From contig PDIP01000166.1 of the NCBI GenBank assembly GCA_002811645.1, positions 1-38,559 on the forward strand: a stretch of 38,559 nt of DNA, written 5' to 3'. This DNA comes from Corallochytrium limacisporum Hawaii. Lineage: Eukaryota > Protista > Pluriformea. The notes below the pieces were generated by a model. The model was not told the DNA's origin. It saw nothing but the letters and a program-made list of their open reading frames with translations, and did no database searches. Position numbers and translations under genes: made by a program. The stretch's first letter is position 1; every line of letters starts with the position of its first letter. Of this stretch, positions 1 through 38,559 are shown piece after piece.

Positions 1-522
1 CCTCCCCCCCCCCCTTTGCGTACTCAGCATAGGCCTGGGACTTGATAACCAAAGCAGTCAGCCAATAGACATACGGACATTTAAAGACGTGAATTAAGAA
101 TATATAATCATACGGACATGTTTATTTATGGCTTCTTGCAGCGTCGTTGATCCTCGAGGGAGAAGCCTAGTTTTGAAAGTGCCGGGTTCCCTGAGGGGTG
201 TGTTTTGTATTCTTGGACAAATTAGTTGGGGGGTGTGCGCGGCAGGGCCAGTAATGACGGAGGGCTGGCAGGGGCGCTATTTTTACCGCCGCGGCCGGGT
301 TCCCCCACCAACTCATTCGGATCAACAGACCGTCTTCTTCAGCCGCGATGGGAAGTGGCGTGATTATGCTCAGAGAAACCGCAAAATTCACAGCCGCGAC
401 TGCAACCTACGAGAGCCAGTGTATTTTGGGATCACCAGATACATGCTGTTCATACTGGCCGATGAAAATAGCCCTAAGGCACGTGCATGTACCGTTGATC
501 CCAACATCTCTAAAACCTAATC

Positions 523-1371
523 ATGGCCCCTGTGACCCGGTCTGGAGGCGTAACTGCCTCGAAGAAGACGGTCTTCCTGATCCACGGCTTCCCTAATGGA
601 CCCATCTTCTACAAGGAACTGATTACTGAGCTGTCGAAGGAACCGGGCGTAAACTGCGTCGTCCTCGATAGCCGCCACGGCATCGGTGGCTACCGGAACA
701 ATTACAGGCAAATGATCGAGCTATTCGACACCTACGCGGATGTCGAAGGTGAAAAAATCGTGATTGCTCACGATTGGGGAGCAGTCAACATGAACCACAT
801 TCTACGGAGCACCGCGCGCATGATACAGGAGAAGAAGACGGTGCCAAAGCACCTGCGGTTTGACAAGGTCGTGACCATGAGCATTCCTCTCACCCTGGTC
901 GAGCGCAACATTTACTCTGACGGTTTGAAGGCCGGCCTTGCACGGTGCTACCAAGTTATGTATGGGTCACTATATCTTCTGACCTACATTCCATATATCG
1001 GTCGGTTTTTGAGTTACCAAATGATGAGGCGGGTGCCAGATGCCACTGACGGAGAGTACGCTACGGGTTATGAGAGTTACTGGTACGTGAACCGTCTGGG
1101 GATCTTGATGGCCATCGGTGCCTTCATGCCTAAGGGACTCGGTTTAATCACCTGGAGCGCCTTGGATTGCCTGCCCCTGAAACAGGATGGCACGAAATTC
1201 CTGTATTTCCGCGGTGAGCAGGTCGACGCTCTTTTTAATGATGAACGCAGCGACGCAGATATGGGCATGCTAGGCGAAGTGAACGTGATCAAGGGCAATC
1301 ACTGGTTCCTGCGGAACCCGGATCACCTGCAGTTTGTGGCAGGGAGAATCAGGGCGTTCCTACGGGAATGA
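523..1371 (+). CDS. Alpha/beta-fold hydrolase, epoxide hydrolase-like (Asp nucleophile)
   Basis: 282-aa intronless ORF with the HGFP oxyanion motif, AHDWGA nucleophile elbow, a candidate acid in GEQVDALF and catalytic His in GNHW near the C-terminus. The cap region is Tyr-rich and hydrophobic. Confidence 0.85.
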   Translation: MAPVTRSGGVTASKKTVFLIHGFPNGPIFYKELITELSKEPGVNCVVLDSRHGIGGYRNNYRQMIELFDTYADVEGEKIVIAHDWGAVNMNHILRSTARMIQEKKTVPKHLRFDKVVTMSIPLTLVERNIYSDGLKAGLARCYQVMYGSLYLLTYIPYIGRFLSYQMMRRVPDATDGEYATGYESYWYVNRLGILMAIGAFMPKGLGLITWSALDCLPLKQDGTKFLYFRGEQVDALFNDERSDADMGMLGEVNVIKGNHWFLRNPDHLQFVAGRIRAFLRE

Positions 1372-3225
1372 GAACGATGATATTCACACTTGGGAATCCT
1401 GACCTGTAAATCTATCATCTAACTCAAATAGAAGCTCCTACCTGCCTACTGGCCCCGTATGTGAAGGTTCCATTGACTATACAGCCAGAGCTCTTCGTTC
1501 TCAGGTCACCCTTTCCCTAAGCATGCTAATCCAGCGAGTGTTAACCTCAGGGAAGCCCCCGTGCCCCACGATTCACCCCGGCGCACGAAGCCACCATGCT
1601 CCGGCGAGTTTGCAGTGCGGCGAACCCGCTTTCAACTACAGTCCTAACTGGCATGGGCGGCGAATATGCAAGAGTCCCAAACTGCTTATTTTAAAAATAC
1701 AGTATATATATTAATATCATAATACATATATATTTACTTTAGTAAATAAAATTTCCGTATATTAATAACATGGAGCGCCACGGGTCAGAATCTCTCTCCC
1801 TGGGAAACTAAATCAGCCGGTCAGGCGAAAAAATGTGCGTATTACCGATGGCTGAGATAGGCAACTGTAACGTTTGTATAGTAAATGTGTGTAATGTTTA
1901 CCAACAGAGTACGCAAAGGAGGCAATTTCTTCATCTACCTCGTCTTACCGGAGACCCAGTATGGAGCGATGCCTGATGTGCTCAGGTTTCCATAGTGAAA
2001 ACACGGGGAAAACCTAGGGATTGGTCACTCTTGGCGTTGAAAATATTTTCTTCAACCCGTGGAACCAGAGAGAAAAGCCAAAAGGTTTCCTTTTTCTCAT
2101 CACGATTTCTATGAGGCCGACAATTCAGTATTAAATATATGAGTGGCACATCGGACTTGTCCGTCCCAGTCGATCAGGTGTGGGAGCCACGAGACGGCTG
2201 CCGTTGGTTTCGGCCCCCAAGAGGTCGATCCAAGAAGCAATCAGAAGAAAAATTGTGGTTGTTTCAGTATTAAAGACAAATTCTTTCAAGACCAGACCAC
2301 CAACGTCGCCGCTCCATTGATGGGTGCGCGGTGGCTTCTGTGTGTGTGTGTGTATATTTTCTTCTCTCCGGGATTTTCCTTTTTGTCGCCAGGGGCCGTA
2401 ATACCATTAAATTACACCCGCACTTTTTGATATGCAAATTAGCCCCAAAGCACTGAGGGATCCGGTCGTGCCGGCATCGAGAGAGGGGCGGTGAGATCTC
2501 CCTCTCTCCCCCTAGGGCTCCGAGGAACAGAGGTCCTGCAAGCATGCCGGAAGGGAGCAGCTCAACGGTCACTCACTGAGTGTGCGGAGTGGATATTAGC
2601 CTCCGGGGCGATCGCGCACAAGCTCTCTTCTACCAAGGCACGCAATTGCGGCCACTCGTACCGCGGTTATGACACACACCACACTTCCAACGACTTGCCA
2701 TTGATGGAAATCGTTCGAAGGCGGGTGTGGGGTGGGTGGGGGAAGTTTATGACGGAAGCAGGCGAGATCGCCGAGCGTAGTTCGGACGGGCACATCAGGG
2801 ACCTGTCGAATTCCTTGATGCTCCTTGTTTCCAACAGGCTACAGGGAGCCGCAGACAAAGAGTACCATCACTGGGAGAGCAGATGGGAAAAATTGTTATT
2901 GAGTCCGTGCGAAAAGATGGGGGTGATCCTTGAAGGACCCGAAGCTCTACGGGGTATATAAGGTGTGTCCGTCGTCATTAACGAGAAATGTGAACAGGAT
3001 GTGTCAAACACCCAAGGATATACGATACCATTGGCATGTTCCGGGAGCATGCCATTTAGATTGTGACGGATTAATTTCGTTGCTCGGACAGAGAGACAAG
3101 AGTTTTTCCGCATATACACCACAGGATCACGACTGCACAGTTGTGGGCTTCGCTACAGAATATAAACAGATCACAGACTAGCGTGAGGAACCTATAATTC
3201 TGAAAGAAACCCAGAAGAAAGCAAT

Positions 3226-3798
3226 ATGGTAGATGGGACTTGCTCTTGCAGTTGCTGCCCTGCATCAGAACCTTCCTGCCCCGAGGGCAGCGACGATATC
3301 GTGGAACAGAGATTCGATACCACTAGTGACCAGTGCAACCCTAGCGGCTGTGCCTCGGAGTTCCCCAGCGACTGCAGCGAGAGCCAGAACATTTTCACAG
3401 ACTACGACGACAACGTGGGAGGCCTTACCTTCTCACATTTCTGGGAAATCATCCCAATAATTTTTGTTGTCATACTTGTTCTCATGTGCATATGCAGGCG
3501 CCGAAGAATGGTCATACGCCGCAGGGCAAGGCGTTGTCGTCAACAGCGAACTGGCGATATGCAGCAAGCTGAAGCTGGTATCGCCTCTCCAGACATGGCT
3601 CCAGCCAGCGCACCCCCGATGCAACCGAGCCCTGTTGCTGGTTCTTACCCTCCGACCGATGTACCACCTGCCATGTACCCGCCTCCAGGCTACAACGCCG
3701 GTGGCCCCAGCACTGGACCCAGCTTTGATGAGCCGCCGCCGTACTATCCTCCACCGGACTTGCCCGAGCCCCCGCCATCGAAGCACAGCCCGTATTGA
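3226..3798 (+). CDS. Single-pass membrane protein with Cys-rich N-terminus and Pro-rich PPxY tail (Shisa-like/WBP1/VOPP1-type architecture)
   Basis: 190 aa: 8 Cys in the first 50 residues, TM IIPIIFVVILVLM, then CIC and RRRR stop-transfer, then PPGY and PPPY motifs. TATAAA at 3161-3166. Confidence 0.8.
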   Translation: MVDGTCSCSCCPASEPSCPEGSDDIVEQRFDTTSDQCNPSGCASEFPSDCSESQNIFTDYDDNVGGLTFSHFWEIIPIIFVVILVLMCICRRRRMVIRRRARRCRQQRTGDMQQAEAGIASPDMAPASAPPMQPSPVAGSYPPTDVPPAMYPPPGYNAGGPSTGPSFDEPPPYYPPPDLPEPPPSKHSPY

Positions 3799-5139
3799 GG
3801 GCGAGGTTTGCAGCAGAGAGCAACAGGGGACAAGGCAATATCGCCATGATAGCAACATCTTGTAGAGTTTCATATTCACTGTGTCAATAGATCACTAGAA
3901 CACAATATCAATGTGGCATCAACTGTAACAAGATCGTCTTCTGAATTTGCATATGATTGACCGATTGGATCCTGCTTCTGCTCGGTGTAGCGCCATGCTC
4001 ACCCGTCTCTTCCGCCCAAACCACACGTATTACCATATGGCGGATGGCAACAGTTGCGGGCTTTTATTGGCCGGGGAAAAATTGGACTCCCTTTGATCTC
4101 AGTGGTGGATCTTGTATGGGCATCGTTCCAGTTCTTTCGGATCCCCTGACATGGTAGTAGTTTCATGTTATCACTGACGCTGCGGAGGATGCCACAGGCC
4201 ATGCGCAATTCTGTTCCAGTCCCAATACCTCCACTCCCTACTGTACAACAATGACAACAGAGCAAGTTCTATATGAACGGGGCGTATTGCGCCAACGCCT
4301 TCATACTTAGCCGTTTATCGTCGTGGCTTTCTATGGCAATCGCTGTGTTCGTTCTTGGTGAAGACTTACCATGTCCTGTGCTTTTCATCATCATCCATTC
4401 ACCTTTTCCGCTGTCATCCATCCAATCCCATCCTTCATCCAACAGATCCGACCTTTGGGCAACGAGGGGCGCCCAGACTGCGCACACGGGGGATCGGGAC
4501 GCACGCGAGAAAAGCCATGGGTATACCAAAACTAAGCAAAAAAGTGAGACCTAGCATGCTCATATTTGCGGAATACTGCTGATGCTTGTCACCGTTACTC
4601 GCTTCTGCGCCTCCCAGGCCCTTGAGCTTTTTGGTCTCCTGATGCTTCGTCCGCTTCCCAAGCACACCCCCCCCTTCCCCGGGCGGGGCGCCAATCTTTC
4701 TTCCCGCCGCCCTCCTTCGCCAGCCCCCACCCAGTAAAAAGTCACCTGTGCTGCCCGAAAAGATCGCTGCTGCCACATTGAATGAACTGCCTACGGGACC
4801 TAAAAAAGTACACGACGGACTGCGTACGTTCCTTCTTGTGCTCGGTATCGGCGTTCTGCAAACCTTCTGTCTGGGGATCGCTTTGTTCTGCTGTGTCTGG
4901 TTTTAGTTGATGATGCAGGTGATAAAATTTATGGCCTGAGCCGTAGGTTTAGTACGCCTTCGCAGCGGGCACCGGCACGGGACCTAACGCATGACAGTGA
5001 TGGAAGCCCCCTGCGGGGGATCATGCATTGCTTTAAGGAAGGCCTGTGGTCACTTGATGGGTATATTAGAGGACTGGTATATTAGGTGATGCCTCCTATC
5101 GGTGGTTGCTGTGCAATCTGGACCGAGGTCCCAGTGTCA

Positions 5140-6110
5140 CTTGACCCCCCCCCCCTCCCGCAAACCCTCTCACGCGTGTGTACCCCAACCTGGAATTCTT
5201 GAATAGCGAAAGTACAGGTTTTTTGGGTCCTGGCCAGCAAAAAATGTGTGACCCCAAGACTTTCTTCGGTGGTAGTCGGTTTGTTGTTTTGCAGTTTCTT
5301 GCAATTTTGGACATCGCTTCGCCGTTGACCCCCCCTCCCTCCCGGGGGTTGGGGGGGGTTTTTGTTCCCCCGTGAATGAACGAACTGGAACTTTGTCCGC
5401 GCTGCTGAAAGTTGATCTAAAGCTAAATAAAATAAAAATACCAACGTATGAAGGAAAGAGGAAGGGAAGCAGTGTGTCTTAGGGGGTCAGCTGTCACCTG
5501 CGGGCCGTCGGTCGGCGGGGAATGAAGGAAGGAAAGGAATTCCGTCGCGGAAGCCCAAAAAAAAAATAAAGAGGCCCCCTTCTGCCCCGGCCAAAAAGCA
5601 AAAAGGCAAGAGAGAAGAAGCAAAAGAGAAGGGAGAGGGCGTCGAAGGGGAGGGGGGGGGAGAGAGAAGAGATCGGAGGGACATTCACCAAACGAAGGGG
5701 CGCGGAGGAAAGAGTTCGGCATCAACCGAGATGTCCGGGCGCCATACTCCCAACAGGGAATTCCGGGCAAAAAACAAAAAGAAAAGTAAAAAAAAAGGGA
5801 CCCCAACCCCAAACAAAAACCTCACCGGCACTTTTCCTCTTCCCTCGCCTCCCTCTCTTCCCTTTCGTTTTGCCTGCCTTCCCCTTTCTACTTTTTTAAG
5901 TGTTTGCCGCGTCAACCGTGTCCCCGGTTGAATACCCGCCAGTTTCTCTATAACTTTTCCCTTGCGATTTTCTCTCCAACGCCGCGATCAAACTTTTTCC
6001 AACGGGCACGCCCGGGGAAGTATGCAAGAACGAAATTAAAAAAATTACGGCCCAGGGAAAAAAAGTAAATAAGGGACGGGGTAAAGATGTGGTGGTTTTT
6101 CTCTTGTCGT
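5140..6110. repeat. Homopolymer-rich low-complexity island
   Basis: Dense A, C, G and T runs with alternating purine/pyrimidine blocks and no credible ORF. Confidence 0.7.
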
Positions 6111-9100
6111 TCTACTCGAGAAGAACGAAGGGCAAGAAAATCTTTACGGAGATCTGAGCGATAGTGGTACAAGTGCCCGTAGGTACGGCCAACCGGGGCC
6201 CCGAAAGAGACGCAATCGTTCTTCCCTCGGGACGGAGGACAGTAGGTTTAGTATTTGACATCACCGCTATGGCTGGGTGGGGAGGGGTTCACCCGTCAAT
6301 GTTACCGCCGCTGTTTGTTTTGGTTACCCGGATGGTGTTCCCGCGTCCATTGGTGCGGTGTACCCGGCGTTTGTTCCACAAATCGAGGTGCTGAGTCCGC
6401 TTTCAAAATAAACTGAGGAGACAGAATAGCATTCGCACTGTCAGTTCCTGGTGGTCTATAAGGACAGGACCCTTCCTCGGAGAATGCCGGGGCTGTGACA
6501 ACTTGGTAGGCGGCATCGACCCTGTTTTCACTCGGCTCATTCATTGGTAACCCAAGTGTGGGTTTCGCAAAACTCTTGCAATTCTCTCAGCAATTTGGTG
6601 TACGATAATCGTTGGAATCGACTGGGCAACGTTACTTAAACTACCCGCAGATGGACTTGCGAGTGCCTCGCGAGGAGACGGACCTGTTACTCAGGTTCGG
6701 TCCGCATTCCCTCAGAATTTCCGTGACGGGTGGTTCAGTGAGACAGTGACAAGTTGCTGTATAAGTCGGAGCAGCCACAGACTTTCTCAGGTTTGGACGA
6801 TGGCCCCGGTATGCCTAGTTGCTGGAACTACTGGTGTGAAATGAAGGACATTTGCCGCATTTCAACTAAAACTTACTTCGATGGAGGGACAGATATTCCT
6901 TCGGGACGCCAAAAAAACCTTTACCACCGTCAGCACCCAATTTCACTGAAAATCTCCGGTGAAATGAGTCCACAATCCCGACCATTCGGACACAAAATCG
7001 CAGGGAACTAAGACTAGTGACATATTGATAGGTACATTCTCGTCCTTTGATGTGCGCAGAAACCGTAGCATGGCCGTACTTCTCGTCACTGAGCCACTTG
7101 ACTCCCATCCGACTCCCTTGCCACACACTCTCACTCGCCCACCACCCTCCGCCGACTCCGTGTGGTCGGCCACTCCCGTGTCTCACTCAGACATATACCT
7201 CCCGGAGTCTGTCCGTTACTTTCTCACACACATAGTCACTTAACAGTCGCTTGGTCGTCTTGTCCGTCGCTCTACCTCTCGGTCGGTTTTCTCTGTGTGT
7301 CTCACTCTCTAACCCTCTCTCTCAGTGTTTCTTGCTGTGGGAGCCGAAATCGTCACCGGCGGTTTGGACATCGGGGGTTCCAAGTACCCGCCTTTCTCTG
7401 TCTCAATATCCAAAGCCCAGTCTTTGTCTCTCCGCCTTCGTCATCCACTCCTATCTCATCTACATTAAGCTCATCGAGAACGGCATGGAATGCATGGATG
7501 TGGTTAGGATAGCATGGATGCCTGCGCTGATGGATGGCATTCCATTCCCCTTGTCCTAGTTTGGCAAACCAACCGCGAAGAGCTGAGGTCAGCTGTCCGA
7601 GATGGGAGAGGAAGCGACGAGCCGCACAGGAAGAGATCGTCGGCTGTTGTTGCCGTTGGTTGCCAAAGACTGCGATTGTCAGGGTCGCAGACTGCCTTCG
7701 ACCGTCGGTTGGTGCCAGCCTCAGCAGACACTTTTTGTCTCCGTGTAATAGGGCTTTCGTGACGGGAGGGTGGAACAGATTGTTGCTCGCGCATCCTTTT
7801 TAGAACATCTTGTTGCAACTGTCTACGTGTACTACGTGGCCATTACTCACCTCGCAATAGAAATGTACCCGTAACACATCACTCTGACCCACTTTTGCTT
7901 GGGCGTTTCACACACTGCAACAAACTGCTGAAACTGTCGGCGGAGGGTATGCAGTTCATGCAGTACTGCGACCATGCTCCCCCGTTCGAATTGCAGTGGG
8001 TCACCGGGTGAGGTGGTTCGCAGACTGTGGGCTCTGGTGACTGAGACGGACCGATCCGGTGGCGTCAGGTGATCGCCTCTTGAATCTCTCGCTTGTCTTC
8101 TTCCTAGAGTGCTCCCCAGCCGGACCGCCTGTCCAAAAAACGCACCAACAATGAGAGATAGAGGGGTTAGATACCATATATTAAGTATTAAGAACAGTCT
8201 GCTGATAGTCCACCTAAAGTGATGACCCCTATTGCAATCTACAGGCTTGGGGAATCCCGCTTACAGAAGACGGGGTGAGGGTAGGACTGAGAGATCGATG
8301 AATAATTTTTTCTCTCCGTTCTGGATCCGTTGTGCGGTCCCCCCTCCCTCCCTCACCGCCTTCCCCAAGACTAAGTTAGTTCTATCTTTGGGGTGCCACC
8401 GCGATAGAAAAACTTGAGCTAACTGGTCCCCCCCGCCAACTTTCTTCTCTCAAGAGTGGGACGTCGCGGACTGCTTTCAGCACTGAGTTGTAGTTGGCTG
8501 GCGTTGTGGGTAAGCTGCGAAGGCGAGGAAGGCGAGGGGGGGGGNNNNNNNNNNNNNNNNNNNNNNNNNNNNNNNNNNNNNNNNNNNNNNNNNNNNNNNN
8601 NNNNNNNNNNNNNNNNNNNNNNNNNNNNNNNNNNNNNNNNNNNNNNNNNNNNNNNNNNNNNNNNNNNNNNNNNNNNNNNNNNNNNNNNNNNNNNNNNNNN
8701 NNNNNNNNNNNNNNNNNNNNNNNNNNNNNNNNNNNNNNNNNNNNNNNNNNNNNNNNNNNNNNNNNNNNNNNNNNNNNNNNNNNTGGGTGGGCGATGCTGA
8801 CTCTCACACGGGGCGCACCCCTCTGCCGCACTCTCCCCGTTTAAATTTAGTCCGTGAGGGGTAGTAGTGAGAACGCGTAGAGACGCTGTGTGCATTAAAC
8901 CCCGATGTCGGCACACCTCCATCGATCTTTTTACATTCACTCGGTACCGGTGAGCTGGAAAGCTCTGGGGGGCAAAGGTGAATTAAGCTGTATGTGGCAG
9001 TCTCACACTTTCACGTTTTGACTTGTATCATATGCATGTGATTTATGGTCATCCGGAAGTGTGTGTGTGAGCATTTGCTATGGCATGTTCATTGCATGCC

Positions 9101-11523
9101 TGCTGTGACTTTCGATTTTGAGCGTCTGGTGTGGGGCGGGACCAAGCCGTTTACGCGGCAATTGTCCCACACGTGAAGAAAAATCAGCCTTCTCCAGCCA
9201 TATATATTCTGCTCGACCTGGTCGGTCCTTGGTTTTCATTTAGTTTCTTGGCTGCCAAGAGTGACTGTCCGGGACTGCATAGGTCCAATACGGCCATATG
9301 TTGGGACCTAGGGCGCATTGCATAATTTTTTTTCCCTGCCCAGACATACCTGCCACCGGCAGCTTCCGCTGCTGGGGCCTATGCTGGATTAGATCCGGTT
9401 CGTGAGCTGGACAGCCACAGTATTACTTTGTGCGTACTGCAAAACTAATCTGGTGGTAATACAGCTGATAACTATATTTCCAGAAGCACATGGTCACTTT
9501 GTCAAGCATCCGCCGCTTCGGATCGGTGATGTTAGATCCGCTTAGTGAAATGAACATGCTGCTTTATATCTTTTTGTTTCAAGAGTAGGTGCATGATAAA
9601 ACTATCTCACTGACAAGGGGTAAGGTTTCCTGCAGGGTCCCACAGAGAGAGCGTGTTTCACTGCCCCACCAAAAGAGTCCCCAAAGTTTTCCGGAAGCCA
9701 CAGACAAAGACACCCGCAGTTCTCGAACGATGAAATAGCGGCCGCTGCACTATAGGCCAAATTCTTGGTTGTTCTGGCCATTCGGGGTCTTCAAAGGTTC
9801 CTGTGCAGGTGTATCTCTGTATGGCCCCTTTCTGCTACTCGCGTGCCTCTCTGGAGTGAAGCTGAGGTTTTCTGTCCCCTCATCCACTCCCAGGGGCTTT
9901 TTCTTTTTCGTGGTTTTCATCGCTTCTCCCTCGCGCATATAATTTTCCCTTTCAAGACTAGAAAATTATCCGCGGAGTCAAGTCCCGGAGACGACGTGTG
10001 TGTGTGTGTGTGTATGTCCGCCGTACTCTCGGGAAGGCTCGGCACTCCTGCCTATCGTAACCCCCCCCCCCCAATGGCTGCCAAATCCAGGCAGTTGTAC
10101 CTGTAAATAATGTATGGCTTCCGCGCTCCCTAGCCACCGCTTCAATCACCAGCAAAAAATGTTCGTTTTGGAAGAAATCAGAACAACTGAGAGAAAAAAA
10201 ATTCTACCCTTCTCTCCATCCGCGGTCTCATTGCAGGCTCAATTACGCCGTAGAGTCGACCACTACATTCATTCACTAGCAGATAAAAGAATTTTTCATA
10301 TTCGTCCCCACCAACTTTCCGTTTTGGCCCTGACTGCTGCTCGACTGGGCAGGAGAAGGCAGTTCGTTGTTGAGTCCAATGCCTACTCTACTGGGCTCCA
10401 CCTGGTTTGAAAATGGCAGTTCCAAGAGTTCAAATTCCTTAGAGGCAAGACAACCATGTTCAACATAGAATCATCGTACGCCAAGTGTAGTATGCTCTGT
10501 CATATGGGTCCCATTGGTACTGGGTAACTCTTCTATATTGGGATTTGGGCCTGCTGAGTTTGGTAAGGCAGGTGAGTTTGTATGTATACACAGGCGCTTC
10601 CGGCGAGCTCTGCCTGAGTTCGCGTATGCTTAGGTGCTCAGGCTTCAATACACCCACCCACACAGCAATAACCCCCCAAGACTCGGGCGAGAGACCAGTG
10701 GCGGCCATACCTCGTGTGCTGTTGTGGTGAGCCAGTTAATGCAATATGGGTGAAGTGGACGTACTGAGAGAAGGGGTTGCGAGCACTCCGAAAGTTTGGT
10801 TGTGAATACTGTCCCGGGTAGACCGGGAAACTGAACACAGGGTTAAAGTTTGGTTATCGCTCGGTCATAGATTCATAGCAATAATGAAGGAGGCTTGGAC
10901 AAGAAAGACACACCCCTCAAGCATCCTGTACACTCACTAGTAGCGGATTCTGGTGAACAGGGTGACCCCTCTCTTCGAAAACCCTGGCCGGGGGAGGGGG
11001 TTATTGGAGTGGATCCCCCGGCAAACAAGCCCTTTCAAAATGAAGGAAAAAAAAGGGCAATCAACCACCGAAGTTCTAATTTCGAGTGAAGGCAGACTGT
11101 TTGTTATTTTTTGTCAACACCTTTGTGCGGGTTTGGTCCGAATGGTGTGTAAAGGACGACCGCGGTTGATTAGTTCGTCCACCGGTGGGCATACCTGCGG
11201 TTCGTTTACCGGAACAGCGGGGGTCAGGGTGGGTAGGTTGTTGCTGCTTTGGTAGGGGGGTGGTACGGGTCGTACGGGTGGTACGGGAGTACTGCGAGTT
11301 TATGTGTGTATTTCTGTTTGGCTTACGATTGTTGTTTGGCAATGATTCTCTTCCGGGAATGAAGGCCTACACTGGCTGCTCACTTTCTGGCTTAGGAAGG
11401 GGCCAACGATGATTTGGTCTTCCGGTTCAGTTGAACGGTCCCTTGATAAATGTGAGTGCTAGAGCTGGGGCTCGGGGGCCAGTACTTAGACACAGTACAC
11501 TAAGGATGGGAACCCGCGATGAG

Positions 11524-11593
11524 AGGGGCAGGGGCACGGGAGGGGGAGGGAAAGGGGGGGGGAAGGGAAAAGGGGGAAAGAGGGGGGGTTGGG
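11524..11593 (+). repeat. G-run tract with G-quadruplex potential
   Basis: At least nine runs of 3 or more G separated by short spacers. Confidence 0.6.
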
Positions 11594-11727
11594 ACATGCA
11601 TTGCACAAGGGAGGGTCTTAAGAGATAGGAGCCATAACGAGCACAGATGAACTACAGAGCGACGGACAGATAGGAAGTTCAATGGGGTTTACATTCGTTC
11701 CAAGTAAACACCAGGGCATCACAGTGG

Positions 11728-11733
11728 TATAAA
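11728..11733 (+). promoter_or_regulatory. Candidate TATA box of the 11889 gene
   Basis: TATAAA about 155 nt upstream of the ATG, downstream of a G-run tract. Confidence 0.35.
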
Positions 11734-11888
11734 TTGGAGCACAGATCTTGGAGATGCGGAATTTCCAGTGAGTTCTAATGTATGTGAATGATCACAGTCT
11801 GCGAACAATAAGCCTATTTGAAAACCGACATTTTGCCGTGTGCCGAGATTAGAACATCTTAAACAGACAAACACAAACCTACACAAAA

Positions 11889-12269
11889 ATGGTCTTTGGA
11901 TTCTTTGGACTTGCTCCCTGCCGCTCTGGCAGCAAGGGCTTCTGTGGCCGCAAGCGCCACAACAGCACCTCCAGCCACTCCAGCGAGGTCAGTTCCTCCA
12001 GCAGAACCAGCAACAAGTCTGGCATTGCCGATCTCTTCAAGAAGAAATCGAACACCAAGTCCCACGGACACGGACACTGCTGCCACGGACGGCGCTGCAG
12101 CGCCCGGCACTCCAAGCGCCGCGTCAACGCAGCCGCTTGGATCGCCGCCAACGAGCCTCTCGATGGAGGTGACAATGATGGCCTCCCTATGCCTATGCGT
12201 GCCCCTCCCGCATACAGCGTGGTTGATCCCATGCCTGTGACCACCGCACCACCTCAGTACGTTGTCTAA
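11889..12269 (+). CDS. Small basic Ser/His/Cys-rich orphan protein with two C-terminal PPxY motifs
   Basis: 126 aa ending ...APPAYSVVDPMPVTTAPPQYVV. A/C-rich leader (aaacacaaacctacacaaaaATG), TATAAA at 11728, and a CAT repeat just downstream in the likely 3' UTR. This frame is preferred over the overlapping ORFs because of the first ATG and the PY motifs. Confidence 0.65.
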   Translation: MVFGFFGLAPCRSGSKGFCGRKRHNSTSSHSSEVSSSSRTSNKSGIADLFKKKSNTKSHGHGHCCHGRRCSARHSKRRVNAAAWIAANEPLDGGDNDGLPMPMRAPPAYSVVDPMPVTTAPPQYVV

Positions 12270-12335
12270 AATCACCAGAGCATCGTACAGTTTGTAACAT
12301 CCATCATCATTCTTCATCAACATATTCTTTGAACA

Positions 12336-12337
<2 letters not shown>

Positions 12338-12370
<33 letters not shown>
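12338..12370 (+). repeat. (CAT)11 microsatellite
   Basis: Read directly from the sequence. Confidence 0.95.
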
Positions 12371-15300
12371 AGTAAACATAGTATTTCCAGTTTCATTAGT
12401 CACCTTTCAGCCTTCTATTGCAGCATTCACTTTCTCATGCATGCTGGTCAGAACCCATTTGCGACTTGAGCTGTTCAAGTCTTTTGCATCTCCACACCAT
12501 GTGCCTAAAAAGATATGTGAGCACTTGGTGCCCATATGGAAATGGGTGGTGCCGATTCCCACTTCCATGTGGTTTGCAAGGTGGCTACGTGCTCCAGGTC
12601 TCAACTATGGTAGTTCAATAGAAAGTGGTTATGACCATCGAGACTCTGAACCTCTGAAACCCCCAAATGGCCTCCAAATGCAAACCCCTCTTGAACCCCT
12701 GAGGATGCTACGTCACAGGCCACAGGGATACATTATCAAAGACTACCATGTGGCACAATATCTCCGTGAAGCATTTGAGGACTAACCAACGTATCAAACA
12801 ATGGACAAGAGATGTGAATCTGGCAAGACCGTACTGTGTATCGAAGTGCGTGTGGCCACATTCAACGCGGGCAAATTGCACGGTAGGTGCCCGTTCTCGC
12901 AGTTCAACCCACCACCAACCCCCAAAGCCACCACCTCATTTGTCCGAGCCAGCGCCAGCGGGAGTCCATTTTCCCGCGTTCCCTCCCGCAGGGGGGGGTT
13001 CGCTTATTTGTTTCAATTGACGGATTGATTACTTCAGCAGTGTTCCACTGTACATAGTTACCGGTCAATGTTAGAGTTTCTGGAATTCCCGTCGCTTCCA
13101 ACTTCTTGTGCGAATCCTCTCGAACTGGGCCTGCGAATGCCGGCCCTTCCTCCCTGCAGTGAACTCTATGCCATAGATACTCATAAAGAAAAAAAAAAGG
13201 AAAGGGTCTGTCCTGATGGTTTTGGAAGACTTGGCCCATCCTCCCGTGCCGGTTGCCCGTTTCCACTATGTCCTGTTTTACCTTCCGCTTCACCAGGCCT
13301 TGCCAGTTGTTCGTTCCTTTTTCTCTCCATTTCGTGCGAAACAGCGGTGGGGGTTTACAGCCGACAAGGATCCCATTGCCCGTAAGCCTCTCCCGTCCTC
13401 CCCCCTCCCCCCCTGCAACGGTTCTCTCTCTGTCACTTCCCCGGAAAGTAACGGTTCGTGAAAAATTTGCAGAACCGGCTAATATGCATTTGCCACCCAG
13501 GGATGGCTTGTCTAGCGAGAAGATAAACCCCAGAACACAAGTGTAAGGTTCAGAGCAATTGCAGCATTTTGTAGACCACGTGAAAAATGAGCATATTAGA
13601 ATATCAGTACTTGGGCATACTAAGACAGTTGGAGCGAGCGAATTAGTATTACAGTGGCGGTAAAGCGACTGCATTAATTCAAGTCCGAAGATTGAGTACC
13701 CAAGAATGCTCTGGTTTATGAAGGATAAAGTCTGAAGCGGAGGAATGGACTCCGTTCTTTTTTTTTTTGGGTATGTTTTCTTTGTACCTAGGAAATTGCG
13801 CGCGAGCTTTCATAATTATGTTCGCCCACAAAACACCGCCAAAATTTCAATTAACGAAACCCTCCCTCCCCTCCTCAAAACCCTCTCATTTTCGTTCCTT
13901 TTGCCAGGTGTGTGCTTTATTTGATTTATTTTGATTTGATTTAAAATATATGACTTAAATATATCACTATGTGACTCATTAAAGATAACGATTTGTGATT
14001 TTTGAAAAGAATCCGAACCACTGTTGAAAGGAAGGTGTCCCTGCAGGGCCTTCACCTATGGACAAACTAATTGGGAATGAAAGTAGTACTCTGAAAGTGT
14101 AAAGGGGCTGTACTAGGTGCTCATTACTTGGGATTAGGAAAGAATTTTTGCCTTCGTCGAAACTGGGGGGCCAAGCTTCCGCTGCCGCTGCATTTGCTAT
14201 GGAAAGCCCGCACCTTACTTCCGACCAAGTGTTGTTCAACTAGCCTTCCGCCGGCACCAATTTCCTAGATATCCACCAGACGGCCAGGGATGGTAAAATA
14301 GGCCCCAGATGTGGGGTGGTGCCCATGGAAGGCCTGCAATCACAGGGGCACACCCTCGGCAGTTTGAACGCACTTGGCATGCATACGTCCACATTGGGAC
14401 GGATCTTTAGATCTGTTGTTGCCATCAACCACATGGAGCAACATGGATGCAAGTACTTCCTATCTATCCGGATAGTGACCAAATACTAATGCCCACACTC
14501 TCAAAGGGGTTTATGTACTTCCTTGATAACTTTCTCGTTTAGATGGGTTGGACGGAGTTCGTTGTGCATTCTGGTTAGAGATAGATTGATGATCTTGATC
14601 TCCCGAAACCCGCATCTAAGTATGGTTGTGAACCCACACCCCTAAGTATAGGTCACAGGTGAGGTCACCCATCCCTAAGCACGGGCGTTGTATCTCCCGT
14701 TGCAACCAGAGGGCAGAAACGCGAGTTGCAAAATAGGCCCCTGGTCTATATTGACATCGTGTTGTCCGGTGGTTGTTATGCTCTTGCGCGCGCAAGAGTC
14801 TCAGCCAGCACAGTACCCCTGTGGGTTATCATGGTCTTGACTACACGCGCCAGTGGGTACCCTCCCACTGACACCCGGAGTTTGGGAGTCCAATTTTCGC
14901 GCCCTCATGCTGGTATTTCCCGCCTGGGGTCCGAACTGGTAGGGAGGAGGAGGAGGTACACTCACAAGCGGAGCCCTGGCCCCTCAACTCCATTACTACT
15001 CGCTGCCTACAATTCTCAGACCCCCCATCCCCGGCGTCAGCGGTGCATTTCGGTGGGCGTCTTTAGCCTTTAGAGGGCGAGGAAGGGAAGGTTGCGACGC
15101 TTTCGGGGCCGGTCGGGATAAAAAGCGGAACCCGAGGCCGTGAGTACGCGACTTCGAGACTGGCTGCCACGGCTGGCTGGGGATTGTGGGGGCCGGCCGG
15201 GACGGTGAGTGTGTAGAGGGGATATTATGACCTCGGTTCACGTCAGGGGACCACTTGGGCAGTGCCCCCCGGCCCCCCCGCCGGGGGGGGGGGTTGAGAC

Positions 15301-15648
15301 TCGTTTATACGGCCGATATCACAATTTCTTAGCACTTGTGCGTTTTGTTAGAGATAAATTCCAGGTCTCCGTTTGATAATTCACTTTTGTCCAGGGAACG
15401 AGTTGATCAGTGTCTATGAGCCTGATCGGTAGGTATTGTTAATTTATACTAGGTACAAGTAGGAAGCTTCCTACCACGACGGGGTGTCCCTTGGCGTGTA
15501 GTGACCTGAAGCTGGGACAGCTGGGACAGCTTGGAAGACTGATCCCGCCCAAGCAGGAAAAACGATATCATGAGTTCAATGCACAGCGACTCTGATGGTT
15601 CTTTCTGTAAAGAGAATCTAGGCACAAAAAAGTTCCCAAATACCTAAA

Positions 15649-18600
15649 ATGGACTTCCTTGTAGCTTTGCAGCACCCCGCAAAGGAGCATTTTCCGGCCC
15701 TGCGGAGGTTGTGGGACCGGCTTCTTGACGCTTTGGGACAGCCTCCATCGTCTCGTGCGTCAAATAAATCCCTAGCGGAACTGCTCGCGAACCCCTGGGA
15801 GTGGCACAAAGCTCTCAGTGTGGCTGCCAACGACACTGTGGACTTTTTCGATGAATTGTTGCAGAATCCGGAACGGGAGGCCATATTTATTGTACTTGCG
15901 GTCATTCTCCTGGTACTGGTGCCACTGTTGATAGTTTTTTTCAATCGTCGGCGCCGAAACATGCGCAATCAAGACATTCTCAAGCGGGTCAACCCTTCTG
16001 CAACCGTATACAACGAAGAGGCCGGCACTTTCAAAGCCTTGCATGTCCTCATGCCGACTGATTTTACTCAACCCGTGTACTGCAACGTCTGTAGACAGTC
16101 TATCTTTGAGTTGGGTACGTCGACAGGTTTCCGGGGCTACCAATGCCTCGTCTGTGGCTACTCCTGTCACGAAGATAGGACTTGCCTGAGGGCGGGAGAG
16201 GCCGACGGACGGTGCAAAGGCGCCAGCATGGGCGACATCAGCACCAGCGTGATTGTTGAGGATGTCGATAGTGAGGACAACGCATGGAGCAGAATCCGTT
16301 TCCCACATCATTGGCGACAGGGGAATCCACCGTTGGGTGCATGGTGTTCAGTATGCCGCAGAGCCGGTGTTGGTGATGTGAACGCCCTGGCCGGCTACCA
16401 CTGTCTGTGGTGCCAAGCGGATGTGCACTCGGAAGGAGTGTACCTTACAGCAGAGGGTAAGCTGATGAGCGCACAACAGAGGTCATCGTCGCAGAGTCGA
16501 GTTGGCCAGCCAGACAGAGCTAATCTCAACGGTACGTCGCTGGGAGGAGCGTCGGGATCACGGGCCCGATCGCCAATCCCCGTGCCCGCTGATAGCCCGA
16601 GAATGCACGGGAGGAAGCTTGGAACCGGTGGCAAAACAGCCGCCAATCCGCAACGCAGCGTTTCTCTCGAATCCGGCCTGAGTGCAACGACCCTATCGAC
16701 AAGCACAGACCCGCAGGATAGTAGCACAGGCGCCCAAGGAGAAAGCAGCAGCAGGAGCACCGATAGAAGCGGCAATGTCAAGGAGGCTCACACCTGCTAC
16801 CATTACGTGCACGATGCCATCTGTACACTTGGCAAAAATCGTTCGTTGATCATCCCACCAGACGCGGTAGAGCCGGGGCCGGAGTTGTCGGCACAAAATG
16901 CATCGGTTTATTCCGAACTCTTGGATGAAGCACTGAGGGATAAGAATGGACTGAAGCTGCGGCACCGAAACGAAACGGTTGAAAAGTTGCGGACCCTTTG
17001 CTTTGGCAGCACGAGTGGCGGTGGGTCGATGGCATCGCTGCGAAATCTCTCGCCGTCAGCCACCAGAACTGGCAGCGCTAACGAATCGGCCAAGCAAAGG
17101 AAATCTAGGCCTGCGTCCCTTCCCTGCGCCGTACGCGCGGACTGGCTCAAACCTGACGTGCGCCCTCTGCTGGTGTTTGTCAATCCTTACAGTGGAGCTC
17201 AAGGCCGTGAGTGGGAATTGTGCCATTATTTCTACGGCCACCTTAACCCCTGCCAGGTCCTCCTCCTGAGACCGGGAACCACAACTCCCGTGGAACTGCT
17301 TGCACCGTTCTTGGCAATTCTTCATCGCTGCCGTGTGCTCATTTGCGGCGGTGACGGGACCATTGGTTGGGTTCTGAACACACTTGACGACCTCGGCTTC
17401 ACGGGCCCTAAGAAGAGCCCGTGGGTAGCGCTCTGTCCGACGGGCACCGGCAATGATCTTGCTCGCTGTCTCGGATGGGGCCGAGGACTAGCCGGTGTGG
17501 ACCTGGACACGTTGCTGCAGAGCGTCGCAGTGGCATCGAAGCAGCTTATGGATCGCTGGGCTCTGGTGACGCGTCCCTTGACGAAGCAGGACAAAGATGG
17601 AAGCTCCCACCGCCCTCGGGAAGGCAGTCCCAGCCCTATATCTCGCGAGCTCAGCGATGGAGATAGCGTCTACAGTGACGGCACGGGCGCACCCCCAACC
17701 CCAGCCATGGCTCCTGAGCCTGTGGAACACCCAGAGGACGCCGGCATCAGTGCCTTGGATGGCATTACCGAACTTATCGGGGAATCTGCACTGAAGCGGG
17801 GCAATGGTAAGGCCACAACGACGCAGATGGAGGAAGAATCGAATCTGATCGCCGCCGCGGCGGCAGTCGCCGCCGCGGCGGCACCAACGGCAGCCAAAGA
17901 GCCATCTCCGATGTCTCCAAATGGCTCAAGGTCTCTACTCCAACCCCAAACCTCGCCGAAACCCCCCAGTGCAGCGCAATCCAACAGGCGCAAAGATGGC
18001 CGTTTGATGGATAGTCCGCTGCTCAACCCGCTTGGACTGGGCCGCATTGGGCCATCGACGCCGCGCCAACACTTATCCGGTGCGCGCATTGCGGAGGAGG
18101 TTGAGGAGATGTCCAATGGCGCTGACAGAGATCCGAGGAGGGAATCGCCAATTACCCGCACCGGAGCTACCAGCGACAGCGCCCAGTCCAACAACACGGA
18201 CGGCCCAGCGTCCCGTAAGGGAAGCAACGACGACCTCAGGTTGTCTCCAGACTCTAGTGGCGTGACCGTACAGGTTACTAGCCAGGGATCGGGTCTGGTG
18301 AAGCGCTACTACAAACGTTTGGCACTCATGAACAATTACTTCAGCATCGGCGTCGATGCTGCAATCGTCAAGAATTTCCATTCCATCCGAGAGCAGTACC
18401 CGGGACTGTTCATCTCCCGCTGGCTAAACAAGATTCTCTACGGCATCGCTGGGCTGCAAGACATTATTGAAGCATCCTGCGCTGAGTTGCCCGAATATCT
18501 TGACGTGGAGATCGACGGTGTGTCCCTTCCTATGCCGGAGGGCATTCAGGGGGTCGTCTTCTTGAACATTGCCAGTTACGCAGGTGGCAAGAGACCCTAC

Positions 18601-18861
18601 CACGGCGATGGTGCCATCTCCACGGCCATGGATGATGGAGTATTTGAAGTCTTCGCCTTGATCAATTCGGCGCACACTGCACGAATTCAGGTTGGATTCG
18701 GATCAGTGGTGAAGCTTGGACAGGGCAGCCGCCTCAAGGTCACGAATCGCCGTGCCTTTCCCATGCAAGTGGATGGTGAGCCGTGGGTACAGCAGCCGTC
18801 CGTCATTCGCATGAGCAAGCATTCGACTGTGGGCATGCTCAGAAAGCAGGAGTCGGACTGA
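15649..18861 (+). CDS. DGK: Diacylglycerol kinase, DGK-epsilon-like (N-terminal TM, two C1 domains, split catalytic/accessory domain)
   Basis: 1070 aa. TM AIFIVLAVILLVLVPLLIVFF; C1A HVLMPTDF..CNVC..CLVC..CH; C1B HHWRQGN..CSVC..CLWC..VH; catalytic LVFVNPYSG, CGGDGT, GTGNDLAR; accessory MNNYFSIGVDA, NIASYAGG, DDGVFEV, MQVDGEPW. Confidence 0.95.
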   Translation: MDFLVALQHPAKEHFPALRRLWDRLLDALGQPPSSRASNKSLAELLANPWEWHKALSVAANDTVDFFDELLQNPEREAIFIVLAVILLVLVPLLIVFFNRRRRNMRNQDILKRVNPSATVYNEEAGTFKALHVLMPTDFTQPVYCNVCRQSIFELGTSTGFRGYQCLVCGYSCHEDRTCLRAGEADGRCKGASMGDISTSVIVEDVDSEDNAWSRIRFPHHWRQGNPPLGAWCSVCRRAGVGDVNALAGYHCLWCQADVHSEGVYLTAEGKLMSAQQRSSSQSRVGQPDRANLNGTSLGGASGSRARSPIPVPADSPRMHGRKLGTGGKTAANPQRSVSLESGLSATTLSTSTDPQDSSTGAQGESSSRSTDRSGNVKEAHTCYHYVHDAICTLGKNRSLIIPPDAVEPGPELSAQNASVYSELLDEALRDKNGLKLRHRNETVEKLRTLCFGSTSGGGSMASLRNLSPSATRTGSANESAKQRKSRPASLPCAVRADWLKPDVRPLLVFVNPYSGAQGREWELCHYFYGHLNPCQVLLLRPGTTTPVELLAPFLAILHRCRVLICGGDGTIGWVLNTLDDLGFTGPKKSPWVALCPTGTGNDLARCLGWGRGLAGVDLDTLLQSVAVASKQLMDRWALVTRPLTKQDKDGSSHRPREGSPSPISRELSDGDSVYSDGTGAPPTPAMAPEPVEHPEDAGISALDGITELIGESALKRGNGKATTTQMEEESNLIAAAAAVAAAAAPTAAKEPSPMSPNGSRSLLQPQTSPKPPSAAQSNRRKDGRLMDSPLLNPLGLGRIGPSTPRQHLSGARIAEEVEEMSNGADRDPRRESPITRTGATSDSAQSNNTDGPASRKGSNDDLRLSPDSSGVTVQVTSQGSGLVKRYYKRLALMNNYFSIGVDAAIVKNFHSIREQYPGLFISRWLNKILYGIAGLQDIIEASCAELPEYLDVEIDGVSLPMPEGIQGVVFLNIASYAGGKRPYHGDGAISTAMDDGVFEVFALINSAHTARIQVGFGSVVKLGQGSRLKVTNRRAFPMQVDGEPWVQQPSVIRMSKHSTVGMLRKQESD

Positions 18862-19299
18862 CGGTCCGATCTTCACTGTAACAAGGGCAAGGACTTCACT
18901 CTACCCGTTGCCGACGGGCGAGGAACGACTTCCACAGTTGCTGCTGCAGTTTTATCTCCCCCCTCTCCACCCGCCTGCCACAAAACATGAAGGTCTAATT
19001 TAATATACTTTAATCTTTGAAATGCCCCCAAAGACCTGAAATCGCTGCAAAATTAAAGGACTTATTAGGGTACCAGTTAAAATGTTAACCTTTGTTTTCT
19101 ACTGCTGAGCCCAACTGTATTTCGCAGTCTTCACCCTCAAAACTCAATATGATATACGCATATCTATGAAATTCTGCATCTCTACAAATCCCCAGGAGAA
19201 AAGGGGGGCCGGGGGATTTAACAATGAGATAGGGTATCAGTTAGCAATGTCTACTGCTGGCCCTTAAGAAAAGGAGGGGGGAGCGATCAATCCAAGCGC

Positions 19300-20830
19300 G
19301 GTGAGGGGAGCAGTGAGTGTTCCAAGGCTTCAGGGGGCCGGCCCCACCGCGAGTGCTTGCTGTCCTGCGCCTCTCTTCCGTTCCCCTACTTCGCTGTGTG
19401 CGGGCGTGACTGTACGTGTGTGTGTGTGTGTGTTCGCTTTTTGGGCCGGTGCCTCCGCGCTCTCTCTCTCTCTCCCTCTCCCCTCAACCCAGCCAGCGAC
19501 TTTGGCCCCCTTTCTCACTCTCTCGCGTGTTTTTTTTATACCCTCTTTGTTTCCGCAGGGTAGCGGTGGAGCGGTGTGTGTGTGAGTGTGTGTGTGGGTT
19601 ACTCACACTGTGAGGCCAGACCACCAACCCCCCCCCACCAAACCCAAAGTGCGGAGCAATATAAAGAACCAAAGACGGGCGGAAAATTTAGAAACGGAGG
19701 GCCCCGCCCCCCCTCCGGGGGGAGAGAGCCAAGGGAGTCCAAGTTTTCCCTTGGAGGGCCGGGGGCTGGTGTGTTCCCTAAGGCCGGCGGGGCCTCTTTT
19801 TTGATCGAACGTTGCAAAGGGCCATTGTCTCTTTTGGAATGAAAGGCAAAGGACAGCGAGAGATAGAGAGAGTGAGACACAGAGAGAGAGAGAGAGAGAG
19901 CAAGCAACTTTCCTTACCATACGTTCACAAGGGACCCTGGGGACCATAAACAAAAAAACAAAGAAAAAACAAAGAGAGAGCAACGAGGAGAACGGTGATT
20001 CCTGGCGAGTGCCATGGAGCACGAACATAAAAAATTGGAAAATAACACCATCTTTTGGCTTTCGCCGCTGGTTCACTGGGCATGGAAAATTACTTCTCCA
20101 TCACGCCCTACTTTGGGAACCACCAGTCCCCGGAGACCGTCGTCTGTCTTGGAGTTCTCTCGGTTTTCGTCCACCCTTCGCTTTGAGCTGAGCTGGGCTG
20201 AGGGGAGGGAAGGGGGGGGGTTGGGTGCACACCAGGCTCCGGTACTGGCACTACTACTACTGCGCCCCTTCTTTGATCGACACTCCACCCACCGCCGAGA
20301 GGGAATTATTTCCGGAGAGCACAGATTTTTGTACACACCGACCGCCCCCCCGGGGGGGGGGGCCGGCCCTCGTGCCCTCTCTGTTCGTTTGGCTTTTCTT
20401 CCCCTTTTCTTTTTTTTTTTTGCTGGCCCAGAAACCACCACCTCGCCCTGCTTTTGGCTCGGGTGCTCCGCAATCTGCCACCTGGGAAAAGAGGCGGACT
20501 GCGGGAGAGAGGGGTGTGCGTGTGTGTGTGTGTGCACTCACTTCTGCCTGGGGGGGCCAAGAGGCGACGGCACACACACACACACACAGAGACAAGAGAC
20601 AAAGAAGCACGCCGCCCGTCTCCTTCTCGTGCGGTGCTTTTTTTTTTTGTTTTTTTTTTTTTGGGCCTCTCTCGCTCTCTCTCCGTCGTGTGTGTGTGGT
20701 ACGGTTCTCGGGCCCAGCAGTGGCTTTGTGGGGTTGGTTTGGAGGGGGAGGAAGAAGAGTGAGGGAGAGAAGGGGAGGGGAGGGGGGGGGCCCTGTGGAA
20801 GAAACCGCTCGTTTCGCAAGTTTGTTATGG
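19300..20830. repeat. Low-complexity island of (TG)n, (GA)n, (CA)n and homopolymer runs between DGK and COX6B
   Basis: Read directly; the many overlapping ORFs translate to CVCV, THTH, FFFF and GGGG. Confidence 0.8.
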
Positions 20831-21106
20831 AGTCGTCCGGGTCGGAGTAGCTACAGTTGCTTTTGGTTCCGAAATGCCAGGTCCCCGAGCCGATTTGGAA
20901 TGGGCAGCAGGCACCGGATGCTGTGATATTAGTGTGCAGAATATATCATGATGCGATACGGAGTGTCCATTATACAGCTATTTAGGAATCCAAACAACTA
21001 AATCATGGGAAATGCTGTGGCCCCTCCCGCACCAAGCCATATATTCAAAGGGAGGATCCGCATAGATCGGGATAATATAGTTTATTCTCTAACAACATAC
21101 GCAATC

Positions 21107-21286
21107 ATGGTTGATGTTAAGCTCGAGACCGTCCAGTTTGACCCCCGGTTCCCCAACACCAACCAGACCAAGCACTGCTGGCAGAGTTACGTGGACTACC
21201 ACCGGTGCGCCATGATGAAGGGAGAGGATGCACCTCAGTGCACCAAGTTCTTCAAGACTTTCAAGTCTCTGTGCCCCAACGCATGG
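21107..21286 (+). CDS. COX6B: Cytochrome c oxidase subunit 6B, exon 1 of 2
   Basis: MVDVKLETVQFDPRFPNTNQTKHCWQSYVDYHRC...CTKFFKTFKSLCPNAW has the DPRFPNTNQ signature with Cx9C/Cx10C. It ends at TGG|GTAAGT. Confidence 0.95.
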
Positions 21287-21508
21287 GTAAGTATTTATCA
21301 ACGGATGCCTTCATTGTCGTAGTCTAGGGTTGCAATCATTTCTTTTAATTATGTCGGAATGCCTGCGGGCATAATTCAGGCAAATTTGGCGCCGATTCTG
21401 TCCGATGGGGCTATGACAATTGGGGTGTTTAGACCTGTTGTTTTTTGACCAGACATAGCTAACAGTCTCTTATCGTGTTCGCACACTTCATTTGTTCTTT
21501 ATCTACAG
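21287..21508 (+). other. COX6B: Spliceosomal intron of COX6B (222 nt, phase 0)
   Basis: GTAAGT donor, GCTAAC branch site at 21458-21463, pyrimidine tract and TACAG acceptor. Removing it restores the conserved C-terminus. Confidence 0.93.
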
Positions 21509-21565
21509 GTTGAGTCTTGGGACGAGCAGCGGGAGTCCGGTACGTTCCCTTACAAGTTTGACTAA
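21509..21565 (+). CDS. COX6B: Cytochrome c oxidase subunit 6B, exon 2 of 2 (78 aa total)
   Basis: VESWDEQRESGTFPYKFD* matches the conserved WDEQR..GTFP tail. Confidence 0.93.
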   Translation, partial: VESWDEQRESGTFPYKFD

Positions 21566-22571
21566 TTCTGTTGCCGACTGAATCTATTGAGATCCAAACA
21601 ACACTTCCACACACTGAAAGTAAACCTACTGTAGAACATCATCAACGTAAGCTTTTTAAGGTATTCCATCCGTCTTGTGTGTCCTTTTGCTTGTTATGCC
21701 ATCTTGTTTGTCGAAATTCAAACCGCATCATTATGCGAGATCATGCAGTGCATCTCAAGCAATCGTGGTCGTCATTTTTTCATACACTCAGACAGCAGCC
21801 TTTCCGAAGCTCCCTCACATTCAAACAAACACGTACTCCTGCAGCACCAAGCCAGGATCAATTTAGTTAAATGGATTAAACAGACAGTAGGGGTCCCGTT
21901 TCTTTCCCTCCCAGTATATTCACTATTAGGCCGCCCCAGCAGGGCTGGCCGCAAGAAAACCTCGTGCGAAAAAAGGGGCTGGCTAGCCCAAGGGTTGAGA
22001 GGCCCTGCCGGTGGTGGCGCAGTTGTGTGTACTGGAGCACCCCCCCCCCCCCAAGCACTGGTGGCCCGGTGGGGGTGTGCGATTCTTCGCCGGCACCTTG
22101 GAAAAAATGTGGAAACGTTGGAAGAGAGGCCCAGGGGAGGCGGCCCCCCCACCCGGGCCGTGTGTGTGTCGAGTGCCAAGCATTTTTAGTCCCAGGGAAT
22201 GGAGGGAGGAGGGGCAGGCCTCGAGGGGCGGGGAGAGGCGGGCCAGGGTGGGGAGGCAGGCCACAGGCTCCGCTGAACGGTCGGGGGTGCGCTTCATGGG
22301 ACCTGCAGCACAGACGAAATGCTTACCTTTCGCAGAACGTTAAGGAGACAGTCTTGAGATACGCAGCACCATTTCAATTCATTGAGCCACATTTGATGAA
22401 ACAATTGCAACGCATACTGCAGTTGGAATTGAAACGGGAACCGGAGAACAGATACAGAGGACAAGATAGGTACATCACGTGTGTGTTGTGCGGCTCTTAG
22501 CAGACTAATTTACGAATTTCCAATCGTTCGGTTGTTGTACATATTGTATTGGACGAATTGAAACAGAAATT

Positions 22572-23024
22572 ATGTGGCCCTTCAGCTCTTCCGAAGACGA
22601 CAGTCAGGCCTCCAACACCGCCGGTGGATTTGGTGATGAAGAAATGAAGATCGGGGACTCCGGGTATGCTGATCTCAGCGGTAGTACCAGCCTGGACTCC
22701 AGCTTCGGTGCTTCTTCTGGTGCTGGAGCGTACGGTGGTGCCCCTGCTGGTGGCTTCAGTGCTGGTGGCAGCCCAAACTCACGCAAGGAGGCCCTTATGG
22801 ATAATGTTCGTGGTCAGCTAGCAGTTGCTAACGCACAGGAGCTCCTGCAGAAGATTACTGAGAAAAGCTACAAGATGTGCGTAACCCGCCCTGGTCAGGC
22901 TCTTGATGCTGGCGAGCGTCAGTGTATTGCTAAGGCCATGGATCGCTACATGGAGGCCTGGAACCTGGTCAGCCGTGCATACGCTACCCGTCTGCAGCGT
23001 GACAGCCGTGGTATGCAGCAGTAA
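22572..23024 (+). CDS. TIM13: Mitochondrial intermembrane-space small Tim chaperone Tim13
   Basis: QLAVANAQELLQKITEK...MDRYMEAWNLVSRAYATRLQR is the Tim13 signature. There is a Gly/Ser-rich N-terminal extension, and only two of the four motif Cys remain. Confidence 0.92.
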   Translation: MWPFSSSEDDSQASNTAGGFGDEEMKIGDSGYADLSGSTSLDSSFGASSGAGAYGGAPAGGFSAGGSPNSRKEALMDNVRGQLAVANAQELLQKITEKSYKMCVTRPGQALDAGERQCIAKAMDRYMEAWNLVSRAYATRLQRDSRGMQQ

Positions 23025-23935
23025 ACTATCCAATCCGGGACAGTTGCCACACAAGGGCTCAATCGGTCTAAATGACCTTTGATCATTTCAGTGTATTGAA
23101 AAATCTTTGACACATTGTGTCACGGGCAGAAACGCAGTACATACCCATACAGCATGAGCAGAAACATAGTTCACAGCCGGGAGCACACAGGTGCAACTCA
23201 TTGCCAACGTAATGATGATCACACACACAGTTTCGGAGCTTGTTTTCATGTATCATAAAAGCATTCTACTTTTACACCGTTATCTATTACTATGCTCAAA
23301 CCCCTAAGCCTCAGGTTTCATCTGTGGTTTACACATCTATTGAACATGCGACGGGTACATGCGACGGGCATCCTCATACGCAAGGGAAAGTCAATCCTGC
23401 CACCAAACTCTTCTTGGCCCCCCCTTGAGAGCTTAGTGGCACTACACGCCCCTCTCCCCGGGGAGGGGGGGCCCCCCCTCTCCTCCTGCCCTTCCCTGCC
23501 CCTGCGTCAGCCCATACAGAAGAAAGTCGGAGATGCCACAGAGGCAGGGAGCGGGTCCGTTGACATATCACGTCTCCGATAGTGAATGGCCCGGAGCAGG
23601 GTCAGGATTCCACCCGTGCAAAACGATAGGAAGCAGGGGGAGGACGGTTAGAATGCACAATGGGGAATCGTGATGTCATCTCGGAGGCTTTGTTGTGGAG
23701 AATCGAAATGTGCGCAGACTTTGCGATAAGTCGAACTCAATATGAGCATTTAGAGGTATTTGATCAACATATGCATGTACTGGCTACGCTCTATTTGAGC
23801 ACCGTATATACTCTTGGCTCCTGGTCCGAGGTTCCAATGTCTTGGCTCCGGTCCCTATCGATAGCACAACGCGTCAGACAGAATCATATTCGGAGATCAA
23901 ACCTATTCTTAAATCACCTTACACAACGTGCCACC

Positions 23936-24481
23936 ATGTCCACCACTCTATACAAGGATGTCCCTGGTGTTCACTCTGAGGTGCCCGAAGAGACTAAGGG
24001 CTTCGTCTTTCAACAGACCATGCTGCGGATCAAAGATCCCAAACGGTCCCTCGACTTTTACACCCGCATCATGGGCATGACTTTGGCACAGAAGCTAGAC
24101 TTTGAGCAATACGGCTTCTCTCTTTACTTCATGGTGAAGGTTCCTGACCCTTCAGTCATTCCGTTGGACGACAAGGAGCGCATGAAGTGGGTCTTTGACC
24201 ACGAGACCACCCTGGAACTCACCCACAACTATGGCACGGAGAAGGATGACAATTTCAGCTACCACGACGGGAACAAGGAGCCCAAGGGCTTTGGTCACAT
24301 TGGCTTCGCTGTCCCTGATGTCTACGAGGCCTGTGACCGGTTTGAGAAACTCGGGGTCGAATTCCAAAAGACGCCCAATGGTGGCGCAATGAAGGGTCTG
24401 GCATTTATCAAGGATCCGGACGGCTATTGGATTGAAATTTTGAACCGCGCCGGTCCCGGGGCCCAGAAGGTGCGAGAGTAA
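23936..24481 (+). CDS. GLO1: Glyoxalase I (lactoylglutathione lyase), single-domain Zn-type
   Basis: [34 protein letters not shown] and DPDGYWIEI carry the Q/E/H/E metal ligands. Start placed at GCCACCATG (23936), giving 181 aa; the upstream in-frame extension shows no recognisable homology. Confidence 0.96.
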
Positions 24482-24630
24482 GGAAGACATTTTGTCCCAA
24501 GGTACACGCACAACGACGCACAAAAGGCGAACGCGCTGGGCCAAATCTTGGTGGGTACTGATGTGTCACTAAAGGTAGAATTCTTTATCTCACAAAATTT
24601 ATTTGTGTTGGTGTTTTTGTGTACGTTTCA

Positions 24631-24663
24631 GTGATGGTGATGGTGATGGTGATGGTGATGATG
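24631..24663 (+). repeat. (GTGATG)5 plus ATG microsatellite between convergent GLO1 and PIN-like genes
   Basis: Read directly from the sequence. Confidence 0.9.
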
Positions 24664-24751
24664 TTTGCTATTTTACAATGAATCTAAGGATGATACGTAG
24701 TTAAAAGGATATGTCACGCATTGCTGTTGACCGCAAAATCTTTGTCTCCGC

Positions 24752-26668
24752 TTATATGTTTTGCACAATCTGCTGGTACAAGATGGTGATTGGCATCGCC
24801 ATCAGGGTGCTGATGGTGACCATGCCACTGAGGTAGGTTTGGTCGAGCTGGTGCTCCGGAGTGGCACTCGAGGCTGCGATCGTGTGCGCAGAGATGGCCT
24901 GGGGCATGCTGGAAAGGAGAAGAAGGATTTCTCCAGATTCTCGGGGCAGTCCTGCCATGGTCATCAGCGACACGGCACAGAGCATAACTAAGGGACCACC
25001 TACCCAGCGCAGCACCAGACCAGACAATAGGTACTTCTTTTTGCAAGGAATCAGTCCAGACTCGTGCAACTGGAAGCCAATAATGTACACTGACAAGGGA
25101 CCATTAAGTGCGGCCAGCTGACTGACAGCTTCCGTCACAAGCTCTGGCATTTCGTAGTTGAAAACGTTCTGACTGACACTCAGTACGATAGCAAGGATGG
25201 AGATGTGGATCAGATGATTGGTGGCAATGATCTTTGCCACGATCTTGACCATAGCGTAGGCACGAATGCCAGCCTCTTGAGCTACTGACACCGGCATAGA
25301 CCGCTGAGACCAGGCAATACCGCTGACGCCACCTAGAGACTGAGTGTCAGCAAGAAAGCCACCGCCATTGGCGACGTCGTGCATGGTCGATAGTGAAGCG
25401 CGTCCATCTGCGTCAACACTGAGAGCATCATGGGAAGGCACCTGAACATTGCTGGCGTTTTGGTGATGGTGCCCACGCATCCGCCGCACGGGCAAGGGGG
25501 AACGCATCAAGCTCTCAACGTCATAGATATTGTGGTTGTTGTGGCTGGTGTTGTCAGCGGGCAGAACCACACCACCGGACAAAACGTTGTTGTCATCGTC
25601 TGCAATACTGTCTACGTCAGGAAGGTGCCGGTGGCGCCGTCGCGTCTCGTTGCGTGCTACAATGTTCTCGAGGACAACATTGTTCCAACTCACACCAGGA
25701 CCATTATCGGGCATGGTCCGTGCTGACATGGGGCGGCCGTTCTTCTCATCGTCCTCGTCACCATAGTCGGAATCATCAGAGTCGCGCTTGAGATTGACCT
25801 TGCGCGTGGTCATAGGGGTGAGCACCGTGGATACCCCATAGATATCTTGTATCTTTTGAACGGAGACAGCCTTGCCATTCGTGTCTCTGGCATGGTTTGG
25901 ATGTGGCCGGGCATCCATATAGATGGCGGTGTCATCTGGCTTCAGGCCACCGGCCAAAGCGGGAGGTGGCGCAATTGACGAGGACACAGAGTCCGGTATT
26001 TCGTCCACGCTTCGCCGTCCTGCGCTATTGGCAGAAAACATTGAGTCGACACTGGCGTTGAAGGCGTTCGTGTTCTGTTGCTGCTGTTGGTATTCGTCGT
26101 CATAGTCGAACTCAAAATCTGGAATGCACTGACTCTTAGCTTCCGCAATGACATCATTCAGTTTGATGATTTCGTAGAAGCTAAACTGAATCGGCACCTG
26201 GACGGCGTTCTGGAAGAGGATGTAAATGATCAACACACGGTCGGCAACTTCCTGAGGATAGACGGCTGTGAGGATGGGTCGACCCAAAATAACGCTGTTG
26301 GCGATCATCAGTGTCGCGACGATGGTTGGATAGTTAGTGAAAGTTAGCGTCGGCATTGTCCAAGGAATCCATGAAGGCTTCGTGGCTGCGACAGAATTCC
26401 AAGCGAGGATGCCCAAGCCGGAGACAATGTAAGAGAACAGAATGTATAGAGTGATGGTGATGGCAGTATTACCGTCAAGCTGAGTGAAGTCTGTGGCAAT
26501 CACAAGATCTAGAATGAAAGCAGGGATGGCAATTCGTGTGACCACGGTACCAAGTTGCTTGGCTCCCGCTGCGGTGTTCCATTTTAGATGTGCTCCTAAC
26601 CAACCAAGGACGAGTGAAGCATACACGGGTGCGAGATTGACTGCAATGTCATAGTACTGATTACCCAT
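24752..26668 (-). CDS. PIN-like auxin efflux carrier family (Mem_trans/AEC) transporter with long central loop
   Basis: 638 aa from MGNQYY (ATG at 26668). Five hydrophobic segments, an approximately 295-aa polar loop, then five more. Motifs LAPVYASLVLG, RIAIP, ANSVILGRPILTAVY, LFQ..FSFYE, RWVGGPLVM, MPQAI, LSGMVTISTLMAMPITILY. Confidence 0.88.
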   Translation of the reverse strand: MGNQYYDIAVNLAPVYASLVLGWLGAHLKWNTAAGAKQLGTVVTRIAIPAFILDLVIATDFTQLDGNTAITITLYILFSYIVSGLGILAWNSVAATKPSWIPWTMPTLTFTNYPTIVATLMIANSVILGRPILTAVYPQEVADRVLIIYILFQNAVQVPIQFSFYEIIKLNDVIAEAKSQCIPDFEFDYDDEYQQQQQNTNAFNASVDSMFSANSAGRRSVDEIPDSVSSSIAPPPALAGGLKPDDTAIYMDARPHPNHARDTNGKAVSVQKIQDIYGVSTVLTPMTTRKVNLKRDSDDSDYGDEDDEKNGRPMSARTMPDNGPGVSWNNVVLENIVARNETRRRHRHLPDVDSIADDDNNVLSGGVVLPADNTSHNNHNIYDVESLMRSPLPVRRMRGHHHQNASNVQVPSHDALSVDADGRASLSTMHDVANGGGFLADTQSLGGVSGIAWSQRSMPVSVAQEAGIRAYAMVKIVAKIIATNHLIHISILAIVLSVSQNVFNYEMPELVTEAVSQLAALNGPLSVYIIGFQLHESGLIPCKKKYLLSGLVLRWVGGPLVMLCAVSLMTMAGLPRESGEILLLLSSMPQAISAHTIAASSATPEHQLDQTYLSGMVTISTLMAMPITILYQQIVQNI

Positions 26669-27184
26669 TCTTTGATTAAAATGCTCTAACCGTACTTTAT
26701 TCCCTTCTTTGCAAGCGCGAGTGAGCACAGAAGAACCGTCCCACGAACCCGATCTTCGGGACTTTGATCTCAAATACCAAAGATTCCACATACACACCAA
26801 AAAGTTGTGGTGTTCACAGTATGCGACAGTCTCCTTACGCGCTGCGAGTTTATTCACCGTGCAAGAGTCGACATAAGTGTTTGTCGACTTCGCGCCTAAA
26901 CGACGAGAGTGGAGAACTAGAAGACTCCAAAGAACAGCAGGGAAACCGATTTCAGAGTAAACTCTGCAGACGTCTAACATAACGGAACAAGAAATCCACT
27001 CCCTGAGTTAGCCAATGACCTATATGTGTTCGTCGCAGCGAGAACCCATGGCCATGGTGAAGCCATGAGAGCATGGGGCGGTTGATGGTGCACTTGTGGG
27101 CTGTGAAGCCGAAGGGGGAAAAGGGGGGCGGGGGGAGGGGGAGGCGAACTTGACAGGGCGAAGGGTCTGCGTGGGTGGGGCTAA

Positions 27185-27250
27185 GATTAATTCATGTGTT
27201 TTATTATTGTCTTATTGTCTCAGTGAACGAAGAAAACACATGAATTAATC
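27185..27250. repeat. Perfect 18-bp inverted repeat (hairpin) abutting a gap
   Basis: GATTAATTCATGTGTTTT (27185-27202) and AAAACACATGAATTAATC (27233-27250). Confidence 0.85.
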
Positions 27251-29037
27251 NNNNNNNNNNNNNNNNNNNNNNNNNNNNNNNNNNNNNNNNNNNNNNNNNN
27301 NNNNNNNNNNNNNNNNNNNNNNNNNNNNNNNNNNNNNNNNNNNNNNNNNNNNNNNNNNNNNNNNNNNNNNNNNNNNNNNNNNNNNNNNNNNNNNNNNNNN
27401 NNNNNNNNNNNNNNNNNNNNNNNNNNNNNNNNNNNNNNNNNNNNNNNNNNNNNNNNNNNNNNNNNNNNNNNNNNNNNNNNNNNNNNNNNNNNNNNNNNNN
27501 NNNNNNNNNNNNNNNNNNNNNNNNNNNNNNNNNNNNNNNNNAGAAAAAGAAAAGGAGGAAAGATCGAGAGATGGGGAAGGGTGGGAGAGAGGAGGGAGGT
27601 GGGGGGAGGGGGAAGGGGGTGGGTCACACCGGTAGAAAATTGTTTGTCACCAACCCGCCTGGTCCTGTATTCTTTTCTTTTTGTCCTTGAATGTTTCGTA
27701 GACTCCTACCGTGGTCCCCCGGTCCAAGCCTCCCTTACCGTCCCCTCTCCCTTTCTCCTTCACTGCTCGCGCTATCTTCGGTGCTTCGCAATTTTTGGAC
27801 TTGCGAGCGAGAGAAGGAGAGAAAAGAGAGAGAGGGCGCCCTTTCTGGTTCTCGTCTGGGAGAGTTTGTTTCTCTGTGGTTTTGAAAACAGTTTCACGCG
27901 AGAACAATACCAAGAACGAGCCCTCGATGTTGTATCAACTCTCGTACCAAACTGCGCGTCGCCTACGAAGGTGCAGGATACGAATCACATACCTTAGAAG
28001 GCGATTTCATGGGGGTTTTAAAGGTGTCCCTGGGTGTTTCACACCGACGCGCTCCGAGAACAAGCCAATAAAAGATCATCGCGTTCCTTAGCTGTTCAGG
28101 CAGCTCCACTACTACTCAACCGTGTCTCCTTATGCTGTTACACCAAGTGCAAACCTGCACACAATCGAGAAATCGAGGGTTTTGTGGGGTCGCGCAGCCC
28201 TGGCAAGGGAAAAAAGAACACAGAATGATTCGGAACCCCCAGAGGATCAGAAAGAGTAGGAACGTGGTGGAATGTTAAGCCCATTTTGGGGCTCACGCTG
28301 CAAGGTTGACTGCCACGACGTCAATGTTTTGAATACTCTGTCTCGGGGCTACCAAGGCGAGGTGACCAAAAGATTCATGTTTATGGTGATGCCGGCTACA
28401 TGCTGAAGGAGGTAGATAGTAATGAGCGATGGCGGAGGAGAACGTCAACCTCCGAAATCTCCCTAGGGAAGGCGCTGCCGAAGATGGAGACATCGTAGGG
28501 AGCGGCGCACAGAGAGTGTAACAGCGATCCCCATCCACTACTACCAATGGTGCTGAAGTTGCTGTGTGACATCAGCGAATATGGCAACCCTCCCAAGTCC
28601 CATCAAAACAATTTGTTTGTTGTTGATCCTTCTGCTGCATCATCACATTCTTGGACATGCTAAATATATCAGCTGCCTCGCCATAGTACTTGCATGGAAT
28701 TGTACAAGTAAGGAAGGCAGACATCGCTATTTTTGCACAACCGGGGAGCACTGCCACAGGCGGACGAAATGTCGCCTGTGCCGCCGGCTTTACTTCCACC
28801 TGTGTACGCATGGGTCAAAAGTATCAAGTCTTTGGGTCTTATTACCTGGGTCCTGTGTAATACATATTTGGGAATGTTCATGATGAAAAATTAAGAACAC
28901 AAATATAGGAATTGCGAGGGCCTCGGCACACTAAGACAAATTTGTAGTTTTGTTTGGTACGGTTTTCTTTAACCAATGAACCGTCGCAAGAGGGGACAGG
29001 AAGAGGCCCCCCTCTCCCCCCCCCCCCAAGGGGGAGA

Positions 29038-29330
29038 GGGGGGAACCGTGTACGACCGGAGTGCTGGTCTTCCCCTCTGGAGAAAATGGAAGGAGGGGAC
29101 GGGGGGGTTTCCAAATTTCTATGCGTAAGATATTGACGCTACTGGCTGCAAAAGGTCTTGGGGACAATAGTTCGAAAGCGTGTTGATACTGTCTCTCAAA
29201 CCAATGAATGCCGCGGCGCACAGGGGGGGAACCGTGTACGAGCGGTGTGCCAGTCATTTCTCTGGAGAAATGGGGTTTCCAAATTTCAATGCGTATAAGA
29301 TATTATTGATGGTACGCGGGCTGCAAAGTC
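29038..29330 (+). repeat. Diverged direct duplication, about 110-120 bp, two copies
   Basis: 29038-29157 and 29224-29330 share GGGGGGAACCGTGTACGA, CTCTGGAGAAA, GGGGTTTCCAAATTTC, ATGCGTA, AGATATT and GGCTGCAAA in the same order. Confidence 0.9.
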
Positions 29331-30297
29331 CCATCTATGGTTGGTGATACGCCTGCTCATACATACAGTTCGGGGGGAGGGGGCGCGTGGACAAGGATTG
29401 CGAATGAGGTAAAGACACTTTCCACGAATACATCCCCATACCACTGGTTCTACTTGCCAACAATGGATGTACCTTCTACTTTAGAGGAGTCGACCGGTCC
29501 TGGACTGCACCACACAAGGAGTAAAGGGAGATAAATACAGCAGAACTGAACGCAGCCCATGAAGAGTCGGGCGCCCTGTTTTGTATTCCGCCATTCACCT
29601 CTCGCCCAATATTCGTCAGATAACGCGTTTTCTCGAGCATGGCCCGAGTCCCGAGCCACCATCGTAGGCGATGAGAGGGCTGAGTGATTCGAGCATTTTG
29701 AAACTTTCACCGAAGACAATAAACTTGGTATTGACCGGTATCCATGCAGCACCATGACAAACGCATTTGCTGGAAAGACCTGGTGAGTACAGAAACCTTT
29801 CCAGGATTCTTTTCCCACTGTTAGGGGGCCATCTCACACTCATGCTCAGGACTTTGTACAACACTGTCGCTGTAGTGTGGAGAAAATTTTTAAACGTTTG
29901 AGTCACGAGTGATATCCCCAGTCTCCCTTCCCCTTACTCTTTTTCTTGGTGCCAAAAGGATCCAGGGTGCGTCACACAACAGTAAGCCAGGTGATATCTG
30001 TGATTGTATTTTTGGGAATGAAGCGCTGGCTTCCATAGTGCAAACAGGCGAGCTAAAAGAAGAGACAAGACTCTGTTGCCGTGTTGCTAATTACGGAAAT
30101 AACAGCCGTCGTAAGCCCTGAAACGGACCCCCTAGACGTCCTATACATTACCCTTGAAAACGTAACTCGCGCTTGGGTTGTGCCCGTTTCGGGACGTTAT
30201 GTGGGAGCGACCCATGCGCGGCGCACATTTACCCCTCGTTTTCCAAGGGGGCGGCAAGGGTTCTCCACAATGGCCTCACGTCGGCCCGTGCGCGCGC

Positions 30298-30494
<197 letters not shown>

Positions 30495-32327
30495 AAATAG
30501 AAACAGAGCACGCTCGCCTCCCTCCCCCTTTCTCTCCCACTCGAGTTACCTCCGCATTCAGTTCTAAATGTATGGGAATCCGTTTTCTCGATCGTGGCGC
30601 AACCATCGGTCTTCATTGTACAATCAGCTGATAGCAACACTGTCGAAGAGCAGTTCATACATTGGGTACGGAAGCTCAGCGTTTTGGCCTCCCCAAACGT
30701 GGACACCAAGCTAATTCAAGCCAAGGTGAATACCACAACCAGCTTGGTGGAGAAGGCTGATTAGCCTTCGAATGAAATACTCTTTGTGCGAAGCTGTGAT
30801 CATCATTGTGGGCATGCCACTGCGCACTGTGTTTTTTTTTTGAGTTTATTGGCCACACCATATATCAAAAGTGTACACACGCCCAACATTGTCACTCTGT
30901 ACAATGTACCACCGCCAACTGCAGGACCTGTGTAACAATTGCCGCCCCGCAAGAGAGCATACCTCCTGCCGTTTCATTCCCCCAGCTGAGAGGTGGCTCA
31001 CAATGCTAAACCGTCTCCGATGATACATACTTAACCATTGGGGGCTGTGTCATTGGGACATCATGCGCCGTTGCCTTGCAGCCCACACTCCTTCGCTCAC
31101 TGCACTTCACACATTCCACCTAGGAAGGTTATTCTCCCAAACGGCCATGACTCAAAGGTACGCCTGACTGATGAGCCCACTGTGTTCCACTTTTGCATCA
31201 TCAGCAAGGAGGTAAGCAGTATGCCGAGGATACCTAGCTCACACACTGTGGGTTCGATGAGCTGGTATCATGGAGCGCATTGAAAAGCAGTGAGAGGTAG
31301 ATAGTTGGTACCAGTTCCATTTCAGGGAACTCTTGGCGTTTCATAAGCGTTGAAGTGCTCGTATACAATTCTACCAGTTTCTGGCACAAGGTGCGGTTCT
31401 AAGGACACGGCTTTGTGACGCTAAAGGGTCATACTTTAAGGGCTTACAATGCGAGAGAGGCAGAAGCTTTCGACTGCTCTCAAGGCGTCGCTGTCGCTGT
31501 TGGCTACGCCACCGACGCCTTGGGTTGCAGTGACCGGCAACCAATTCTGACCATTTCCAAGAGTCGAAACTCATTGCAAACAATGGCCCGGTTATCAATG
31601 CTGTTTATGTCTTGGGGAGAGGCCCTTCACATCATTCTCGGGACCACCAATAACGTTGACTGGATGATGCAAAGTGAAGGAAACACAGAAAGGAGGCACT
31701 GTGGAAGCATCAGTCTCCCGGAAGACACATCCTACAGCTGTGCATGAACCTATGCCGTTGTGTCCTGTGGTACATACCCAACAATGTTATATGGATACCC
31801 GTCTCGAGGACTCTAAGTGAGCAAGCCCTTTCGTTAGCACGACGTCGACTTGGATGGAGCACCTCGCAAGGAGCCGCACGGGGGGGGGCTGGTCACCCTA
31901 GGCAATGGTACCTCATGTTTTCTCAAAAATAGGCCCCGGACCCAGGCCCGACGGTGCGTCAGAGAGCGTGTATTTGTATTGGCTTTTTTCCTCGTACCTA
32001 CCCGGAATCAAGCAGGGCCAAACACCAGTCCCTTCCTTCCTCGGAGAGGTATGGGAGGGCTGGCGGTGGGGCCGGACTCCGGTTGACTCTACTTCGTCTG
32101 CCGGAGGTTTGTTATGGTCCCCGTCCAGACAGTGTGACTCCTTTGTATGAAGTGGCGGGGATTTGGGTGCGCGAATTTGGACCTTGGTACGTCCATTATG
32201 TAGTCAATAGCTCTTCTTGGATCCGCTCTCTCTTCACTGAACAGTCTGTGGTATTTGGTGAGTGGTTCACAGACAATGCTGTGTTGAAGACTAAGTGTTG
32301 AGCCATGTTTTAGTGTATCAGGTCAGT

Positions 32328-33497
32328 ATGCTTGACTTTAATCCTGTTCAGGCCTTTGTGGTGGCTCTCACTGTAGGGTGCTACGTGGGCATTGTACAAC
32401 GTCGTAAGCAGAATGCCTTCCCCTTGGCAGAGTATGAAGAACTGCCGACTGACACCCCGGCCGACGCAAAGCGCAAGGTAGTTGTGACAGGTGGCGCAGG
32501 CTTCCTTGGTAACGTGATTGTCCGGCAGCTTTTGGAACGTGGTGATTCGGCTGTCACTTGCTTCGATGTCCTTATTCCAAAGCAGAAATACCCCGGAGTC
32601 AGGTACATCAAGGGTGACGTTCGGGTTAGGGAGCATCTGGAGAGGGCATTCGAGGACCAAGACAGCGTGATCCATGTGGCTAGTATTTTACCTGGTGTTG
32701 GTCGGGACCAAATTATCCCCGTCATCAACGTCGAAGGAACCAAAAATGTAGTTGATGCGTGTGGCAAGCAGGCGGTGTCGCGTTTAGTTTACACATCCAG
32801 TGCCACTGTAGCCATCGAAAAGGACGACCGCAGTGTAGCTAACTGCAAGGAAACTGAAGGTTATCCAGATCAGACCATCGATGTGTACACCGAATCCAAG
32901 GTGGTGGCAGAGAAGCTCGTTCTCGGTGCGAATTCAGAGACTCTCCACACCTCCGTGTGCCGTCCTGGAGCAGTCTTTGGTCCCGGTGACAAACAAATTA
33001 CTGATATGTACGTACGGGGCGAAGCAAATTTCTGTATCGGTGAAGGTGAGCATGATATTGATTGGATACATGTAGATAGCGTTGCCCATGGACATGTTTT
33101 AGCAGAGGAACACATGGTTAAGGGTGATCCCGCGTGTGGTGAGGCGTTTAATATCACTAGTTCTACACCCATGAAGTATCGAAACTTCCGTGGTACCAAG
33201 GAAGTCAATGTCGGTAAATCAACCAATCACTGGGGCCACCCCCCGGCTGATATTATGCCCATCAATATTGTCTATGCACTGGCCCTTTTCAATGAGTGGT
33301 GCTACGCACTGACATCTATAATCCCTCTTGGTCCTGAGCTTACCTTGATGGCTATTGATTTTACACAGCGTACTTACTGGTTTAACACTGACAAGGCACG
33401 CAAATTGCTGGGCTATAAGCCGTTGTACACCACTGACGAAGGGATTAAGAGGACTCGCGAAGTCTATGAAGCGTCTTTGAAGCCCAAGAATGCATAG
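32328..33497 (+). CDS. 3-beta-hydroxysteroid dehydrogenase/NSDHL(ERG26)-family extended SDR with N-terminal membrane anchor
   Basis: 389 aa from the first ATG. VVTGGAGFLG NAD site, VIHVAS, INVEGTKNVVDAC, LVYTSSATV, catalytic YTESK, RPGAVFGPGD, HVLAEE..ACGEAFNIT, KARKLLGYKP. Confidence 0.92.
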   Translation: MLDFNPVQAFVVALTVGCYVGIVQRRKQNAFPLAEYEELPTDTPADAKRKVVVTGGAGFLGNVIVRQLLERGDSAVTCFDVLIPKQKYPGVRYIKGDVRVREHLERAFEDQDSVIHVASILPGVGRDQIIPVINVEGTKNVVDACGKQAVSRLVYTSSATVAIEKDDRSVANCKETEGYPDQTIDVYTESKVVAEKLVLGANSETLHTSVCRPGAVFGPGDKQITDMYVRGEANFCIGEGEHDIDWIHVDSVAHGHVLAEEHMVKGDPACGEAFNITSSTPMKYRNFRGTKEVNVGKSTNHWGHPPADIMPINIVYALALFNEWCYALTSIIPLGPELTLMAIDFTQRTYWFNTDKARKLLGYKPLYTTDEGIKRTREVYEASLKPKNA

Positions 33498-34475
33498 TTA
33501 GAGTGCTTTCTGAATTGAATGCACAATGCTTTTATGGGACCTATTCCCGAGTATATATGTACCACCACTATTAAACATTGCAAGGTCCTGGTCAAAGGCC
33601 AGTTAGTCTTCCAGTACTGCATACGGGAGCATACACTATGGCATAGACAGGAATTCTTGACCATGACACTGTTACCGTCTGAATTTAAGATGACTACACC
33701 ACCATGTACCAACATCGGTGATGCTGCCGTGCTGCCGTGACCATGTAACGGAAGCAACAATGGCAACATGTGTATGACAAATATCTGTCCACTTGCCCTT
33801 CTTGAACAGTGTCCTCTGTTCCCGATGTGTTACAACTCACGCGTTTGTTCCTCCGAAAACAAGAGCTTAAAGCGGAAGCTACGTCTCTTCCATGTGCGAC
33901 CACCTGGGTGTTTCAAAACATGTAACTGTTTCAAGACCCGCACTGCTTGCAGACTACGTTGTCTCGATCGGGAAAGATTGCTGGGCTGCCAGAGACCGGC
34001 CATATCCTTTTTCCTGAGTGAGTTGCTTGGTACCTCTATCGTCGACAGCGAGAAAATCGTTTTCCACTCGCCGGTATCTTGTGTTTGTGTGTCCCCGTCC
34101 TCGAATCGAGCCCGGATCGCAAGTGTCTCCAAACTTCTCCCAGTGTCTTCTTCCCCTTCATGGCATTGTCCAAACCGCACAGCGAACCATATGCCCCCCT
34201 GTCTCACAGTACCGGTTCATCACTTTTGCGCGAATTGCCTATGTTTTGTATGGAAGGCCCTCCCCTCCCCGCATGCGGACCGGGAAGGAAATGAGAGAAC
34301 GGACCCAACAAGCGTCCCACCCACTCGTGTGCCCACCCCGGTTCCGGCGTGCTCAGCACATTTTGAAGGCATTCTACCTAAAGCCTCCGCCACCCTCCCT
34401 ACCTTTTGAACCGACCGTACGGGCCGCCATCCGTGCGTAATCTGCGCACTTTTCCCGCGCGCTCGCCCGTTCTCG

Positions 34476-36032
34476 ACGCGTACTACGCTCTGTGTCCCCC
34501 CTGAACGCCACGAGCTCGATCTCTTCACAACCCCACACTTCCCCCCCTCCCCGGGGGCCGGGGGGTGAGGAAGTCTACACATCGCCCGGTGCCTTATCGC
34601 TCTCCAACTGAAGCGTCTTTCTTCTGTATTGGTTGGCTCGCGACTCACGAAAAAAGTGACCAGGAGAAAACAACGAAAGTGCACCGGGAGCGGGACAGGC
34701 AAGCGCGCGAGACCAAAGTGCCTGACCAAAATGAACCAACAGGCCCAAAGCACAGAAATCTTTCTTTTTGGCTTGCGATTTTTTGTGTTTGTCATTTTAA
34801 TTTCAGATATTGCAGAACCTTCTTCAGCTCCACGGGCTAGGCATGTCACGACTGAGTTCTCCCCCCCCCCCCCGGGGGGGGGGGGNNNNNNNNNNNNNNN
34901 NNNNNNNNNNNNNNNNNNNNNNNNNNNNNNNNNNNNNNNNNNNNNNNNNNNNNNNNNNNNNNNNNNNNNNNNNNNNNNNNNNNNNNNNNNNNNNNNNNNN
35001 NNNNNNNNNNNNNNNNNNNNNNNNNNNNNNNNNNNNNNNNNNNNNNNNNNNNNNNNNNNNNNNNNNNNNNNNNNNNNNNNNNNNNNNNNNNNNNNNNNNN
35101 NNNNNNNNNNNNNNNNNNNNNNNNNNNNNNNNNNNNNNNNNNNNNNNNNNNNNNNNNNNNNNNNNNNNNNNNNNNNNNNNNNNNNNNNNNNNNNNNNNNN
35201 NNNNNNNNNNNNNNNNNNNNNNNNNNNNNNNNNNNNNNNNNNNNNNNNNNNNNNNNNNNNNNNNNNNNNNNNNNNNNNNNNNNNNNNNNNNNNNNNNNNN
35301 NNNNNNNNNNNNNNNNNNNNNNNNNNNNNNNNNNNNNNNNNNNNNNNNNNNNNNNNNNNNNNNNNNNNNNNNNNNNNNNNNNNNNNNNNNNNNNNNNNNN
35401 NNNNNNNNNNNNNNNNNNNNNNNNNNNNNNNNNNNNNNNNNNNNNNNNNNNNNNNNNNNNNNNNNNNNNNNNNNNNNNNNNNNNNNNNNNNNNNNNNNNN
35501 NNNNNNNNNNNNNNNNNNNNNNNNNNNNNNNNNNNNNNNNNNNNNNNNNNNNNNNNNNNNNNNNNNNNNNNNNNNNNNNNNNNNNNNNNNNNNNNNNNNN
35601 NNNNNNNNNNNNNNNNNNNNNNNNNNNNNNNNNNNNNNNNNNNNNNNNNNNNNNNNNNNNNNNNNNNNNNNNNNNNNNNNNNNNNNNNNNNNNNNNNNNN
35701 NNNNNNNNNNNNNNNNNNNNNNNNNNNNNNNNNNNNNNNNNNNNNNNNNNNNNNNNNNNNNNNNNNNNNNNNNNNNNNNNNNNNNNNNNNNNNNNNNNNN
35801 NNNNNNNNNNNNNNNNNNNNNNNNNNNNNNNNNNNNNNNNNNNNNNNNNNNNNNNNNNNNNNNNGTGTGTGTGCGTCGGAGTATGGTTATGAGCGTGTAG
35901 GCGGTTCGTTGAGTGGTCCGTTCGTTTTGGGTACTGACGGTGCAAGGGGGGCGGGCCGGGGGGGGGGAAGTGTGGGGTTGTGAAGAGATCGAGCTCGTGG
36001 CGTTCAGGGGGGACACAGAGCGTAATACGCGT
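34476..36032. mobile_element. Candidate TIR-bounded (MITE/foldback-like) element with interior mostly in a gap
   Basis: 34476-34547 and 35961-36032 are inverted copies matching at 71 of 72 nt. No target-site duplication or transposase is visible. Confidence 0.45.
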
Positions 36033-36040
36033 GCTGCACG

Positions 36041-36045
<5 letters not shown>

Positions 36046-36071
<26 letters not shown>
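36046..36071 (+). repeat. (AG)n microsatellite
   Basis: Read directly from the sequence. Confidence 0.9.
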
Positions 36072-36409
36072 GGAAAGAGACTGAGGTCGCAAGCTGGCGA
36101 GAACCTCTATCCCCCATCCAAACGTTGGGGAAAGGACCGTGCAAGCCTACGGTGTTCGCAGGGAGGTCACCCCATGGACAAAGCTTGCAAAGGACCGTCT
36201 CCAGCCTTCGTCACTTTTTCCATATGGATGATTACAAACATGCCAAAGTACAGAAATGTTTCCGATATTGATGATTTGAGCGCTCATCACATTTTGGTTT
36301 CGGGACAAGGAGAACAGGTAGGGTATTTAAGGGGATGGGATCGGCAAGAGATGCTTAATGCCAGCTATCAACTACCAAGTACTTAGCTACTGTCAAGTTT
36401 ACCAAAACC

Positions 36410-36952
36410 ATGAAGTTCTTGCTTTCCACTTTCCTCGGCGCCATGGCTGTTGCTACAGTCTCTGCAGACTGCCCTGATGTCAACGCTTGGATCCAATGCA
36501 ATGACCTCTTCAAAGACGGCGACATCCTCTCCCTGACGTCCTCGGACACGTGGAACGGTGTTCAGTATTACCAGGTACAAGGTGCCATCCGAGACAAATT
36601 CCGCATCGATGCAGAATGCCCTGATTATGCTCTGAGCCAGATGCGGTTCCCTGCGACCGCAAACTTTGGCAGTGCCCAAAGGCAAACCACTGAAGTCTCT
36701 AACAATGGCGTGGACATCAGGATGAAGCCCGTGAGACGCAGTGGAAACAAGTATTTGCAGATTACTATTGACCCTGATGACGACATGAAGACTCCTTACA
36801 ACATCAACTACCTCTGGGGCTCGTATCACGGGGTGTGGGGCACAGTAAAGTACGACCAGGATTCTGGTGAGAATCCTAAGGTTGATCCTCCGTCCTTTGA
36901 CTCACATTCCTCTGACGCACTGTGCAAGCTCAAGAAGATATCCAGCAGCTAA
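36410..36952 (+). CDS. Secreted protein of unknown function
   Basis: 180 aa with a classical signal peptide MKFLLSTFLGAMAVATVSA|DCP, 4 Cys, A-rich start context aaaaccATG, and C/T-biased third positions like the housekeeping genes here. Confidence 0.85.
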   Translation: MKFLLSTFLGAMAVATVSADCPDVNAWIQCNDLFKDGDILSLTSSDTWNGVQYYQVQGAIRDKFRIDAECPDYALSQMRFPATANFGSAQRQTTEVSNNGVDIRMKPVRRSGNKYLQITIDPDDDMKTPYNINYLWGSYHGVWGTVKYDQDSGENPKVDPPSFDSHSSDALCKLKKISSS

Positions 36953-37161
36953 GTTTAGCAGATTTTCAGAGGCCTTGACAGGTTGCCAATTTCTTCAGGT
37001 TATAGGCGCGCAGTGATTTTGGAAAGCGACTCATTTTCATAAAACATTTTGATCATAAATGGACCTCTGTTAGTCTTTTGCATCGACGACAAGTAAGACA
37101 TGAACCAGCAGATACTTGTGGTGAAAGATTTGCATGCATGAAATACAGTTTATAAGGGCGG

Positions 37162-38046
37162 CTATACCATAGCAAAGCCACGAACTTTTGTGGCCGTGAA
37201 GTTAGGGCAAGTGCTGTGCGCATCAAAGTGAGCAGTCCCGCAGATTTCAATGCTCATGCCCCAGTAATCTGCCGTAAAATCGCTGTAGACTGTGGTGGTC
37301 TGGTTGCCAGTACCACCAGTGCTCAGAAGCTGAGGAATACAAATGCGGTCATGATTTTCCGTGAAAGTGAAGTGATACTCAGTCTGGGTACTATTGTACT
37401 CAACTACTAGCGTATCCTGAAAATTACATGGAGCTGTGGTTTGATCGTAGTCATATATACCCGTGACACCATGTTTAAGTTCAGTATGGTCCATATGGAA
37501 AGCGGCCATGGTGGAGTTCTTCCCCCAGGACATCGTGATAGTGTTATTGGGGTCAGGGCCAGGTATAGAATTAGTGAGGGTGATCGAGGGTTGGAAGTAG
37601 CCATTGGGAATGGGGGCAGCTGGAACGATGGCACCGGCTATGTCCGCTTTGGCAATATGGGGACACTGGCCGTTTTCGTAGTATTGCATGAGGTCGCAGA
37701 CTTCAATGGACTGCGAGGATCCGTCCCCATTGGTAGTATGAAAGCCCCACACCACGGCAGCACCGATGATACTGTTGCTGATGCCGTCAACGGCTACCGA
37801 ACCAACACCAGGGACACCAGGAGTCAGATGCATCCGAGCAGTGGCGGTGCCAGAGGGCAAGTCCATGGTCAGAGTCTGGTAGCCAGTGGCATTAAAGTTT
37901 TTCCAAGTGAAGGTGGTGCTCACACCAGGTTCAACTAAGGTGTCTTGAATTGACGGGCTGAAAGCATTCGGTTGTTTTGGAAGCCAGGAGGTTTCCACCG
38001 CTCTCCAGTTGTAGGAATTGTAGATTGTGAGTTCTATACTGGCCAT
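37162..38046 (-). CDS. Orphan Thr-rich beta protein with two tandem homologous domains
   Basis: 294-aa ORF with start context acaaacATGG. Both halves end in SIE(V/I)C-x10-CP. Confidence 0.82.
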   Translation of the reverse strand: MASIELTIYNSYNWRAVETSWLPKQPNAFSPSIQDTLVEPGVSTTFTWKNFNATGYQTLTMDLPSGTATARMHLTPGVPGVGSVAVDGISNSIIGAAVVWGFHTTNGDGSSQSIEVCDLMQYYENGQCPHIAKADIAGAIVPAAPIPNGYFQPSITLTNSIPGPDPNNTITMSWGKNSTMAAFHMDHTELKHGVTGIYDYDQTTAPCNFQDTLVVEYNSTQTEYHFTFTENHDRICIPQLLSTGGTGNQTTTVYSDFTADYWGMSIEICGTAHFDAHSTCPNFTATKVRGFAMV

Positions 38047-38559
38047 GTTTGTCAGGACTTACGGTTCAGTGTGCTGATCGTTGTTTTGATCTCTGTCGAG
38101 AAGCACCTGATCTTTCTTAACGAATGCACCTCCTCAGGTACCCTTTTCAACACCTTCATCCAAAAACCTCTAACAACCTTTGAAAAATGTTCACACAGAC
38201 CTCTGTGGGGCTAGAGGCAACAAAACTGGCGTACAAGGTATGGCAGGACCTCCCGGATTGATGATCATTCAGCCTGATGGGCCGGTACCGACCTCCCGCC
38301 AGGGGGTCCCAAACCTCGCGTTTCCTCACATTGAACATTCACAAGACCACAGTGGATCTCAAGTGGCAGAAGTACTGTCACAAATGATGGATTCAGAGCC
38401 TCTAGACTAAAAGCCAGACAACGGCGACCTCAGGTAGACCAGGGAAGTTCGTAGGGTAGCGGAAGAAAGGGGGGAAAGGGATGGTACCCCCTAGGGCTAG
38501 CAAGAAAAGTGTGTAAATCAGGACCCAGTAGATGAATGAATACCGTTGAGGTTAGGGTT

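Follow-up and report, generated by a model that had tools for sequence, protein, structure and literature searches.

The locus described here lies on the minus strand of contig PDIP01000166.1 of Corallochytrium limacisporum, the whole 38,559 nt of which form the window of this analysis. An ORF scan of the window yields an open frame at 24752..26980, within which the gene of a 638-aa protein was delimited (Table 1). The flanking genes are eukaryotic and encode a DAG kinase with C1 domains, a 3-beta-HSD and a glyoxalase I, while the Corallochytrium limacisporum EukProt models Clim_evm43s99 and Clim_evm29s3 match two paralogs from other parts of the assembly with 100% identity. Both observations bear out the opisthokont, non-plant host that had been suggested from the DNA letters: Corallochytrium is a holozoan and a single-celled relative of animals.

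The gene is transcribed as a single exon. In two public runs from two studies, transcript-like contigs (both runs are presumed to be RNA) cross the gene unbroken and with zero joints, in line with the absence of introns noted earlier. They span 24670-26713 in one run, and 24575-26106 and 26180-26702 in the other. The Met at 26668 is taken as the start because the contigs end just upstream of it (34-45 nt), and there is no depth from 26722 to 27900 in either of the two runs. The ATG at 26980 was also considered as a start and was ruled out: the contigs end at about 26702-26713 and the N-termini of homologues align with the Met at 26668. A database contig search found no contig on record that encodes the exact 638-aa protein. 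The comparison of two strains over the whole CDS revealed 10 synonymous versus 2 replacement differences, which shows the gene to be under purifying selection. All of the differences in the transmembrane (TM) halves are synonymous (4/4), and the loop accounts for 6 synonymous and 2 replacement differences.

Table 1. Features of the gene in the window, with residue numbers referring to the 638-aa protein
Feature	Position	Strand	Basis
Intronless, complete CDS (638 codons and the stop codon at 24752-24754) for a Mem_trans/AEC member of the eukaryotic PIN-like clade	24752..26668	-	ORF, Pfam, contigs, strain differences
Short 5' untranslated stretch	26669..26713	-	contig ends 26702 (X1) and 26713 (X2)
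N-terminal five-helix half M1-M5, residues 1-181 (M5 extends to 181); predicted helices 2-27, 33-58, 66-95, 110-121/125-136, 139-181	26126..26668	-	AlphaFold2; aligns with PIN8 9-159
Asn124 codon, M4 crossover Asn, preceded by Ala123 (Pro in PINs)	26297..26299	-	HMMER alignment to PIN8
Central hydrophilic loop, residues 182-460, about 280 aa	25289..26125	-	pLDDT, composition, motifs
C-terminal five-helix half M6-M10, residues 461-638; predicted helices 461-503, 509-537, 544-570, 576-586/592-601, 604-637	24755..25288	-	AlphaFold2; aligns with PIN8 214-363 and PIN1 461-617
Pro589-Gln590 codons, M9 crossover 'PQ' motif	24899..24904	-	alignment to PIN8/PIN1 'LPQG'

The protein belongs to the Mem_trans/Auxin Efflux Carrier (AEC) family (PF03547, TC 2.A.69). 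The Pfam match covers residues 9-631 and profile positions 3-342 of 343 with 77.5 bits (E 9.2e-22; curated cut-off 25.7 bits), and no other Pfam domain was found in the 638 residues. The AlphaFold2 model contains ten membrane helices, five in residues 1-181 and five in 461-638, with a pLDDT mostly above 90. M4 and M9 are interrupted, at Asn124 and Pro589, respectively, and form a crossover. The predicted structure shows the protein as two inverted five-helix repeats with an M4/M9 crossover. A superposition on PIN1 and PIN8 had been proposed as a check; with the core of the model, Foldseek returned PIN8 (9g0w_A) with a TM score of 0.91 and an rmsd of 3.0, PIN1 and PIN3 with about 0.78, and the PIN-like domain of LYCHOS with 0.80. 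LYCHOS (GPR155) is the animal lysosomal cholesterol sensor that carries a PIN-like domain and regulates mTORC1.

The sequence-only reading had described five TM helices, a loop of about 295 residues rich in S, D and N, and five further TM helices. Indeed, the model displays two five-helix groups with a low-pLDDT loop between them. It had also presented this layout as a plant long-PIN architecture outside plants, of which the PIN fold and the non-plant opisthokont host stand. The long loop as a special trait of plant PINs had to be given up, as the stretch between TM5 and TM6 is expanded to 80-716 aa in all 12 aligned stand-alone eukaryotic PIN-like proteins. For protist and ichthyosporean members, disordered loops in the middle of the protein had already been published in 2022 (PMC9330825).

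In the loop of the 638-aa protein, residues 217-453 have a pLDDT below 50 and are predicted to be disordered. The region between the TM halves is enriched in D, S, A, V and N, with a net charge of -16. One basophilic site, KRDS (294-297), is found in the loop beside an acidic stretch, and a motif scan of the protein returned no TPRxS site, just as had been stated before. To judge from sequence comparison, the loop looks like a lineage-specific expansion. Neither the sister paralog's loop (best E 0.46) nor those of PIN1 and PIN3 resemble it significantly, which agrees with the independent expansion that had been proposed.

The HMMER alignments to the PIN8 and PIN1 chains reproduced the motif pairs that the sequence-only reading had given, together with its account of the pocket. 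The pocket Asn and Gln and the second crossover Pro are kept (Asn124, Gln153 and Pro589-Gln590), while the first crossover Pro has become Ala123 and the pocket Tyr has become Val158. In PIN8, the counterparts of the kept residues bind the carboxylate of the substrate and connect it with the rest of the protein (PMC9477730). The equivalents of Asn124 that bind the substrate carboxylate are Asn117 in PIN8 and Asn145 in LYCHOS (PMC9477730, PMC11525196). Across the alignment, the M4 Asn occurs in 32 of the 34 rows and the M9 Pro in all 33 rows that cover the position (the Mesostigma row stops earlier). The M9 motif reads PQ in 9 of the 11 covering stand-alone eukaryotic PIN-like rows, the others being Paulinella (PH) and the C3 paralog (PI). 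The GPR155-like rows have PT at this position, and in the bacterial rows the residue after the Pro is T, V, S, A, G, M or P.

Val158 occupies the position of PIN8 Tyr150, and the PIN8 Y150A variant has very low activity. Asp75, Gln78 and Lys79 of PIN8, which align with Ile72, Tyr75 and Ile76, were reported to be essential for activity, the Asp75-Lys79 support-site pair being fully conserved (PMC9477730). M3 of the 638-aa protein contains zero charged residues. In the column table, the Asp-Lys pair occurs in none of the bacterial AEC rows or Amoebidium proteins, and hence looks like a streptophyte-type speciality and not a requirement of the family.

When searched as a single sequence, the protein matches PIN8 at 5e-7, PIN1 at 3e-6 and LYCHOS at 0.05. 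With a profile of the protein and its sister paralog, these values become 1.4e-21, 4.5e-15 and 2e-5, respectively. An exhaustive phmmer search of 1.84 billion representatives gave only 21 matches. Among them are the paralog from Corallochytrium, three proteins of Amoebidium, sequences from Mesostigma and Paulinella and plant PIN-type proteins; bacterial or unnamed metagenomic sequences of 200-320 aa make up the rest. Nine rows carry a name or a source organism (those eukaryotes and one bacterial AEC), and 11 others are unnamed. The nearest relative shares 31% identity with the protein, and the nearest Atlas clusters are a Parabasalia AEC and a streptophyte PIN. In tblastn searches against annotated plasmids, the C3 paralog found no match, and a bacterial AEC query found only generic 'AEC family transporter' labels, with no MdcF or MleP names.

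The trees covered plant PINs, other stand-alone eukaryotic PIN-like proteins, GPR155-like proteins and bacterial AEC, with E. coli YfdV taken from an annotated K-12 record; PILS, fungal AEC and the Sphaeroforma and Salpingoeca sequences lay outside this set. The 12 stand-alone eukaryotic PIN-like rows, plant PINs included, form a clade with a support of 98/93 and 99/96 in two alignments. This clade shuts out every bacterial AEC sampled, E. coli YfdV and the LYCHOS/GPR155-type gene of Corallochytrium, and the grouping places the 638-aa protein in the eukaryotic PIN clade sensu lato (AEC II of bioRxiv 10.1101/2024.06.26.600818). The 638-aa protein pairs with its sister paralog (C99) at 99/99 and is the faster-evolving copy of the two (branch 1.33 versus 0.66). 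Placing the pair outside the eukaryotic PIN and GPR155 group is rejected (p-AU 0.006), as is joining the 638-aa protein to the GPR155-like clade (p-AU 0.035); monophyly of the holozoan stand-alone proteins is neither demonstrated nor rejected (p-AU 0.19). A phylogeny had been suggested as a check, and in the trees of this set the protein lies closer to plant PINs than to LYCHOS or the bacterial AEC sampled. The idea of a stand-alone relative of the GPR155 domain is disfavoured by the rejected joining and by the presence of a separate LYCHOS-type gene in the genome. That gene lies on another contig, matches LYCHOS at 1e-43 over 56-547 and has no DEP domain. Overall, the Corallochytrium genome contains three stand-alone PIN-clade genes and one LYCHOS-type gene.

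Like the plant PINs (PIN8, PIN1 and PIN3; PDB 7qp9, 9g0w, 7y9t, 7wks), the 638-aa protein folds as an inverted repeat of ten helices in which M4 and M9 cross over, and it shares their clade. It also has in common with them the Asn of the crossover, the bridging Gln, the M9 Pro-Gln and a long hydrophilic M5-M6 loop. However, it scores only 83 bits with the PIN-trained model TIGR00946 (cut-off 246; a plant PIN6-like protein reaches 443), it has other residues in place of the Asp75-Lys79 pair, Gln78, the M4 Pro and Tyr150, the loop displays neither TPRxS nor any other reproducible PIN loop motif, and the host is a holozoan protist. The score, the Ile72/Ile76 substitution and the lack of canonical loop motifs set the protein apart from the canonical long PINs with which it had been compared at the outset.

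PIN-clade genes that are sister to GPR155 have been described in choanoflagellates and ichthyosporeans in a 2024 preprint, with Salpingoeca rosetta and Sphaeroforma arctica as examples (bioRxiv 10.1101/2024.06.26.600818). PIN-clade carriers in animal relatives were thus known before, and the gene is a tidy further example, not a new kind of protein. With holozoan and protist homologues such as those of Amoebidium parasiticum it shares the stand-alone Mem_trans domain, the expanded loop, the plant-PIN clade and, for Amoebidium, the lack of the Asp-Lys pair. In contrast to the Amoebidium proteins, it forms a long branch of its own with the sister paralog, and its loop is about twice as long (317 versus 137-158 residues). 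The Amoebidium proteins keep the M4 Pro and match PIN1 far more strongly: the A3 profile, built from the three Amoebidium proteins, the Corallochytrium C3 paralog, Paulinella P0013 and the metagenomic P0003 but without the 638-aa protein, matches PIN1 at 1e-72.

The likeness to LYCHOS/GPR155 concerns the PIN-like fold (the TM score of 0.80 is for the isolated domain), the kept M4 Asn and M9 Pro, and the absent M4 Pro. However, the 638-aa protein ends after M10 and has no GPCR-like helices or DEP domain, and the LYCHOS-type proteins have a linker of only 27-32 aa and form a separate clade. PILS and fungal AEC, such as FgAec1 from Fusarium graminearum, belong to the same Pfam family, occur in opisthokonts and often have a central loop; FgAec1 has been linked to IAA efflux (PMC12577076). 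They are set apart by description, having been assigned to AEC III, another deep lineage (bioRxiv 10.1101/2024.06.26.600818). The bacterial AEC (E. coli YfdV, MdcF and MleP), presumed to be organic-acid carriers, share the family core with its universal M4 Asn and M9 Pro. They are, however, only about 300 aa long, have a linker of 10-28 aa and fall outside the eukaryotic clade in all trees.

On this evidence, the protein is probably a stand-alone AEC-family carrier from the eukaryotic PIN-like branch, one that transports organic anions, most likely by an elevator-type mechanism. By homology to the PINs, it would probably form a dimer in which M1, M2, M6 and M7 serve as the scaffold, with the transport domain (M3-5 and M8-10) rocking the pocket across the membrane. 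A small organic anion would thereby leave the cytosol down its electrochemical gradient. Owing to the substitutions at the Asp-Lys pair, the M4 Pro and the pocket Tyr, the substrate range and kinetics probably differ from those of plant PINs, and IAA would be one candidate among aromatic and other carboxylates. The acidic disordered loop of about 280 aa is expected to face the cytosol and most likely carries phosphorylation or trafficking signals.

It is unlikely, albeit to be reckoned with, that the protein is instead a ligand-binding or regulatory membrane protein, i.e. a stand-alone counterpart of the LYCHOS domain that would undergo a conformational change on binding an anion but carry out no net transport. 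Three support-site residues that are essential in PIN8 have been lost (D75 to I72, Q78 to Y75 and K79 to I76), this copy is the faster-evolving one of its pair, and like LYCHOS, a protein that binds IAA without transporting it readily (PMC11525196), it has no M4 Pro. However, the Asp-Lys pair is also missing in all bacterial AEC rows and in Amoebidium, the protein retains the bridging Gln along with the universal Asn and Pro, no signalling domain is fused, and the joining to the GPR155-like clade is rejected. A PILS-type (AEC III) protein, or a generic bacterial-type malate/malonate permease that is PIN-like in looks and was perhaps acquired from bacteria, is very unlikely. The long branch, the tree set without PILS and fungal AEC, and the universal presence of PILS-type AEC in fungi, the second major group of opisthokonts (bioRxiv 10.1101/2024.06.26.600818), speak for it, whereas the clade with plant PINs excludes YfdV and every bacterial row, an outside placement is rejected, and the nearest Atlas clusters point to AEC of Parabasalia and PINs of streptophytes. 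The nine named or sourced phmmer matches, next to which eleven are unnamed, include no PILS-named or fungal protein. In the preprint, YfdV is an AEC II member beside the PINs and PILS form another deep lineage (bioRxiv 10.1101/2024.06.26.600818), so that a protein nearer to the PINs than YfdV should not be a PILS. The position of YfdV would thus indirectly set the 638-aa protein apart from PILS/AEC III.

That the protein is a canonical long-PIN orthologue with a loop homologous to that of plants, so that a long regulated loop would predate the plant/opisthokont split, appears highly improbable. Loop residues 218-260 do align with the loop of a PIN6-like protein at a similar distance from M5 (RRS..PDS..SSIA), with a Smith-Waterman score of 56 that only 5-7 of 1000 shuffles equal (p ~0.006). 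A PDB search with the segment, however, brought up neither a PIN1 nor a PIN3 chain although E values up to 10 were allowed, its top matches being chance hits to antibody frameworks, and the similarity is taken as chance because PIN1 and PIN3 gave no such match. The segment is also absent from the sister-paralog loop, whose score against the PIN6-like loop is 39 (shuffle mean 36), and the missing TPRxS and the low TIGR00946 score speak against such an orthologue as well. Least credible of all is a decaying or functionless duplicate. The divergence of the protein, with its 31% identity to the nearest relative and its 21 matches, would suit decay, but the 638-codon frame is intact, transcript-like contigs occur in two studies, the strain differences are predominantly synonymous (all four in the TM halves), and the catalytic-type residues are kept.

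The preferred reading as an organic-anion carrier bears on the substrates and roles of PIN-type carriers outside plants, which were named as an open question (bioRxiv 10.1101/2024.06.26.600818). A literature search on Corallochytrium and auxin found no relevant paper. With three stand-alone genes and a LYCHOS-type gene in a small, intron-poor genome, Corallochytrium is a convenient system in which to test the substrates of these carriers in an animal relative and the need for the streptophyte Asp-Lys pair. The gene also bears on the origin of the PIN-like domain of LYCHOS, the animal cholesterol sensor. A more far-reaching and rather doubtful possibility is that Corallochytrium keeps both states, stand-alone and LYCHOS-type, and that the 638-aa protein exports an indolic or other aromatic acid under the control of its loop. 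If true, this would provide a living model for the path by which a transporter of the PIN type turned into the sensing module of an mTORC1 regulator in animals.

The sequence-only observation of a 638-aa Mem_trans protein in the window is confirmed, and its interpretation is partly supported: the protein belongs to the PIN clade, has the PIN fold and comes from a holozoan, Corallochytrium limacisporum. An ORF scan of the window places its open frame from 26980 to 24752 on the minus strand. Translation from the Met at 26668 gives the 638 aa; the Pfam Mem_trans profile (PF03547) spans them from end to end, scoring 77.5 bits (cut-off 25.7; E 9.2e-22). Contigs from two public sequencing runs of two different studies, X1 and X2, were aligned to the gene. 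It is covered by a single contig in X2 (24670-26713) and by two in X1 (24575-26106 and 26180-26702), all without a joint. The contigs end 34-45 nt upstream of this Met, and from 26722 to 27900 the depth is zero in both runs. Such a pattern is as expected for a transcriptome, the RNA nature of the runs being a guess. The contig pattern supports a single exon, as the sequence-only reading had claimed, and a start at Met 26668. The start is further supported by the N-termini of homologues, which align with this Met; the ATG at 26980 was rejected on the same two grounds, as the contigs end before it. The X2 contig derives from a slightly different strain and differs at 12 positions of the coding sequence. 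Ten of these changes are synonymous and fall on third codon positions; the other two, Q274E and L349I, are conservative replacements within the loop. This ratio shows purifying selection on the frame, the loop included.

From a 34-row alignment, AlphaFold2 predicts two five-helix bundles with high confidence (residues 1-181 and 461-638, pLDDT mostly >90); helix M4 breaks at Asn124, helix M9 at Pro589. Residues 217-453 are unstructured (pLDDT <50), and the inter-bundle residues are rich in D, S, A, V and N (net charge -16). Together with the ORF and the Pfam match, this bears out both the coordinates and the 5TM-loop-5TM layout first proposed. The predicted model superposes well on PIN structures: in Foldseek, PIN8 (9g0w_A) reached a target-normalised TM of 0.91 (rmsd 3.0 Å), PIN1 and PIN3 about 0.78, and the isolated LYCHOS PIN-like domain 0.80. 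Other crossover carriers (SbtA, ASBT, SLC9) scored far lower than PIN8 and LYCHOS. ESM Atlas searches pointed in the same direction, with Parabasalia AEC and streptophyte PIN clusters.

Close relatives are few. An exhaustive phmmer search of 1.84 billion representatives returned just 21 proteins (E ≤0.001). The best is the paralog on contig C99 of the same assembly (E 9e-35), followed by three proteins of the ichthyosporean Amoebidium parasiticum and by Mesostigma and Paulinella proteins. The remaining matches are plant proteins from Aristolochia ('PIN6-like') and Avena, together with bacterial or unnamed metagenomic sequences about 200-320 aa long; no PILS or fungal protein is among the named ones. 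Among solved structures, the window protein matches PIN8 at 5e-7, PIN1 at 3e-6, PIN3 at 2e-4 and LYCHOS at 0.05. A two-row profile with its C99 sister improves this to 1.4e-21 for PIN8, 4.5e-15 for PIN1 and 2e-5 for LYCHOS. A profile of Amoebidium, C3-paralog, Paulinella and metagenome proteins reaches PIN1 at 1e-72 and LYCHOS at 3e-21.

The tree alignment (n = 34, without PILS or fungal rows) comprised four Corallochytrium paralogs, the Amoebidium, Mesostigma, Paulinella, plant and metagenome matches, a DEP-bearing GPR155-like protein, E. coli YfdV (the annotated K-12 record) and 19 bacterial or metagenomic AEC proteins. In the first tree (LG+C20+F+G4, 314 columns) the window protein is paired with the C99 paralog (99/99), within a 12-member clade of stand-alone eukaryotic PIN-like proteins, plant PINs included (98/93). 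An identical 12-row clade was recovered from a second, L-INS-i alignment from which the long rows had been removed (99/96). YfdV and every bacterial row fall outside the PIN-like/GPR155 group in the first tree, and placing the window pair outside the eukaryotic PIN and GPR155 group was rejected (p-AU 0.006). A single clade of all holozoan stand-alone proteins was not rejected (p-AU 0.19). A preprint by Vosolsobe et al. (bioRxiv 10.1101/2024.06.26.600818) gives a concordant picture: eukaryotic PINs are monophyletic with GPR155, PIN homologues occur patchily in Salpingoeca rosetta and Sphaeroforma arctica, PILS and fungal proteins form a different deep lineage, and YfdV is grouped on the side of PINs, apart from PILS. 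The window protein is closer than YfdV to plant PINs; by this indirect step it would lie outside PILS and the fungal proteins.

Two narrower readings, a LYCHOS-domain relative in the strict sense and a canonical long PIN, are not borne out. As a stand-alone relative of the LYCHOS domain, the protein would belong with the GPR155-like pair, which includes the C184 gene. This pair is sister to the 12-protein clade in the first tree (94/82) and unresolved in the L-INS-i alignment; joining the window pair to it was rejected (p-AU 0.035). The proposal of a canonical long PIN fails on the PIN-trained NCBIfam model TIGR00946 (83 bits, against a cut-off of 246 and 443 for a real plant PIN), on the replaced Asp-Lys pair of the support site and on the lack of a TPRxS motif in the window loop, an absence already stated in the sequence-only reading. 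What stands of that reading is a PIN-clade, PIN-fold carrier with a lineage-specific loop.

Residues were mapped with the HMMER and tree alignments, taking the PIN8 roles from Ung et al. 2022 (PMC9477730). PIN8 Asn117, Gln145, Ile51 and the M9 Pro-Gln are kept (Asn124, Gln153, Ile48 and Pro589-Gln590), and Pro116, Tyr150 and Gln320 are changed (Ala123, Val158 and Leu585). The earlier assignment of the kept pocket Asn and Gln and second crossover Pro, and of the lost first crossover Pro and pocket Tyr, was thus correct. All three support-site residues are replaced: Asp75 by Ile72, Gln78 by Tyr75 and Lys79 by Ile76. In PIN8, D75N, K79Q and Q78A abolish transport (PMC9477730). Within the 34-row alignment the Asp-Lys pair was found only in the plant and Mesostigma rows and in P0003 (metagenomic) and P0069; it is missing from Amoebidium, Corallochytrium, Paulinella, GPR155-like and all bacterial rows. 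By this distribution, the Asp75-Lys79 pair may mark streptophyte-type PINs, as an apparent speciality rather than a requirement of the whole family. LYCHOS and the C184 protein retain the Lys without the Asp, and both lack the M4 Pro; LYCHOS binds IAA but does not readily transport it (PMC11525196). The residue changes and the behaviour of LYCHOS argue against assuming plant-like IAA transport, and in view of the support-site losses and the LYCHOS comparison, a carrier is likely rather than safe. As the most likely mechanism, and a fairly probable one, the protein would act as an elevator-type uniporter that carries a small organic anion and is regulated through its cytosolic loop.

Between the conserved Glu that closes M5 and the Asn that opens M6, the loop measures 317 residues in the window protein, 219 in the C99 sister and 89 in the C3 paralog. 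Amoebidium proteins have 137-158, the plant rows 80-247 and Mesostigma 716, against 10-28 in bacterial rows and 27-32 in GPR155-like proteins. An expanded linker is therefore common to the stand-alone eukaryotic clade, its length and sequence being lineage-specific. The window and C99 loops share no significant similarity (best E 0.46). Residues 218-260, which lie about as far from M5 as their counterpart, match the conserved start of a plant PIN6-like loop (RRS..PDS..SSIA) with a score attained by just 5-7 of 1000 shuffles. Homology was nevertheless rejected and the match treated as chance, because a PDB search with this segment found no PIN1 or PIN3 chain. For the overlapping residues 240-268, the best PDB match is an antibody framework 3 (LKPEDTAVYYCAR), which looks like chance. 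One basophilic site, KRDS 294-297, adjoins an acidic run. The loop may have a regulatory role. Central, disordered, taxon-unique loops have been described in eukaryotic Mem_trans proteins, Ichthyosporea included, by Dabravolski and Isayenkov (PMC9330825).

PIN-clade genes of unicellular holozoans, their sister relation to GPR155 and such central loops are already in the literature. Our literature search found no paper naming Corallochytrium alongside PIN-clade carriers or central loops, and its gene is an addition to those reported. In all 286 contigs of the assembly (24.1 Mb), a Pfam search gave four Mem_trans genes and no further one. The C99 and C3 paralogs are 100% identical to their EukProt models, whose Clim_evm prefix denotes gene models of Corallochytrium limacisporum, NCBI places the species in Opisthokonta and the neighbours of the carrier gene are eukaryotic, in keeping with the non-plant, opisthokont-like host first suspected. 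The C99 paralog has its own unrelated central loop of ~220 aa; it also carries an additional insertion, ~45 aa long, between M3 and M4. In C3, the near-universal M4 crossover Asn is aligned to Ser and the M9 motif is PI in place of PQ, so its function may differ. The C184 protein matches human LYCHOS (1e-43, 56-547 against 33-516) from the PIN-like domain into the GPCR-like helices; Pfam found no DEP domain in it.

Coordinates of the carrier gene, its neighbours and its paralogs
Feature	Location	Strand	Remark
PIN-like carrier, 638 aa	window 24752-26668	-	
Loop segment, residues 218-260	window 25889-26017	-	
Glyoxalase I	window 23660-24481	+	convergent with carrier gene
Diacylglycerol kinase, 1070 aa, two C1 domains	window 15649-18861	+	no evident carrier link
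3-beta-hydroxysteroid dehydrogenase/isomerase family gene	window 32295-33497	+	no evident carrier link
C99 sister paralog, 573 aa, Clim_evm43s99	L002 (stretch of C99):1477-3198	-	31% identity to window protein
C3 short-loop PIN-like paralog, 389 aa, Clim_evm29s3	L001 (stretch of C3):1459-2628	+	
C184 LYCHOS/GPR155-type protein, 814 aa	L004:1300-3744 = C184 about 71767-74211	+	

The glyoxalase neighbour is covered by separate contigs, at a word depth roughly 8- to 15-fold above that of the carrier gene. Its transcript-like contig in X1 starts at 23782, within the listed ORF; translation may therefore begin at a later Met. Assembly gaps (N runs) lie at window 27220-27627 and about 35000-36000, the second appearing as a GC of 0.08 in the composition profile.
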